NCBI GenBank assembly: GCA_049512315.1
Contig: JBEKXF010000007.1
Location: 1 to 64,000, forward strand
DNA length: 64,000 nucleotides
Source of the DNA: Candidatus Aminicenantales bacterium
Lineage (GTDB): Bacteria > Acidobacteriota > Aminicenantia > Aminicenantales > Saccharicenantaceae
Direction: 5' to 3'
In this document: positions 1-64,000 of the stretch, piece by piece
Numbering within the stretch: position 1 is the stretch's first letter
How the letters are laid out: each line of letters starts with the position of its first letter
Notes under the pieces: model-generated
The model's database searches: none
What the model saw: only the letters and a program-made list of their open reading frames with translations
What the model was told of the DNA's origin: nothing
Position numbers and translations under genes: made by a program

Positions 1-71
1 GCATCCTTGGAAGGTTTACAGAGACCGGTTCGCAAGCGAACTACCCGAGAGACCCTAGGTGATGACAAAAG

Positions 72-115
72 CGGAAAGATTCACGTTGCCCAGGACCGGA
101 AGTATTCACGTTGCC
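72..115 (+). repeat. 19-bp direct repeat pair, possible operator
   Basis: cggaaagattcacgttgcc (72-90) and cggaagtattcacgttgcc (97-115), 17/19 identical, period 25 bp. Confidence 0.6.
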
Positions 116-136
116 TTGACACATCTTCACGGTCAA

Positions 137-166
137 TTGACAGGAGGGTCATCCCCGGATTATCAT
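137..166 (+). promoter_or_regulatory. Putative sigma70 promoter of the ComEA-like gene
   Basis: TTGACA (137-142), 18-nt spacer, TATCAT (161-166); SD AAGGAGG at 182-188 before ATG 194. Confidence 0.55.
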
Positions 167-193
167 CTTCTGGTCACTTACAAGGAGGTAAAG

Positions 194-1090
194 ATGTATC
201 GTCAACCCCGTTTCTTTGCCGTTCTCGCCCTGATCGTCTTCGGCCTCATGCTGGCCGCCCCGGCCACAGGGAGCGCCCAGACGACCCGGGTCAAGAAGCT
301 CGACCTGAACACGGCCACCCAAGCCGAACTCGAAGGCCTCAAGGGCATCGGGCCGGCCCTGGCCGCGAAGATCATCGCCGCCCGTCCGTTCAAAACAGTC
401 GCCGACCTGAAGAATGTCAGCGGCATCAGCGAGGCCACTTACGACGCCGTCAAGGGCCAGGTCACCGTCCGCGCGGCGAGAGCCGTCGCCCAAACGGCCG
501 GGACCAAGGCCAAAGCGACGACGGAGAAGGCCGTCCAAACGACTGAAACCAAAGCCAAGACCGAAACCAAAGCCGCGACGGAGAGGGCCACTCAGGCAGC
601 CGCTCCGGTCTCGGCCGTCGGACGGATCAACCTGAACACGGCCACCCAAGCCGAGCTCGAAGGCCTCAAGGGAATCGGCCCGGCGCTGGCCGCGAAGATC
701 ATCGCCGCCCGTCCGTTCAAGACAGTCGCCGACCTGAAGAATGTCAGCGGCATCAGCCAGGCCACCTATGACGCCGTCAAGGGCCAGGTCACCGTCCGCA
801 CGCCGAAAGTCGCTGCCGAAGCGAGAGAGGCCAAGGCCAAGGCCGGGTCGGAGACAGCCGCCGCCGTTCAGGAAGAAGAAGCCGTCCAACCCAAGCTAAA
901 ACCGGGTGAGACGATCAACATCAACACGGCCACTCAGGAACAGCTTGAGGCCCTGCTGGGCATCGGCCCGGTCAAGGCTCAGGCCATCATCGCCGGCCGG
1001 CCCTATGCTCAGATCGAAGACATCATGAAGGTCAAGGGCATCAAAGAAAAGACCTTCGCCAAGATCAAGGACTACATCGTCGTCAAATAG
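194..1090 (+). CDS. comEA: ComEA-family DNA-binding protein with three helix-hairpin-helix domains and a signal peptide
   Basis: Three (L/I)N(L/I)NTAT..EL..L.GIGP..A..II..RP(F/Y) repeats with Ala/Thr/Lys-rich linkers; hydrophobic N-terminus; SD before ATG 194. Confidence 0.85.
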   Translation: MYRQPRFFAVLALIVFGLMLAAPATGSAQTTRVKKLDLNTATQAELEGLKGIGPALAAKIIAARPFKTVADLKNVSGISEATYDAVKGQVTVRAARAVAQTAGTKAKATTEKAVQTTETKAKTETKAATERATQAAAPVSAVGRINLNTATQAELEGLKGIGPALAAKIIAARPFKTVADLKNVSGISQATYDAVKGQVTVRTPKVAAEAREAKAKAGSETAAAVQEEEAVQPKLKPGETININTATQEQLEALLGIGPVKAQAIIAGRPYAQIEDIMKVKGIKEKTFAKIKDYIVVK

Positions 1091-1142
1091 ACGCGGGACG
1101 TCCGAGTTTGAGCCTGTCGGAATCAGGCAAAAGGAGAATACT

Positions 1143-1550
1143 CTGGGTTTCCTATCTAATATTCTGAAGGGGCTCGGGGGCGGCGGTTCGACCCAGGGAA
1201 GCCAAAGCGCTCTTTTCGACGCCCTGGCGGGAATGATCAGCAACCCTCAATCCGGCGGCCTGCAAGGCTTGCTGCAGACCTTTCAGGAGAAGGGCCTGGG
1301 CGACATCTTCTCGTCCTGGGTCAGCACCGGGCAGAACCAGCCGGTTTCGCCGTCCCAGATCCAGCACGCCCTGGGCGGGGAGCAGATCCAGCAGCTCGCC
1401 GAGAAGGCCGGACTGTCGGTCGGCGACGTGTCCCAGGCCGTGTCCAAGCTGCTCCCGGAAATCGTTAACAAGCTGACGCCCAACGGCAATATCGAGGCCG
1501 GCGGCCTGGTCGGAGAAGGCCTGAGCGCCCTGAAAAAGCTGCTGGGTTGA
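1143..1550 (+). CDS. YidB/DUF937 family protein (probable CTG start at 1143)
   Basis: GGLQGLLQTFQEKGLGDIFSSWVSTGQNQPVSP..LLPEIVNKLTPNG motif; SD AAGGAG 1131-1136 then in-frame CTG GGT TTC CTA. Confidence 0.85.
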   Translation: MGFLSNILKGLGGGGSTQGSQSALFDALAGMISNPQSGGLQGLLQTFQEKGLGDIFSSWVSTGQNQPVSPSQIQHALGGEQIQQLAEKAGLSVGDVSQAVSKLLPEIVNKLTPNGNIEAGGLVGEGLSALKKLLG

Positions 1551-1697
1551 TCGTCCGGGCCGAGCCGGTCAACCGCCCCTCTCCAATCTCTGCTTAGAAC
1601 CGGGGGGAGCGGTCTGTCCAGGCTTCCCCTTCTGCTCCCCGATAGGGTTTGACGGCGAAAAGGGGGGAGTGCTATCATAAAATGAAGAGGTGTAGCC

Positions 1698-1961
1698 ATG
1701 AAAAAGATCCTCGCGGGTTTCCTCGTCCTGGGGTTGACGGTCGTCTTGATGATCGCCGCCGCCCCCAAGGCCTATCAGGTCACGGGGACCGTCAAGGCCC
1801 TGACGGATTCCGTCATCAGCATCGCGAAGAGCAACGGCGAAGTCTGGGACGTCGGCCGTGATGTGGGCCTCAAAGTCACGGGCGGGACGCTGGCCATCGG
1901 GTCCAAGGTCACCGTCATCTACAAAATGGTCGCCGTGAGCGCGGAGATCAAGGCAAAATAG
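1698..1961 (+). CDS. Small exported OB-fold-like protein
   Basis: Signal peptide; YQVTGTVKAL..G.KVTV.Y pattern; SD GAGG. Confidence 0.7.
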   Translation: MKKILAGFLVLGLTVVLMIAAAPKAYQVTGTVKALTDSVISIAKSNGEVWDVGRDVGLKVTGGTLAIGSKVTVIYKMVAVSAEIKAK

Positions 1962-2148
1962 CGGCGATCTTCAACAGACCTTTTCCCCATCTGAGCGAGG
2001 TTTCTCTCGTCAGCCTCGCGAAGGTCCTGCGACCTTTTTGCGGACTAGCCTGGCCGCCGGGCAGGTCAGAGAAATAGACAAACCCTCACACCCACTCCCT
2101 GCAGGTTTCGGGCCGATTGTCCCAGGTCAGGATACGTTATGAGGTCGG

Positions 2149-2319
2149 TTACTTGCCTTTTTTCAGCCTGGCCGCCGTTTCGGCCTTGCTCGTGCGCCTC
2201 ATGTCCGCGGCGTGGGCCCGCTTGTAGGTTTGGATGTCCTTGAACCGCCCCTTGCTGTCGCGCACGGCGTAGAGCTTGGTGCCTGCGACGCTCCGATGCG
2301 TTGTTCTTTTGATCGGCAT
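2149..2319 (-). CDS. Small basic hypothetical protein (56 aa)
   Basis: Strong SD AGGAGGA before ATG 2319; MPIKRTTHRSVAGTKLYAVRDSKGRFKDIQTYKRAH; genome-typical codon use. Confidence 0.7.
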   Translation of the reverse strand: MPIKRTTHRSVAGTKLYAVRDSKGRFKDIQTYKRAHAADMRRTSKAETAARLKKGK

Positions 2320-2473
2320 CCGTTCCTCCTTCCACGAATGGAAATGCTGATGACTCAAGTCTAAATTTTCATCGAGGGGTTGTCAACTCGATGGTTTCTC
2401 CCGGGGGATCATCGTTTGCCCCAGAGAGAAATTTCTGATATATAGTCCCTTCATTTTTTATCAAGGAAGGACG

Positions 2474-3094
2474 TTGAATCCGCCGATCATCCGCACCGTC
2501 GTTTCAGACCTGGGACGCGTCGTCCTCTGGTTCGACAACAACATCTTCCTGCGGAAGCTGGCCGTGCGGGCCGGGAAGCCCTTCGAGGACGTGAAGGCGG
2601 CCGTCCACGGCGACCTCGAGCTTATCCGGCGATTTGACGGCGGGGCCCTAACGCCGGATGAGTTTCATGAGCGGGTCATGCGCGCCGCCGGAGCGTCCGT
2701 CTCCCGCGATATCTTCTACGAGATCTACAACGACATTTTTTCCCTGAATGCGGCCGCGGTCGACGTCCTGGCCCGGGTCAAGACGGCGGGCTACACGACC
2801 GTCCTCCTTTCGAACACTGATCCCGAGCGGTTCGGTTTCGTCCGGCGCCGCTTTCCGGAGATTCTCTTCTTTGATAACTATGTCCTTTCCTACGAGCTCC
2901 GGCTCCTCAAGCCGGACCCGGCCATCTACCTCGAGGCGGCCCGCCGGGCCCGGTCGAATCCGGCCGAGTGCGTCTTCATCGACGACATGGAGGAGAACGT
3001 CAAGGGTGCCGTGGGCGCGGGCCTGCAGGGGATCCGCTACCGGCCGGAGACTGACCTCGCCGCCGAGCTGCGGGCGCTCGGTCTCACCTTTTAG
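2474..3094 (+). CDS. HAD-superfamily phosphatase (subfamily IA)
   Basis: DLGRVV motif I, LLSNT motif II, KPDPAIY, FIDD motif IV. Confidence 0.9.
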   Translation: MNPPIIRTVVSDLGRVVLWFDNNIFLRKLAVRAGKPFEDVKAAVHGDLELIRRFDGGALTPDEFHERVMRAAGASVSRDIFYEIYNDIFSLNAAAVDVLARVKTAGYTTVLLSNTDPERFGFVRRRFPEILFFDNYVLSYELRLLKPDPAIYLEAARRARSNPAECVFIDDMEENVKGAVGAGLQGIRYRPETDLAAELRALGLTF

Positions 3095-3186
3095 GGCGGC
3101 CTTTCGCCACACAATTCTAGTACCTGGTTTATAGTGAGCGACAAGCTCTGGGCGATGAGGCGGGGATATAGACCGCGCTCTTATTT

Positions 3187-3357
3187 GGAGGGGGAATCCG
3201 CTAATCAAGAAGACCCAAGACTCGTTTCAGATATTTACCAGAAGTGCAGCTCCGAGTCGCTCCGCCGCACTTCTGCTGGTCGCTCCTCAGAATCCGCTCC
3301 CTGCCGGTCCCCCCTCCGCTACGGGGGCTTTCGGGCAATCTTTATCGCCGCCCTAAA
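3187..3357 (+). repeat. Dispersed composite palindromic element, copy 1 (core A 3217-3307, module B 3306-3357)
   Basis: Core nearly identical to 18808-18898 and to the reverse complement of 24642-24732; internal stem CAGAAGTGC/GCACTTCTG. Confidence 0.9.
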
Positions 3358-3374
3358 GTGGATGCCTCGGTTTA

Positions 3375-3764
3375 TCAGAGGATTTTGACCCAGACCTGCC
3401 GCGTCCTCGGTCCGTCGAACTCGCAGAGAAAGATCCCCTGCCAGGTGCCGAGCCGGAGGCGTCCTTCGGCGATGATGACGCTCTCCGATGACCCGACCAG
3501 GCCGGCCTTCACGTGGGCCGGGGAGTTCCCTTCGGCGTGGGCATAAGAGAGGGCATCGGGCACCATCTTCCCGAGCGTCATCAGGATATCCGCCTTGACG
3601 TCCGGGTCGGCGTGCTCGTTGATCGTGACCCCGGCCGTCGTGTGCGGGACGTACACGAGACACACCCCTTCTTCGCGGCCCGACGCGGCCACGATCCTCC
3701 CGATCTCCGGGGTCAGATCGACGAGCTCTTCCCGCCTTTTCGTCCGGATTTCAATAGTATCCAT
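3375..3764 (-). CDS. yjbQ: YjbQ/UPF0047 family protein
   Basis: HTTAGVTINE, H.EGNSPAHVK, LGTWQGIFLCEFDGPR motifs. Confidence 0.92.
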   Translation of the reverse strand: MDTIEIRTKRREELVDLTPEIGRIVAASGREEGVCLVYVPHTTAGVTINEHADPDVKADILMTLGKMVPDALSYAHAEGNSPAHVKAGLVGSSESVIIAEGRLRLGTWQGIFLCEFDGPRTRQVWVKIL

Positions 3765-3802
3765 AGCGGCCTCAACAACTTAAAAAAAATCAGAAAAATT
3801 GC

Positions 3803-3831
3803 TTGACAAGCCTTTTTGTTGGGTGTAAATT
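3803..3831 (+). promoter_or_regulatory. sigma70 promoter of the nrd operon
   Basis: TTGACA (3803-3808), 17 nt, TAAATT (3826-3831) with upstream A-rich UP-like tract. Confidence 0.75.
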
Positions 3832-3843
3832 CGGGCCAGAAAA

Positions 3844-3891
3844 ATACAACATTTAGTATTTTTCCATAAATAGCCACACAAGATATGGGAT
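3844..3891 (+). promoter_or_regulatory. Tandem NrdR boxes
   Basis: atacaacatttagtat (3844-3859) and acacaagatatgggat (3876-3891) fit acaCwAtATaTwGtgt; 32-bp period; directly upstream of an RNR gene. Confidence 0.85.
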
Positions 3892-4000
3892 AGGACCTGA
3901 AAGGTGCTTTTCTTTGGCCATGGCTCGAAAACAGCTTGATTTTAGCATGTCCCCCGCGAAAACGACAGGCATTTAATCCCCAGGAAGAAGGAGGTTTTTC

Positions 4001-6073
4001 ATGGTGAGCACGATCGCCCGGATCAAAAAGAGGGACGGGACCGTCACGGATTTCAACCAGGACAAGATCACCAACGCGATCCACAAGGCCATGCAGGGCC
4101 AGGGCATCAAGGACCGGGCCATCGCCAAGACCGCCTCCGACATCGTGACCTTCATGGTCGAGGAGAAATTCGGCGGCTACACCGTTCCGTCCGTCGAGCA
4201 GATCCAGGACATCGTGGAAATGGTCCTCATGAAGCAGGGCTATCACGACGTCGCCAAGGCGTACATCCTCTACCGTGAAAAACACAAGGGCATCCGGGAG
4301 GCCAAGAAGACCGGCGTCAACCTGGAGCGGCTGATCAGGGACTACATCGACAACGCTGACTGGAAGGTCCGCGAGAACTCGAACGAGGGCGTCACCAGCT
4401 TCTCGGGCCTCAACGCCCGCGTCTCGGGCGAGGTCCTCTCGAATTTCGCCCTCAACCAGATCTACACCGAGCCCATGAAGCGGGCCCACGAGGAGGGCGC
4501 GTTCCACATCCACGACCTCAGCTATCCGATCGTCGGCTACTGCGCCGGCTGGTCGCTCGAGAACCTCATCCGCCGGGGCTTCGGCCACGTGCCCAACCAG
4601 GTCCACTCGAACCCGGCCAAACACCTCGACACCCTGACCCTCCACATGGTCAATTATATCGGGACCATGCAGGCCGAGTTCGCCGGCGCCCAGGCCTTCT
4701 CGAGCGTCGACACCTTCCTCGCGCCTTTCATCCGCCACGACAAGCTGAGCTACGAGGACGTCAAGCAGGACATCCAGAAGCTCATCTTCGGGCTCAACGT
4801 TCCCTGCCGCTGGGGCTGGCAGACGCCCTTCTCCAACCTGACCTTCGACTGGACCATCCCCGACGACATGAAGACGAAGAAGGTCGTCGTGGCCGGCGAG
4901 GAGCTCGACTCCTGCTATGGCGACTACCAGAAGGAGGTTGACTGGATCAACCAGGCCTTCCTCGAGATCATGATCGAAGGCGACATGAAGGGCCGGGTTT
5001 TCACCTTCCCCATCCCGACCTACAACCTGAGCCAGGAGTTTGACTGGGATTCCCCCAAGGCCAAGCTCCTCTTCGACGCCACGGCCAAGTACGGCATCCC
5101 GTACTTCCAGAACTACATCGGCACCAACATGAACCCGGGCGACATCCGGGCCATGTGCTGCCGGCTGAACCTCGACCAGCGGGAGCTCATGCGCCGGCCC
5201 GGGAACATCTGGGGGCCGGGCGACTCGACCGGGTCCATCGGCGTCGTGACCGTCAATCTCAACCGGCTCGGCTTCGAGGCCTCCTCCAAGGAGGACTTCT
5301 TCGCCCGGCTCAAGGAGCTCATGGTCCTGGCCAAGGACAGTCTCGAGACCAAGCGCGAGATCGTCAACAACATCCTCGCCCGCGGGATGATGCCCTACAC
5401 CAAGGTCTACCTTGGCCACTTCGACAACCACTTCTCGACGATCGGCGTCTGCGGAATGCACGAGGCCTGTACGAACTTCCTCAAGAAAGGGATCGGCACG
5501 CCGGAGGGTCGCGAGTTCGCTTTCGAGACCCTCATGTATATGCGGGAGGTCCTCCGCCAGTTCCAGGAGGAGACCGGGAACCTCTACAACCTCGAGGCGA
5601 CGCCGGCCGAATCCACCTCCTACCGCCTGGCCCGGCTGGACCGGCAGAAATATCCCCGGATCCACACCTCCGGCACGGAGAAGCACCCCTACCTCACGAA
5701 TTCCACCCAGCTCAACGTCGACTCGACGCGGGACATCTTCGAGGCCATCCAGCACCAGGCCGAGATCCAGGCCCTCTACACCGGCGGGACGATCTTCCAC
5801 GCCTTTCTGCCCGAGGCCATCGACGGCGAGACCTGCAAGAAGCTCGTCCAGCGGATCGTCCAGACCAAGCTTCCGTACTTCTCCATCACCCCGACCTTCA
5901 GCGTCTGCATGAACCACGGGTATATCCGGGGCAAGCACTTCAAGTGCCCGGACTGCGGCGACGAGACCGAAGTCTACAGCCGGATCGTCGGCTACTTGAG
6001 GCCGGTCCGGACCTGGAACGACGGGAAACAGCAGGAGTTCAGCGACCGGACCCCCTACACCAAGATCGCCTGA
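4001..6073 (+). CDS. nrdD: Anaerobic (class III) ribonucleoside-triphosphate reductase with N-terminal ATP cone
   Basis: ATP cone IKKRDG..FNQDKI; HIHDL; YCAGWSL; MCCRL; C..H..CPDCG zinc site; YSRIVGYLRPV glycyl-radical motif. Confidence 0.97.
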   Translation: MVSTIARIKKRDGTVTDFNQDKITNAIHKAMQGQGIKDRAIAKTASDIVTFMVEEKFGGYTVPSVEQIQDIVEMVLMKQGYHDVAKAYILYREKHKGIREAKKTGVNLERLIRDYIDNADWKVRENSNEGVTSFSGLNARVSGEVLSNFALNQIYTEPMKRAHEEGAFHIHDLSYPIVGYCAGWSLENLIRRGFGHVPNQVHSNPAKHLDTLTLHMVNYIGTMQAEFAGAQAFSSVDTFLAPFIRHDKLSYEDVKQDIQKLIFGLNVPCRWGWQTPFSNLTFDWTIPDDMKTKKVVVAGEELDSCYGDYQKEVDWINQAFLEIMIEGDMKGRVFTFPIPTYNLSQEFDWDSPKAKLLFDATAKYGIPYFQNYIGTNMNPGDIRAMCCRLNLDQRELMRRPGNIWGPGDSTGSIGVVTVNLNRLGFEASSKEDFFARLKELMVLAKDSLETKREIVNNILARGMMPYTKVYLGHFDNHFSTIGVCGMHEACTNFLKKGIGTPEGREFAFETLMYMREVLRQFQEETGNLYNLEATPAESTSYRLARLDRQKYPRIHTSGTEKHPYLTNSTQLNVDSTRDIFEAIQHQAEIQALYTGGTIFHAFLPEAIDGETCKKLVQRIVQTKLPYFSITPTFSVCMNHGYIRGKHFKCPDCGDETEVYSRIVGYLRPVRTWNDGKQQEFSDRTPYTKIA

Positions 6074-6080
6074 GGGACCG

Positions 6081-6347
6081 ATGGACTATTTCCTGTTCAC
6101 CTACCCGAACTGTCAGAAGTGCGAGAGCCTGAAGAAGTCCCTCGGGGAGAAGGGGATCGCCTACGGCGAGTACAGCCTGGTCCAGACGGTGGGCAAGGCC
6201 AAGATCCGGGAGTTCATTCGGCACGTCAAACGCGACGGGACGGGCGGGATCATCCTCCCGACGCTCGTCCTCAACGACGAGGGCATCGTCCGGGGGGTCC
6301 TGAACTCCGCCGAAGAGCTGGACCAGTGGTTGAGATCAAAGGGATAG
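6081..6347 (+). CDS. Glutaredoxin/NrdH-like redoxin
   Basis: FTYPNCQKC CxxC near N-terminus, LPTL cis-Pro motif, 88 aa; lies between nrdD and nrdG. Confidence 0.8.
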   Translation: MDYFLFTYPNCQKCESLKKSLGEKGIAYGEYSLVQTVGKAKIREFIRHVKRDGTGGIILPTLVLNDEGIVRGVLNSAEELDQWLRSKG

Positions 6348-7027
6348 AGAAGTTCTCGAGCCGAGACTTCCCCGGCCACATCTCCTCGACGGTCTTCCTC
6401 GGCGGCTGCACGTTCCGCTGCCCGTACTGCCACAACGCCGACCTCGTCCTTAGGCCGGAGGTGATCCAGTCCGTTCCGGTCGACATTTTCCTGTCCTATC
6501 TCGACGGCCGGAAGGGCTGGCTCGAGGCGATCTGCATTTCGGGCGGGGAGCCGCTCCTCCACGACGACGTCGAGGACCTCGTCCGGGTCATCCGGGACCG
6601 GGGCCTTCTGGTCAAGCTCGACACCAACGGATCGTTCCCGGCGCGGCTGGAGAAGCTCCTCCGGGACAAGCTCCTGGACTGGGTGGCCATGGACGTCAAG
6701 GCGCCGCTCGAACGCTACCGGGAGGTCACCCGTTCGGAGGTCGATGTCGAGGCCGTCGTCCGGAGCGCCGACCTCATCCGGACCTCGGGGGTCCGGTCGA
6801 CCTTCCGGACGACGGTCGTCCCCGGCCTCATCGGCCGGGAAGACATCGTCAGGATCGGCGAGTGGCTCAGGGGCGCGGAGAGCTACCTCATCCAGCAGTT
6901 CGTCCCTCATACGACGATCGACCCGGCCTTCCTCGAGAAAAAACCCTACGGCCGTGAGCAGCTCGAAGTCCTGGTCGAGGCGGCCAAGCCCTTTTTCAAG
7001 GAGGCCCGGCTCGAGGGGCCGGAATGA
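6326..7027 (+). CDS. nrdG: Anaerobic RNR activating enzyme (radical SAM)
   Basis: GCTFRCPYCHN CxxxCxxC, ISGGEP, KLDTNG; GTG start overlaps the redoxin gene end. Confidence 0.93.
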   Translation: MVEIKGIEKFSSRDFPGHISSTVFLGGCTFRCPYCHNADLVLRPEVIQSVPVDIFLSYLDGRKGWLEAICISGGEPLLHDDVEDLVRVIRDRGLLVKLDTNGSFPARLEKLLRDKLLDWVAMDVKAPLERYREVTRSEVDVEAVVRSADLIRTSGVRSTFRTTVVPGLIGREDIVRIGEWLRGAESYLIQQFVPHTTIDPAFLEKKPYGREQLEVLVEAAKPFFKEARLEGPE

Positions 7028-7028
7028 C

Positions 7029-7058
7029 GGGGATGTCCCCCCGGAGGGGGACTGTCCC
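7029..7058. repeat. Short REP-like palindrome (GGGGACTGTCCC type)
   Basis: ggggatgtccccccggagggggactgtccc; second copy at 11406-11435. Confidence 0.6.
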
Positions 7059-7094
7059 TCTGAAGGCCCGAACGCTGATTGAAAGGTGACGGCC

Positions 7095-7517
7095 ATGGAG
7101 CTCAAAGTCAAGCGGATCCACCCCGACGCGAAAGTCCCGGTCTACGGACATCCCGGAGACGCCGGCATGGACCTCTTCGCGGTCGTCGACCGGACCCTCG
7201 CGCCGGGCGAGGTTTTCGCGGTCCCGACCGGGATCCAGGTGGCCATCCCGGCCGGGACCGTCGGCCTCATCTGGGACAAGAGCGGCGTCTCGCTCAAGGG
7301 CGTCCACCGGCTGGCCGGGGTCGTCGACGCCGGCTACCGGGGCGAGGTCCAGGTCGTCATGATCAACCTCGGGAAGCAGCCCTTCGCCGTCAAGAAGGGG
7401 ATGAAGATCGCCCAGATGCTCATCCAGCCGGTGACGGGGGTCAGGATCGTCGAGTCGGAGACCCTCGACGACACGTCCCGCGGCGAGGGCGGCTTCGGCT
7501 CGACCGGCCTCTACTGA
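7095..7517 (+). CDS. dut: dUTP diphosphatase
   Basis: AGMDL, KSG, GVVDAGYRGE, IAQ, RGEGGFGSTG motifs. Confidence 0.96.
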   Translation: MELKVKRIHPDAKVPVYGHPGDAGMDLFAVVDRTLAPGEVFAVPTGIQVAIPAGTVGLIWDKSGVSLKGVHRLAGVVDAGYRGEVQVVMINLGKQPFAVKKGMKIAQMLIQPVTGVRIVESETLDDTSRGEGGFGSTGLY

Positions 7518-7526
7518 TCATCTGGC

Positions 7527-8405
7527 ATGCTCATCAGCGCGAGCCGAAGAACCGACATCCCGGCTTTTTATGCCGAATGGCTCATCAACCGGGTCCGGGC
7601 GGGGTTCTGTACCGTGCCCAACCCTTTCAATCCCAGGCAGGTTTCCCGCGTCTCGCTTCGGCCGGAGGACGTCGACGCCTTCGTTTTCTGGACGAGGGAC
7701 CCGAAACCCCTCCTCGGGAGGCTCGCGGAACTGGATGAAAGAGGGTTCCGCTACTATTTTCAATACACCATCCTCGCCAACCCGAGGGCCCTCGACCCCG
7801 GGACTCCGCCGGTCGAGGAGGCCGTGAGCACGTTCCGGTCCCTGGCCGATCACGTCGGGTCCGACAGGGTCGTTTGGCGATATGACCCCATCATCGTCAC
7901 GGATGCGACGCCGGAGGCCTATCTCCTGGATCGGATGGCCTCGATCGCCGCGACCCTCCGGGGATATACGAAACGCCTGGTCATCAGCCTGGTCGACATC
8001 TATCCGCACGTCGAAGCGCACCTCCGCCTCCTCGGGGGAGAGGGGAGGCCCATCAAGCTCTCCCGGGAGCCGTTGACGGCTGATGCGATCAGATCGATGG
8101 CTGGGATCGCCGCGGCGAACGGCATGGAAATCTCGAGCTGCGCGGAGGATAATACCGTTATGAAGCAGGAGATACGCCCGGGCAAATGTGTCGATGATCA
8201 GCTGATCGAAAAAGTGTTCGGGATCAGCGTGACCCATCAAAAGGATCCTCATCAGCGCCCGGCCTGCGGCTGTGTCGTCAGCAAGGACATCGGCGTATAT
8301 GATACGTGCGCGTTCCGATGCCTCTATTGCTATGCGACCAGGAACGTCGGGACGGCCGGGCGGAACCGCCTCAAACACGACCCCGGAGCCCCATCATTGA
8401 TCTGA
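7527..8405 (+). CDS. DUF1848 family protein
   Basis: ISASRRTDIPAFY N-terminus; WRYDPI; C-terminal CGC..SKDIG.YDTC...CLYCYA. Confidence 0.9.
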   Translation: MLISASRRTDIPAFYAEWLINRVRAGFCTVPNPFNPRQVSRVSLRPEDVDAFVFWTRDPKPLLGRLAELDERGFRYYFQYTILANPRALDPGTPPVEEAVSTFRSLADHVGSDRVVWRYDPIIVTDATPEAYLLDRMASIAATLRGYTKRLVISLVDIYPHVEAHLRLLGGEGRPIKLSREPLTADAIRSMAGIAAANGMEISSCAEDNTVMKQEIRPGKCVDDQLIEKVFGISVTHQKDPHQRPACGCVVSKDIGVYDTCAFRCLYCYATRNVGTAGRNRLKHDPGAPSLI

Positions 8406-8498
8406 CGGATGCTTGTGAGCCTTTCCGTACGGCCTCGAGCATCGCCGGCTGCTCGACCGACCCAGGCCACCCTCACAATTTCCTCAAGGTGTGATAAG

Positions 8499-9827
8499 AT
8501 GTCGCCGGATCTTGCCGAGGGGACGAGGAAGCTGGCCATCAACAGAAAAACGGCCTGGCTGGGGGGGCTGATGGTCTTCGGCCTCATCCGGGCCCTCGGC
8601 TTCGCCGGCGAGACGGCCCCGGCCCGTTTCACGCTCAGCCTCGCCGAGCGGTTCCGGTTCGAGGCCTGGGACAACGCCATCAACCTCGATGATGCCTCGG
8701 CCGAGGGCTTCGCCTATACCCGGAACAAGACGACCCTCGGGATCCGCTGGCTGGTCGCGAAAAATCTGGAGGTCACAGCCAAGGTCACAAACGAGTTCCG
8801 CGTTTATCTGGCCCCCAAGGACCGCGCGTTCACCTGGCACGAGGTTTTTTTCGACGATCTTTTCGTCAAATGGAGGATCCCCAGCCGGCTGCCCCTGACC
8901 ATCACGGCCGGCCGCCAGGACATCTTTCTCGGCGAGGGGTTCGTCGTCGCCGACGGAACGCCGCTCGACGGCTCCCGGTCCTTCTACTTCAACGCCGTCC
9001 GGTTCGACTATGATCTCCAGGCGGACCATAAGCTGACCTTCTTCCTCCACGCCATGGACAGGACCGACAGGTTTCTGCCCGTCCTCAACGACCGGGCCCA
9101 GGCCCTCGTCGAGCAGCCGGAGAGGGCCCTGGCCCTCTACTATTCTGGCGGGTTACGGAAGCTCAAGCTCGATGCCTACCTCATCCGGAAATGGGTCACC
9201 GCCCCGGACCCGGGCACCGTCCGCTCCCGGATCAACACGTGGGGCGCCCGGGCCCAGTGGCCCGTCCTCGCGCCCCTTCTTCTGACGGTCGAGGGGGCGC
9301 TCCAGGCCGGGTCCTACGGCGAGGCGGGGAGGGCGGCCTTCGGCGGGATTTCCCACCTCGATTTCACTCCTCACTGGCGATTCCCATGGCTCAAAACCCT
9401 GATGCTCGGCGGGATCTATCTCAGCGGCGACGACCCGGGGACGGCGAGGAAGGAGGGCTGGGACCCCGTCTTCAGCCGCTGGCCCAAGTGGAGCGAGGGC
9501 TACATCTATACGCTCATCCGTGAAAGCCGGATCGCCTACTGGAGCAACCTGAATTCGATTTACGGCTCGCTCCTCTTTGATTTCGGAGCCCGGGCCAACG
9601 CCGCGTTGACGCTCCATCGCCTCGGCGCCATTGAGCCCCAGCCGGGCGAATTTCCAGGCGGGACGGGCCGCAAGCGCGGGACGCTCCTCGTCGGCCGGCT
9701 GAACTTCACCGTCAGCAGGACCCTCTCGGGACATCTCCAGTGGGACCATTTCGAGCCGGGGGATTTCTACAGGCCCGGCGCGAGCGACTTCAACTGGCTC
9801 CGGTTCGAGTTCTTGTTCAGATATTGA
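8499..9827 (+). CDS. Alginate-export-family outer-membrane beta-barrel (start uncertain)
   Basis: ERFRFEAW, GRQDIFLGEGFVV.DG, YLSGDDP motifs; C-terminal aromatic beta-signal (FLFRY). Confidence 0.75.
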   Translation: MSPDLAEGTRKLAINRKTAWLGGLMVFGLIRALGFAGETAPARFTLSLAERFRFEAWDNAINLDDASAEGFAYTRNKTTLGIRWLVAKNLEVTAKVTNEFRVYLAPKDRAFTWHEVFFDDLFVKWRIPSRLPLTITAGRQDIFLGEGFVVADGTPLDGSRSFYFNAVRFDYDLQADHKLTFFLHAMDRTDRFLPVLNDRAQALVEQPERALALYYSGGLRKLKLDAYLIRKWVTAPDPGTVRSRINTWGARAQWPVLAPLLLTVEGALQAGSYGEAGRAAFGGISHLDFTPHWRFPWLKTLMLGGIYLSGDDPGTARKEGWDPVFSRWPKWSEGYIYTLIRESRIAYWSNLNSIYGSLLFDFGARANAALTLHRLGAIEPQPGEFPGGTGRKRGTLLVGRLNFTVSRTLSGHLQWDHFEPGDFYRPGASDFNWLRFEFLFRY

Positions 9828-9886
9828 TCATATCCATTTATTTATTATCCAGCCCGGTTTTGATATGATGTTTGGCTGGCCGGGTC

Positions 9887-11359
9887 ATGGACCAAGCGAA
9901 CCAACCAACCGTCTTTGATGTCGTCGTCATCGGGGGCGGCGTCGTCGGCTGCGCCGTCCTCCGGGAGCTTTCCCGCTACGACCTCCGGATCCTCCTCCTC
10001 GAAAAGGAGGCCGACCTGGCCGAGGGCATCAGCAAGGCCAACAGCGGCGTCATCCACGGCGGGTTCAACGTCCCTCCCGGGTCCCTCAAGGCCAGGACCA
10101 ACGTCGCCGGCCTCAGGAAAATCTACGGGCTCGCTTCCGAGCTCCACGTCCCCCACCGGAAGACCGGGAAGCTCGTCATCGCCCTGACGGACGCGGAGCG
10201 TCCCCGGCTCGAAGAGCTCAAGTCCGACGGCGACCGGAGCGGCACGCCGGACCTCGAGATCGTCGGCGAGAGCGCGATCCGCGGGATCGAGCCCCTGGCC
10301 CGCGGCCGTTGGGCCCTTTATTCGCCGCACACCGGCATCATCTCCCCCTATGAGTTCACCATCGCCCTGGCCGAGTGCGCCCGCCGGAACGGAGCCCAGG
10401 CCCTCCTCGAGGCGGCGGTCGGGTCCGTCGAGTCCCGGCCCGGGTCTTTCCATCTCGGAACGCCCCGGGGGGCCTTCGCCGCCCGATGGGTCATCAACAG
10501 CGCGGGTCTGTTCGCCGACGAGGTCGCCCGGCTGGCCGGGATCACCGACTACCGGATCTTCCCTTACCGCGGCGAATACCTCATCACCGACAAGGACCCG
10601 GGGTTCCGCCTCCGGCTGCCCCTTTATCCCGTTCCGCCCAAGGACGATCCCGGGCTGGGCATCCACGTCACGCCGACCATGGAAGGCAACGTCATCCTCG
10701 GCCCGAGCGCCGAGGCCGTCGGCGACAGGACGGACACTGCCTCGACCAGCCCGGTCATGGACCGGCTCAAGGACGAAGCCGGCCGGCTCATGCCGGAGCT
10801 CGGACGCGCGCCCTTCATCCACAGTTATGCCGGAATCCGCCCGAAGCTCGTCGACCCCGGAGGCCGGGAGAAATTCCGGGATTTCGTGGTCGAGGAAAGC
10901 GGCGTCCGACCCGGCTGGGTCAATCTCCTGGGGATCGAATCGCCCGGTCTGACCTCGGCCCCGGCCATCGCGGAGATGGTCGCCGGGATGATCGGCGCGA
11001 GGGTAAACCTGCGGCTCAAGCCGGATTTTGTCCCCGAGCTTCCGGCGAACCCCCGCTTCGCCGCGCTCGACGACGACGACCGGGCCGCCAGAGTCGTGGC
11101 GAACCCCGACTGGGGCGAGATGGTCTGCCGTTGCGAGCACGTGACCCGGGCCGAGGTCGCGGCCGCCCTCCGCAACCCGTTCGGCGCCCGGACCATGGAC
11201 GCCGTCAAGCGCCGGACCCGCTGCGGCATGGGCCGCTGCCAGGGCGGCTTTTGCACGCCGCGGATCGTTGAGATCCTCCAGGAAGAGGGCGTGCCCCTCG
11301 AGCGGATCACAAAGAGGGGAGGCGGCTCCCGCCTCTTTTACGGACGGATCAAGAGCTGA
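9887..11359 (+). CDS. FAD-dependent oxidoreductase (GlpA/LhgO-like) with C-terminal BFD-like [2Fe-2S] domain
   Basis: DVVVIGGGVVG, SKANSGVIH.G, GIESPGLTSAPA, CRCE..RTRCGMGRCQGGFC. Confidence 0.92.
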   Translation: MDQANQPTVFDVVVIGGGVVGCAVLRELSRYDLRILLLEKEADLAEGISKANSGVIHGGFNVPPGSLKARTNVAGLRKIYGLASELHVPHRKTGKLVIALTDAERPRLEELKSDGDRSGTPDLEIVGESAIRGIEPLARGRWALYSPHTGIISPYEFTIALAECARRNGAQALLEAAVGSVESRPGSFHLGTPRGAFAARWVINSAGLFADEVARLAGITDYRIFPYRGEYLITDKDPGFRLRLPLYPVPPKDDPGLGIHVTPTMEGNVILGPSAEAVGDRTDTASTSPVMDRLKDEAGRLMPELGRAPFIHSYAGIRPKLVDPGGREKFRDFVVEESGVRPGWVNLLGIESPGLTSAPAIAEMVAGMIGARVNLRLKPDFVPELPANPRFAALDDDDRAARVVANPDWGEMVCRCEHVTRAEVAAALRNPFGARTMDAVKRRTRCGMGRCQGGFCTPRIVEILQEEGVPLERITKRGGGSRLFYGRIKS

Positions 11360-11362
11360 GCG

Positions 11363-12667
11363 ATGGAAACGATGAGCGACGTAACGCGCCAGGGCGTGGA
11401 CAATCGGGGACTGTCCCCCCGGGAGGGGCCTGCCCGTCCTTATGACGTCGTCGTCATCGGCGGAGGCCCGGCCGGGCTGGCCGCGGCCCTGGGCGCCCGG
11501 CGGGCCGGGGCGAAGGACGTCCTCCTCATCGAGCGCGACAAGCGGCTCGGCGGCATCCTCAACCAGTGCATCCACGACGGCTTCGGCCTCTTCCTCTACA
11601 ACGAGACGATCACCGGCCCGGAATACGCGGAACGGCTGATCGAAGACGTCGGCCGGGAAGGGATCCGATGCGAGACGGGGGCCATGGTCCTCGACCTCAC
11701 CGCCGACCGCGTCCTGCGCGTCAACGCCCGCTCCGGTTACCGGCTCATCAAGGCGTCGAGCGTCATCCTGGCCATGGGCTGCCGCGAGCGGACCCGGGAG
11801 ATGATCGAGATCCCGGGGACCCGGCCGGCCGGGATTTTCACCGCCGGCTCGGCCCAGAACCTCGTCAACCTCCAGAACATCCGGATCGGGAACGAGGCCG
11901 TCATCCTCGGGTCCGGGGATATCGGGCTGATCATGGCCCGGAGGCTGACGTTCGAAGGGATCGCCGTCAAAGGCGTCTTCGAGCTTCTGCCCTGGACGAG
12001 CGGCCTCGAGCGCAACGTCCGGCAGTGCCTGATGGATTTCGGCATCCCGCTCGAGCTCTCGTCGACGGTCGTCGAGGTCAGGGGCCGGGACCGGGTGGAG
12101 AGCGTGGCCGTGGCCAGGGTGGACGGGGACCTCCGGCCCGTCCCCGGCTCGGAGCGCGAGGTCCGGTGCGACACGCTCCTCCTTTCCGTGGGGCTGATCC
12201 CGGAGAATGAGCTTTCGAAGAGGGCTGGCCTCGAGCTCTCTCCGCTCACCGGCGGGGCCGTCGTGGACGAGACCCTGATGACCTCCGTCCCCGGCATTTT
12301 CTCCTGCGGGAACGTCCTTCACATCCATGACGTCGCGGATTTCGCCTCCCATGAAGGGTTCGCGGCGGGGGCGTTCGCGGCCCGGTTCGCCCGCAGCGAG
12401 CTCCTCCCCGCGGTCAGACTCCGCATCACGCCGGGTCCGAATATCCGTTACGCCCTGCCCCAGCTTATCCGGCCGGGAACGGCTGACTTCGACCTGAGCT
12501 TCCGGGTGACCCGGCCCGTGCGGGCCTGCCGGGTCGTGGTCCGCGGCCGGAGCTCGGGGAAGGCTTATTTTCAGAAAAAGTACGGACGGCTGCTTCCCTC
12601 GGAACTCCAGAGGATCAAGGTCCGCCCGGCCGTCGGGGAGGACTTGGAGGTCGAATGCCATGAGTGA
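11363..12667 (+). CDS. Pyridine nucleotide-disulfide family NAD(P)/FAD oxidoreductase
   Basis: YDVVVIGGGPAGLAAA, GGILNQCIH.GFG, AMGCRER, GSGDIGLIMARR, GIFSCGNVLHIHD. Confidence 0.92.
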   Translation: METMSDVTRQGVDNRGLSPREGPARPYDVVVIGGGPAGLAAALGARRAGAKDVLLIERDKRLGGILNQCIHDGFGLFLYNETITGPEYAERLIEDVGREGIRCETGAMVLDLTADRVLRVNARSGYRLIKASSVILAMGCRERTREMIEIPGTRPAGIFTAGSAQNLVNLQNIRIGNEAVILGSGDIGLIMARRLTFEGIAVKGVFELLPWTSGLERNVRQCLMDFGIPLELSSTVVEVRGRDRVESVAVARVDGDLRPVPGSEREVRCDTLLLSVGLIPENELSKRAGLELSPLTGGAVVDETLMTSVPGIFSCGNVLHIHDVADFASHEGFAAGAFAARFARSELLPAVRLRITPGPNIRYALPQLIRPGTADFDLSFRVTRPVRACRVVVRGRSSGKAYFQKKYGRLLPSELQRIKVRPAVGEDLEVECHE

Positions 12668-13028
12668 CCATTCGCCCGTGGACCGCTTGACCTGCATCCT
12701 CTGCCCGGTCGGCTGCGAGCTCGAGGTCGGCCGCACGGAGAGGGGCCTGGATATTCAGGGCCACCAATGCGAAAAAGGGATTGAATTCGCGACGGAAGAG
12801 GTCCTCTACCCCAAGCGCAACCTGGCGACCTCGGTCCCGGTCAAGGGATCGGCCACGCGGCTCGTTTCCGTGCGGCTGAGCGACCGCGTGGCGAGAGAGA
12901 TGATCTTCCCGATCCTCGCCGAGATCGCGAAGCTCAGGCCCGAGGCGCCCATCCGGCGCGGCCAGGTCCTCATCGCCGACGTCCTCGGGACTGGCGTCGA
13001 CGTCATCGCCACCCGGACCGTCGAATAA
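12660..13028 (+). CDS. DUF1667 family CxxC protein
   Basis: TCILCPVGC, G.QC.KG, G.DVIATR; usual third gene of this module. Confidence 0.88.
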   Translation: MSDHSPVDRLTCILCPVGCELEVGRTERGLDIQGHQCEKGIEFATEEVLYPKRNLATSVPVKGSATRLVSVRLSDRVAREMIFPILAEIAKLRPEAPIRRGQVLIADVLGTGVDVIATRTVE

Positions 13029-14937
13029 GGATGGCCAGGGTTTCGAGGTGAGGGGTGTGGGGGAAGAAATCGAAGGGCGCGATCGTTTCGATCGCGTAAT
13101 CATGGGCGATGAAGCGCTTCAGGTCCTTGGCCAGGGCCCCCGGGTTGCAGGAGACATAGGCTATTTTCGGGACGTTCAGGGCTAAAATGTGTTTCATAGC
13201 CTGCGGAGAGAGCCCGGGCCGGGGGGGATCGAGGACGAGGACATCCGGCGGCTCGCCGGACGGCTCTTTCAGGAAATCCTCGACCGTCCGGGCGACGAAC
13301 GAGCAATTCCCGATCCCGTTCCCGGCGGCGTTCTCTTCGGCGTTCCGGACGTTCTCCGGGAGCGAGTCGACGCCGATCATTTTTCCGGCCCCGCGGGCGA
13401 GGGAGATCTCGATGGCCCCGGAGCCGCAGTAAAGGCCCAGCACCCGGCTCTGGAGGGTCAGGCCGGCCAGCTCCGTGATCTTCCGGTACAGGAGCTCGGC
13501 CGCCGCGGTATTCGTCTGGAAGAACGTCCGCGGATAGATCCGGAAGTCGAGGCCGCCGAGCTTTTCCCCGATCCCGAGTGTGCCCGAGAGAAGCCGGGCT
13601 TCGTCGAAGCCGACGATGTCCGACCTCCGGCCGTTCGCGACATGCCAGAAACTCTTAAGTCGGGGCGAAAGCGTGGCCAGCTTCCCGGCGAGGACCTCGA
13701 AATCGGCCCGGGCGCCCGGCGCGGTCACCAGGAGGACCATGAGGTCGCCCGTCCGCTTGCCTTCGCGCAGGACCAGGTGGCGAAGGCCCCCCCGGCCCGT
13801 CCTGGGGTTGTGGGCCGTGAGCCCTCTCTCCCCGGCAAACTCGAGGACGGCCGGAAAGATCTCTTCGACCACGGGGCTGAAAATCGGACATTGGGTGAGG
13901 CCGATCGTCCGCCCCCTGGACTTGCGGCGGGGATCGCCCCTTTCGCGGAGACCGATCACGAGCTTTCCCCAGCTCTCGGCGAAGGCGAACTCCATCTTGT
14001 TTCGGTAATGGTAAATGTCGGGCGACGGCGTGACAGGCCGGATGCCGCCAGGGCCGGGCTCCGCTATGCCGGCCTCGTTCAGGATCCTCCGGAGGTGCCT
14101 CTCCTTGAGCTCGAGCTGCTTTCCGTAATCCAGGTTCTGGAAGAGACAGCCGCCGCATTCCCCGAAGTGCGGGCAGCGGGGCTCGGCCCTTGACGGGGAC
14201 CGTTTCTCCAAGCGGACGATCTCGGCCAACTCCGTGCCGCGGCCCTCTCCCACGACCTGGACCCGGGCTCTATCTCCGACGACCGCCCCGGGGACGAGGA
14301 TGGTCCGCCCGCCGTGCCTGACGACACCGGAGCTCCCCGGGAAGTCCACGTCCTCGACGTCCAGGCTGAGGAGTGGGACTCTGAACCGGGCCAGCATGGC
14401 CGCCACTTTCTTCACGGGAAAGCCGACGACGTTGTCGAAGTCACCTTTGAGACGCCGGACGAACTCGTCCCCGATGTCCTGGACGGCGTACGCCCCCGCC
14501 TTGTCCAAGTATTCCTCCCGGTCGAGATAGGCCTCGATCATCTCGTCGGCCAGCGGACGGAACGTCACGTACGTCAGCTCGTAACCGGTGAGGAGCCGGT
14601 CCTCGTTCTGGTGATAGAACGCCAGGCCGGTGATCACGCGATGACGGCGGCCGGAGAGGAGCTTGAGCATGGCCCGGGCCGAGCCGCGGTCCCCCGGCTT
14701 CCCGAGGATCCGGTGCTCGAGGGCCACGACGGTATCGGCCCCGATGACGATGGCCTCCGGAAAGGACCCGGCGGCGGCCCTGGCCTTCAGGACGGCGGCC
14801 TCGACGGCGACTCTCACCGGGTCGGCCTGGGGGACCGACGTCTCATCCACATCGACGGGAAAAACGCGGAAATCCGGTGTGATGCCGGCCATGAGCTCCC
14901 TCCGGCGCGGCGACCGCGAGGCGAGAACAATGTCCAT
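13003..14937 (-). CDS. Fusion of Maf nucleoside-triphosphate pyrophosphatase and RlmD/TrmA-family RNA (uracil-5)-methyltransferase
   Basis: N-term IVLASRSPRRRELM, IGADTVV, LGKP, DKAGAY, NVVGFP; C-term CPHFGECGGC, YRNK, FFQTN, LDPPRPG, YVSCNP, FPHTPHLE; one continuous frame. Confidence 0.93.
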   Translation of the reverse strand: MDIVLASRSPRRRELMAGITPDFRVFPVDVDETSVPQADPVRVAVEAAVLKARAAAGSFPEAIVIGADTVVALEHRILGKPGDRGSARAMLKLLSGRRHRVITGLAFYHQNEDRLLTGYELTYVTFRPLADEMIEAYLDREEYLDKAGAYAVQDIGDEFVRRLKGDFDNVVGFPVKKVAAMLARFRVPLLSLDVEDVDFPGSSGVVRHGGRTILVPGAVVGDRARVQVVGEGRGTELAEIVRLEKRSPSRAEPRCPHFGECGGCLFQNLDYGKQLELKERHLRRILNEAGIAEPGPGGIRPVTPSPDIYHYRNKMEFAFAESWGKLVIGLRERGDPRRKSRGRTIGLTQCPIFSPVVEEIFPAVLEFAGERGLTAHNPRTGRGGLRHLVLREGKRTGDLMVLLVTAPGARADFEVLAGKLATLSPRLKSFWHVANGRRSDIVGFDEARLLSGTLGIGEKLGGLDFRIYPRTFFQTNTAAAELLYRKITELAGLTLQSRVLGLYCGSGAIEISLARGAGKMIGVDSLPENVRNAEENAAGNGIGNCSFVARTVEDFLKEPSGEPPDVLVLDPPRPGLSPQAMKHILALNVPKIAYVSCNPGALAKDLKRFIAHDYAIETIAPFDFFPHTPHLETLAILIRRSGWR

Positions 14938-15043
14938 CGAGGATCTTTTTACCATGATTCGTCGGGTGAGGCCAGGCCTGCGATTTCAGGGGGTCGTTCT
15001 CTTCCGGGCGCCGCGAGCCCCGATCGTCCTCTTTCAGGCGACC

Positions 15044-15730
15044 TCACCAGATGTGCGGCAGGAGCCGGAACTTGACCGCGTTGGCGTATTGTTTGTAACC
15101 CTCGAGCTCGGCGATGAGGGCGTTATCCTCGAGAACGGTCCGGACGACCAGCAGCAGGGCGGCCACCGCGGAGGGGATGAGGGCCACGAAAGACCCCAGC
15201 AGAAGCGGCGCGCTCAGACCGAAGGTCAAACCTCCGAGATACCCCGGGTGCCGGCAATATCGGTAGGGGCCTTCGCGGCAGACGGTGTGTCCCCGCTCCT
15301 CCTGGATCCGGACGACGCTCGAGAAAAAGTTGTTGACCCGCTTGGCCCAGAGCATGAGGGACTGCCCCAGGCAATAGGCCACGATGACGCCGAGATAGAG
15401 CAGCAGAGGCAGGCGGTGCGTCCAGTGGTTCCGCCCAGCGTCGAGCCCGGCTACGACGAGGGACAGGAAATAAAGGGGCGCCGAAACGGCCCAATAGACT
15501 CTGTCCCAGGTCTTCATCCCCCCTCCCGGGAACATGCGCTCCCGGCGGAGGGACGGATTGTCCCGGAGGAACCAGTTGGTCACGCCGATGAAGATGACGT
15601 TGATCGCGATGTAGATCCAGGCCTGCCAGTAGTCGATCCGGCCGCCCGCGAGAAGGAGCAGGACGATGAGCCCGGTCACGCCGAGGATGCTCCGGAACCA
15701 GAGCTGGGCTTTCATTTTTTCTTTGTCCAC
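15044..15730 (-). CDS. Isoprenylcysteine carboxyl methyltransferase (ICMT/PEMT)-family membrane protein
   Basis: Multiple TM helices; GPYRYCRHPGY, R..LED..L, GY.QY...V..RL.P..W. Confidence 0.9.
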   Translation of the reverse strand: MDKEKMKAQLWFRSILGVTGLIVLLLLAGGRIDYWQAWIYIAINVIFIGVTNWFLRDNPSLRRERMFPGGGMKTWDRVYWAVSAPLYFLSLVVAGLDAGRNHWTHRLPLLLYLGVIVAYCLGQSLMLWAKRVNNFFSSVVRIQEERGHTVCREGPYRYCRHPGYLGGLTFGLSAPLLLGSFVALIPSAVAALLLVVRTVLEDNALIAELEGYKQYANAVKFRLLPHIW

Positions 15731-15969
15731 GTCTCAGCTCCCGGCGGACCCGAGGCTCTGTCCGAACTCGGCAGATCACGCCGCTCGATCCGGAACCCGC
15801 ACGCCTTGGATTCGCCCCCGCCGGACCGCACCACCGTGGCGACGAGCGCCACGCCCATCACGATCACTTTATTGGAGTCCGCGGAAAAAAGCAATGCCGT
15901 CTTTCCGTCCGATTTCGTCCGCGATGATATTCTCCGGGCGGGCAGACGGTTGAACCGTCCCCTGGAAAT

Positions 15970-15994
15970 GGAATAATTTACTGTTCGGGTCGTC
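15970..15994 (+). promoter_or_regulatory. Putative ECF-type autoregulatory promoter
   Basis: GGAATA-N15-CGTC immediately upstream of the ECF sigma gene. Confidence 0.45.
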
Positions 15995-16019
15995 TTTTCT
16001 TATGAATAAAGGAAGAGTG

Positions 16020-16538
16020 ATGCCGACGAAGGATGAATCGACGCTCTTCGAGGAGATGATGACCTACCGGGAAGATGTCTTCCGGATCTGCCTGGGGTTT
16101 TCCCGGAACCCCTCCGATGCCGAGGACCTCAGCCAGGACGTCTACCTCAAGGCCTATAAAAATGTCGGCAAAATCCACACTCCGTACGCCGTTAAGGAAT
16201 GGCTTTTCCGGGTTACCCGGACGACTTGCCTCGACCATCACAAAAAATTGAGGATCGCCCGCCTGTTCCAGCAGCGGGCTTCCAATCCCTCCGGCGGCCC
16301 AGGGCCGGTGACTCCGGAATATTCGGCAGAGGACAACGAGCGGCTGAAGGCCCTCAAGGAAGCCGTCGGCCGGCTGCCCAAGAAGCTGCGGGAAGTCTTC
16401 GTCCTCCGCGAGTACGGACACGCTTCGTACCAGGAGCTGGCCCGGACTCTCGGAATCAAAGAAGGGACGGTGATGTCCCGCTTGAGCCGGGCCCGGAGGG
16501 CCGTGGCAAATTCCGTGAAAGAGGACCTCCATGGGTGA
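16020..16538 (+). CDS. ECF RNA polymerase sigma factor
   Basis: DAEDLSQDVYLKAY, WLFRV region 2; LP...REVFVLR...SYQELA..LGI..GTVMSRLSRAR region 4; alternative start 16002. Confidence 0.93.
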   Translation: MPTKDESTLFEEMMTYREDVFRICLGFSRNPSDAEDLSQDVYLKAYKNVGKIHTPYAVKEWLFRVTRTTCLDHHKKLRIARLFQQRASNPSGGPGPVTPEYSAEDNERLKALKEAVGRLPKKLREVFVLREYGHASYQELARTLGIKEGTVMSRLSRARRAVANSVKEDLHG

Positions 16539-17085
16539 AAAATGGGATGATCGAGAATTCAAGGACATCGCCTGGCTGATCCGCGAAGATGAGGATCGGG
16601 CCCTTGAAATTTTCCGGCAGCGGAACTTCGATCAGACAATACGGACCCAGGTCGCGGCTGTCTCAGATCGGAAACACAGTTTCTCCGGTCTGAGCATGGC
16701 CGTTCCGGTCTCGGTTGCCGTGCTCCTCCTGATCGCCTTAGGGACCGTCCTCCTGGTCACCTGGAGGCCATCGCTGGGTCCCCGGAGCGGGCCCGGCCCG
16801 ATCGCCCTGATCCTCAAAGACCTGCCCGGAGTTTCCGACTTCGTCATGCCGAGAGAGACGCTCCCCGCCGGAGCGGCCGAGACTTTCGGCCCCGCCCGGA
16901 CCGTCCGGATCGTCCTGGCCATGGCGACCCGGCAGAAAATGGAGGAAGAACGAAGGGCCGCGGCTCCGACGGGAAATCTGAAGGTCCCCCGTCTCAGCCT
17001 GGAGAAAAAAATGCAGATCCTATTTAAAGAGAGGCCGATCGAGCGGGTGCTCGTTTCGATTCTTAAAAAATCCGAGGAGGTCTGA
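16531..17085 (+). CDS. Putative single-TM anti-sigma factor
   Basis: Overlaps the sigma stop codon; one hydrophobic helix near residues 57-78. Confidence 0.65.
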   Translation: MGEKWDDREFKDIAWLIREDEDRALEIFRQRNFDQTIRTQVAAVSDRKHSFSGLSMAVPVSVAVLLLIALGTVLLVTWRPSLGPRSGPGPIALILKDLPGVSDFVMPRETLPAGAAETFGPARTVRIVLAMATRQKMEEERRAAAPTGNLKVPRLSLEKKMQILFKERPIERVLVSILKKSEEV

Positions 17086-17086
17086 A

Positions 17087-17611
17087 ATGACGAAGAACAG
17101 AATCTTTCCGGTGATCGCGGTTTGCGCATTAGCGCTGAACCTGACGGCCTATGAAGTGACGTCCGCGCCGGAAAAAAAGGCCGGATACGCTCTTCTGGAC
17201 CAGTATATCAGGACCTTCCAGGAGATGGCGACGAGAGGGACGGGGGGGCCGGACGTCCTGGAGCCGTACCTGCAAAAAATGGCGGCCGATACCAAGAAAG
17301 CCAAGGAGCAGGCGGAGATCGATCCTGTCTTTTACACCCATTTCTCACGAATCCTGGCCATGACCAAGCTCTTCGTGAAACCCGACCCCGGCAACATTCT
17401 CAAGCCCCTGATCGACCGGGAAGCGGCCAACTTCGTCAAGGACATCACGGGGGAGGATCTCATCACAACCGGCGGGGCGCCCGCGATCAGCCAGGTGGCC
17501 AATGCCCTCGCTGAGGAGATCGTCAACCTCCAAATCCACCTGGACACTTTGGACAGGCGGGAGGCCATCCGGAAGAAGCTGGACGAACGCATCGCCGGGC
17601 CTAAGAAGTGA
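17087..17611 (+). CDS. Exported hypothetical protein in the ECF operon
   Basis: SD GAGGAGG; signal peptide; followed by a terminator. Confidence 0.75.
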   Translation: MTKNRIFPVIAVCALALNLTAYEVTSAPEKKAGYALLDQYIRTFQEMATRGTGGPDVLEPYLQKMAADTKKAKEQAEIDPVFYTHFSRILAMTKLFVKPDPGNILKPLIDREAANFVKDITGEDLITTGGAPAISQVANALAEEIVNLQIHLDTLDRREAIRKKLDERIAGPKK

Positions 17612-17641
17612 GGGGATCAACCGGACCCCATACGGGAATTC

Positions 17642-17675
17642 GCCCGCCTCTCGCGGCCGGGAGGCGGGCCTTTTT
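17642..17675 (+). terminator. Intrinsic terminator
   Basis: gcccgcctc/gaggcgggc stem followed by TTTTT. Confidence 0.8.
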
Positions 17676-17735
17676 GTGGGGGCACGGTTGCCTCGGAGGA
17701 GCCGTCTCGCTTAGAATATCGCCGGAGATCATCAC

Positions 17736-18650
17736 GTGAGCCGGTATGCCATAGGGATCGACCTCGGCGGGACGAAAGTGGAAGCGTGCCTTGTTGATGA
17801 AAGCCGAAAGATCCTGGCCCGCAAGCGGCGCCCGTCCGAGCCGGGGCTCGGCCGCGATAAGGTTGTGGCCAACATCCTCGAGCTCGTTGCCGAGGCGGCC
17901 GGCGGCGCCCGCTACGAGGCTGCCGGCATGGGCACGCCGGGCACCTACCACCCGGGCGACGACATCATGTACGGGGCGCCCCACACGCCGCTTTACGAGA
18001 AGCCGGGCCTCATCAGCCTTCTCCGGACGAAGCTCACGGTCCCCCTCGTTATCGAAAATGACGCCAATTGCCTGGCCTTGGCGGAGTTCTTCGCTCAATG
18101 CCACGGCCGTTATTCAACCGTCATGGCCGTCATCCTCGGCACCGGCATGGGTTCGGGCCTGATCCTCGGGAATAGGCTCTACCGCGGCCCTAACGGGAAC
18201 GCGGGCGAGATCGGCCACACGTCCATCGACATCAACGGGCGTCTCTGTGAATGCGGCCGGAGAGGTTGTGGCGAGGCCTACCTATCGGGGCCCAGCCTGA
18301 CCCGGCGATATAAGGAGCTGACCGGAGAAACCCTGGCCCCCCAGGAGATCTACGTCCGCTTCGAGAAAGGGGAGCCACGCGCCCTGTCCCTTTTCGAGAA
18401 ATCCTGCCGGATCATGGGCGAGCTCTTCACCAATTGCGTCAACATTCTCGACCTCGAGGCCATCATCCTCGGTGGCGGCGTCTCGAACATTCCGCTCTGG
18501 TACGAGCGCGTCCCTCCTTATATGGACAAATCCCTCTTCGGCATCCCGGGCCGGCGGATCCCCATTATGAAGGCCGTCCTGGGGGATTCCGCAGGCGTCC
18601 TCGGCGCGGCTTTCCTCGGCTTCCGCGCCATGGGCCTCATGGAATTTTAG
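17736..18650 (+). CDS. ROK family sugar kinase
   Basis: GIDLGGTK, ENDANCLALAE, GTGMGSG, GEIGH, CECGRRGC.EAY. Confidence 0.93.
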   Translation: MSRYAIGIDLGGTKVEACLVDESRKILARKRRPSEPGLGRDKVVANILELVAEAAGGARYEAAGMGTPGTYHPGDDIMYGAPHTPLYEKPGLISLLRTKLTVPLVIENDANCLALAEFFAQCHGRYSTVMAVILGTGMGSGLILGNRLYRGPNGNAGEIGHTSIDINGRLCECGRRGCGEAYLSGPSLTRRYKELTGETLAPQEIYVRFEKGEPRALSLFEKSCRIMGELFTNCVNILDLEAIILGGGVSNIPLWYERVPPYMDKSLFGIPGRRIPIMKAVLGDSAGVLGAAFLGFRAMGLMEF

Positions 18651-18807
18651 TAAAGAGGACGGGCCACCCGTATACCTTTAATAGGGTTGAGGCGGCGGCT
18701 GAAATGATAGAAAGAAAGTGCGAAGGGGGTGTTCCCGGAGGAGGGCGTGTGGAGGGCCGAGCGGGCACGGATGGAAAAGAGGGACAGCTCCTGGAATAAA
18801 ATACTCA

Positions 18808-18898
18808 GAGGCCCGTTTCAGATATTTGCCAGAAGTGCGGCTCCGAGCCGCTCCGCCACACTTCTGCTGGTCGCTCCTCAGAATCCGCTCCCTGCCGG
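18808..18898 (+). repeat. Dispersed palindromic element, copy 2 (core A only)
   Basis: 91-bp match to 3217-3307 with few substitutions. Confidence 0.9.
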
Positions 18899-19027
18899 AG
18901 GGAATCCCCCGAGCTCAACCTCTACGGAAACGGGTGCAACCGCCGAAGCCCGATATTATCTACGGGAGGCGAGTCGGCAAGAATCGATTTTATGAGACGA
19001 GGACGTCCCCGAGAGGACAGGAAAGAT

Positions 19028-19465
19028 CTACTGATACTTCCCCATGATGTAGTTCTCGAGGTTCTCGATTGTCACTTTCTGGTGGCCGATGATGGCCTTG
19101 ACGACGTCGCCGATGGAAATGACCCCGGCGAGCTTCTCGCCCTGGCGGACCGGCAGGTGGCGGATGTGCTTGTCGGTCATGAGGGCCATGCATTCGTCGG
19201 CCGTCGTGTCTAGGTTGACTCCGTAAACCGGGGACGTCATGATATCGCGGACCGTGGTGTCCTGGGATTGCCGTCCCATCAGGGCGATCTTCCTGGCGTA
19301 GTCGCGCTCGGACATGATCCCGGCGATACCGTCCTTTTCAAGGACGATCAGGGCGCCGATGCCTTTTTCGGCCATGAGCTTGAGGGCGTCGAAGACCTTG
19401 GCGTCCGGCGATATCGTCCAGACCTTGGAACCCTTCTCCGAGAGGATCTCTTTCACGGTGATCAT
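19028..19465 (-). CDS. CBS-domain protein
   Basis: GIMSERDY, IRHLPV, GVISIGDVVK. Confidence 0.92.
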   Translation of the reverse strand: MITVKEILSEKGSKVWTISPDAKVFDALKLMAEKGIGALIVLEKDGIAGIMSERDYARKIALMGRQSQDTTVRDIMTSPVYGVNLDTTADECMALMTDKHIRHLPVRQGEKLAGVISIGDVVKAIIGHQKVTIENLENYIMGKYQ

Positions 19466-19537
19466 GATGGCCCTCCAGTCGGGTTTTTCCCTTCGCTTTT
19501 CAAGGCGCCTTTTATATAGCCGAACCCGCCCGGGTTG

Positions 19538-20884
19538 TCAATCGAAATACCCGGTCAGGTCGTCCCGGTTAAGGCCCTGTTCGATCGCGACCCTGGCCAC
19601 GGCCCGGGCCACCGTTTTGTGAAGGTTCTTGTCCAGCGGATTGGGGACGATTTCCCCGGCCGGGGCGAAGCCGGCGATGGCCTCGGCCGCGGCGATCAGC
19701 ATCTCCCGGGTGATCCGGGGGACGTTGGCGTCCACGGCCCCCCTGAAGATCCCCGGGAAGCCGAGGACGTTGTTGACCGACTTCCCGTCCGCCGCGAAGG
19801 CCGCGCCGGCCTCCATGGCGACCGAGGGCTCGATCTCCGGGTTGGGGTTGGACAGGGCGAGAATGATCTGGCCCTTCCGGACCATCTCTTTCTTGATCAG
19901 CCCGGGCACGCCCGTCGTGGCGATCACGACATCGGCCGACCCCATGATTGTCTTGAGGTCCGACGGGGTCCCACCGGCCTGCCGCAGCCTCTCCAGGGCG
20001 GAGGGGTCGATATCGGCGCCGAGGACGGGTGTCTTGAAATAGACCATCAACATCTCGGATAAGGCGAACCCGGCAGCGCCCAGGCCGATGACTCCGATCC
20101 CGGCCTTGGTCAGGTCGACCCGAGCGATCTTGGCGGCGTTGAGAAGGGCTGCGGTGACCACGCAGGCCGTGCCGTGCTGGTCGTCGTGCATGACGGGGAT
20201 GTCGACCGCATCCTGGATGCGGCGCTCGATCTCGAAGCAGCGGGGCGCCGAGATGTCCTCGAGCTGGATGGCGCTGAAGGTCAAGGAGATGTGGACGACC
20301 GTCCGGATGATCTCCTCCGGGTCCTTGGTGTTGAGGAGGATGGGCATTCCCGAGAGGCCGGTCAGGGTTTCGAGCAGGCTCGCCTTGCCCTCCATGACCG
20401 GCATGGCGGCCAGGGGGCCGATGTCGCCCAGCCCCAGCACGGCCGTGCCGTCGGTGACGATGGCGACCAGGTGGCGGATCGAGGTGAAGCGACGGGCCAG
20501 CGAGGGGTCCTCCTTGATCTTCAGGCTGACCTCGGCGACACCCGGCGTGTAGATACGCCGCAGCGTCGCGAGCGAGGAGATGTCGTAGCGGCTGCGGATC
20601 GCGATCTTGCCGCCCTGGTGCATCTCGAGGACCTCGTCGCGGACCTCGAGAAGCTCGACATCGGCGAAACCCCGGATGATACCGATGAGCCGGTCGAGGT
20701 GCCTGAGGTCGTCGGCGTAGACCGTGATGTCCCGGACGATCGCCGAGCCGCCCATCGTGATGATCCGGATCTCGCCGATGAGACCGCCCTGGTCGCCGAT
20801 AGCCGCCAGGAGACGGCCCAGGATGCCGGGCGTCTGGGTCAGGCGGCACCGGAACGTCCGAGTGATCTTGCCGTCCCACCACAT
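19538..20884 (-). CDS. NAD(P)-dependent malic enzyme with N-terminal ACT domain
   Basis: YTPGVA, VTDGTAVLGLGDIG, MPVMEGK, LEDISAP.CF, HDDQHGT, NNVLGFPG; N-terminal PG.LG ACT motif. Confidence 0.93.
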   Translation of the reverse strand: MWWDGKITRTFRCRLTQTPGILGRLLAAIGDQGGLIGEIRIITMGGSAIVRDITVYADDLRHLDRLIGIIRGFADVELLEVRDEVLEMHQGGKIAIRSRYDISSLATLRRIYTPGVAEVSLKIKEDPSLARRFTSIRHLVAIVTDGTAVLGLGDIGPLAAMPVMEGKASLLETLTGLSGMPILLNTKDPEEIIRTVVHISLTFSAIQLEDISAPRCFEIERRIQDAVDIPVMHDDQHGTACVVTAALLNAAKIARVDLTKAGIGVIGLGAAGFALSEMLMVYFKTPVLGADIDPSALERLRQAGGTPSDLKTIMGSADVVIATTGVPGLIKKEMVRKGQIILALSNPNPEIEPSVAMEAGAAFAADGKSVNNVLGFPGIFRGAVDANVPRITREMLIAAAEAIAGFAPAGEIVPNPLDKNLHKTVARAVARVAIEQGLNRDDLTGYFD

Positions 20885-20968
20885 GTTCGTGCTCCTTTGA
20901 GGAGAGTTCTTTGGCGCTATTATAACCCTTTTGCCGGAGGGGTGACAAATGCGGGAAGCTGCGGGGTT

Positions 20969-21556
20969 TTATTCGATGAGGAGGAAGGCGTAGCGGTTCA
21001 TCGTCTGCTTGTAATCGGAGAGGACCTCGATCGGATAGCCCAGCTTCCGGACGGTGGTATAGACGTCGACCCCCAGGGCGTCCGGCGTCGGCCGGGCCTG
21101 CTTGGGGTCCTTGCAGCCGGCCCGGTTTCCCGAGCACTCAAGGCAAATGTTGCAGCTGTCCATGTAGAGGAGGAAGGCCTTGAAGAATCCGGCCATGAAC
21201 ACTTCCCGTTCGAGCTTGAGGAGGTCGATGTTGATCTTCCGGCTCCAGGCGTGCCGGTCTTCGGGCCGGTCGACCTTTTTTTCAAAATGGAAGATGACGG
21301 CCCGGTCGTACTCCCGGAAGAACCGTTCGCACGCCTCGACGGCCGGGGCGTTCGGAGGACAGGTGGCCGTCCGGCCGTATTCCACGCAGCCGTACAGGCA
21401 TTTCATCCGAACCCACTCGCCCAGTATGATCTCTTTGGGATCGATCCAGCGGAAGTCCGCGAATCCATGTTCCTTGAAAAGACCTTCGAGATCAACCTGG
21501 CCGTCCGGTTTCCGCGTGCGCGGGCGATGGGGTTGAGGCCGACGCGTCGCATTCAT
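20969..21556 (-). CDS. DUF2284 family Cys-rich metal-binding protein
   Basis: VRMKC.YGC..YG...TCPP, C..C..C, RP..DA.GVDVY.TV. Confidence 0.88.
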   Translation of the reverse strand: MNATRRPQPHRPRTRKPDGQVDLEGLFKEHGFADFRWIDPKEIILGEWVRMKCLYGCVEYGRTATCPPNAPAVEACERFFREYDRAVIFHFEKKVDRPEDRHAWSRKINIDLLKLEREVFMAGFFKAFLLYMDSCNICLECSGNRAGCKDPKQARPTPDALGVDVYTTVRKLGYPIEVLSDYKQTMNRYAFLLIE

Positions 21557-21679
21557 GGACCTCAATATACCATATTTTCCCGGCAGATTCGAGAGGATCA
21601 AGGCTGGGCCCTTATGGCCGGTCGGCCGGGAGCGGGGACGTCTGGCCTTTTCCCGACCCCTCGGCTATAATTTAAAAAC

Positions 21680-22468
21680 ATGAGAAAACAGGCGGCCTCA
21701 TCCGGCACGGCCAGTGGCTTCCCGGGCGGCCTCGGCCGCTTCGCGGTCGTGCTGGTCCGTCCGGACAGCCCCGAGAACATCGGCCTCGCCGCCCGGGGGA
21801 TGGCCAACACAGGGTTCACGGACCTTCGGCTCGTCGGCCTCGACAGGCTCGAAGCCCCTGCCTTCCGGACGGCCGTCCACGCCGAGGCCATCCTCGACGG
21901 CGCCCACTTCTGCGGGACCCTGTCTGAGGCCGTGGACGGGCTGCACCTTGTTCTCGGGTCGACGGCCCGGATCCGCCGGGATTTCCCTCTGGTCACGATG
22001 CAGGCCGCCGTCCGGCAGATCGCCGAGTATCCTCCCGAAACCAAGATCGGCCTCGTCTTCGGGAACGAAAGGACAGGCCTGACCTCGGAAGAGATCGGCC
22101 TTTCGAATGTCCGCTTCCGTATCCCCCAGGCGGCCAGGCAGCCGTCCTACAACCTGGGAGTCGCCGTGACATTGACCCTCTTCGAGATCGCCGGCCGCCG
22201 GGAGCCGCCTCCCGTCGTCCGACGGGACCTGCCCCTGACGAGGGCCGAGCAAGAAGAGGCCGGCCGGCGATTCGGCGAGATGCTGGACGGCTTGGGCTTC
22301 ATGCGCGACACCAACCGGGGGTTCATCACGGAAAGGGTCCAGGACATCTTCCGGCGGATGGTCCTGACGGGCAAGGACAGGGATGTCATCCTGGCCATGT
22401 TCCGGAAGGCCCTCCTGGGCCGTTCCGGGAAGAGAACATACGAAAGGAGCCGGCATGGCAGCGAATGA
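21680..22468 (+). CDS. TrmJ/TrmH SPOUT-family RNA methyltransferase
   Basis: ENIGLAARGMAN, LVFGNERTGL, IP.....SYNLG.AV. Confidence 0.9.
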   Translation: MRKQAASSGTASGFPGGLGRFAVVLVRPDSPENIGLAARGMANTGFTDLRLVGLDRLEAPAFRTAVHAEAILDGAHFCGTLSEAVDGLHLVLGSTARIRRDFPLVTMQAAVRQIAEYPPETKIGLVFGNERTGLTSEEIGLSNVRFRIPQAARQPSYNLGVAVTLTLFEIAGRREPPPVVRRDLPLTRAEQEEAGRRFGEMLDGLGFMRDTNRGFITERVQDIFRRMVLTGKDRDVILAMFRKALLGRSGKRTYERSRHGSE

Positions 22469-22862
22469 CCTCAAGGTGATCTTCGGCGATGGATGGAAAA
22501 TCGACGTCGCACACAAGGGCTTCACGATCCGGACCGACCAGCCGGCGCACCAGGGCGGCGGCGGGACCGCGCCTTCGCCCTTCGATTATTTCCTGGTTTC
22601 CCTCGCGGCCTGCGCCGGGTTCTACGCTCTCGAATTCTGCCGGGCGCGCAAGATCCCGACGGACAAGCTCGCTGTGTCCATGAGCACCGAGAAAGGGGAG
22701 GTCTCCAAGATGATCGACAAGGTCACGATCCGGGTTGACCTCCCGGCCGGCTTCCCGGAAAAATACAAGGTCGCCATCGTCAAGGCCATCGACCACTGCA
22801 CGGTCAAGGCCCATATCGTCCGCCCGCCCGCATTCGAGATCGTCACCCGGGTCGGGGGCTAG
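22455..22862 (+). CDS. OsmC family protein
   Basis: TDQP...GG.G.APSPFD.FL.SLAACAG and C-terminal CTVK; SD AGGAG. Confidence 0.9.
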   Translation: MAANDLKVIFGDGWKIDVAHKGFTIRTDQPAHQGGGGTAPSPFDYFLVSLAACAGFYALEFCRARKIPTDKLAVSMSTEKGEVSKMIDKVTIRVDLPAGFPEKYKVAIVKAIDHCTVKAHIVRPPAFEIVTRVGG

Positions 22863-22872
22863 GGCGTCCGGA

Positions 22873-23520
22873 ATGGCGATCTTGGCGGGACTTTTCCTCG
22901 GCATCGCGGCGGCCGTGCCGGTCGGTCCCATCGGCATCCTGGCTGTAACTCAGCACTGCCGCTACGGCTTCCGCCGCAGCTATTCGGGGGCCCTGGCCTC
23001 GTCGGCCATGGAGATCCTCTACAGCCTGATCGCGATCCAGGCGGCGGGCTTTGTCACCGCCTTCATCCTAAAGTATTCCCATGTTATGAAATTCGCTGGG
23101 ACAGCTGTGCTCGTTTTCGTGGGCGCAGGGATCTTCCGCCAGGCCAGGACGTTCGACCCGGCGGTCGTGTTCTGCGGCAAAGAAAAAAAGGAACTTCACC
23201 CCGTCTGGAAAACCATCCTCCTCTATGTTTCGAGCCCGACGCTGCCGGCGTTCTGGCTGACGGCCGCAGGCCTGGTTGTCGCTCACGGCTGGGTCGAACG
23301 GGGCCATCCGTCGGCGGTTTTTTTCGCCCTGGCTTGCGGAGCGGGGAGCGCCTTCTGGTATTTCATCCTGCTGCGGCTCATCCTCAAGACGCCCGAGAAG
23401 CTTGAGGCCCGGGTTTTCCGGACGATCTTCCTCGTCCTGGGGATCCTTCTCGTCGCCCTCGCAGTTCTCAACGTCCTGTCGATCTGGGTCAAGTTCCCGG
23501 GCGGGCTGAAGATCGTCTGA
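22873..23520 (+). CDS. LysE family transporter
   Basis: G...AVPVGPI motif; about six TM helices. Confidence 0.85.
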   Translation: MAILAGLFLGIAAAVPVGPIGILAVTQHCRYGFRRSYSGALASSAMEILYSLIAIQAAGFVTAFILKYSHVMKFAGTAVLVFVGAGIFRQARTFDPAVVFCGKEKKELHPVWKTILLYVSSPTLPAFWLTAAGLVVAHGWVERGHPSAVFFALACGAGSAFWYFILLRLILKTPEKLEARVFRTIFLVLGILLVALAVLNVLSIWVKFPGGLKIV

Positions 23521-23585
23521 CTCGGGCCGCCGGCCCGCTTCCGCTCTCGTTATTCGGTCCGCGGCCGGGCGCCCGTCGACGTATC

Positions 23586-24554
23586 TTACTGGGCTTGTGG
23601 CAGCCAGAGATAATAGAATCCCGTCTTGAGGACGGCGAGATAGGATTCCAGGACTTTCTTGTCGAGCGCGGAGAAGTCGCCGAGCTGGGCGGCATAGATG
23701 TTGGTCTTGCTCAAGGGATAGTAGGTGTAGGCGACGAGGCGGGCGGACTTGAGGCCGGCCATCGCCAGGGCCTTCTTGTAGGCGTCGTCAAAGTAGCCGA
23801 TCTCGTCAATGAGCTTGAGCTTGAGCGCTTGAGGGGCCGTGTAGACGCGGCCGTCGGCGATCCGCCTGAGCTCGTCCGCCGCGATCCTGTCCTTCCGGTT
23901 CCCGGCGACGGCGCTCAGAAAATCCTGATAATACTCGTCGATGATCGCCTGGAAGAGCTTTTTTTCTTCCGCGGTCATGTCCCTGAAGGGACCGCCCGAG
24001 TCCTTGGCTTCACCAGACTTGATGACATTGACCTTGACGCCGACCTTGGCCATCAGGTCCCCGAAATTGGGGAAGATGGAGATGACCCCGATGCTCCCGG
24101 TCAGGGTCGTGGGATGGGCCATGATATAATCGCAGGCCGAGGCGATGTAGAAGCCCCCCGAGGCCGCGACCCCCATCATTAAGCCGATGACGGGCTTCTT
24201 CGTTCTGTCCTTGAATTTCAGGACCTCGTGGTAGATCATGTCGCTCGCGGTGACCTCTCCGCCGGGCGTGTCGAGACGGAGGATGACCGCCTTCACCTGG
24301 GGATCCTGGGCCGCCCATTCCAGCCGCTCATAAACCCGGGAGACGGCGTTCTTTTCCCTGAAGAAAAGGCTCGTGTTGATGACCGAGGAGATGACCCCTT
24401 CGATGTCAATCATCAGGACCTTGTCCTTGGCCGGGCTTTGGATGAGCGTCACTTCGGCGAGTTTCTCCTGGCCCAGGAAATCCAGGTGGATATTCGGGGA
24501 GCAGCCAGCCAGGGCCGCAATGATCACCAGAGTGGGCAGCGCGGGTTTTTTCAT
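23586..24554 (-). CDS. sppA: Signal peptide peptidase SppA (S49), lipoprotein
   Basis: LAGC lipobox; DTPGG, AASGGFYIA, TGSIGV, KSG..KD, DGRVYT. Confidence 0.93.
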   Translation of the reverse strand: MKKPALPTLVIIAALAGCSPNIHLDFLGQEKLAEVTLIQSPAKDKVLMIDIEGVISSVINTSLFFREKNAVSRVYERLEWAAQDPQVKAVILRLDTPGGEVTASDMIYHEVLKFKDRTKKPVIGLMMGVAASGGFYIASACDYIMAHPTTLTGSIGVISIFPNFGDLMAKVGVKVNVIKSGEAKDSGGPFRDMTAEEKKLFQAIIDEYYQDFLSAVAGNRKDRIAADELRRIADGRVYTAPQALKLKLIDEIGYFDDAYKKALAMAGLKSARLVAYTYYPLSKTNIYAAQLGDFSALDKKVLESYLAVLKTGFYYLWLPQAQ

Positions 24555-24623
24555 GACGTCCTCCTCACGAGGGGCTTGTTTTGGTTCATTATAGCACAAC
24601 GATCCGCCCGCTCTGTCCCCTCC

Positions 24624-24798
24624 GGGCGGCGATGATGACCCCCGGCGGGGAGCGAATTCTGAGGAGCGACCACCAGAAGTGCTGCGGAGCGACTCGGAAC
24701 TGCACTTCTGGTAAATATCTGAAAAGAGTCTTAGAACTTCTTGATCAGCGGGTCCCCCCTCCGCTACGGGGTCTTTCAGGCGGTCTTCATCGCCGCCC
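24624..24798. repeat. Dispersed composite element, copy 3 (core A on minus strand 24642-24732, module B on plus strand 24751-24798)
   Basis: Reverse-complement match to core A; 16/17 terminal inverted repeat gggcggcgatga(t/a)gacc. Confidence 0.9.
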
Positions 24799-24901
24799 TT
24801 GAATGCGTCGCCGATATCGCCCTTGTCCCCCCGGACGTCCGTCGCCGCGCTGTTGACTCCGGCCGCCCGAGGTGTTATGACTTCACTTCTCAAGGACATC
24901 C

Positions 24902-25576
24902 GTGCCCAGCCAAAAGCTCGTCATCGTCGGCCTGGACCTGGCCGGCTCGCCGAAGCGGCCCACGGGGTTCTGTGTCCTCCGCGGGCTCGAGGTCGAGACG
25001 AGGGACCTCTATTCGGACGAGGAGATCCTGGCCGCGATCGCCGAGGCGCATCCCGGACTGGTCGCCATCGACGCCCCGCTTCATCTCCCGCCGGGGAGGT
25101 CGTCCATCCACGAGCGGAACGATTCCCATTACCGGCCCTGCGACCTGGAGCTCAGGCGAAGGAAGATCCCCTTCTTCCCGATCACTCTTGGCCCGATGCG
25201 GGGACTGACAGAACGGGGAATGAGGCTCCGGGCGGAGCTCGAGAGGAACGGGACGCGGACGGTCGAGATGTATCCGGGCGGCGCCCAGGACGTCTGGGGC
25301 ATTCCCCGCGCCGCGCGGGATGGGAAAGGCCTGCGCAGCGGCCTCGCCAGGCTCGGCCTGAAGGGCCTGCGGACAGACTCATCCAACCACGAGCTTGACG
25401 CCGCCTCAGGGGCGCTGGTCGGGCTTCTCTTCCTTCAGGGCCGGGCCGAGGTCTTGGGCGATTTCGACTCGGGGGCGATCATCATGCCTCCCGCCGGGCC
25501 GCGGGCCGGGCGGCGCAAGAAAACTCCCCGTGGTTCTCCCGTCGGGGCCAGGATCCGGGCAGGGAGGATAAAGTAG
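24902..25576 (+). CDS. DUF429 family protein (RNase H-like predicted nuclease)
   Basis: VGLDLA, VAIDAPL, R.CD.EL, E.YP, HELDA motifs. Confidence 0.88.
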   Translation: MPSQKLVIVGLDLAGSPKRPTGFCVLRGLEVETRDLYSDEEILAAIAEAHPGLVAIDAPLHLPPGRSSIHERNDSHYRPCDLELRRRKIPFFPITLGPMRGLTERGMRLRAELERNGTRTVEMYPGGAQDVWGIPRAARDGKGLRSGLARLGLKGLRTDSSNHELDAASGALVGLLFLQGRAEVLGDFDSGAIIMPPAGPRAGRRKKTPRGSPVGARIRAGRIK

Positions 25577-25604
25577 GAGAGCTTTCCGACGGGAGAAGGG
25601 GGGA

Positions 25605-26552
25605 TCAGTCCGGGTATTCGAACTTCTTCTTGCCCCTTCCCCCTGGAGGGCAGATGATCCTGATCGCCCGGGGAAGGACCTTGAATTCGATCCGGTCGCG
25701 GTTTCCGAGGAATTCGCCGTTGTACTGGATGGGAAGGTCCCGGCCCTTGATGACCACCCGTTTGGCCTTGAAATGCCGCTGCCGCTTCTGGTAGAGGCCG
25801 AGATAGATCAACGGGAAAAGGAGCGTGTACTTGACGGGCCCGAGCTCGAAGAGGGTGATGTCCAGATAGCCGTCGTCGACGCGGGCCCTCGGTGCGATGT
25901 GCCAGCCGTAACCGAAATAGTTCGTCTTCGTGACGATGCAGTCGAAGAATTTCGAGTGGAGGGTCTTGTGCTCGAAGGGGCCGTGCCGGTCGGTCCCGTC
26001 GTAAAGCTCGATCTCCTTCTCGTCTGTCCGTGAGCCATAGAGCCGCCGGCCCGCCAGGAAATGCCCCCAGATCCCTTCAATGGAGTGCTGGAGCTTCTCG
26101 CTGGTAACCCGGGCGGTGGCCCCGACGCTGGCGAAGGCCGCGTGCCGGCCCTCGACCTCGAGGAGATCGATCGTCCGGGGCACGCCGGCGGCCAGATGGT
26201 CGATCGCCCGGCGCGGGTTCTTGGGGATGCCGAACGATTTCCGGAAGGCGTTGCCGCTGCCGAAGGGGATGACGCTGAAGAGAACGTCCTTCGCTTTCCC
26301 GGCTTCAAAGATGCCCTGCAAGGTGTCGGCGATCGTCCCGTCGCCGCCCATGGCCACGATGACGTCGGCTTCGTTCGAGGCCTTTTTGGCCTGTTCGATG
26401 GTCGTTCTCGTGTCCCCGAAGACGTCATAGATCTCCCCCGGAAGCTTCTTCTGGAGGTAGGCCCTGAGCATCTTCCGCCGGAGCCACTTGGAGTTGGCGG
26501 CCCGGGGGTTGATCAGGCAGGCGACCCTGCCCCATTTGGTCTCTTCAGTCAT
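25605..26552 (-). CDS. Diacylglycerol/lipid kinase family (YegS/BmrU)
   Basis: INP, GGDGT, IP.GSGN, A.VDDG.LD, Q.NGE. Confidence 0.9.
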   Translation of the reverse strand: MTEETKWGRVACLINPRAANSKWLRRKMLRAYLQKKLPGEIYDVFGDTRTTIEQAKKASNEADVIVAMGGDGTIADTLQGIFEAGKAKDVLFSVIPFGSGNAFRKSFGIPKNPRRAIDHLAAGVPRTIDLLEVEGRHAAFASVGATARVTSEKLQHSIEGIWGHFLAGRRLYGSRTDEKEIELYDGTDRHGPFEHKTLHSKFFDCIVTKTNYFGYGWHIAPRARVDDGYLDITLFELGPVKYTLLFPLIYLGLYQKRQRHFKAKRVVIKGRDLPIQYNGEFLGNRDRIEFKVLPRAIRIICPPGGRGKKKFEYPD

Positions 26553-26572
26553 GACTCATCCCACCACGTCAT

Positions 26573-26601
26573 CTTATAACACGGGGGAGAGGTCCTGTCA
26601 A
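26573..26601 (-). promoter_or_regulatory. sigma70 promoter of the lipid kinase gene
   Basis: Minus strand TTGACA, 17 nt, TATAAG. Confidence 0.6.
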
Positions 26602-26621
26602 AAGCCGCGGGGAGGACGGGG

Positions 26622-27209
26622 TTATCCCGCCGATGGAGCGTCCGGCTTCCGCCTTTTCCAGAGGAGAGAGACCGAATAGACCTTGACGACGAGGAGGGCC
26701 AGGGCCATGACCAGGGCCGCGACCCAGAGCTTCGGCAGGAAGATCAGGGTCAGGGTGACGGGGGTGGAGTTGGCAATCTTGGCCGGCGGGCTGAAATTGA
26801 GGGCGTAGACGCGGCGGTCGACCCGGTCGAAATAATTGATCGAGATGATATCGTACTTGACGAACTGATAGCTCAGGTAGAGATCCACGAAGGCGAAATC
26901 CAGGATATAGACGACGACGGGAAGAGCGAGGACGGGATGGAAATGGACAAAATTGATGAAGAAGAAGAGGATCTCGACCCGGTCGGCGATGATGTCGATC
27001 TCGGCGCCGAGGACGGTTTCCTGCCGGAGGGTGCGGGCGAGCCAGCCGTCGAGGGTATCCCCGGCCCAATGGACCGCCAGCCCGACGTAATTGTAGAGCT
27101 CGCGGTGCCCGGCTGCCGCCAGGGCGAAAAAGACAAGACAGGCGGAGAGGCGGATGAGGGTGATGACGTTGGGCTCGCTATAGAGTGACCCGGGGCTTCT
27201 TGGCCGCAT
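26622..27209 (-). CDS. CDP-alcohol phosphatidyltransferase family protein
   Basis: PNVITLIR; D.LDG.LAR......LGA..D...DR signature. Confidence 0.92.
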   Translation of the reverse strand: MRPRSPGSLYSEPNVITLIRLSACLVFFALAAAGHRELYNYVGLAVHWAGDTLDGWLARTLRQETVLGAEIDIIADRVEILFFFINFVHFHPVLALPVVVYILDFAFVDLYLSYQFVKYDIISINYFDRVDRRVYALNFSPPAKIANSTPVTLTLIFLPKLWVAALVMALALLVVKVYSVSLLWKRRKPDAPSAG

Positions 27210-27364
27210 CTCTTATTCCCTCTTCAGGCATCCGGCGTTTACCATATAATAAAGGGGTCTTTGGGGTCAAACCTCCACGTTGACGGGTCCGACCCCATTC
27301 GGCAGAGATGGCCCCGTCCGGTTTGCCCGGCCGGGGCCGTTGGGCTAAAATGGAGATCGCGAGC

Positions 27365-28327
27365 ATGAACGACCTCGAAAGAACTGTCGTCAGCAAGGGC
27401 CGGAGGTTCCTCCTCCGCGTGGAGACGTCCCACGAGGCTCGGGATTACCAGAAGTACGAGGACATCCGGAACAAGATCTGGGGTTTCCCCGACGACCATC
27501 TGGCCGGGACCCGGAACATGATGTGCGAGAACTTCCTGGCCGAGGGTGGCAGCCTTTTCATCGGGGCCTTCGCCGAGTCCCCGGGCGGGGGCTTCACCGC
27601 GGACGGGGAGAGCCTGGCCGGGTTCTGCTACGGGTTCGTGGGCATCGTGGATAAGGAGATCGGCTTCCGCGACCTCTCGAACCTCCGCTTCTATTCGCAG
27701 TTCGCCGGCGTCCGGCGGGGATACGAGGGTTATGGGCTGGGGGTCCTGATGAAGGAGTTCCAGCGCGACATCATCCTCGGCCGCTTCGGCATCGGCACCG
27801 TGATCTGCACCTTTGACCCCCTGACCGGGGTCAACGCCCGCCGGAACGTCCACCACTTCGGCATGGACGTCCTGGAATACAGGGTGGCGACCTACGGCGA
27901 GTACGGCGGGCTCCTCAACCGGTCCGACGTTGCCTCCGATCGGTTCCTCATGTCCTGGGATCTGACAAAGGCGCCGAGGGGAAATATGCCGCCTCCCGAC
28001 CCATCCCTTCGAGAGGCCGGCCGGATCTTCCACGTGGACAGACACTGGATCAAGGGGCGGACCTCGGATCTCGACCTTGAGGTCGTCCGGACCGCGGACC
28101 TGGATCCCTCCCAGGCCAAGTTATTGGCGCAGATTCCCGTTGATTTTTACCTCATGCTCCAGGAAACGGATGTCGCGGATCCTGACGTCCGGCGGATCCC
28201 CGTCGAGTGGCGGCTCCAGACCCGGCACGCTTTCCGGACGCTTTTCGCCCGGGGCTACCGGGTCACGGACTTCCTGAGCAAGGAGGGGAACCCGCCCGCC
28301 AACTATTACCTCCTGCGGAAGGGCTGA
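27365..28327 (+). CDS. GNAT-like acyltransferase (COG3375-type)
   Basis: YSQFAGV......GLG..MK..QR, TFDPL...NA..N, SDR....WDL, WR..TR..F; start 27350 or 27365. Confidence 0.75.
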   Translation: MNDLERTVVSKGRRFLLRVETSHEARDYQKYEDIRNKIWGFPDDHLAGTRNMMCENFLAEGGSLFIGAFAESPGGGFTADGESLAGFCYGFVGIVDKEIGFRDLSNLRFYSQFAGVRRGYEGYGLGVLMKEFQRDIILGRFGIGTVICTFDPLTGVNARRNVHHFGMDVLEYRVATYGEYGGLLNRSDVASDRFLMSWDLTKAPRGNMPPPDPSLREAGRIFHVDRHWIKGRTSDLDLEVVRTADLDPSQAKLLAQIPVDFYLMLQETDVADPDVRRIPVEWRLQTRHAFRTLFARGYRVTDFLSKEGNPPANYYLLRKG

Positions 28328-28480
28328 GCGAACAGCGCGGCGGTCCGGAATGGCGGGAGATGCGCGAGGCGGACAGGCCTCTGGACGAATCCGCGCCACG
28401 TGATATAATCGCGTCTTCGTGAGAAAAATCGCCTTATGAAAAGATTTTTTTCCGACCACGCGCGCTTTCAAGGAGTTCCA

Positions 28481-29722
28481 ATGAAAACCAAGTCTATTGC
28501 GCTCATCATTCTGGGCCTTTCCCTGCTCGCCTCCGGGGCCGGCCGGGCCGATCAGAAACCGGCAGGGGTTGAGGAAAGGGCCCGGGCTCTGCACCGGAAG
28601 ATCCTCACGGTCGATACTCACTGCGACACGGCCTTCAATCTCCTGCGGTCCGACTGGAAGATCGGCGACCGCCACGATCCCCTGAAGCGGGAGAGCGGCA
28701 AGATCGATCTTCCCCGGATGCGGGAGGGGGGCCTCGACGCGGAATTCTTCGCCGCGTTCGTCGGTCAGGGGCCGCGGACCCCGGAAGGGTACGCCAAGGC
28801 CAAGGAGGCCGCGGTCAAGATCATCGACGCGGTCGCGAAGATGACGGCGGACTATCCCGGGATGATCGGGCGCGCCCTGGCGCCCGCGGACGCCTACCGG
28901 CTCAAGCGCGAGGGAAAGCTCACGGCCTTTATGGGCATGGAGAACGGTTACCCCATCGGCCTGGACCTTTCCCTAGTCGAGTTTTATTACAGGAAGGGCG
29001 TCCGTTACATCACCCTCTGCCACACTTCGGACAACGATATCTGCGATTCGTCGACCGACCGCAAGGACAGCGAGGACAAGGGCCTGACCGAGTTCGGCCG
29101 CCGGGTCGTCGCCGAGTGCAACCGGCTGGGCATGATCGTGGACATCTCCCACGTCTCGGACAAGTCCTTTTATGATGTCCTCCAACTGACGAAGGCGCCC
29201 GTCATCGCCTCCCATTCGAGCGCCCGGGCCGTCTGCGACAACCCGCGGAACCTCTCGGACGACATGCTCCGGGCCCTCAAGAAGAACGGCGGTGTCATCC
29301 AGATCTGTTTCCTCGGGAACTACGTCAAGAAACCGCCCCCGAACCCCGAACGCGACAAGGCCCTCAAGGAGCTCGAATCCAAATACGGCAACTTCCGGGC
29401 CGTCCGGGACGAGGCCGTCCGTGAGAAGGCCATGGCGGAATACGCCGTGATCAACGAGAAATTTCCCCAGGACAAACCGACCGTCAAGGACCTCGTCGAC
29501 CACATCGACCACGTCCGGAAGACGATCGGCGTGGATTATGTCGGGATCGGCACGGATTTCGACGGCGGCGGCGGGGTCTTGGGTTGCGACGACGTGAGCG
29601 GCATAATCCATGTGACCGAGGAACTCATCCGCCGTGGATACACGGACAAGGAGATCGAGAAGATCTGGGGCGGGAACTTCATGAGGGTCTTCAACAAGGT
29701 CATTGAGCTCCGGAAAAAATAG
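28481..29722 (+). CDS. Membrane dipeptidase (peptidase M19), exported
   Basis: DTHCDT, GMENG, YITLCH, VDISH, IASHS, RN.SD, GIGTDFDG, GGNF.RV; signal peptide. Confidence 0.94.
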   Translation: MKTKSIALIILGLSLLASGAGRADQKPAGVEERARALHRKILTVDTHCDTAFNLLRSDWKIGDRHDPLKRESGKIDLPRMREGGLDAEFFAAFVGQGPRTPEGYAKAKEAAVKIIDAVAKMTADYPGMIGRALAPADAYRLKREGKLTAFMGMENGYPIGLDLSLVEFYYRKGVRYITLCHTSDNDICDSSTDRKDSEDKGLTEFGRRVVAECNRLGMIVDISHVSDKSFYDVLQLTKAPVIASHSSARAVCDNPRNLSDDMLRALKKNGGVIQICFLGNYVKKPPPNPERDKALKELESKYGNFRAVRDEAVREKAMAEYAVINEKFPQDKPTVKDLVDHIDHVRKTIGVDYVGIGTDFDGGGGVLGCDDVSGIIHVTEELIRRGYTDKEIEKIWGGNFMRVFNKVIELRKK

Positions 29723-29731
29723 CCCGGAAAA

Positions 29732-29748
29732 TGTAAAATAAATTTACA
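29732..29748. promoter_or_regulatory. Palindromic enhancer-like site TGTAAA-N5-TTTACA (copy 1)
   Basis: tgtaaa ataaa tttaca, centre about 106 bp upstream of the predicted sigma54 +1. Confidence 0.75.
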
Positions 29749-29819
29749 GTCCGGGTCTCTATTTCCCCGGCGGCGTCCATTCTTCATCCGTTCCAGGATG
29801 GGAGCCACCGCATCCTCGT

Positions 29820-29835
29820 TGGCATGAACCTTGCT
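29820..29835 (+). promoter_or_regulatory. sigma54 (-24/-12) promoter of the SBP-HK-NtrC operon
   Basis: TGGCATGAACCTTGCT, GG-N10-GC, near-consensus. Confidence 0.8.
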
Positions 29836-29924
29836 CTTTTGCTGTCCCTATGATCTGAGCTCGAATGATGCCCGTTGCTTGGGGTGCAATTTCCGCGGAT
29901 TTTAGCTAAGATGATGGATATCCC

Positions 29925-31556
29925 ATGTTGAACGCGCGCCGCTTCATCGGCTTCCCCCTTTTTTTTCTCTGCCTGGCCGCCGTCGGGACGGCCGGACTCC
30001 TCCTTCGAAAAAGCCCTGAGGAAGAGCCTCAGGCCGGCGGCACCCTGGTGATCAAGGCCTATCAGACCCCCTTCAATCCGGTCTTCGATCCGGCCGCGTC
30101 GGCCTCGCACTATTTTGTGATCGAGCAGCTCTTCGACGGGCTGGTCAAATTCGACAACAATTTCGGGATCATCCCCGCCTTGGCCGAGTACTGGACGATC
30201 TCGGACGACGGAAAAAGGATCACTTTTTACCTGCGCAAGGGCGTCAGGTTCCATCACGGCCGGGAGATGACGGCCGAGGACGTCAAGTTCTCGCTGGAGC
30301 GGCTGATCCAGAACCGTCCGGGGAACACGTGCTACCAATATTTCACGGGGAAAGTCGCCGGCTCCGAGGATTTCTGGCAGGGGAAGGCGGCCGAGGTCAG
30401 CGGCTTTCGGGTCCTGGACAGATACACGTTCGAGATCCAGTGGATGCGGCCCTCCGTCTCGGGCCTTTACCTGCTGGGCATGTATTACTGCAAGATCCTG
30501 CCGAAAGACCTCCTCTTGGCCCAAGGCAGGAACTTCTTCCAGAAGCCCATCGGGACGGGGCCTTTCAAATTCTCTTCCTGGCTGCGGGACGAGCGGAACC
30601 CGAGGCTCGGGGCCCTGGGTGTCCGGCTGGAGAGGAACTACCTGTATTTCGGGAAAAAACCCTACCTGGACGCCCTGGAGTATTCGCCCAATTTCACCGA
30701 TAGCCAATTCCAGGACGGGCTCGTCCATGTCATCCCGGTGACGTCCGATAGCCTCCTCGACAAGAGGCTCCAGGTCCTGGAGAACAATTCGCTCCGGTCG
30801 GCCTCGCTGGCCCTGAGCTGCCACATCCCCCCTCTGGACCGGGCCGACGTCCGGAAAGCCCTGGCCCTGGGGATGAACAAGGCCAGGCTGACCGAAGCCG
30901 CGTATTCGGCCTCTTCCGTCCCCCAGGTGACGCAGAACTACATCCCGCCCCTTCTGCCCGGTTTTTTCCCGAGGGACATGAGCCCCGTCTGCGACCCGGA
31001 AAAGGCCCGGATGCTGCTGGCCCGGCTCCTGCCTGAGACGGGCGGCCGCCTGACCTTGACCCTGGCCTTTGTCCTGCCGAAAAGGGACTTCGACCTGAAC
31101 CTCAGCAGAGAGCTCGAGAGGGAGCTCGAAGCGATTGGGGTCAAGCTGGACGTGAGATACCTCAAGGCGGCCGAGAACATCCGGGACATCCGCGGCCCGT
31201 ACCTGAAGTTCCTGGAGTGGAACATGGACTTCCCGGACCCCGAGAACGTCATCCTGCCTCTTTTCGGCTCCCGGTCCCTCACGAACCAGTTCAATTCCCA
31301 TTACTCGAATCCCCGCCTGGACGCCCTGCTCGAGCAGTCTGAGGTCGAGCCGAGCTGGGAGCGGCGGACCGACCTTTTCCGGCAGATGGAGCAGGTCCTT
31401 TATGAGGAGGTCCCCGCGATCCCGCTCTTTTCGGAGCGGGTCAGGATCGCGCTTCGTCCGATAGTCCGGGGGGCGAAGCTCCCGGCCTTGGGCTTCTTTT
31501 TCCTGGATACCAAGGAGATCTGGCTGGATCGAAAAGAAAAATCCGGTGAAGATTAA
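29925..31556 (+). CDS. Family-5 (OppA/DppA-like) solute-binding protein, no cognate permease nearby
   Basis: LFDGLV, PALAE.W.IS.DG...TF.LRKGV.FH.G...TAEDVKFS, PIGTGPF, D.PDP, YSNP..D.LL. Confidence 0.9.
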   Translation: MLNARRFIGFPLFFLCLAAVGTAGLLLRKSPEEEPQAGGTLVIKAYQTPFNPVFDPAASASHYFVIEQLFDGLVKFDNNFGIIPALAEYWTISDDGKRITFYLRKGVRFHHGREMTAEDVKFSLERLIQNRPGNTCYQYFTGKVAGSEDFWQGKAAEVSGFRVLDRYTFEIQWMRPSVSGLYLLGMYYCKILPKDLLLAQGRNFFQKPIGTGPFKFSSWLRDERNPRLGALGVRLERNYLYFGKKPYLDALEYSPNFTDSQFQDGLVHVIPVTSDSLLDKRLQVLENNSLRSASLALSCHIPPLDRADVRKALALGMNKARLTEAAYSASSVPQVTQNYIPPLLPGFFPRDMSPVCDPEKARMLLARLLPETGGRLTLTLAFVLPKRDFDLNLSRELERELEAIGVKLDVRYLKAAENIRDIRGPYLKFLEWNMDFPDPENVILPLFGSRSLTNQFNSHYSNPRLDALLEQSEVEPSWERRTDLFRQMEQVLYEEVPAIPLFSERVRIALRPIVRGAKLPALGFFFLDTKEIWLDRKEKSGED

Positions 31557-33003
31557 GCTGTCGATCTACAAGCGTCTCATCTTCTGGATCACCCTCCTCG
31601 TCTGTATCCTGGTCGGGGCCGTCCTGTTCGTCATCCAGCGGCGCGAGGTCCAGACGCTTTTCGAGCAGGCCCGCGGCCGGGCCGTCCTGATCGCCAGGCA
31701 CATGGCCGAGATCAATCAGCAGCCCCTCGTCCGGTACGATACCGAGACCATCAAGGCGAACATCGATCAGCAGGTCGACGACCAGCTGCCGTATATCATT
31801 TTTTACGATCGGTCCGGGGCGCCCTTCGTGGCCAACGAGCTGGTCCGGTCCCAGGCCGATATCCTGGGCCGCAGTCATTTTGACGAGGATGTCCAGCCGG
31901 ACGCCGAGTTCACCGCGACCCGGCGCATCCAGCTCCAGGACCGGCGGCTGAGGGTCCTCGAAGTCGAGATCCCCGTCTTCCTGCCGGGGAGCGTCAGGAA
32001 GTGGGCCTCAGTCAAGATCGGCCACTCCCTGGAGCCCATGTATGCCGACCTCCGGTCGGTCCGGTTCGTCCTCATCCTCGTCGGGTTCGGCGGGTTCCTC
32101 CTGGGCGTTCTCGGAGCCACCGTGTTGGCGAAAAGGATCACCCGGCCTCTCCGGAAGCTCGTCGACGGCACCGTCAGGCTCTCGAAGGGCGATTTTTCCC
32201 AAGCCATCGATATCCCGCCCGGGGACGAAATCGGGGAGCTGGCCCGGAGTTTCAACGACATGACCGGCCAGCTCCTCCAGACGCGGGAGAGGATGGCCTC
32301 GGCCAACCGGAAGCTCGTCCAGGCCGAAAAGCTGGCCAGCATCGGGCGCCTGGCGGCGACCATCGCCCACGAGATCCGGAATCCTCTGACCTCGGTCAAG
32401 CTCAACATCCAGAAGATCGCAGAGGACGAAAAGCTCGGCGAGGCCGAGCGGGAACACCTCGGGCTCTCCATGGAAGGCATCGGCCAGATCGAGAAGTTCA
32501 TCAAGGGGCTCCTTTATTTCACCCGGGTCGCGGACCTCAACCTGGACCGCTTCCCGCTGGAACAGGTCCTTGAGGAGTCCTTCAAGATGCTCAGGGACAC
32601 CCTGGACCAGAAGGGGATCAGCGTCGAAAAAGATTACGCCGCCGGCTTGCCGCCCGTTCTTGTGGACGGCGACAAGATGAGGCAGGTCTTCCTCAACGTC
32701 CTGAGGAACGCGGAGGAGGCCCTCGACGCCGGCGGGCGTATTTCCGTTTCGATGGGCATGGCGGCCGAGGGCGGACAAAAAAGGATCCGGGTCCGGATCT
32801 CGGACGACGGCCCGGGCATTCCCGAGAAGGACCGGGACAACATCTTCGAGCCCTTCTTCACCACCAAGCCCTCGGGGTTCGGGCTGGGGCTCGCCAACGC
32901 CCGGAAGATCGTCGAGCAGCACAACGGGACCATCAAGCTCGTCCGGAAGCGGGGACGGGGGACCTCGTTCGTCATTCTCATCCCGTGCGAGGAGGGGACA
33001 TGA
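31546..33003 (+). CDS. Two-TM HAMP sensor histidine kinase
   Basis: DEIGELARSFN HAMP, AHEIRNPL H-box, NVLRNA, DDGPGI, FEPFFTTK, GFGLGL. Confidence 0.96.
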   Translation: MKIKLSIYKRLIFWITLLVCILVGAVLFVIQRREVQTLFEQARGRAVLIARHMAEINQQPLVRYDTETIKANIDQQVDDQLPYIIFYDRSGAPFVANELVRSQADILGRSHFDEDVQPDAEFTATRRIQLQDRRLRVLEVEIPVFLPGSVRKWASVKIGHSLEPMYADLRSVRFVLILVGFGGFLLGVLGATVLAKRITRPLRKLVDGTVRLSKGDFSQAIDIPPGDEIGELARSFNDMTGQLLQTRERMASANRKLVQAEKLASIGRLAATIAHEIRNPLTSVKLNIQKIAEDEKLGEAEREHLGLSMEGIGQIEKFIKGLLYFTRVADLNLDRFPLEQVLEESFKMLRDTLDQKGISVEKDYAAGLPPVLVDGDKMRQVFLNVLRNAEEALDAGGRISVSMGMAAEGGQKRIRVRISDDGPGIPEKDRDNIFEPFFTTKPSGFGLGLANARKIVEQHNGTIKLVRKRGRGTSFVILIPCEEGT

Positions 33004-34340
33004 AATCCATCCTGATCATCGAAGACGACGCCCTGGTCCGGCGGACCCTGACATCCCAGCTCGCCAAGGGGGGCTTCGAGGTCATCGCCACCGAGAACGG
33101 AGAGGGCGGGGTGCGGGCCTACGTCGAGAACAATCCCGACCTCGTCCTCCTGGACATCCGGCTGCCGGACATCGACGGGCTGGAGGTCCTGCGAAAGATC
33201 AAGGAGAGGAACCGGCGGGCCATCATCCTTGTCATGACGGCCTTCGACGACATGAAGACGACCGTCGAAGCCATCAAGCTCGGTGCCTACGAGTACCTCG
33301 TCAAACCCCTCAACACCGCCGAGCTCGGCCTGACCATCGAAAAGGCTTTCCAGGTCCGGGCCCTGGAGGAGAAGGTCAGCTACCTCGTCGAAGAGAAGCA
33401 GAAGGAGTACACGATCGACAACATCGTCGGCCACTCCCCCCAGATGAGGGGGGTTTTCAAGATGATCGGCTCGGTAGCCAACACCCGGACCAACATCCTC
33501 ATCCAGGGCGAGAGCGGGACGGGCAAGGAGCTCGTGGCCAAGGCCATCCATTACAACAGCCCCTACCGGGACGAGCCCTTCATCGTCATCAACTGCTCCG
33601 CCATCTCCGACACGCTCCTCGAGAGCGAGCTCTTCGGCCATGTCAAGGGCGCGTTCACCGACGCCGTCTGCGAGACGAAGGGCAAGTTCGAGATCGCCGG
33701 GAAGGGGACCCTCTTCCTGGACGAGGTCGGGGACGTTTCCCCCAACCTCCAGTCCAAGCTCCTCCGGGTCATCGAGACCAGGGACTTCATGAAGGTCGGC
33801 GGCGAAAAGGTCCTCAAGACCGAGGCCCGGATCATCGCGGCCACGAACCAGAACCTCAGGGCCCTGATCGAGAAAGGACGGTTCCGGGAGGACCTCTATT
33901 ACCGGCTCAAGGTCGTCGAGATCATGCTGCCGCCGCTCCGGGAGAGGCGCGAAGATATCCCGGACCTCACGGCCTACCTCCTCGAGAAGATCAACCGCGA
34001 CCTCCGGCGGAATGTCCGGAAGGTCCCGCCCGACGTCATGAAGATCCTCACGGACCTTCCCTGGAGGGGCAATGTCCGGGAGCTCGAGAACGCCCTGACC
34101 CGGGCCGTCATCCTAGCCAAGGGGGACATCGTCCTCAAGGAAAACCTGCCCGTCGATCACGACGAGAAGAGCTCTTTTCCAAGCGAGCTCGTCTCTCTCG
34201 ACAAGGTCGAAAAGAGCTACATCCAGCACGTCCTCAGCGCGGTCAAGGGCAGCAAGACTAGGGCCAGTCAGATCCTCGAGATCAGCCGTCCCACGCTGGA
34301 CAAGAAGATCAAGGACTACGGTCTGGATACCGACGTCTGA
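33000..34340 (+). CDS. sigma54-dependent NtrC-family response regulator
   Basis: REC domain (IEDD, LLDI.LP), GESGTGKE, ESELFGHVKGAFTDA (GAFTGA variant), FLDEV, WRGNVRELEN, Fis-type HTH. Confidence 0.96.
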   Translation: MKSILIIEDDALVRRTLTSQLAKGGFEVIATENGEGGVRAYVENNPDLVLLDIRLPDIDGLEVLRKIKERNRRAIILVMTAFDDMKTTVEAIKLGAYEYLVKPLNTAELGLTIEKAFQVRALEEKVSYLVEEKQKEYTIDNIVGHSPQMRGVFKMIGSVANTRTNILIQGESGTGKELVAKAIHYNSPYRDEPFIVINCSAISDTLLESELFGHVKGAFTDAVCETKGKFEIAGKGTLFLDEVGDVSPNLQSKLLRVIETRDFMKVGGEKVLKTEARIIAATNQNLRALIEKGRFREDLYYRLKVVEIMLPPLRERREDIPDLTAYLLEKINRDLRRNVRKVPPDVMKILTDLPWRGNVRELENALTRAVILAKGDIVLKENLPVDHDEKSSFPSELVSLDKVEKSYIQHVLSAVKGSKTRASQILEISRPTLDKKIKDYGLDTDV

Positions 34341-34364
34341 TCGTGTCGAACTTGGGACCGCCGG

Positions 34365-34381
34365 TGTAAATGAAGTTTACA
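34365..34381. promoter_or_regulatory. Palindromic enhancer-like site TGTAAA-N5-TTTACA (copy 2)
   Basis: tgtaaa tgaag tttaca, centre about 95 bp upstream of the predicted sigma54 +1. Confidence 0.75.
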
Positions 34382-34441
34382 GGCGGGAAGGAATTTTGCC
34401 TCCGGCGGGGCGGTTCCCCGCCGGCGTCAGGGGCAGGCGGG

Positions 34442-34457
34442 TGGCATAAAATATGCA
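34442..34457 (+). promoter_or_regulatory. sigma54 (-24/-12) promoter with no credible downstream plus-strand CDS
   Basis: TGGCATAAAATATGCA, GG-N10-GC. Confidence 0.7.
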
Positions 34458-34467
34458 TTCAAAATGG

Positions 34468-34578
34468 GCGTGATGCGAAAGGTCGATCAAAAACTCCATT
34501 CCCCGATACCCTTCCATAACCCTCCTTCTTTTTGTTCCGGAGCGAGGGGTGCCGCGGGGGCACCCCCCCTCTGTTTTT
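34468..34578 (+). ncRNA. Putative sigma54-dependent small RNA with C/U-rich core
   Basis: Lies between a sigma54 promoter and a hairpin plus U tract; core actccattccccgatacccttccataaccctccttctttt; no SD-led ORF. Confidence 0.55.
34544..34578 (+). terminator. Intrinsic terminator of the putative sRNA
   Basis: ggggtgcc/ggcacccc stem (34546-34566) then ctgttttt. Confidence 0.65.
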
Positions 34579-34593
34579 CCTGACCTGCGGAAT

Positions 34594-35337
34594 TCAACTC
34601 AGACCCTGGGACCGTCCCGGGACCTTTTCGGCGGGTTTTTTCGCCCAGAACGTCCCGAAGATCGTATCGCTCCAGACGAGCTCGCAGTGGACGAAGCCGG
34701 CAGCCCGCAGCCATCCCAGCCACGCCTGCTGGGAGACGGGGAAGTAGGCCGGGCGGTTGCGGAGGTGCCATTCCTGGATATCCTGCCTCCTGGCCCCCAT
34801 CCCCATGACGTCCCGCTCCCATTGCTTCCAGACCCCGTCCCCGGCCGGAGCCACGTCCAGCATGACGGAGAATGCGAAGATGCCTCCCGGCTTGAGGGAC
34901 CAGAAGACGTTCCGGCAGACGGCTTCTTTTTCCTCGGGGGAGGCCAGGAAGTGGAGGGCCAGGTTGGAGAGGACGTAGTCGAACGCCGTCGCCCTCGCGT
35001 AGCGGGTGATGCTCCGGCACTCGAGCTCCACCCACTCGGCCGAGCGGCCGAGCCGTTCCCTGGAGGCCTGGATCATGGACGGCTCGGGGTCCACCGACGT
35101 CAGCCTGATGTACGGCTTCTCCTCGAGGAGGCGGGCGCTGAGGATTCCGGTCCGGCAGCCCAGTTCGAGAACGGGAGAGCAGTCCTCATCCATGAGGAGC
35201 ATGGATTCGAGCAGCGATTCCAGGATATCGGCCTGGCAGGGGACGAAATAGCGGATCTCCCTGTCGAAGGCCTCAGGGTTGCGGACCAGGTGGTGGCGCC
35301 CGGGTTCCGGGCGGACTGGGGCTTGCGACTCATCCAT
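34594..35337 (-). CDS. Class I SAM-dependent methyltransferase (CmoA-like)
   Basis: VLELGCRTG, FD.V.S.LALH, LKPGG.F. Confidence 0.85.
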   Translation of the reverse strand: MDESQAPVRPEPGRHHLVRNPEAFDREIRYFVPCQADILESLLESMLLMDEDCSPVLELGCRTGILSARLLEEKPYIRLTSVDPEPSMIQASRERLGRSAEWVELECRSITRYARATAFDYVLSNLALHFLASPEEKEAVCRNVFWSLKPGGIFAFSVMLDVAPAGDGVWKQWERDVMGMGARRQDIQEWHLRNRPAYFPVSQQAWLGWLRAAGFVHCELVWSDTIFGTFWAKKPAEKVPGRSQGLS

Positions 35338-35545
35338 CAGGACCTGATCCTCCGCGGGTTTCGAATTCCGCCTCTCTTTTAGTCGGACGGCCGGGACGGA
35401 TTCCGCAAAGACATGAGCCTTTTCCGTTGATCCCCCGGCCGGGGGCGTCACATCTTTTATGATCCGACGTTCGGACCAGCCTGGGACGCCTCCATGAAAA
35501 GCTCCATTTTGATATAATGAAGCGGTTGGGCGCGAGGCCCTCAAC

Positions 35546-36181
35546 ATGCAGGATGGCATTTTTCTTGACAGGGTCGAAAAAGGTCTTCGGGCCCCCCTCC
35601 CCGGCATCCCCGCCCAGCTCCGCATGGCGCCTGACCCCCGCCCGCAGAGCCACAAAGCCTATTTCGAGGTCGAGGGAACCTCTCTCAAGGCGGGCGTCCT
35701 GCTCCTCCTCTACGAAAAAGGAGGCCGGCTGCACCTCCTCCTGACCCGGAGGACGGAACGGGTCCTCCACCACCCCGGCCAGATCTCCTTTCCGGGCGGG
35801 GAGCAGCATCCGGGGGAGTCCATCGAAGCCACGGCCCTCCGCGAAACGAAGGAAGAATTGGGAGTGGACCTCGAGGCGGCGCGGACCTTGGGCCGGTTGA
35901 CCCCGCTTTACATCGCGCCGAGCAACTATTGCGTTTATCCGACCGTGATTTTTCTTCCCGGCGAGCCGCTCTTCACGCTCCAGCCCGACGAAGTGGCTGA
36001 AGTCATCGAAATCCCGGTCAGCCATCTGGCGGAGCCGGCGAATCGCCGCCGGGAGACCCGGACGATCGGTGACAGAATGGCGAATGTCCCTTTCTACGAT
36101 TTCCAGGGCCACAAGATCTGGGGGGCCACGGCCATGGTCCTGGCCGAGTTCCTGGCTCTCCTCGAATCATCCCCGGCGTGA
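35546..36181 (+). CDS. Nudix hydrolase, CoA pyrophosphatase type
   Basis: LLTRR...H.GQISFPGG, ALRETKEELG Nudix box, IWGATA. Confidence 0.93.
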   Translation: MQDGIFLDRVEKGLRAPLPGIPAQLRMAPDPRPQSHKAYFEVEGTSLKAGVLLLLYEKGGRLHLLLTRRTERVLHHPGQISFPGGEQHPGESIEATALRETKEELGVDLEAARTLGRLTPLYIAPSNYCVYPTVIFLPGEPLFTLQPDEVAEVIEIPVSHLAEPANRRRETRTIGDRMANVPFYDFQGHKIWGATAMVLAEFLALLESSPA

Positions 36182-36190
36182 GGATTTCCC

Positions 36191-36511
36191 ATGAGAACAT
36201 ACCACCATCTCGGCATCCCGACGGATACTCCGCGCGAGGGCGAGGCCTATCTTCCGGAGTATAAGGTCTATCATTTCGGGTACGAAACAAGCCCCTACGG
36301 CATCGAATGGATGCGCTACGAGCCCGGCTGCCCGCTGCCGGACATCGTCCAGAAAATCCCCCATGTCGCCTTCAAGGTGGATGACTTAGCCGCCGAGATC
36401 GCCGGGAAGGACGTGATCATCCCCCCGAACAGCCCGTCCCCCGGCGTGACCGTCGCCTTCATCGTCGACAATGGTGCCCCGATCGAATTCCTGCAGTTCG
36501 ACAAGAAATAG
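36191..36511 (+). CDS. VOC/glyoxalase-fold hypothetical protein
   Basis: YHHLGIP, HVAFKVDDL, NGAPIEF. Confidence 0.75.
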   Translation: MRTYHHLGIPTDTPREGEAYLPEYKVYHFGYETSPYGIEWMRYEPGCPLPDIVQKIPHVAFKVDDLAAEIAGKDVIIPPNSPSPGVTVAFIVDNGAPIEFLQFDKK

Positions 36512-36578
36512 CCGCCGGTCTTGATTGCCCGTCCGAAGGCCTATACAATACTGTCCTGAAATGAATCGAGGTCCGGCC

Positions 36579-37571
36579 ATGAGCAAGCGAAAACGCATCT
36601 TCAGCGGCATCCAGCCGAGCGGGACGATCCATATCGGCAACTACTTCGGGGCCATCGAGAACTGGGTCCGGCTAATGAAGGACTACGAATGCTTCTTCGG
36701 CATCGTCGACTACCACGCCATCACGGTGGGCTTCGACCCCGCCCTCATGCAAAAACGGATCTGGGAGGCCGCCCTTGACAATATCGCCGCCGGGCTCGAC
36801 CCGGCCCGCTGCACGATCTTCGTCCAGAGCCACGTCCCCGAGCACACCGAGCTCTGCTGGCTGCTCAACTGCGTGACGCCCGTGGGCGAGCTCGGCCGGA
36901 TGACCCAGTTCAAGGAGAAATCCGAGCGGGAGCGGGAGAACGTCACGGCCGGCCTTCTCAACTACCCCATCCTTCAGGCCGCCGACATCCTCATCTACAA
37001 AGCCGCCGCCGTCCCGGTCGGAGAGGACCAGGCCCAGCACCTCGAGTTCGCCCGGGAAGTCGCCCGCCGCTTCAACCACCGGTTCGGGGATTACTTCCCG
37101 GAGCCGCAGACCCTGATCGGCCGCGGGGCCCGGGTCACGGGGATCGACGGCGAGGCGAAGATGAGCAAGTCGCTCGAGAACTACATCGGCGTCGCCGAGG
37201 AGCCGGACGCGATCTGGGAGAAGCTCCGGCCGGCCAAGACCGACGAGGCCCGCAAGCGCCGCAGCGACCCGGGGAACCCCGACCGGTGCAACATTTTTTC
37301 CTATCACAAGCTCGTGACCCCCGAAGAGGAGATCCGGGAGATCGTCAAGGGCTGCACCACCGCAGGGATCGGCTGCCTCGACTGCAAGAAGGTCTTCTTC
37401 AACAACCTGCGGAAAGTCCTGGACCCGATCCGGGAGAGGCGCCGGGCCCTCGAGAGGGATCCCGAGGCCGTCCGGGTGGCGCTCAGGGAAGGGGCCCTGA
37501 AAGCCCGGGGCATCGCCCAGGACACCGTCCGGGGTGCCAAGAAGCTCATGGGCCTCCTCTCGGAATTTTAA
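36579..37571 (+). CDS. trpS: Tryptophan--tRNA ligase
   Basis: SGIQPSG.IHIGNY, YP.LQAADIL, VPVGEDQ..HLE, KMSKS. Confidence 0.97.
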   Translation: MSKRKRIFSGIQPSGTIHIGNYFGAIENWVRLMKDYECFFGIVDYHAITVGFDPALMQKRIWEAALDNIAAGLDPARCTIFVQSHVPEHTELCWLLNCVTPVGELGRMTQFKEKSERERENVTAGLLNYPILQAADILIYKAAAVPVGEDQAQHLEFAREVARRFNHRFGDYFPEPQTLIGRGARVTGIDGEAKMSKSLENYIGVAEEPDAIWEKLRPAKTDEARKRRSDPGNPDRCNIFSYHKLVTPEEEIREIVKGCTTAGIGCLDCKKVFFNNLRKVLDPIRERRRALERDPEAVRVALREGALKARGIAQDTVRGAKKLMGLLSEF

Positions 37572-37632
37572 GGGTCTCCGCGGCCCGGACCCCGGGCCCG
37601 CCGACCGAGAGCCCAAGAATCCGCTTTTCCCG

Positions 37633-37658
37633 GCAACCTTTTTCCGGCCGTTTCCGTC
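37633..37658 (+). promoter_or_regulatory. ECF-type promoter upstream of the DUF4097 gene
   Basis: GCAACC-N16-CGTC. Confidence 0.55.
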
Positions 37659-37693
37659 TTTCTATTCGAAGGTCGAACTTCGAGGAGGTTTTC

Positions 37694-38512
37694 ATGCTGA
37701 AGATCAAAACGCCGGTCATCCTGACCGTCCTGGCCCTGGCCCTGCTTTGCGTCGGCCTGTTCACGCCGGCGGCGGCCGACTACCGGGAGGATTTCTCCAA
37801 GACCCTGGCCCTCAAGGCGCGCGAAACTTTTGCCCTGGACAACGTCAACGGCCGCGTGACGGTCGGCACATGGAAAGACAACAAGGTCGAGATCAAGGCC
37901 GTGAAGGTGGCCCGGGACAATGAGAAGGACCTCAAGGACGTGGAGATCCGGGTCGACGAGTCGGCCGGAAAGGTGTCGGTCAGGGCGATCTGGCCCAAGT
38001 TCAGGTCGAACTTCCATGTCGAAGTCAACTTCGCGATCATGGTCCCCGAGGGCGTCAACCTGCGGAAAGTCGAGACCGTCAACGGCGACGTCGAGGCGAC
38101 GGGCACGTTCGGCTCGGCCGAGCTCGGGACGACCAACGGCTCGGTGACCGCGGACGGCGTCAAGGGGACGATGGACGTCTCGACGACGAACGGTGGGATC
38201 AAGGTCTCCCGTCAGGAAGGAAAGCTCCGGGCCGAGACGACCAACGGCAATATCCGTCTCGAACGCCTGACCTTCAAGGACGGGATCCGGGCGGAGACGA
38301 CCAACGGCTCGATCACGCTGGCCATCAAAGCCCCCGACCAGATCAACGCCCTCCTACGGGCTGAAACGACGAACGGCCATATCTCCGTGGATTTCCCGGT
38401 GACCCTGAAAAACCTCCGTCAGTCCCGGCGTCTGATAGAAGCCCAGATCGGCCAGGGAGGGCCGGAGATCTCCCTGCAGACGACCAACGGTTCGATCTCG
38501 ATCACGAAGTAG
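37694..38512 (+). CDS. DUF4097 beta-strand repeat protein, exported
   Basis: Repeated (E/S)TTNG.I units; signal peptide; SD GAGGAGG. Confidence 0.88.
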   Translation: MLKIKTPVILTVLALALLCVGLFTPAAADYREDFSKTLALKARETFALDNVNGRVTVGTWKDNKVEIKAVKVARDNEKDLKDVEIRVDESAGKVSVRAIWPKFRSNFHVEVNFAIMVPEGVNLRKVETVNGDVEATGTFGSAELGTTNGSVTADGVKGTMDVSTTNGGIKVSRQEGKLRAETTNGNIRLERLTFKDGIRAETTNGSITLAIKAPDQINALLRAETTNGHISVDFPVTLKNLRQSRRLIEAQIGQGGPEISLQTTNGSISITK

Positions 38513-38530
38513 GGAAACGATCGCAGGATG

Positions 38531-38555
38531 GGGACCGCCTCGGCGGTCCCTTTTT
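38531..38555 (+). terminator. Intrinsic terminator between convergent genes
   Basis: gggaccgc/gcggtccc stem plus TTTTT. Confidence 0.8.
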
Positions 38556-39954
38556 ATTTCCTGGCGGGGGTTGGGGCGGGAGAACCTTCGTCCCTGACGT
38601 AAAGGACGCCCGTCTGCATGAGAAGGCCCTGGAATTCCGACTCGGCGAGCTCGCCCCTGACCTCGGCCTCGACGTGCTTGCCGAAGTAGAGCTTCTTGTT
38701 GATCCCCTCGATAAGGCTCGTGACCCGGAGGTAGATGCTGGCCTGGGGCTTGTCCACGACGACCGTCACCTTATCTTCCCGGACGATGACCGCCCGGACG
38801 GACGGGAGCTCGGCCATCTTCTTGGCGAATTTCCCGAGCATCTGCCTCTTCCTGTTCCGGGCGCCGCGGTAGATCAGGAGGGCGAAGATGGCCGGGCCGA
38901 TAAGCGACCCCCAGTTGATCCGGGCGACGAGGAGGGCCGCCGTCACGGCGATGGCCACGACCATGATCGCGATCCCTTTGTTCCCGTAGGGTATGGACGC
39001 CTTGAGCCGTTCCGCCCAGTTCAGGAAGCGCTCCCCGGCCCGCAGAGAGTGGCGCGTCCCCGTCTCGAGGTCCTGCTCGAGCTGCTTGAGGTCAGCCGCC
39101 AGGGCCCTGGCCTCGGGGTAGCGGTCTTCGGGCCTTTTCCGGAGGCAGCGGAAGACGATCCGGTGGACCTGAGGCGAGAGGTTCCGCCGGATGACCGTCA
39201 CCGGCCGGGCCTCCTCGTAGGCGATGGCGTGCATCGTGTCGATCGGTGTGTCGCCCTTGAACGGCAGCTCGCCCGTCACCATCTCGTAAAAGACAATGCC
39301 GAAGGAAAAAATGTCGCTCCTCGGGTCGAGCGCCTGGCCGCGGGCCTGCTCCGGGCTCATGTACCTGATCGTGCCCATGACGGCTCCGGGGATGGTCTGG
39401 CCGTGGGCCTTGGTCAGGGTCCGGCTGACATCTCCGGCGGTCCCGGGCTCGTCCGGGCCCGGCTCGAGCAGCTTGGCCAGGCCGAAATCGAGGAGTTTGG
39501 CGTGGCCGTCCCTGGTCACCATGATGTTGTCGGACTTGATGTCCCGGTGGATGATCCCCGCCTCGTGGGCCTTGGCCAGCCCTTCGGCGACCTGGCGGGC
39601 GATCTCGACCGACCCCAGGAGGTCAAGCTCGCCGTCGGCGATCAGGCGGCTAACGGTCTTGCCGTCGATGTATTCCATGGCAATAAAGATCCCGCCGTCG
39701 GCCTCGTCGATGTCGTAGACCTGGGCGATGGCCGGGTGGGTGAGGACGGCCGCGGCCTGGGCCTCCCGGAGGAACCGGGTCCTGCGGTCCGGGTTGGAAA
39801 CGACGCTGGGGGTCAGCATTTTCAAGGCGACGGGCCGCTGGAGTCGGAGGTCCATGGCCTTATAGACAACCCCCATGCCGCCCTGGCCGATGAGGGCCTC
39901 GATCTTGTAGTGCTTGAGGGTCCGGCCGATCATGGGACTGTTTTGTGCGATCAT
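38554..39954 (-). CDS. Hanks-type Ser/Thr protein kinase with TM hairpin and small C-terminal domain
   Basis: GQGGMG, VALK, HRDIKSDN, DFGLAK, YMSPEQ, SDIFSFG. Confidence 0.94.
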   Translation of the reverse strand: MIAQNSPMIGRTLKHYKIEALIGQGGMGVVYKAMDLRLQRPVALKMLTPSVVSNPDRRTRFLREAQAAAVLTHPAIAQVYDIDEADGGIFIAMEYIDGKTVSRLIADGELDLLGSVEIARQVAEGLAKAHEAGIIHRDIKSDNIMVTRDGHAKLLDFGLAKLLEPGPDEPGTAGDVSRTLTKAHGQTIPGAVMGTIRYMSPEQARGQALDPRSDIFSFGIVFYEMVTGELPFKGDTPIDTMHAIAYEEARPVTVIRRNLSPQVHRIVFRCLRKRPEDRYPEARALAADLKQLEQDLETGTRHSLRAGERFLNWAERLKASIPYGNKGIAIMVVAIAVTAALLVARINWGSLIGPAIFALLIYRGARNRKRQMLGKFAKKMAELPSVRAVIVREDKVTVVVDKPQASIYLRVTSLIEGINKKLYFGKHVEAEVRGELAESEFQGLLMQTGVLYVRDEGSPAPTPARK

Positions 39955-40067
39955 GGCCCGGGCTTTTTCTTATTGAATACCACAGGAACCCCGCAGGGTC
40001 AACAGCGCCGCCCGGGGGGGCGCCGTCCCAGTTTGTGCCGCGGCCGCGAGCCTGGCCCGGGCCCGGC

Positions 40068-42770
40068 CTACCTCGTCGTGATGAGGTTCCGCTTGCGGAG
40101 CTCTTCCAGCCCTTTTTCCCAGGCGCCGGCGTCCGCCCAGAGGTAATAGGAAAAATAGCGGACCGTCTTCTGGAAGATCGGGACCCAAGGCTGGAGCTCA
40201 GCGTAGTAGTGATGGGACTCCCCGTTGGAGGGGTGGTTCATCCACACGTGGAGGAACTCGGGCTCGCTCACCGGGAAGGCGCCGACGAACGAGACGTCCT
40301 CGACCGTGTCCCGGCCGGCGTTCCAGCCTTCCTTGAGGAAGAAGACCTCGCCGAAATACTCTTCGGGCCGCATCCGGACCTCACGGCGTCCGGTCACGGA
40401 CGGGATGACGAAAACGTCTTCGGTCCAGTGCCTTTTCCCCAGCTCGAGGATGGGCTGGGGACCGATCATGTGGAGCTCGGGATTGCGGAACTCCAAGGCG
40501 AAGCGGACCTCGACGAGCGGCGAATCGCCGAACAGGGTGAAAGTCTTCTCCAGGCGGTTGCCGAAATAATCGGCCTCCATCCTCACCTGGACGAAGGGCC
40601 CCTCTTTGCGGACGAGCTCCGCGTCATAGATCCTATGCGTTTCGATGGACGCCTGGCCGAGGAAATCCTCGAATCCCCCGTAGGGGTAGAAACCGCGCTC
40701 GCGAAAAGGCCGCCTGTCCGTGTCCTCCCTCTCGGGCCAAAGCTTGAAGAGGACGTTGTCGTTCTTTTCCTTGACGACATACTCGATGATGCGGGCGCCG
40801 GTGCGGAGCAGGGTGACCCGGACCTTGGAGTTTTCGAGCCGGAATTCGTTCGTCCCGTCGCCGTTGAGGTCGACCTCCGTCGCCGTCGCCTTTCCCGACG
40901 CCGGGCCGACGCCGAGCTGCGTCACGCCCTCCGCGCCGAGGGACGTGACCCTGACCGAATACGCCCCCGGCTTGAGAGGCAGGCGGAAGGTCAGAGTCTC
41001 GTGCTCGCCCGGCCGGGCTTGACCGGTCTGCAGGGCCTCAAAGACGGGGTGACCCGGGCCGCCCTCCGGATAGACCTTGACGGAGACCGGGTATCCGGTC
41101 CCGTTCGAGAAGTTATGGACGGAGACGGGATAGACGACCTCGGGCTCCAGGCCGAAAAGGAGCCTGTGAACGGAGATCGCGGGGGGGAGGTCGAGAACGG
41201 TCAGGGCCCTTTTCCGGCCCGCTTTCCAGCGCATCTCGACCAGGATGGGGTTGGCCTTGGCCATGGCGGCCAGGGTAGGCTCGATCCCGAACCGGAACGT
41301 CCGCTCCGCGCCGGGCGGCAGGGCAGCGTCCGCGAATCCGCCTTTGATACGGAGCTCCGGCGCCGGCCGGACCTCGAGCTTTCCCTCGACGGGAGCCGCG
41401 CTCAAGTTTGCCGCCCGGACGACGAGCTCACGTCCCTCCATGACGGCTTCAAGCCGGACCCGGTCGCCGAAATAGTCCTCGAGGAAGACCCGGTCGAGGA
41501 GGAGCATCTGGAGGGCGTTGCGGAAAAGCGCCGGCCCCAGCATCTTCCCCTGGGGCAGGACACCGACGGCCCGCCGCGAGATGATCGCCTCCCACATCCC
41601 GTCCCGGGTCAGACGGCTTCCTTTCCGGTTGAAAAGGACCATGCAGGCCGGCGCCTCTTCGCGGACCATGCCCGTCTGGAGGATAAAAGGGATGTCCTCC
41701 CCGTCGATCTGTTTCTTGTTCCCTTCGATGGCGATCGAGCCGTCGTACTTGAACTTGTCGCAGTCGGGGGCATCCACGGGCCGGAAGATGAAGCCGCGGC
41801 GGTCCCTGACGAGCTTGATCCACTCTTCCTCCGTGGGCGTGTCCTGGATCTTGAGCCCGTCCCAGCTCCTGAGGCCGTAGGCGACGGTGCCCAGGCTGTG
41901 GGTAGCCTTGCCGGTGCCGACGTCGGTGACGACGTCGAGCCCCACCTTGGCGAGCCAAGCGGTGAGCTCGTTTTGCATCAGGTAGTCCATGTAGCCGCTG
42001 AACGTGAACCAGTCGTTGCCCTGGCCGAGGCCTTTTCCGATGACCTCGAGCGGGTGGCCGGGAAAACAGGTGACGCTGTGGAGGAGCGTCCCCGTGCCGA
42101 ACCATCCGCGGTGGAGGTCATAGCGGCCGAGGACATCGCGGAGGTTCGCGAGGAGCTCCCGGAAGCGGCGGCGGCATTCGGGGCAGTCCGTCACGACGGC
42201 GAAAAGCCGGCGCTCGCCGCTCGTGAGGAGAAACGCGCGGACCTCGTAATAATCCCGGCCGTTTCGCTGGTGACTGCCGAGCTTCTCTCCCCAGGGGACC
42301 GTATCGGGAAGCAAGGCCAGAAGCTTCCTGCCCGTGGCGCTCGAGGGCTTCGCCCAGACGAGGGCGTCCCCGCTATCCAGGGCCTTTTCGAGCTCGGCCG
42401 TGTCCGGGTCCTCGAATTCCCGGGCGGTGGCCCTGAGCCAGGCGTCGAGAAAGCCTTCGGCCAGGAAAAGGCCGGGAATCCTCAACTCCTCGGCGATGTC
42501 GACCTTGTTCTGGGCGATGGACTTGGCCACGTCGGACTGGCTGATGAGATAGAGGCTGCCGTACTGCGACCACTGATAATAGATGTCGTGCCAGTAGTTC
42601 GTGTAGCCGTTGAACTGGCCGGGTGTCGTGATCGCCGCGGCCGGGGCCGCGACGGCGGTCGGGCCCTGGAACCGGTCGAGGCTCTCGGCCCGGCCCCGCG
42701 CCGGGAAAACGAGAAGGAGGCCCAAGGCCCAGATGAGGCATGTGGAAAAGCGTTCGGTCTCTCGGCGCAT
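40068..42770 (-). CDS. Large exported multidomain hypothetical protein (900 aa)
   Basis: Signal peptide; SD GGAGG; genome-typical codon use; C-terminal beta-rich region. Confidence 0.85.
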   Translation of the reverse strand: MRRETERFSTCLIWALGLLLVFPARGRAESLDRFQGPTAVAAPAAAITTPGQFNGYTNYWHDIYYQWSQYGSLYLISQSDVAKSIAQNKVDIAEELRIPGLFLAEGFLDAWLRATAREFEDPDTAELEKALDSGDALVWAKPSSATGRKLLALLPDTVPWGEKLGSHQRNGRDYYEVRAFLLTSGERRLFAVVTDCPECRRRFRELLANLRDVLGRYDLHRGWFGTGTLLHSVTCFPGHPLEVIGKGLGQGNDWFTFSGYMDYLMQNELTAWLAKVGLDVVTDVGTGKATHSLGTVAYGLRSWDGLKIQDTPTEEEWIKLVRDRRGFIFRPVDAPDCDKFKYDGSIAIEGNKKQIDGEDIPFILQTGMVREEAPACMVLFNRKGSRLTRDGMWEAIISRRAVGVLPQGKMLGPALFRNALQMLLLDRVFLEDYFGDRVRLEAVMEGRELVVRAANLSAAPVEGKLEVRPAPELRIKGGFADAALPPGAERTFRFGIEPTLAAMAKANPILVEMRWKAGRKRALTVLDLPPAISVHRLLFGLEPEVVYPVSVHNFSNGTGYPVSVKVYPEGGPGHPVFEALQTGQARPGEHETLTFRLPLKPGAYSVRVTSLGAEGVTQLGVGPASGKATATEVDLNGDGTNEFRLENSKVRVTLLRTGARIIEYVVKEKNDNVLFKLWPEREDTDRRPFRERGFYPYGGFEDFLGQASIETHRIYDAELVRKEGPFVQVRMEADYFGNRLEKTFTLFGDSPLVEVRFALEFRNPELHMIGPQPILELGKRHWTEDVFVIPSVTGRREVRMRPEEYFGEVFFLKEGWNAGRDTVEDVSFVGAFPVSEPEFLHVWMNHPSNGESHHYYAELQPWVPIFQKTVRYFSYYLWADAGAWEKGLEELRKRNLITTR

Positions 42771-42904
42771 CGTGTCCCTCCTCCGTCCGGAAGTCCCTTG
42801 GGAAACCCGGCCCTATTATACTTGTCGAGGTCGGGAGGTGGAAGTCGGGTTTGACTCCCGGCCGGCAAGTTGTTATTCTCTGCTCAGGCAGCCCGGAGGG
42901 AATC

Positions 42905-45535
42905 ATGGAAAGGGATCCGACCAGGACTCTCAAGGTCGAAACGGCCAGGATCAGGCCCGGCCAGACCCTCGCCGGCAAGTATCGCATTGTGCGGGAGCTC
43001 GGCCGGGGCGGCATGGGGGTCGTTTATGAGGCCGAGGACCTCAGGCTCAAGCGCATCGTTGCCCTCAAGTTCCTGCCGCCCGGACTGACTTCGGACCAGG
43101 AGGCCCGGGAGCGTTTCGTCCACGAAGCCCAGGCGGCCTCGGGTCTCGACCACCCCAATATCTGCACCATCTACGAGATCGACGAGGCCGAGGCCGGCGG
43201 GATGTACATCGCCATGGCCTGTTACAGGGGAGAGAGCCTCAAAGAGAAGATGAGCCGGGGGCCCCTCGAACCGGCCGAAGCCATAGGGATCGCCCTCGGA
43301 GTGGCCGAAGGGCTGGCCAAAGCCCATGAACAGGGCATCGTCCACCGCGACATCAAGCCCGGGAACATCATGATCACGGCCGACGGCGCCGCCAAGATCC
43401 TCGATTTTGGCCTGGCCAAGCTGGGCGGCGACGCGCGCCTGACCCTGCCGGGGACGACGATGGGAACGGCGGCCTACATGTCGCCCGAACAGGCGCGGGG
43501 GGACAACGTGGACTGCCGGACGGACGTCTGGTCCCTCGGCGTCGTCCTCTATGAGATGGCGACCGGAGAGCTCCCCTTCGGCCGGGACAAGAAGCAGGCC
43601 GTCCTCCACGAGCCGCCGCGCCCGGCAAAAGATCTTCCCTCCGGCTATCCGGCGGAGCTCGTGTCGATCATGGACAGGTCCCTGGCCAAGGACCCTGCCA
43701 GAAGGTTCCCTTCGGCCCGGGAGATGGCCGATTCGCTCCTGGACCTCAAGACGCGGATGAGCGCCCGCCGCTACCCGGCCGCCCGGCAGCTGACCTTCCG
43801 GCGCTCCCGGAAGCCGCTGCTGCTCGCGGCCGGCGCGCTGTCCCTGGTCTCCCTGGCGGTCGCCGTCTGGCTGCTCAACCGGCCCAGCCTGGCCTTTGAG
43901 AGCCGCGACCGGCTGATGGTGGCCGACGCCGACAACCTCACCGGGGACAAAGTCTTCGACCTGGCCCTCCGGACGGCCATCGAGGCCGACCTCCAGCAAT
44001 CCGCCTATGCCGTGATCTTCGACAAGCCCCAAATCAGCGACACCCTCCGCCTGATGAGAATAGACCCGTCGGCCCGCGTCGACGAGAATCTCGGCTACGA
44101 GGTTTGCCGTTTCGCAGGGGTCAGGGCGTTCATCCTGCCGCGGATCATGGCCGTCGGCGAGGCCTACGAGCTCGAGGCGATCCTGATCGACCCGCTGAAA
44201 CGGAGGCACGTAGACCGGATCCGGGTCACGGCCCGCGGCCGGGAAGAGGTCCTTCTCAAGGGCATCGACAAGCTGACCAAAGCGCTCCGGTCCAGACTGG
44301 GCGAATCGCTGGGCAGCATCGAAAAAGCCGACGTCCCCATCGCGACCGTGACGACTTCCTCCTGGGAGGCGCTGGACTATTTTTCCATGGCCCAGGCCAA
44401 GCGGAACGACGCCAAGTTCAAGGAGGCGGCGGCCTTGTATGAGCTGGCCCTGGATAAGGACCCAAAGTTTGCCGCCGCCCGGAGCTCGCTCGGGCTTGTC
44501 CTGATCCAATTCCTGGGACAGCCGGAGAAAGGGAAGGCGATGCTACAGCAAGCCCTCCAGGATGCCCAGAGCCTGGGCCTGCCGCAGCGGGACGTCCTGC
44601 CGATGAAGGCCGTCAACCGGCAGTTCGTGGCCGGCGACCTCCCCGGCGCCCTCGAGGAATACCGAACGCTGATGGGGCTTTTTCCGGACCTCATGGTCCC
44701 CTACAACAATTCGGGCCGGATCCTCCAGGCTCTCGGCCGCTTCGACGAGGCCGCGGCCATGTACGAAGAGGCGGTCAAGCGGGCCCCGAAGAGCGCCATT
44801 CCCTTGCAGAACATGTGGTTCCTCGACATGGACCTCAGGCAGGACGCCCAGGCCGGGGAATCGGCCGCGCGTCGTCTTGTCGATCTGGCTCCCGCCTTGG
44901 CCAACCCCCACAGCTTTCTTGGCTATAGCCTGGCGGTCCAGGAGAAATACGGCGAAGCCGAGAAGGAGTTCCGGAAGTCCCTGGAGATCGAGCCCGATCA
45001 TCCCTATGCTCTTCCCAACTTGGCCCACGTCCTTTTCGTGTCGGGAAAGGTGGCGGAGGCCGTTCCCGTTTATCGCCGGATGCTCGAGCTCGTCAGCCGG
45101 GGGAAATTGACCGGGACCCCGGAGTGGGACTGCGTGGCGCTGGCCCTGGCCCTTCACGAATCCGGCCAGGCCCAAGAAGCCTTGAGAACAGCCGCGGAGG
45201 GCCGCGATGCGCTCACGAAAAAACTCCAGGGCAACAAGCCCCCTGAGTCCGACGATTGGGTTGCCTACGGGGCGCTGGCGGCGGTTGGCGGAGACGCCGA
45301 AAGGGCGGTCGTCTGCATCAATAAGGCCATGCCCTCCGGCATCAAGGACCCGAACTCGCTCATGGACTTGGCTGAACTCTACGCCCTGATCGGCCGGCCC
45401 GCGGAGGCCATCGAGTCCATCAAGAAGTCCCTCGCTGGGGGATTCTCCGACCCCTTCTTTCCGGTCATCCTGCCGGAGTTTCAATCCATCAGGAAAAATC
45501 CGGAATTCCGGGTCCTGTTCAAGCTCGGCCTATAG
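42905..45535 (+). CDS. Ser/Thr protein kinase with TM helix and TPR repeats
   Basis: GRGGMG, HRDIKPGN, DFGLAK, YMSPEQ; TM near residue 310; TTSS.EA and TPR repeats. Confidence 0.94.
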   Translation: MERDPTRTLKVETARIRPGQTLAGKYRIVRELGRGGMGVVYEAEDLRLKRIVALKFLPPGLTSDQEARERFVHEAQAASGLDHPNICTIYEIDEAEAGGMYIAMACYRGESLKEKMSRGPLEPAEAIGIALGVAEGLAKAHEQGIVHRDIKPGNIMITADGAAKILDFGLAKLGGDARLTLPGTTMGTAAYMSPEQARGDNVDCRTDVWSLGVVLYEMATGELPFGRDKKQAVLHEPPRPAKDLPSGYPAELVSIMDRSLAKDPARRFPSAREMADSLLDLKTRMSARRYPAARQLTFRRSRKPLLLAAGALSLVSLAVAVWLLNRPSLAFESRDRLMVADADNLTGDKVFDLALRTAIEADLQQSAYAVIFDKPQISDTLRLMRIDPSARVDENLGYEVCRFAGVRAFILPRIMAVGEAYELEAILIDPLKRRHVDRIRVTARGREEVLLKGIDKLTKALRSRLGESLGSIEKADVPIATVTTSSWEALDYFSMAQAKRNDAKFKEAAALYELALDKDPKFAAARSSLGLVLIQFLGQPEKGKAMLQQALQDAQSLGLPQRDVLPMKAVNRQFVAGDLPGALEEYRTLMGLFPDLMVPYNNSGRILQALGRFDEAAAMYEEAVKRAPKSAIPLQNMWFLDMDLRQDAQAGESAARRLVDLAPALANPHSFLGYSLAVQEKYGEAEKEFRKSLEIEPDHPYALPNLAHVLFVSGKVAEAVPVYRRMLELVSRGKLTGTPEWDCVALALALHESGQAQEALRTAAEGRDALTKKLQGNKPPESDDWVAYGALAAVGGDAERAVVCINKAMPSGIKDPNSLMDLAELYALIGRPAEAIESIKKSLAGGFSDPFFPVILPEFQSIRKNPEFRVLFKLGL

Positions 45536-45554
45536 ACCGCCCTCTGCCGGATCC

Positions 45555-45583
45555 TTGACCGGCTCAACCCGGGGGCCTATAAT
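45555..45583 (+). promoter_or_regulatory. sigma70 promoter
   Basis: TTGACC, 17 nt, TATAAT. Confidence 0.7.
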
Positions 45584-45619
45584 GCTTATCCAAATTCCGT
45601 CTGATCGAGAGTGAGAGAC

Positions 45620-45952
45620 ATGAGCAAGCTTTGCAGTCCGGAGGAGGTCCGGGAGATCGCGAAATCCGGCGACGGCGCTTTCGTCCTTTTTTACGCGTCC
45701 TGGTGTCCGTTCTCCCAGGCGTTCCTTCCGGTCTACGAAAAGCACGCGAACGGCCGGGAGAAGGAATTCGTCCGGATCGTCCTCGACGGCAACGAAGAGC
45801 TGTTCGAGGAGCACGGCATCGGCGTCTACCCCACGGTCCTGTTCTTCAAGAACGGCGCGGTCGCCCGCCGGCTCGACGGGAAGCACCTGGCCGGGCTCAA
45901 GGAAAAACAATTGACCGAGCTCATCGCGTCATGCGACGCGATGAAGCCCTGA
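45620..45952 (+). CDS. Thioredoxin-family protein with CxxS motif
   Basis: FYASWCPFS, YPT.LFFKNG. Confidence 0.88.
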   Translation: MSKLCSPEEVREIAKSGDGAFVLFYASWCPFSQAFLPVYEKHANGREKEFVRIVLDGNEELFEEHGIGVYPTVLFFKNGAVARRLDGKHLAGLKEKQLTELIASCDAMKP

Positions 45953-45976
45953 ACCTTTTTCTTCGAAGGGCCGGGA

Positions 45977-47566
45977 TCAGGCCTCTTCGACGACCTTCCA
46001 GCCGATCGCGTCTGCCAGGGCGAAGATCGGGTCCTTGAGGTCCCCGTAGAACGTGACCCGGTGCCAGCCCCACTTGTCCCACATCGTGAAGAGCTTCTCG
46101 AAGTCGCCGACCGGCTCCGCGACGAGCTTCGTCCGGCAGGCCCGGTCGTTGGGGTCGTTCCCGACGGCCTGGCCTTGGTGGAAGAGAATCTCCTTGCGGT
46201 CCTCGGAGAGCTCGACGGTCGTCGTCATGTAGCCCGCGGGCAGGATCGACCGGACCGAAGCCCCTTTCCTGTCTTCGGAATGAGTGAGGATCTGGAACGG
46301 GTTCGCCGGGCCGCGCGGGCCGAAGACCCTGTTCGAGGCCACGCAGTGGGCGTAGATGATGTGGCGCTCCGAGGTGTCGAGGACAGGGTCGGAGATCATG
46401 CCCGGCCGGCCGTTGGCCATGATGCCCAGCGCGGTCATGGCCGCTGCCGATGGGACGTCGCACTCGCAGCCGCCGACGAGGCCCTCGTTGTTCAGTTCAT
46501 GGAACCCGAGGCACGGATAGGCATGGATGTGCCCGCCGTAGAAGCCTCCCAGGCAGTTCACCGTGATGCCGTGGGCCCCGTGTTTCTTGAGGACGGCCTT
46601 CAGGCCCAGGTACATCGCCGCGGAGTTGACCAGCTCCTCGCGACTCACCTCCTCGACCGCCGTGGCCGTCTTCATCCAGCGGTCGGCGACGACCCGGGCT
46701 TCGTCCTTGTCCGCGGCGGCCCAGGCCTGGTTGACTGCGGAGAAGGGGAGCTGGATGACGGGGACGCCCATAACGGTCGTCGCGGGACCCGTCTTGTCGT
46801 CCCGGACGGCCAGGAGCTTCGCGGCCTTTATCCGTCGGACGGTCTCGGCGGTCGGGAGGGTCTCCAGCCTGTCGGCCTTGACCGTGAGCTCCCGGGACCC
46901 GGGCGTGCGGCCTTTCCGGACCGCCGACGTGGCGGCGGCGAAATCGAAACCCGGCCCGCCGGCGCGGGCCTGTTCGAAGCAGCGGACGGCGTCGACGAGG
47001 TCGTCAATCCTTGACGACGAGACGAAGCCGATGTTGCGCGCCCCCTCGCGGAGGAACGCCGACGTATAGACGAGGAAGCCTCCGCTCCCGGCGTATGGGA
47101 AATCGGCATAGAGCACGGGCCGGCCCGACGAGGCCATGGTCTGGACGACCCGGTTCCAGCAGTTCATCTGGAAGACGAGGTAGCCGTCGACCGGTGTCGC
47201 CTTGTCCTCATCGAGGGCCTTTTGCGCCTCCTCCGGCCCCGTGGCCATCGTCGCGACGAAGGCGATGTCCGGGAAGCGTCCGGCCAGCCCGATCGTGAAC
47301 TTCTCCATGACCGGCCTGAAGTCGAACCCGAGGTTCGGCCAGTCCGGCCTGTCCTGGACCGGGGCGTGCAGGGCGTAGAGGATGCGGATCCTGAGCTTTC
47401 CGTCGGCGCCTGCGGACGGGATCGCACCTTTCAGCCAGGCCGGCGCAGTCATCAGGCCGGCCGCTCCCGCACAGGCCGCGCAGTCTCCGAGAAACCTGCG
47501 CCGGCTGAGGCCGCGGGCGGCACAGCCCGTGGGCGGGAATTGTGGTTTCCGGGCGGGTTTTCGCAT
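45977..47566 (-). CDS. Twin-arginine-signal protein with L-fucose-isomerase-like domain
   Basis: LSRRRFL Tat motif; NCL...PCLG...LN.EG..GCECD, G.ISDP, AHC, CRTK, WHRV.FYGD. Confidence 0.75.
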   Translation of the reverse strand: MRKPARKPQFPPTGCAARGLSRRRFLGDCAACAGAAGLMTAPAWLKGAIPSAGADGKLRIRILYALHAPVQDRPDWPNLGFDFRPVMEKFTIGLAGRFPDIAFVATMATGPEEAQKALDEDKATPVDGYLVFQMNCWNRVVQTMASSGRPVLYADFPYAGSGGFLVYTSAFLREGARNIGFVSSSRIDDLVDAVRCFEQARAGGPGFDFAAATSAVRKGRTPGSRELTVKADRLETLPTAETVRRIKAAKLLAVRDDKTGPATTVMGVPVIQLPFSAVNQAWAAADKDEARVVADRWMKTATAVEEVSREELVNSAAMYLGLKAVLKKHGAHGITVNCLGGFYGGHIHAYPCLGFHELNNEGLVGGCECDVPSAAAMTALGIMANGRPGMISDPVLDTSERHIIYAHCVASNRVFGPRGPANPFQILTHSEDRKGASVRSILPAGYMTTTVELSEDRKEILFHQGQAVGNDPNDRACRTKLVAEPVGDFEKLFTMWDKWGWHRVTFYGDLKDPIFALADAIGWKVVEEA

Positions 47567-47716
47567 GCCTTCTCCTTTTCGGGCGGCCCTGCGGCCGGGC
47601 CCTCTCCACCCGAACATATCGCTCGGCGCTGGCGTTTGTCAAGACGGGATAAGCGGGCTTGAAACGACGGATGGGATGGGGTTTAATAAGGCGGGCCGGA
47701 TGAAAGGAGAAGCGAC

Positions 47717-48154
47717 ATGAAAAAGTTCGGCATCCTGATCATCGTCGTCTTCAGCTTGGCCGCGATGATGTTCGGCCAGGCCTCCCCGACGGCGGAAAAA
47801 GAGATCCGGGCCGCCCTCGACCTTCAGAAGACCGCCTGGAACAGGGGGGATATCGAGGGGTTCATGGCGACATACTGGAAGTCGGACGCCCTGACTTTTC
47901 AATCGGCGGGAAGCCGGACCCACGGCTGGGATGACGTCCTTGCACGCTATAAGAAAAACTACGCGCCCGGCAAAATGGGGAAGCTCGATTTCACCGATCT
48001 TGCCATCCACATCCTGTCGCGCGACGCGGCCTATGTCCTCGGCCGCTTCAAGCTCGACTTCGGCGGCACGTTGAAGGAAGGCGTTTTCACCCTGATCTTC
48101 AGGCGAACGAAGGATGGCTGGCGGATCATCCACGACCACACGTCCTCGAGTTGA
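47717..48154 (+). CDS. NTF2-like (DUF4440) exported protein
   Basis: AWNRGDIEGFM..YW.S, G.FTLIF.....GWRIIHDHTS. Confidence 0.88.
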   Translation: MKKFGILIIVVFSLAAMMFGQASPTAEKEIRAALDLQKTAWNRGDIEGFMATYWKSDALTFQSAGSRTHGWDDVLARYKKNYAPGKMGKLDFTDLAIHILSRDAAYVLGRFKLDFGGTLKEGVFTLIFRRTKDGWRIIHDHTSSS

Positions 48155-48310
48155 GACGAACGTCATGGCGGGCGACGGTACAGGCCGTCCAGAAGCCTAT
48201 GAAGCGGAGGGGCGCCCATCGGCCTATTGATTAAACCGGGTATTTCGGGAATAATCAGGGCCTGCGCCCATGGCCGGTTTTGATCCGCAATCCTACGAAC
48301 GAGGGTTCAT

Positions 48311-49414
48311 ATGAAAAAATCCGTGTTTCCGGTATCCGCCTTTCTGTCCTTCTCTCTGGCCGCGATCCTGATCGGCGCCTCGTGCGCCCCCGCCCCCGTG
48401 GCGGTGCCGGCGGCCCGGCGGCCGCTCTGGTTCGGCTTTCACGCCATGGTCGAGAAGAAGGCCGACGCGGAGGGCCTTCTCTCCGAGATCCCCGCCCTCG
48501 CCAAGCTGGGAGTCAACCTTATCATCGCCGAGGTCGATTACAATTACGAGTACGTGTCCCATCCGGATCTCCGGACGGAGGACCCGATCTCTAAGGAGAC
48601 GGCGAAGAGGCTCGTCGGCCTCTGCCGGCAGTACAAGATCCGGCTGGTCCCGGAGTTCCAGAGCCTCGGCCATCAGTCCTGGGAAGCGAAAACTTACCCC
48701 CTGCTCGCCAAGTACCCCCAGTTCGACGAGTCCCCGGGCAAGTACCCGGGGAACAAGGGCCGGGAGCCCGCGGGCAACGACTTTTACTGCCGCAGCTGGT
48801 GCCCCCTGCACCCGGACCTCAACGCCATCATCTTCGACCTCTACGACGAGCTCATCGACGTCTTCGAAGCCGACGCCCTGCACGTCGGGATGGACGAGGT
48901 CTTCGTCATCGGTGACGACGCCTGCCCTCGCTGCCGAGGCAAGTCCCCGGCCCAGCTCTTCGCCAAGGCCGTCAACGACGCCTATGGGCACATCGTCAAA
49001 ACGAGGGGCAAGGATATGATGATGTGGGGGGACCGGTTCATCGACGGCACCGAGACCGGCTACGGCATGTGGGAGGCCTCCAAGAACGAGACCTATCCGG
49101 CCGTCGACCTCGTCCCCAGGGACATTATCATCTGCGACTGGCATTACGAGAGGGCATACGAAAATATGAGATCCTACGGCTTCCCCTCCATCCGCATGTT
49201 CCTGGAGAAGGGTTTCCGGGTCCTGCCCACGAGCTTCCGGGACCCCAAGGCCGTCAAGAGCATGATCGACGATTCGCTGGCCCTCAAGTCCGGCCGGATG
49301 CTCGGCCATCTCTGCACGTTCTGGCACGGCATCAAACCGGGCGAGGCGGCCAAGCTCCCGCAGCTCAAGACCGCGGCGAAAAGGCTCGGCCCGATCACGG
49401 TCCCGTCCCGATAG
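48311..49414 (+). CDS. GH20-like glycoside hydrolase, probable lipoprotein
   Basis: PEFQSLGH, HVGMDEV catalytic motif, MWGD, DWHY. Confidence 0.8.
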   Translation: MKKSVFPVSAFLSFSLAAILIGASCAPAPVAVPAARRPLWFGFHAMVEKKADAEGLLSEIPALAKLGVNLIIAEVDYNYEYVSHPDLRTEDPISKETAKRLVGLCRQYKIRLVPEFQSLGHQSWEAKTYPLLAKYPQFDESPGKYPGNKGREPAGNDFYCRSWCPLHPDLNAIIFDLYDELIDVFEADALHVGMDEVFVIGDDACPRCRGKSPAQLFAKAVNDAYGHIVKTRGKDMMMWGDRFIDGTETGYGMWEASKNETYPAVDLVPRDIIICDWHYERAYENMRSYGFPSIRMFLEKGFRVLPTSFRDPKAVKSMIDDSLALKSGRMLGHLCTFWHGIKPGEAAKLPQLKTAAKRLGPITVPSR

Positions 49415-49455
49415 GCCGGGCCTGATTCGATAGAGATCTCACTGGAGGTGACATC

Positions 49456-51555
49456 ATGCGTCGTAACGCCCTTGCCCTTGGCGCGATTTTCCTTCTGACC
49501 TCGGGAGCGCTCTTCTCGGCCGGCCCGGCCTTCGCCGTGGGGACGAACCCGGCTTCTTCCTCCGGATCCCAGGCGTCCAGGGCCCACCCTTTCTCGGTCC
49601 ATGACATGCTGGCCATGGATAGGATCTCGGACTCCCAGGTCTCGCCCGACGGAAAATGGATCGTCTTCAACGTCCGGACGACCGACCTCGAGGCGAACCG
49701 CGGCCGGACCGACATCTGGGTCGTCGGCACAGACGGCCAGAACCTCCGCCGCCTGACGTCCCACCCGGCGGCCGATTTCAACGCCCGCTGGTCCGCCTGC
49801 GGCAAGTGCATCTTCTTCCTGTCCACCCGCTCCGGCTCCGCCCAGGTCTGGCGCATCAGGGTCGACGGGGGAGAGGCCCAGCAGATCACCGATCTCCCGC
49901 TGGGCGTGGGAGCGCTCGTGGTCTCGCCGGATGGCAAAATGCTGGCCGTGACGATGGATGTGTTTCCCGGCCGGAGCACCGAGGCGACCGCCAAAAAACT
50001 CGAGGGGATCCAGAAGCAGAAAGCCACGGGCCGCCTCTACGACAAGCTCTTCGTCCGGCACTGGGATACCTGGAACGACGGCCGGCGCTCGCACCTCTTT
50101 GTCGTTCCTGCGGCCGGCGGCGAGGCGAAGGACCTGATGCCGGCCATGGACGCCGACACGCCTTCGAAGCCGTTCGGCGGGCCCGAGGAGATCGCTTTCG
50201 CGCCCGACGGAAAGGAGATCATCTTCACGGCCCGCGACGCGGGACGCGGGGAGGCCTGGTCGACCGACACCAACCTCTACGCGGCGCCGGTCGACGGCTC
50301 GAAGCCGCCGCGGAGCCTGACCGCGGCCAACAAAGCCTCGGACACGACCCCGGCCTTCTCCCCTGATGGGAAAATGCTGGCCTACCTGGCCATGGCCCGG
50401 CCCGGCTATGAAGCCGACCGCTCCCGGATCGTCCTCAAGCCCTGGCCCGACGGCCAGGGACAAGAGCGCGTCCTGACGGAGACCTGGGATTTCTCGGTTT
50501 CGGCCCTGGCCTGGTCATCGGACGGGAAAAGGATCCTGGCCGCGGCGCCCAATAAAGGCCAGGTCTCGCTCTTCGCCATAGAAGTCGGGTCGGGAAAGGC
50601 CGTGACGATCGTCGAACAGGGGACCCTGGCCGCGTTCGGGCCCGCAGGGGACAGAATCATCTTCGAAAGGAATACCCTGAAGTCGCCGACGGAGATCTAT
50701 TCCGTGAGGGGCGATGGGACCGACGAGCGGGCCGTCACCCGGATCAACGCCGAGAAGGTGGCCGCCGTCCGCCTGGGCGATTTCGAGCAGTTCAGCTTTG
50801 CGGGCTGGAACAATGAAACCGTTACCGGCTACATCGGCAAGCCCGCGGACTTCGACCCGGCCAGGAAATACCCGGTGGCGTTCCTGATCCACGGCGGGCC
50901 GCAGGGGTCGTTCGGGAACGACTTCCACTATCGGTGGAACCCCCAGGCGTACGCCGGGGCGGGATACGCGGTCGTCATGGTCGACTTCCACGGCTCGACC
51001 GGCTACGGCCAGGCCTTCTGCGACTCGATCCGCGGCGACTGGGGCGGGAAGCCGCTCGAGGACCTGAAGAAAGGCCTGGCCGCGGCCCTGAAGAAATATC
51101 CCTGGATGGACGGGGAAAAGGTCGGGGCCTTGGGCGCCTCCTACGGCGGCTACATGATCAACTGGATCGCCGGCAACTGGCCCGACCGGTTCGGGTGCCT
51201 GGTGAGCCACGACGGGAACCTCGACGAGCGGGCCGCCTACTTCGACACGGAGGAGCTGTGGTTCCCGGAATGGGACCACATGGGGACGCCTTGGGACAAC
51301 CCGCAGAGCTATGAGAAACACAACCCGGGGAACTTCGTCAAGAACTGGAAGACGCCCATGCTCATCGTCCACGGCGGACAGGATTTCCGGGTCGTGGACA
51401 CGCAGGGCCTGTCGAGCTTTACGGCTCTGCAGAGACGCGGGGTCCCGAGTCAATTCCTCTACTTCCCCGACGAGAGCCACTGGGTCCTCAAGCCGGCCAA
51501 CTCCATCCAGTGGCACGAGACGGTCCTCGGTTGGCTCGACAAGTGGCTTAAGTAA
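49456..51555 (+). CDS. S9 family peptidase with beta-propeller
   Basis: SPDG repeats, IHGGPQ, GASYGG, DFRV, DESHW. Confidence 0.95.
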   Translation: MRRNALALGAIFLLTSGALFSAGPAFAVGTNPASSSGSQASRAHPFSVHDMLAMDRISDSQVSPDGKWIVFNVRTTDLEANRGRTDIWVVGTDGQNLRRLTSHPAADFNARWSACGKCIFFLSTRSGSAQVWRIRVDGGEAQQITDLPLGVGALVVSPDGKMLAVTMDVFPGRSTEATAKKLEGIQKQKATGRLYDKLFVRHWDTWNDGRRSHLFVVPAAGGEAKDLMPAMDADTPSKPFGGPEEIAFAPDGKEIIFTARDAGRGEAWSTDTNLYAAPVDGSKPPRSLTAANKASDTTPAFSPDGKMLAYLAMARPGYEADRSRIVLKPWPDGQGQERVLTETWDFSVSALAWSSDGKRILAAAPNKGQVSLFAIEVGSGKAVTIVEQGTLAAFGPAGDRIIFERNTLKSPTEIYSVRGDGTDERAVTRINAEKVAAVRLGDFEQFSFAGWNNETVTGYIGKPADFDPARKYPVAFLIHGGPQGSFGNDFHYRWNPQAYAGAGYAVVMVDFHGSTGYGQAFCDSIRGDWGGKPLEDLKKGLAAALKKYPWMDGEKVGALGASYGGYMINWIAGNWPDRFGCLVSHDGNLDERAAYFDTEELWFPEWDHMGTPWDNPQSYEKHNPGNFVKNWKTPMLIVHGGQDFRVVDTQGLSSFTALQRRGVPSQFLYFPDESHWVLKPANSIQWHETVLGWLDKWLK

Positions 51556-51570
51556 GGAGGGGAACCGGGA

Positions 51571-51960
51571 TCAGTCGGGCGGGGTCCCGAGCGGGGTAAC
51601 GCAGGAGGGTATCTCCGACCCGGCACTGTAGAGGTGCCGGATGAGGGTCAGGATCGTCTGCGAGATGTTGTGGAGGAACTCCACGCCGACCTCGTAGAGC
51701 CCGACGGCGTCGTTCTTCCTCACCCACTTGACCTCGCCGTCGACCTGGATGGTCTGGCACGTCTTGGCCAGCTCGATGACGATCCGGATGACGGTGCCGG
51801 CGGCGAACTCCTTTTCCGTGAAAAGCCTCGTTCCGCCGAGCGACAGATCATAGGTGTAGGCGTTGATGCCGAGGTTGGCATAGGGGCCCTTCCCGTCGCC
51901 CGCGGACTTGATGATGACGACGTTCCGTTCCTCGATCCTCTTTTCTTTCCGCATGTTCAT
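51571..51960 (-). CDS. PilZ-domain protein
   Basis: RKEKR RxxxR motif, DLSLGG, GEVKW, GVEF. Confidence 0.88.
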   Translation of the reverse strand: MNMRKEKRIEERNVVIIKSAGDGKGPYANLGINAYTYDLSLGGTRLFTEKEFAAGTVIRIVIELAKTCQTIQVDGEVKWVRKNDAVGLYEVGVEFLHNISQTILTLIRHLYSAGSEIPSCVTPLGTPPD

Positions 51961-52192
51961 GCGTGCTCTCCCAAGGCTATTGTCTTCAGGGGGTGATTTT
52001 CGCAGGTGAGGCGGCCCGAGTAAATCACCTTTAGGGGTGATTCGAAGGATGATGTCGCCGAGGCCTCAGCCCGGGAGAGGCCTCAGTAACTCATGGAAAT
52101 AAAATGACTTAGCAAAAAAATGGCCCCGGAACGGCCTTCCAGCCCGATTTCGGGGACAAAGCCAAAGACTCGGACCTGGGGGGCGCCCTGTT

Positions 52193-53476
52193 TTAGAGGA
52201 CGACTTTCTTCTTCCCCCAGCGGAGCTTCATCGTCAGGACCCTGTCCGTCGAGAAAATCCTGGCCGCGATGAAGACCAGGACGAGAAAGACGACCGCCAT
52301 ATAAAGAATTCCGTATATGACCGCCGGGTAGCGGCCCAGCATGATGTTCGGCGTGGCCAGGAAGGGATGGGAAAAGGGGATGGCCAGGACGAGGAGCTTG
52401 GCCGGCAGCGGCAGCGATTGGACGTCGGCGAAGAAGGACAGGAGATAGGGGATGAGGATCATCAGCATCAGAGGCAGCATCAGGGTCTGGGCGCTCCGGA
52501 AGTCCTCGGCCAGAACCCCGAGAATGGTGGCCATGGCCAGGCCGCAGAGAATGGCGAAGAACAGGGCGATTCCGAGGAGCAGGTAGCCCTTGCCCGAGAG
52601 CGTCAGCCCGAGCTGCTTGATGACCCCGCTCATGGCGGCGCTGGCGCGGACGTCTCCCGTGATCCCTCCGAAGTACGATTTCATGCCGATCATGTAAATG
52701 GCCGCCGACAGCAGTCCCACGATGCCGGCCGCGAGCATTTTCGTCGTCACGATGGACGTCCGGGGGATGGGGACCGTGAGCAGGGTTTCCAGGGTCTTGT
52801 TCTGCTTCTCCATGGCGATGGCCGAGATGACCATCTGGGACGAATACATGATGATCATGAACAGGATGATCGGGATGATAATGGACTGCGAATAGACGAA
52901 TCCGGAGATCGCCGAGGCCGAGCCTTCGGCCATCCTGTCCTTGACGATCACATAATCCTTGGTCTTGATGGGGCTCTTGAGGATGTCCGGTGAGACGTCG
53001 GGGACCTTCCTCTTGAGGACGTTGTCGGAGAGATAGTTGTTCGTCGCCGTGATGACGGCCCGGAGGATCTCGGATTTCCGGATGCCGCCGATGGAGAAGC
53101 TTCTGAGGAATGTATAGGTGGTGATCTCCTTCTGTTCGAACCGGGCCACGGACTCACCGAATCCCTGCGGGATGACCAGGAGGAGGTACGCGTCGCTCTT
53201 TTTGGCCGCCTGGACGGCCGCCTCCGGGTCTTTTCCCTGGCTCCATTCGATCTCGAAATTGGCCGTCTTCAGGCTCCCGGCGAGCCCCCGGGAGAGCTCG
53301 GACTGGTCCAGGTCCATGACGGAGATCTTCTGCGTCGCCGCGGCCTTCTTCATTTCCGTCTTGGCCATCTGGCCGATGAAATAAAAAATGGCCATCATCA
53401 TGAGCAGGGATATGATGAGCTGCTTGTTGATGAGCTCCCGGATTTCCTTGAAGAGCAGGTTAGTGAATTTCTTCAT
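52193..53476 (-). CDS. ABC-2 type permease (NatB-like)
   Basis: EK.NKTLETLLT.P motif; N-terminal TM, large loop, five further TMs. Confidence 0.9.
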   Translation of the reverse strand: MKKFTNLLFKEIRELINKQLIISLLMMMAIFYFIGQMAKTEMKKAAATQKISVMDLDQSELSRGLAGSLKTANFEIEWSQGKDPEAAVQAAKKSDAYLLLVIPQGFGESVARFEQKEITTYTFLRSFSIGGIRKSEILRAVITATNNYLSDNVLKRKVPDVSPDILKSPIKTKDYVIVKDRMAEGSASAISGFVYSQSIIIPIILFMIIMYSSQMVISAIAMEKQNKTLETLLTVPIPRTSIVTTKMLAAGIVGLLSAAIYMIGMKSYFGGITGDVRASAAMSGVIKQLGLTLSGKGYLLLGIALFFAILCGLAMATILGVLAEDFRSAQTLMLPLMLMILIPYLLSFFADVQSLPLPAKLLVLAIPFSHPFLATPNIMLGRYPAVIYGILYMAVVFLVLVFIAARIFSTDRVLTMKLRWGKKKVVL

Positions 53477-54195
53477 CTGAGGGCACTCCTGAAGACGACC
53501 TCGAGGTTCGGCGCCTGATATTTATCCTTGAGCCCCTGGGAAGTCCCGGCGTCCAGGATCCGCCCCTTGTCGATGAGGGCCACCCGGTCGGACAGGAATT
53601 CGATCTCGAGCATGTTGTGGGAGGACAGCAGCACCGAGATCCCTTCCTTGGCGAATTTCTTGATGATCTCCCGGACCTCGAGCGAGTTGATGACGTCGAG
53701 GCCCGACGTCGGCTCGTCCAGGATGGCCATCTTGGGCTTCGTCATCAGGGCGCGGGCCAGGAGGAGCTTCCGGACCATGCCCTTGCTGTAGGTCCCGACC
53801 TTGTCGTTCAGGGCCGTCCCCAGCTCGGCGATGTCCCGGCCCCTCCGGACGGTCTCATCGGCCTTCTCGCGCGTATCCGCGTAGAAGTTGGCCATGAACC
53901 TGAGATAGTCCGTCCCCTTGAGGTTGCGGTAGGCGCCGGCCTCTTCCGGCAGATAGCTGATGTTCTCCCGGATCTTTTCGGGCTCCTTTTTCAGGTCGTA
54001 CCCGAGAAGCGTCACCTTCCCGCCCGAGGGCGAGAGGAGCGTCGAGACGATCCGGAGCGTCGTCGTTTTTCCCGCGCCGTTCGGACCGATGAGGGCGAAG
54101 ATCTCTCCCTCCTGGACCTCAAAATCGATCCCTTTAAGCGCCTCTTTCGTTCCGTAGGATTTCTTGAGTCCTTCAACCTTCAGAACTATGGTCAT
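53473..54195 (-). CDS. ABC transporter ATP-binding protein (NatA-like)
   Basis: GPNGAGKTT, YSKGM, LDEPTSGLD, SSH. Confidence 0.95.
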   Translation of the reverse strand: MTIVLKVEGLKKSYGTKEALKGIDFEVQEGEIFALIGPNGAGKTTTLRIVSTLLSPSGGKVTLLGYDLKKEPEKIRENISYLPEEAGAYRNLKGTDYLRFMANFYADTREKADETVRRGRDIAELGTALNDKVGTYSKGMVRKLLLARALMTKPKMAILDEPTSGLDVINSLEVREIIKKFAKEGISVLLSSHNMLEIEFLSDRVALIDKGRILDAGTSQGLKDKYQAPNLEVVFRSALR

Positions 54196-54281
54196 TCCGG
54201 CCTCCTTGTCGCCGTATCTTATAGCACGGACGCGGCCTCCCGTTCAAACGGCGGACGACGAGGCCCGGCCGCGCCGGGGGG

Positions 54282-55205
54282 TCATTTCGTCGGTTTCGTG
54301 GCCAGGGGTTTCCCCGATTTCTCGAAGAACTCCCTCTGAAGCTCGGGGCCGACCCTGTCGTTCTTGACGGACCGGATCATCTCGACGAGCAGTCCGGCTT
54401 CCAGGCTGAGGGCCAGCTCGCCCAGTTCTTTATTCCCGAAGCTCCCGTCCCCGCGGTAGTGGTTGGGCTGGCCGGCATACCACCAGATCCCCGTGTAGGC
54501 GTGCTTCAGGCCGGCCAGCCGCTTCTGGTCCTCGCCGCTCTCCTGGTTGGCCCTCTCCTGATGGACGAGGTCCGGCCGGTGGGCCAGCATGGTGGAAGTC
54601 TCCTCCTCGCCGGCGTGGCCGTCGATCTTGGTCTTGCGGAGCTTCTTCAGCTCGTCCTCCATTTTCGGGTCGTCCGACGGGTCGAAGAGGTAGACGATGT
54701 AATCCTTCTTCGCGGCCAGCTGGCACTGGCAGAAATAATGGAGGAATTCGTCGTTCCCGCCGTGGCCGTTGACGAGGATGATCTTCTTGATGCCGTTGCG
54801 GGCGAGCTCGTCGCAGGTCTCCTGGAGCAGGTCGATCATGATCCGGGCGCTGTAGGCGATCGTGCCCGGCTGATGCTGGGCCTCGAAGATCTGGCCGAAA
54901 TAGTACTCCGGAAAGACGAGCGTATACTCCTTTTTGGCGGCCCGCAGCGAGACCTCGCGGCAGTCGAGGAGGTCGGTTCCCAGGGGGAGATGAGGGCCGT
55001 GCTTTTCCAGGATACCGACCGGGATGATGCAGGTCGACTGGGACCGGGCCACGGCCTGGACGAAGTCCGGTGCCGTGAGTTCCTCGTAGCGGACCGGGAG
55101 GTCCGGGGCCGGCTTCGCGGCTCCCTGGGCCAGCACAAAACCCGAGCAAACGATGAGAACGCCCAAGGAGAGAAGGGCCAGGGTCAGGGGTCTCGGTGTT
55201 TTCAT
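54282..55205 (-). CDS. Creatininase family amidohydrolase with signal peptide
   Basis: EKHGPHLPLGTD, NGHGGN, HAGEEETS. Confidence 0.92.
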   Translation of the reverse strand: MKTPRPLTLALLSLGVLIVCSGFVLAQGAAKPAPDLPVRYEELTAPDFVQAVARSQSTCIIPVGILEKHGPHLPLGTDLLDCREVSLRAAKKEYTLVFPEYYFGQIFEAQHQPGTIAYSARIMIDLLQETCDELARNGIKKIILVNGHGGNDEFLHYFCQCQLAAKKDYIVYLFDPSDDPKMEDELKKLRKTKIDGHAGEEETSTMLAHRPDLVHQERANQESGEDQKRLAGLKHAYTGIWWYAGQPNHYRGDGSFGNKELGELALSLEAGLLVEMIRSVKNDRVGPELQREFFEKSGKPLATKPTK

Positions 55206-55333
55206 GACATCCACCTCCTTGTCGATGGAAGAAACTCGGAAACCGACGCTCTGCGCGTGACGACCATGATTTATATTACCGGAAAAGAACGGAGTCAATG
55301 GCGTTCTTTCCGCCGTCCGGTCCCGAGTGGGGG

Positions 55334-56989
55334 TCAGAACATCAGCCGGGCCTGATAAAAGAAACGCAGTTCCTGGTAGTGATCGCTGACGCCGGGGAGG
55401 CGGCCCGTGCGGCGGACGCCCTCGGCGGCCAGGCCCAGTTCAAGAGGCGTGCGGCTCAGGCGGTAACCGAACGTGACGCGCCATGTCAGGCGGGTGTCGT
55501 GGAGCTTGAAGTCGTCGGTCACGACCCCCGTGTACTGATAGCGGTCCTGACCCTGGATAGAACCATAGGACTGCCAGGTCGCTTCCCCCCGGAACCGCCA
55601 CTGGCGCCAGTCCACGGCCGCGTCGGACGTCAGCGTCATCCCCAGGGCGTCATAGTATCCCCAGTCAAGAAGAGTCGTTTTCACGCCGCTTGTATCGTGA
55701 GTTTCCGTGAACCGGTTATACGCCAGGGCGTTGACCAGGGCGAAATCCCCGTACGCCGCCGACGTCCAGCGCAGGCGGAAGCGTGGCCCGAACCGGCTGA
55801 GGGTGAGCACAGCGCCCAGGGGGCTTATCACCGACAGCTTGTCCGTAAAAGCGGTCGGCGTGGGCCGGACGAGGCGGGCATCTCCGGTCGTGGCCAGCCC
55901 CCCCGCCGGGACCTCGCTGTTGCTGTCATACCAGGCCACCGACCGCTTCTTGAGCACCTCGAAAGCCGTGCCGTAGCCCAGGGAGACGCTGCCGCCGTGG
56001 AGACTCCCGTCCGGCTCCCGTGCTCCGGAGGATAAGCTTCCCCCGAACAGGACCGCCGAGGTCCGGATCCGGAATTCCTCCAGTCCGGCCGAGCTGAAGC
56101 TCAGGTCGATCCCAGCGCGACTCGACAGCGTGTCGCCCGTGAAGCGCCGCTCGCGGCCCTCCCGGCCGGCGCCCGGAGCTGTATCGGTCTCCATGTCAAA
56201 CCCCAGGTTGAGCTGGCGGTACCGGGACCCGGACTGGTCCACCGCGGTCGTCTCGGCCGGGGAGATTTTGTCCTCCTTCAGCCCGGCGTAAATATTGAAT
56301 CGGTGCCAGCCGGCGCCCGGGGCGCTGTTCGCCGCGGGCCCGCTGCCGCGGTCAAACCAGTTATTGACGGCGAGGACGGGATGGAACACAAAGCCGGCCA
56401 CCCGGTTCACGATGCCTTTCCTGTGGCTGAAGTACGAGCCGATCTGATACAGGGGCTCGCCGATGGCCGGCCCGCCGAAGGTCGTGAAGACCATGTCGTT
56501 GATGGCGATCAGTTCCCGCCACTCGGTCACGGATTCCCACAGACCGGACGTGACGAAAGAAAAAAGGGTGGAGACCCGGTTGTCGAGCCCGTTGGCCCGC
56601 GCCATGCTGTAGTAGCCCTCGCCGGCTCCGGCGTGGGACCAGTTGAACCAGAACGCGTTGGAGTCCATCTTGGGGGATTGCGCGGTGAAGAATTTCCGCC
56701 CGAAGGTGGGCCATGTGAATTCCCAGTCGACGGTGAACTTGTTGTACGCCCCCCAGTAGTCGATCGTCGAGGCGGTCAGAAGGACGGCCTCCTCGATCAG
56801 GGCCCGCCATGTCTTAGGGCGGCGGGGGGCCTCCTGCCCGGCGGGCCGGGCCGTTTCACGCCGGGCCATCGCCGGACTGTCCTTCAATGGGCCGGGCGAC
56901 TCGGCGGCGAGGGCGGGACCCAGAGCGAGAGGGATCAGGATCCATCCCAGGATGAGCCTTTTCACGGAAGGGCCGGCCCGCTTGTCCAT
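55334..56989 (-). CDS. Outer-membrane protein (DUF3943-like N-terminus)
   Basis: Signal peptide; D.N.F..NW.H..G..YY..AR.NG, WE...E.....IND...T..GG..IGE; C-terminal Phe. Confidence 0.7.
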   Translation of the reverse strand: MDKRAGPSVKRLILGWILIPLALGPALAAESPGPLKDSPAMARRETARPAGQEAPRRPKTWRALIEEAVLLTASTIDYWGAYNKFTVDWEFTWPTFGRKFFTAQSPKMDSNAFWFNWSHAGAGEGYYSMARANGLDNRVSTLFSFVTSGLWESVTEWRELIAINDMVFTTFGGPAIGEPLYQIGSYFSHRKGIVNRVAGFVFHPVLAVNNWFDRGSGPAANSAPGAGWHRFNIYAGLKEDKISPAETTAVDQSGSRYRQLNLGFDMETDTAPGAGREGRERRFTGDTLSSRAGIDLSFSSAGLEEFRIRTSAVLFGGSLSSGAREPDGSLHGGSVSLGYGTAFEVLKKRSVAWYDSNSEVPAGGLATTGDARLVRPTPTAFTDKLSVISPLGAVLTLSRFGPRFRLRWTSAAYGDFALVNALAYNRFTETHDTSGVKTTLLDWGYYDALGMTLTSDAAVDWRQWRFRGEATWQSYGSIQGQDRYQYTGVVTDDFKLHDTRLTWRVTFGYRLSRTPLELGLAAEGVRRTGRLPGVSDHYQELRFFYQARLMF

Positions 56990-57014
56990 TCGAGGGCTCG
57001 AAATGGCCCCGGGG

Positions 57015-57797
57015 CTATTTTTTCTTGGCCAGGGGCAACGAATATCCGAGGGAAACCACGACGGCGCCCGTCTGGCTTTTTCCGCTCGTCGCGACGTCTC
57101 TTTGAATGGTGCTCAGGCCCAGCTGGAAGTGGGCTTCGAGGATGAGATCGCCGGGCCCGAGGGGATAGGTCATCCCTCCTCCGCCGGAGAGACCAATATT
57201 CGTGCTCTTGAGGCTGTCCTTGACATTCGTATCGGCGCCCAGGTCGACGACCAGAGGATTTGTGTCGGGCGGAATGATGATGGGCATCGTCCCGGCCTCA
57301 TCCAGATAGAGGGCGCTCGTGCCCTTGGTGACGGCCCTAGCCCGGAGGAGGATCCCGACATAAGGCCCGGCATTGACGAAAAAGCGGACCTTGTTGCCAA
57401 AGGTTACCCGACCCATGATCGGCACCTCAAGATAGTCCAGGATTGTCTCGTTGCGGAAAGTGGCGTAGAGGATCGTGCCGGGAGGAATAGGCAGACCGGG
57501 CGGAAGGTCCATCGTGATGGGTTGAAGGCCTTTTCGCAGTCCTCCTTGGGACGTGTAGTTGATCTCGGCGACGAGGGAGAAATGCGGGGCGATCTTGGTC
57601 TCGAGGAAAATGCCGAAAAACGGTCCCTGGCGCGAGGTGAACCCCCGGGTGAACGGATCGTCCTGGCTTCCTCTGATGTTCGGGATGCTGAGACCGCCGT
57701 GCACACCGAGCTTGACTTCGTCGCTGAAGGCGAGCCCGCCGGCCGCCAGGAGAAAACCCAGAAGGCCGGCCAGAACCTTAACCTGCTTTCGATTCAT
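57015..57797 (-). CDS. Porin-family outer-membrane beta-barrel protein
   Basis: Signal peptide; EINYTSQG, YLEVP, AGPY.G.L, terminal SLGY strand. Confidence 0.82.
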   Translation of the reverse strand: MNRKQVKVLAGLLGFLLAAGGLAFSDEVKLGVHGGLSIPNIRGSQDDPFTRGFTSRQGPFFGIFLETKIAPHFSLVAEINYTSQGGLRKGLQPITMDLPPGLPIPPGTILYATFRNETILDYLEVPIMGRVTFGNKVRFFVNAGPYVGILLRARAVTKGTSALYLDEAGTMPIIIPPDTNPLVVDLGADTNVKDSLKSTNIGLSGGGGMTYPLGPGDLILEAHFQLGLSTIQRDVATSGKSQTGAVVVSLGYSLPLAKKK

Positions 57798-57977
57798 CTT
57801 TCGCCTCCTTATTCGGGCTCCTCAGAGCGTTCCCCTCCGGGGCATGTGGCCTCAGGCTCTGGGTCCCTTCGCGTTCATCCCGTTGGCTAAAAAGATATCA
57901 CCATACCGCAGGATGTCAAGCGCTCTCCCCGAGTCCGGCGAAGATCCCGGCCCGGAATAGGGCCAGGGGGATTCTTT

Positions 57978-58892
57978 TCAATCAAAGAACGGGAAGAGCT
58001 TTTTTATCTCGGCCCGGTCCGGCCGGCGACCGTATTCGCAGATCTCGAAAGCCTCGGCGAACCTGATCTTCGCCGCCCGCTCCTTCCCGTACCACCCTTC
58101 AAGGGCCCGGCGACAGTTGTCCGTGATGTCGAGCTGGCGGGTGAGGAACCTGTCCCGGACCGCGGCCCAGCGCGCCTTTTGTCCGGCCGGGTCGGCCGGG
58201 ACGAGGTCCGCGGAGCCGCTCACGCCGCCTTCGTAGAACTGCGAGACCATGCCCAGCAGGACCTCCAGCTTTTTCTCCATCACGCCATCGACTCCCACGG
58301 CGATGTCGGCCTGGAACGGATAGGGTTTCTGGAAGCGGTCGGAGAAATAGAGGAAAACCGGATTGGCTTTGAGGGTCGGGACCTCGGGGCAGAACTTCGG
58401 CACGGTGACCATGTAGGCCGCGTCCTGGACGAGGATGCTGGTGTAGCGATGGTCGGGATGATAGTCGTTCGGCCGGTGGGTGATGACGACGTCGGCCTTC
58501 CATTCCCGGATCAGCCGGGTGATCGTCCGGCGGTTCTCGAGGGTCGGCAGGAGCTCCCCGTCGTGGTTGTCGAGGATCTCGAAGGCGTAGCCGACGAGCT
58601 TCGCGCCGTGTTCGACCTCGGCCCTGCGCCGCCACGCCAGCTCGGCTCCCGATTGCTTCCAGTGCCCGATGTCCCCGTTGGTCACGGCCACGAACTTGAC
58701 GTGATAGCCTTTCGCGACCCAGAGGGCCGCGGTGCCGGCGGCCCCCGATTCCGCGTCGTCGGGGTGGGCGCCGATGCAGATGATCCGCGGCTTCCCGTCA
58801 TCCGCCGGAGAGGATTGTCCCCAGGCCGTCCGGAGTCCGGCCGCGAGGAACGCCGCTAGGAACACGGCTGGGAAGAATATGCTTTTCTTCAT
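57978..58892 (-). CDS. PIG-L family deacetylase, exported
   Basis: GAHPDDAE, TNGD.G, R..E, YHPDH. Confidence 0.93.
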   Translation of the reverse strand: MKKSIFFPAVFLAAFLAAGLRTAWGQSSPADDGKPRIICIGAHPDDAESGAAGTAALWVAKGYHVKFVAVTNGDIGHWKQSGAELAWRRRAEVEHGAKLVGYAFEILDNHDGELLPTLENRRTITRLIREWKADVVITHRPNDYHPDHRYTSILVQDAAYMVTVPKFCPEVPTLKANPVFLYFSDRFQKPYPFQADIAVGVDGVMEKKLEVLLGMVSQFYEGGVSGSADLVPADPAGQKARWAAVRDRFLTRQLDITDNCRRALEGWYGKERAAKIRFAEAFEICEYGRRPDRAEIKKLFPFFD

Positions 58893-58900
58893 GGCCGCCC

Positions 58901-60748
58901 TCACTTTTCCTGCTCCCCCAGGGCGACGGCGTAGAGATACCAGGCGGCGTGGGGCAACCATTCCTCCGCCCATCTCCAGTCGTCGTCTTTGCCGGTCACG
59001 GCATAGTGCAGGCCGAAGTCGATGTCGTCCTCGTCCGTGTAGCCGCCCGTGACGCCGTTCGGGATCCCGCCCGCGGCGTTGGTGTACTCATAGGAATTGA
59101 AGAACATGTAGGGGATATTGTTCCGGCCCTTGCCGTGGAGCATGCAGGCGTCAAAGGGGTTCAGGCCCAGGATCCAGTTCAGCTGGCTCCGGCCGAAGGC
59201 CGCGAGCTTGGCCTGGAATCCCTTGTCCTGCCCGAAATACCGGACGGCCAACCGGGCCGCCGCGGCCATCGAGCCCAGCCGGGCGTTCTCGCCCTGCCAC
59301 CAGGGAGCGGTCTCGGTGTCGTGGGGGAAAAAGAAGCTCGTCCTCCGGGAGCCATTCTTGCTCTGGACGAGCTGTCGGCTGTAACCGAACGGGTTCGTCA
59401 CCTCTCCGGTCACGGCGAGCTCGAAGGCGAGCGACCTCCCGACGGCATCGAGGACCCGGGCCTGGGCCGCGGCGTCGGCGATCTCGTAATAGTCGAGCAG
59501 GCTGACGACCGGCAGTCCGGCGTCCACGGGATGGAAAAACGGCCTGTCGCCGTCATCGGCCCGCCAGTAGTCCTTATAGGGTCCGCTCGCGGTCAACCTG
59601 GCCGTCAGGCCCGTCGCCCGCTTGTCCGCGGCGGTCTTGTACTTGGAGTTCTTCGTCGCACGATAAAGCTCGGTCGCGGCGACCAGGGCGCAATAATCGT
59701 CGAGGATATTCTCCTGGCCGTCGTTCGTGAATTGAAGGTTGTTTTTTTCAAGGAAGGCGAAGGCGTCCTCGGCGGCCTTGAGGTAATCGGCGTTGGCAAA
59801 GTCCCCCGAGCCCGGGGCAGCCGAGGCCATGGCTAGGGCCGCGATCGAGAGTCCCGCGCCCTCCCTGTAGGCCGCCTCAAAGGCCGCGTCTCCCTTGATC
59901 TTCTCCTTTCCGTAATCGCGGAACTTGTCCTTGGTCTCCGGGGTTAGGATAATGTGCCGCTCCGCCTTGGGGGCGATCAGGCGGTCCTCGGGCTTCTTCT
60001 CCGGCCCGCGGCCCGAGACCGTGATATAGAAGGACCCGGCCGGGTCCTTGGTCCGGGCCAGGTAATCGGCCCCGTACAGGGCCTCATCGAGGAGCCTTTT
60101 CTGGTACTGCTTGAAAAAAGGCTCATTCCGCCGTTCGAGCTCCCTTAGGGACTTGAACAGGCTCCAGGCGGTGAGCGAGATCTGCTGGGGGTTGAAGTAG
60201 GTGGAGTAGGAGAGGTGGGACAGGTGCTTGCCGTAATCTCCGGTCGCGTCGAACCAGCCGCCGTGGACGTCGACCATCCCCTCCTTGCCCTCGAACCTCA
60301 TTTTCCGGTCGGCCTTGTCCCAGAGGCCCGACGACCGCTGGCCTTTGAAATAATAGATGACGTCGGATAGGGTGTTCCTCTCCAGGACGTTTTTCTGGAC
60401 GGATACCGGGTGGGAGCGGAACGTCCCCTTCGGAGAGGAGCATTCGATGATGTAGGCGCCTTCCTGGTCGACACTGCTCCAGTCGATCGTCCAGAAGTCC
60501 CAGTCCTTCCATTTCCGGACGGGGCCGGCATGCGCCGGGACCCCGGAGAGGACCTTTTCCCCGGACCGGGCCTTGAGGACGGCGAACCGGCTGAACGCGT
60601 CCCCCGGATGACCAAGGATCACGGCCAGCTTGGGTCCGGCCGTTTCATAGCCGACATGGTTGGCCAGGATCTTCACCTCCTGGGCGAAGACCGTCTGGGA
60701 AGCCAGGAAAGCCAAGAGGACCAAGAGAAAGAGCGATTTCTTTTTCAT
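58901..60748 (-). CDS. Glycoside hydrolase family 9 (exo-beta-glucosaminidase-like subgroup)
   Basis: NHVGY Ig domain, DVHGGWFDATGDYGK, WWQGENAR, WILGLNPFD.CM..G.G.NN, WR..E.WLPH. Confidence 0.88.
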   Translation of the reverse strand: MKKKSLFLLVLLAFLASQTVFAQEVKILANHVGYETAGPKLAVILGHPGDAFSRFAVLKARSGEKVLSGVPAHAGPVRKWKDWDFWTIDWSSVDQEGAYIIECSSPKGTFRSHPVSVQKNVLERNTLSDVIYYFKGQRSSGLWDKADRKMRFEGKEGMVDVHGGWFDATGDYGKHLSHLSYSTYFNPQQISLTAWSLFKSLRELERRNEPFFKQYQKRLLDEALYGADYLARTKDPAGSFYITVSGRGPEKKPEDRLIAPKAERHIILTPETKDKFRDYGKEKIKGDAAFEAAYREGAGLSIAALAMASAAPGSGDFANADYLKAAEDAFAFLEKNNLQFTNDGQENILDDYCALVAATELYRATKNSKYKTAADKRATGLTARLTASGPYKDYWRADDGDRPFFHPVDAGLPVVSLLDYYEIADAAAQARVLDAVGRSLAFELAVTGEVTNPFGYSRQLVQSKNGSRRTSFFFPHDTETAPWWQGENARLGSMAAAARLAVRYFGQDKGFQAKLAAFGRSQLNWILGLNPFDACMLHGKGRNNIPYMFFNSYEYTNAAGGIPNGVTGGYTDEDDIDFGLHYAVTGKDDDWRWAEEWLPHAAWYLYAVALGEQEK

Positions 60749-60849
60749 TTCCAAATTTCTCCATAAAAAGGGACAGACATGATTGCGAATAATGTACGTT
60801 CAATGGGGAAAGAAACGCAAGCCCCCCGGCGGGCAGACTCACGGGACCC

Positions 60850-62025
60850 TTAGTCCCAAATGTGCGAATACTTGGCGCCGTTTCCGGTGTTGAAAAGGAC
60901 GACCGTTTCATCAGCCCTGATCCAGCCCTGATTTCTCAGTTCGAGGAACGCGGCTAAAGTCGCTCCGCCCTCGGGCGCGGCCCAGATCCCCTGGGTCTTT
61001 CCCATGAGATATGTTCCCTTCAGGATCTCGCCGTCAGGCACGGCGACGGCCGTCCCGCGGCTTTCCCTCAAGGCCTTGAGGATCAGGAAGTCGCCGATGG
61101 CCGCCGGGACGCGCAGCCCGTCCGCGATCGTCCGGGCCTCGGGCCAGGTTTCCGCGAATTCTTTTCCTTCACGAAAGGCCTTGACCATGGGCGCGCAGCC
61201 GTCGGACTGCACAGTGACCATCCGAGGCCGCTTGGGCCCGATCCAGCCGAGCTTTTCCATTTCGTCGAAAGCCTTCCACATCCCGACGAGCCCCGTGCCG
61301 CCGCCGGTCGGATAGATGATGACATCGGGCAGGCTCCAGCCCATCTGCTCGGCCAGCTCGTAGCCCATGGTCTTCTTGCCTTCGATCCGGTAGGGTTCCT
61401 TTAGGGTTGAGACGTCGAAGCGGCCGTATTTTTCGACACTCTCCCTGGCCGCCTTGCCGCAGTCGGTGATGAGTCCGTCGATCAAGGTCACCGTCGCGCC
61501 CAGGACGCGGCACTCGTTGATGAAGGATTTGGGAACATCGGCCGGCATGAAGACATGGGCTTCCATCCCGGCCAGAGCGGCGTAGGCGCTCATGGCGCAG
61601 CCGGCGTTTCCCGCCGTCGGGATGGAGACGGACTTGACCCCGAGCTCCCAGGCCCGGGAGACGGCCACGGACAGGCCCCGGGCCTTGAACGAGCCCGTGG
61701 GATTCAGGCCCTCGTCCTTGATATAAAGGTTTTCGAATTTGACCTCGCTACCCAGCCGTTGTGCATGGAAGAGCGGGGTGAAACCCTCGCCCAGGCAGAG
61801 CTTGAATCTGGGATCTTTCACCGGGAGCAGTTCACGGTACCGCCACAGGGAAGGTTCCCGGAGCGCGATCGAGGACCGGCCCACGGCGGCCTGGGCGGCC
61901 TCGAGATCATAGCGGGCGAGGAGGGGTTTCTGGCACTTGGGGCAAAGGTTCCAGAGCTTGTCGGCCTCGAGCCGTTCGCCGCAAAGCCCGCATTCAAGGT
62001 AAATCAAGTAACTGACATCTGTCAT
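60850..62025 (-). CDS. thrC: Threonine synthase
   Basis: N-terminal C..C/CP.C, LGEG.TPL, NPTGSFKARG PLP lysine, EGKKT, PTGGG.G, FNTG. Confidence 0.88.
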   Translation of the reverse strand: MTDVSYLIYLECGLCGERLEADKLWNLCPKCQKPLLARYDLEAAQAAVGRSSIALREPSLWRYRELLPVKDPRFKLCLGEGFTPLFHAQRLGSEVKFENLYIKDEGLNPTGSFKARGLSVAVSRAWELGVKSVSIPTAGNAGCAMSAYAALAGMEAHVFMPADVPKSFINECRVLGATVTLIDGLITDCGKAARESVEKYGRFDVSTLKEPYRIEGKKTMGYELAEQMGWSLPDVIIYPTGGGTGLVGMWKAFDEMEKLGWIGPKRPRMVTVQSDGCAPMVKAFREGKEFAETWPEARTIADGLRVPAAIGDFLILKALRESRGTAVAVPDGEILKGTYLMGKTQGIWAAPEGGATLAAFLELRNQGWIRADETVVLFNTGNGAKYSHIWD

Positions 62026-62247
62026 AGGAACGTCCCGCGAGATGGTTCGCGAAGGATCTCGCCGGCCCTACCTTAAATCATTCGCGGCGGCAAAATCAAA
62101 TCGGGGGTCGGCGTCGATGGGCCCCTTTTGACTTTCGACGGAGGCCTGTGTTAGATTGGCGGCTTCCGCTGATGACCCACAGAGCGAACCAGATCAAGAC
62201 GATGCCCTCCGGCACCGTCTCTCTTTTTATTCCGAGGAGGATTCCCA

Positions 62248-64000
62248 ATGAGGAAAAGCCTTTTTCTTCTGACCGTCATTCTCTTCGCGGCCACGGGCTG
62301 CGCTAGGAAGGCCGTGGAACCAGCCGCCGCCGTCAACCCCCTGGTCGCGGAGTTCGCCACTCCGTTCGGCGTCCCGCCCTTCGACCGGATCAAACCCGAG
62401 CACTTCATGCCCGCTTTCGACCAGGGGATGGCCGATCAGAAGGCGGAGATCGCGGCCATCGTGAAGAACGGGGAGGCCCCGACCTTCGCCAACACCCTGG
62501 AAGCGCTCGACAGGAGCGGGGCGCTCATCAAGCGGGTCGGCGCCGTTTTCAGCAACCTGAACTCGTCCAACACCAACGACCAGATGCAGCAGATCGCCAA
62601 GGACGTCGCCCCCAAGCTGGCCAAGCACGCGGACGACATCGCCCTCGACGCGGGCCTGTTCGCCCGCGTCAAAACCGTCTACGAGGGCCGCGACAAGCTC
62701 GGCCTGAACGCCGAGCAGGGCCGGCTGCTCGAGAGAACGTACAAGGAGTTCGTCAGGGGCGGGGCGAACCTCGCTCCCGACAAGCAGGCCCGGCTCCGCG
62801 AGATCAACAAAGAGCTCTCGGTCCTGACCGTGAAGTTCGGCGAGAACATCCTCAAGGAGAACAGCGCCTTCGAGCTCGTCATCGAGAAAGACACGGACCT
62901 GACCGGCCTGCCCCCGGCCGTCGTCGCCGGCGCGGCGGAGGCGGCCAAGGACAGGGGCAAGCCCGGGAAATGGGTTTTCACGCTCGCCAAGCCGAGCCTC
63001 ATCCCGTTCCTCCAGTACTCCGAGAAGCGCGACCTCCGGGAAAAAATGTTCAAGGCCTACATCATGCGGGGGAACAACGGCAACGAGCTCGACAACAAGG
63101 CCAACGCGGTCAAGATCGCCAGCCTCCGCGTCGAACGTGCCAACCTCCTCGGCTACAAGTCGCACGCCGCCTACGTTCTCGAGGAGAACATGGCCAAGAC
63201 CCCCGAGGCCGTTTACGCCTTCCTCGGCAAGATCTGGAAGCCGGCCGTGGCGAGGGCCAAAGCCGAGGCCGCCGAAATGCAGGCCATGATCGACACGAAA
63301 GGCCGGGGCTTCAGGCTCCAGCCCTGGGACTGGTGGTTCTATGCCGAGAAAGTCCGGAAGGCCAAGTACGATCTTGACGACAGTGCCCTGAGGCCCTATT
63401 TCCAGCTCGAGAACGTCCGCAACGGCGCCTACGAAGTAGCCCACAAGCTCTACGGGATCACCTTCACCGAGCGGACCGACATTCCCAAGTACCAGGAGGA
63501 CGTCCGGGTCTTCGAGGTGAAGGATGCCGACGGCTCCCACCTGGGGATCCTCTACGTCGATTACTACCCGCGCCCGAACAAGGAGGGCGGGGCCTGGATG
63601 AGCAACTACCGCGAGCAGTCCGTCCGGAACGGCGCGGACATCCGGCCGGTCATCGTCAACAACGGGAATTTTTCCAAGCCGACGGCGGGCGAGCCAGCCC
63701 TGATCAGCTTCGAGGAGGCCACGACCCTTTTCCACGAGTTCGGCCACGCCCTCCAGGGGCTGCTATCGAAATGCACGTACGAGAGCCTCTCGGGAACGAA
63801 CGTCCGGCGTGATTTCGTCGAGCTCTGCTCCCAGGTCATGGAGAATTGGGCCACCGACCCCGCGGTCCTCAAGATGTACGCGAAGCACTACAAGACCGGC
63901 GAGCCCATCCCCGACGCTCTGATCGAGAAGATCAACCGGAGCAAGTTCTTCAACCAGGGCTTCGAGACCGTGGAATATGTCGCGGCCTGCTTCCTGGACA
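62248..64000 (+). CDS. M3 family metallopeptidase (Dcp/oligopeptidase A), lipoprotein, runs off the window end
   Basis: SD GAGGAGG; ATGC lipobox; NPL..PFGVPPFD, K.GGAWM, HEFGH (63733-63747), DFVEL.SQ.MENW; absent from the ORF track because no stop is in the window. Confidence 0.93.
   Translation, partial: MRKSLFLLTVILFAATGCARKAVEPAAAVNPLVAEFATPFGVPPFDRIKPEHFMPAFDQGMADQKAEIAAIVKNGEAPTFANTLEALDRSGALIKRVGAVFSNLNSSNTNDQMQQIAKDVAPKLAKHADDIALDAGLFARVKTVYEGRDKLGLNAEQGRLLERTYKEFVRGGANLAPDKQARLREINKELSVLTVKFGENILKENSAFELVIEKDTDLTGLPPAVVAGAAEAAKDRGKPGKWVFTLAKPSLIPFLQYSEKRDLREKMFKAYIMRGNNGNELDNKANAVKIASLRVERANLLGYKSHAAYVLEENMAKTPEAVYAFLGKIWKPAVARAKAEAAEMQAMIDTKGRGFRLQPWDWWFYAEKVRKAKYDLDDSALRPYFQLENVRNGAYEVAHKLYGITFTERTDIPKYQEDVRVFEVKDADGSHLGILYVDYYPRPNKEGGAWMSNYREQSVRNGADIRPVIVNNGNFSKPTAGEPALISFEEATTLFHEFGHALQGLLSKCTYESLSGTNVRRDFVELCSQVMENWATDPAVLKMYAKHYKTGEPIPDALIEKINRSKFFNQGFETVEYVAACFLD

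Follow-up and report, generated by a model that had tools for sequence, protein, structure and literature searches.

What does a sigma-54 promoter drive when the next gene is convergent to it? The question is raised by a locus in the genome of a Candidatus Aminicenantales bacterium, where a predicted promoter of this class lies behind the gene of an NtrC-family activator. The original prediction was that a ~110-nt base-pairing small RNA (sRNA) is made there as the output of the two-component system. We examined the locus in the window, by which we mean the whole 64,000-nt stretch of contig JBEKXF010000007.1 (assembly GCA_049512315.1) that was analysed, in the rest of the assembly, and in related genomes and metagenomes. 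Judged from sequence comparison, the observation is not chance and the locus is a conserved, predicted small RNA gene. At a probability of roughly 60%, we read its product as a trans-acting base-pairing sRNA that is the output of the two-component system.

Layout of the locus

The features are collected in Table 1. The positions first assigned to the activator stop codon (34338-34340), the palindrome, the promoter, the UCC motifs, the hairpin and the T run are all correct, and the next gene is indeed convergent, encoding a SAM methyltransferase and ending at 34594. The activator start comes from our own gene calling, and the +1 of the RNA at 34468 is assigned by convention. A second hairpin-plus-T pattern lies at 34612-34641, within the 3' end of the methyltransferase gene, and conservation of it was not seen.

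Table 1. Features of the locus, in window coordinates
Feature	Position	Strand	Remarks
Second enhancer palindrome, upstream of SBP-kinase-activator operon	29732..29748	+	Recurs before the orthologous operon in relatives
Sigma-54 -24/-12 site of SBP-kinase-activator operon	29820..29835	+	87 nt from palindrome
Family 5 solute-binding protein (SBP)	29925..31556	+	Pfam SBP_bac_5, E 1e-55
Sensor kinase, HAMP-HisKA-HATPase	31546..33003	+	Pfam
NtrC-family activator: receiver, AAA+ with GAFTDA loop, Fis HTH	33000..34340	+	Pfam
Enhancer palindrome TGTAAA-N5-TTTACA, putative activator site	34365..34381	+	
Sigma-54 promoter of small RNA, TGGCATAAAATATGCA	34442..34457	+	GG 34443-44, GC 34455-56
Predicted small RNA, ~110 nt, both ends predicted	34468..34578	+	
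37-codon ORF without SD, putatively translated	34470..34583	+	GTG 34470 / ATG 34473, TGA 34581-34583
Invariant 23-nt C/U-rich core	34508..34530	+	Anti-SD CCCUCCUU at 34520-34527
3' hairpin and U tract, predicted intrinsic terminator	34538..34578	+	
SAM methyltransferase, convergent; neighbour, outside the unit	34594..35337	-	

Promoter, enhancer and predicted regulon

The genome contains rpoN and has 70 sigma-54-like sites. The palindrome, in the form TGTAA-N7-TTACA, occurs 4 times in its 3.55 Mb, each time upstream of such a site, at distances of 64, 76, 87 and 97 nt. The four loci with this pairing are the small RNA, the SBP-kinase-activator operon, and the genes of a secreted 383-aa protein and of an M1 peptidase-domain protein. 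The 383-aa protein (L441 1275-2423, G000 contig C3), which is encoded beside GWxTD/TPR genes, and the M1 peptidase-domain protein (L442 1510-4167, same contig) are predicted regulon members, and the enhancer-promoter pair before both genes recurs in relatives. The operon itself carries a palindrome and a sigma-54 site that relatives conserve, and positive autoregulation is predicted for it. The RNA would be one of several outputs of the activator, together with its own operon, a receiver gene and two secreted proteins.

Among relatives, the enhancer-plus-promoter pattern matches in 51 of 61 genomes, against 0 for the reversed control. In metagenomes, 83 stretches with the 23-nt core of the RNA were collected and 80 read; the sigma-54 promoter is found in 78 (the remaining 2 are cut by contig ends) and the enhancer palindrome in 51 of the 80, in a set selected for the core, so that the synteny set described below gives the fairer count. 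The palindrome-promoter spacings in these loci fall at 56-57, 66-67, 75-79 and 87-89 nt, steps of about one helical turn. An alignment of the regions behind orthologous regulators, which had been suggested as a check, finds promoter, enhancer, seed and stem covariation kept. A stand-alone small transcript dependent on sigma-54 and the activator is supported: the site and the shared enhancer are conserved, and the transcript itself is predicted.

Activator orthologues and the lone receiver gene

Orthologues of the activator with 72-96% identity are present in most of 60 relatives, the named ones being mostly Ca. Aminicenantes, and in 1 of 150 genomes drawn from the phylum, that one in the same class. 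A GAFTDA loop, which we take to correspond to G266D of NorR, replaces GAFTGA in 109 of 110 motif matches at orthologous activator loci. A study of NorR describes GAFTGA-loop substitutions, G266D among them, that remain active (PMC2941729).

The RNA had been placed directly downstream of the activator, which is so here, but in most relatives a lone receiver gene lies between them: at 26 of 30 loci, and at 74 of 80 in a second set, what comes after the activator is a first sigma-54 promoter with an intact receiver gene. In such relatives the small RNA element lies further downstream, with an enhancer and promoter of its own. The receiver gene is absent at this position in the present genome and its nearest kin, and elsewhere in the assembly the best match to it has 22-34% identity. 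Because this clade is without the receiver gene, the direct adjacency of RNA and activator is a derived arrangement. At one locus (L026) the receiver gene, behind the activator and the first promoter, appears frameshifted near its start. By eye, a small Fis-type HTH gene comes after the receiver gene at six others, which represent several clades (L017, L019, L020, L023, L025, L028).

Core, seed and hairpin

The core had been called strongly pyrimidine-rich for this genome, and 36 of 45 bases are C or T, a content reached by 0.07% of genome windows. Four UCC motifs were counted in it; all are present as listed, although the first sits in the variable part. What is constant is a 23-nt core, exact in 28 of 28 type A copies found by synteny (with a search pattern that would miss strongly diverged copies) while the leader diverges. 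It includes CCCTCCTT at 34520-34527, which we take for an anti-SD on the consensus 16S rRNA 3' end; a 16S rRNA tail was not found in the assembly, and identity to this organism's own 16S end rests on that consensus. A generic anti-SD alone cannot account for invariance over 23 nt. Seeds are clade-specific and each is nearly invariant, with UCCUU common to the seeds of all aligned subtypes. The seed is mostly unpaired in types A, B, C and E (mean P 0.70-0.96) and less exposed in types F (P 0.34) and H (P 0.59). The motif repeats CCCUUC/CCUCCUU number 2 in type A and at least 4 in the g7 and f6 copies.

The stem at 34546-34566 lies in an extended hairpin, 34538-34573, of -25.4 kcal/mol (z -2.4), which is followed by a run of five T at 34574-34578; the U tract is weak, being short and interrupted in many type A homologues. 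Across 651 aligned cells of the hairpin 98.9% are paired, and 3 of its 10 pairs show compensatory change; one alignment, A2, has an uninformative row with wrong coordinates and lacks an intended one. Taken as a whole, the 113-nt RNA is no more stable than its shuffled versions (z -0.36), as expected of an unpaired core.

Distribution and neighbours

The combination of palindrome, sigma-54 site, C/U-rich core and hairpin is met with again and again in Aminicenantales. By BLASTN, 18 genomes besides this one have the core at E <1e-15, and every one belongs to the same family. With a sequence model, R1, a single syntenic copy is found in 35 of the 36 genomes of the family, and 6 genomes from two further families have one too; as the model was built from these sequences, and without base pairs, this result is partly circular. 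Other clades have the same position and layout with different seeds sharing UCCUU. Homologues are ~75-290 nt long, from minimal g5 forms of ~75-80 nt with promoter, seed and terminator only to g7 forms of ~280 nt; f3 forms carry a 5' hairpin, and in f7 the seed is borne on a loop. In family f5, none of 4 genomes showed an element in the stretch read downstream of the activator, which was at most 6 kb, and a 19-nt pattern found 0 phage copies in IMG/VR. Seventeen weak model matches were re-read as possible displaced or paralogous copies, and none lies behind a sigma-54 site suitably positioned for its transcription; among them is a second copy from g5 that a contig end truncates.

The genes downstream of 94 copies fall into 9 families, with 27 convergent, 39 on the same strand and 28 without assignment; a SAM methyltransferase follows 25 of the elements. 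Since these neighbours vary in identity and strand, the RNA is not a leader, and a leader of pgs-like or carbamoyltransferase genes was ruled out on this ground. A gene that we presume capB/pgsB-like, by its motif, stands after the RNA on the same strand in three families (L084, L085, L087, L088, L091, L063, L067, L094, L095).

The short open reading frame

The region had been described as having no SD-led ORF. That is true, but an ORF without an SD opens at +3 and runs through core and hairpin to the TGA at 34581-34583; its 37 codons have no Pfam match. Conservation at the codon level had been named as grounds for a peptide instead. The test finds the open frame maintained in most family f1 copies and the peptide not to be the conserved part.

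The frame from +3/+6 is stop-free in 52 of 52 leaders where ~20 stops would be expected: in 22 of 22 leaders of 51 nt (8.2 stops expected from shuffles), 19 of 19 of 55 nt (7.9) and 11 of 11 of 58 nt (4.3), with 2-22 stops per group in the other two frames; the copies are kin, so that such counts overstate independence, and the signal recurs in three genera. Leaders of 56 nt have a start codon at one later position where GTG, TTG and ATG interchange (13 of 13), with GGAG 6 nt before it in 12 of 13, and their 3 in-frame stops all precede the start. In g7 the ORF keeps 72-81 codons in 9 of 9 copies despite indels, ending exactly at the 3' edge of a 57-nt core, each at P 0.014-0.041 by shuffle. 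The g7 core has no synonymous change (pS 0 over 19 core codons vs 0.445 upstream); the constraint therefore acts on the RNA.

For the ORF, pN/pS lies at 0.63-1.04, and a value of 0.58 came from one off-frame. Clades differ in the frame that crosses the core, which is frame 0 only in 45 of 73 copies and frame 2 only in 21 of 73, and peptide length ranges over ~14-81 aa. An ORF reaching the core is missing from 5 of 10 long leaders, and also from types B and short E, which have no fitting start near the 5' end, and from 2 of 3 short type A copies. As peptide and frame differ between clades and the ORF is missing in some, the conserved part is the RNA core. We read the open frame as probably kept by selection, either for translation or for a peptide under loose constraint, next to a core held at the RNA level. 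A -10-like hexamer stands 12-15 nt before 70 of 973 SD-less starts in this genome vs 2 of 1506 SD-led ones, and leaderless starts look possible on this count.

Other frames were also considered. A minus-strand ORF behind the antisense AAGGAGG ranges from 4 to at least 100 codons in 81 copies and was dropped as not conserved. After the second sigma-54 promoter, six loci (L020, L089, L127, L129, L145, L156) have ORFs that follow an SD and encode hydrophobic products of 15-30 aa, which to us resemble signal peptides or type I toxin-like peptides. At L138 and L139 a longer secreted-type gene with a similar start takes the small-RNA position.

Targets, partners and expression

Target prediction, also suggested as a check, was done in four ways, none giving a result above controls, at low power (2 genomes, 842 pairs in one of them); such tests are weak for short seeds and few targets. 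Ranking of duplexes in the single genome put only strong-SD genes on top. Feedback on the RNA's own operon was rejected, as the module genes rank 1081 (the activator ribosome-binding site), 1361 and 2525 of 2706. Exact or near complements of three seeds were sought, each in 5 genomes; of the 85 matches 68 were read, and no gene among these is shared between lineages. The mscL gene, a lead from these matches, was dropped as a target because it did not co-vary: over 15 genomes of type A the mean for seed A is -15.0 kcal/mol, which does not surpass that of foreign seeds, and the type B seed looked better at -22.9 kcal/mol in 4 genomes, in a test where 13 of 50 loci, including all 9 of g7, were unparsed. 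Strong sites shared by 842 orthologue pairs, compared at low power between this genome and 2.0 Mb of one relative (G018), number 15 for the real seed and 9-19 for 10 control seeds. The ~110-nt base-pairing sRNA of the original prediction is partly supported, as a conserved, predicted small RNA gene with an unpaired anti-SD-like seed, but not by any target above controls.

The only Hfq-like gene found in the genome (L097 1617-1961, G000 contig C9) is divergent, with an N-terminal extension and 28-31 bits against the Pfam Hfq models. CsrA was not found in this 96.6% complete genome; a CsrA sponge of the CsrB/RsmZ type was set aside, the GGA repeats being antisense and CsrA not found.

As to expression, 21 runs recorded as RNA contain a few words of the region, at shares of 0.04-0.08. 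In 4 of 4 runs examined, the core and the hairpin are covered by contigs from relatives, which show 1-4 differences (14 in one longer piece) and a depth of 2-6 for the listed pieces. Being contigs only, they give neither strand nor ends and may contain DNA, and their uncovered parts and depths are uninformative. They run 49-74 nt past the hairpin, and one also spans the promoter.

Interpretation

In the reading that we prefer, a trans-acting base-pairing sRNA, the SBP and kinase would, by their domains, sense a ligand and phosphorylate the activator, which would bind TGTAAA-N5-TTTACA and open the sigma-54 promoters of a small regulon: its own operon, the lone receiver gene, the two secreted proteins and the small RNA. 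Predicted structure and conservation put an unpaired C/U-rich seed centred on UCCUU ahead of the terminator hairpin, and this seed, probably with the Hfq-like protein, would occlude the ribosome-binding sites, of AAGGAG type, on several mRNAs. Across most of family f1 the open frame starts just after the 5' end and reaches or crosses the seed; ribosome traffic, more than the peptide, appears to be selected, and may plausibly shield the 5' end or tune seed availability. In other clades a 5' hairpin, or nothing, would take that role of the ORF.

A different weight on the same ORF gives a tentative second reading, which we consider possible: ribosomes would be kept, by selection, running onto or over the anti-SD seed, in any frame and with any peptide, and the seed would be freed only when the RNA's own translation slackens. 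If this were true, the activity of a sigma-54 sRNA would read out ribosome availability, and the clade series (a signal-peptide gene, a truncated hydrophobic ORF with seed, a variable ORF over the seed, an ORF-less 75-nt RNA) would capture the stages by which an mRNA gives rise to an sRNA. Rather unlikely is a decoy, whose CCCUUC/CCUCCUU repeats would titrate a pyrimidine-binding protein such as Rho, bS1, the Hfq-like protein or a factor recognising the 16S 3' tail. The multiplied motifs of type A, g7 and f6, the long invariant unpaired tract and the empty target searches all suit it, as does the fact that several known sigma-54 sRNAs act in this manner, CrcZ and GlmY being protein decoys. Seeds that vary between clades yet are fixed within each fit pairing partners better than a conserved protein, the minimal forms have a single motif, and the GGA repeats that CsrA would need are on the opposite strand of a genome where it was not found. 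We hold it unlikely that a small protein is the main product, either of a true dual-function RNA or of a small-protein mRNA with a constrained 3' part. The stop-free 5'-anchored frames, the interchanging start codon with its GGAG, the g7 ORFs that end at the core's edge and the SD-led hydrophobic ORFs of other clades speak for it; against it are the pN/pS values beside that of the off-frame, the switch of frame over the core, the clades without the ORF, a core without synonymous change, and related copies that inflate the counts.

That the element is a translation-coupled attenuator is very improbable. The seed would pair with the 5' arm of the terminator unless covered by a ribosome, and would so control read-through into the next gene or antisense to it; the order of leader ORF, seed and hairpin would allow this, a helix of seed and 5' arm does form when the 3' arm is absent, and the RNA-run contigs pass the hairpin. 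Cognate seed/arm pairs are no better than swapped ones, though, and do not co-vary, the genes downstream differ from copy to copy, with 27 of the 66 assigned ones convergent, and ORF-less forms exist. Largely refuted is a functionless relic, a promoter left after loss of the receiver gene plus an ordinary terminator. The promoter here does sit where relatives have that of the receiver gene; relatives that keep the receiver gene also have the second promoter and the element, and core invariance and stem covariation extend across genera.

Under the preferred reading of a base-pairing sRNA, the uncultured class Aminicenantia would have an sRNA family of its own, defined down to its promoter, enhancer and regulon. 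A search of the Aminicenantes/Aminicenantia and RNA literature found no sRNA paper, with subscription papers and supplements outside its reach, and motif-discovery tables could list the family. More unusual is that an ORF stays open although its product is not conserved, next to a seed that is invariant at the nucleotide level. If the ORF is translated, the clades offer a natural series on whether ribosomes gate or protect an sRNA and on how sRNAs originate from small-protein mRNAs.

Comparison with known systems

The RNA had not been recognised as a described family, and Rfam agrees, with 0 matches at gathering in the window and a best E of 3.1 in the region; the alpha-r14/NfeR1, RsaE, CrcZ, GlmY and Qrr models likewise have no match in the window at gathering. 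Pxr (RF01812) has none at the locus, its best score in the genome being 21.8 bits elsewhere against a cut-off of 80. CrcZ (under CbrAB), GlmY (GlrKR/QseEF) and Qrr (LuxO) are sigma-54 sRNAs under an enhancer-binding protein; CrcZ and GlmY differ from the present RNA as protein decoys with other motifs and in having no Rfam match here.

LhrC and RsaE are not known to be sigma-54 dependent. LhrC shares with our RNA two-component control (LisRK) and redundant CU-rich motifs that block translation (PMC4132741), and RsaE its C/U-rich, translation-blocking seed motifs (PMC2790875). Both are from Firmicutes, LhrC is multicopy, and neither has an Rfam match here.

The closest layout is pxrK-pxrR-pxr of Myxococcus xanthus, where the genes of a kinase and an NtrC-like regulator immediately precede that of an sRNA for which a sigma-54 promoter and an enhancer region are predicted; the three are co-conserved across a clade and the targets are elusive. 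Pxr has three stem-loops and a host without hfq (PMC5684412), unlike the one hairpin after an unpaired seed, the Hfq-like gene, the SBP and the ORF found here. NfeR1/alpha-r14 has ultraconserved anti-SD seeds and a tie to an NtrBC-type system, but it displays them in the loops of three hairpins, as CCUCCUCCC, and NtrC represses it while ntrB is silenced by it (PMC10746234). Our RNA has a linear seed and is predicted to be activated, and pairing with its own operon ranks 1081-2525 of 2706.

In AzuCR, Spot 42/SpfP, SgrS/SgrT and sRNA154, an ORF overlaps or precedes the pairing region, as here; translation can compete with pairing in such dual-function RNAs, the ORF of sRNA154 is leaderless, and they are reported to have a defined functional peptide, conserved where stated (PMC8915982, PMC12612679). 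In our family a maintained ORF is found, mostly in family f1, and a conserved peptide is not: peptide, length and frame all shift from clade to clade, and some clades lack the ORF. The RNA belongs to none of the pxr, NfeR1, LhrC and dual-function RNA families compared. The family is real, conserved and undescribed; the kind of circuit is a known one, of which an open but unconserved ORF makes this a variant.
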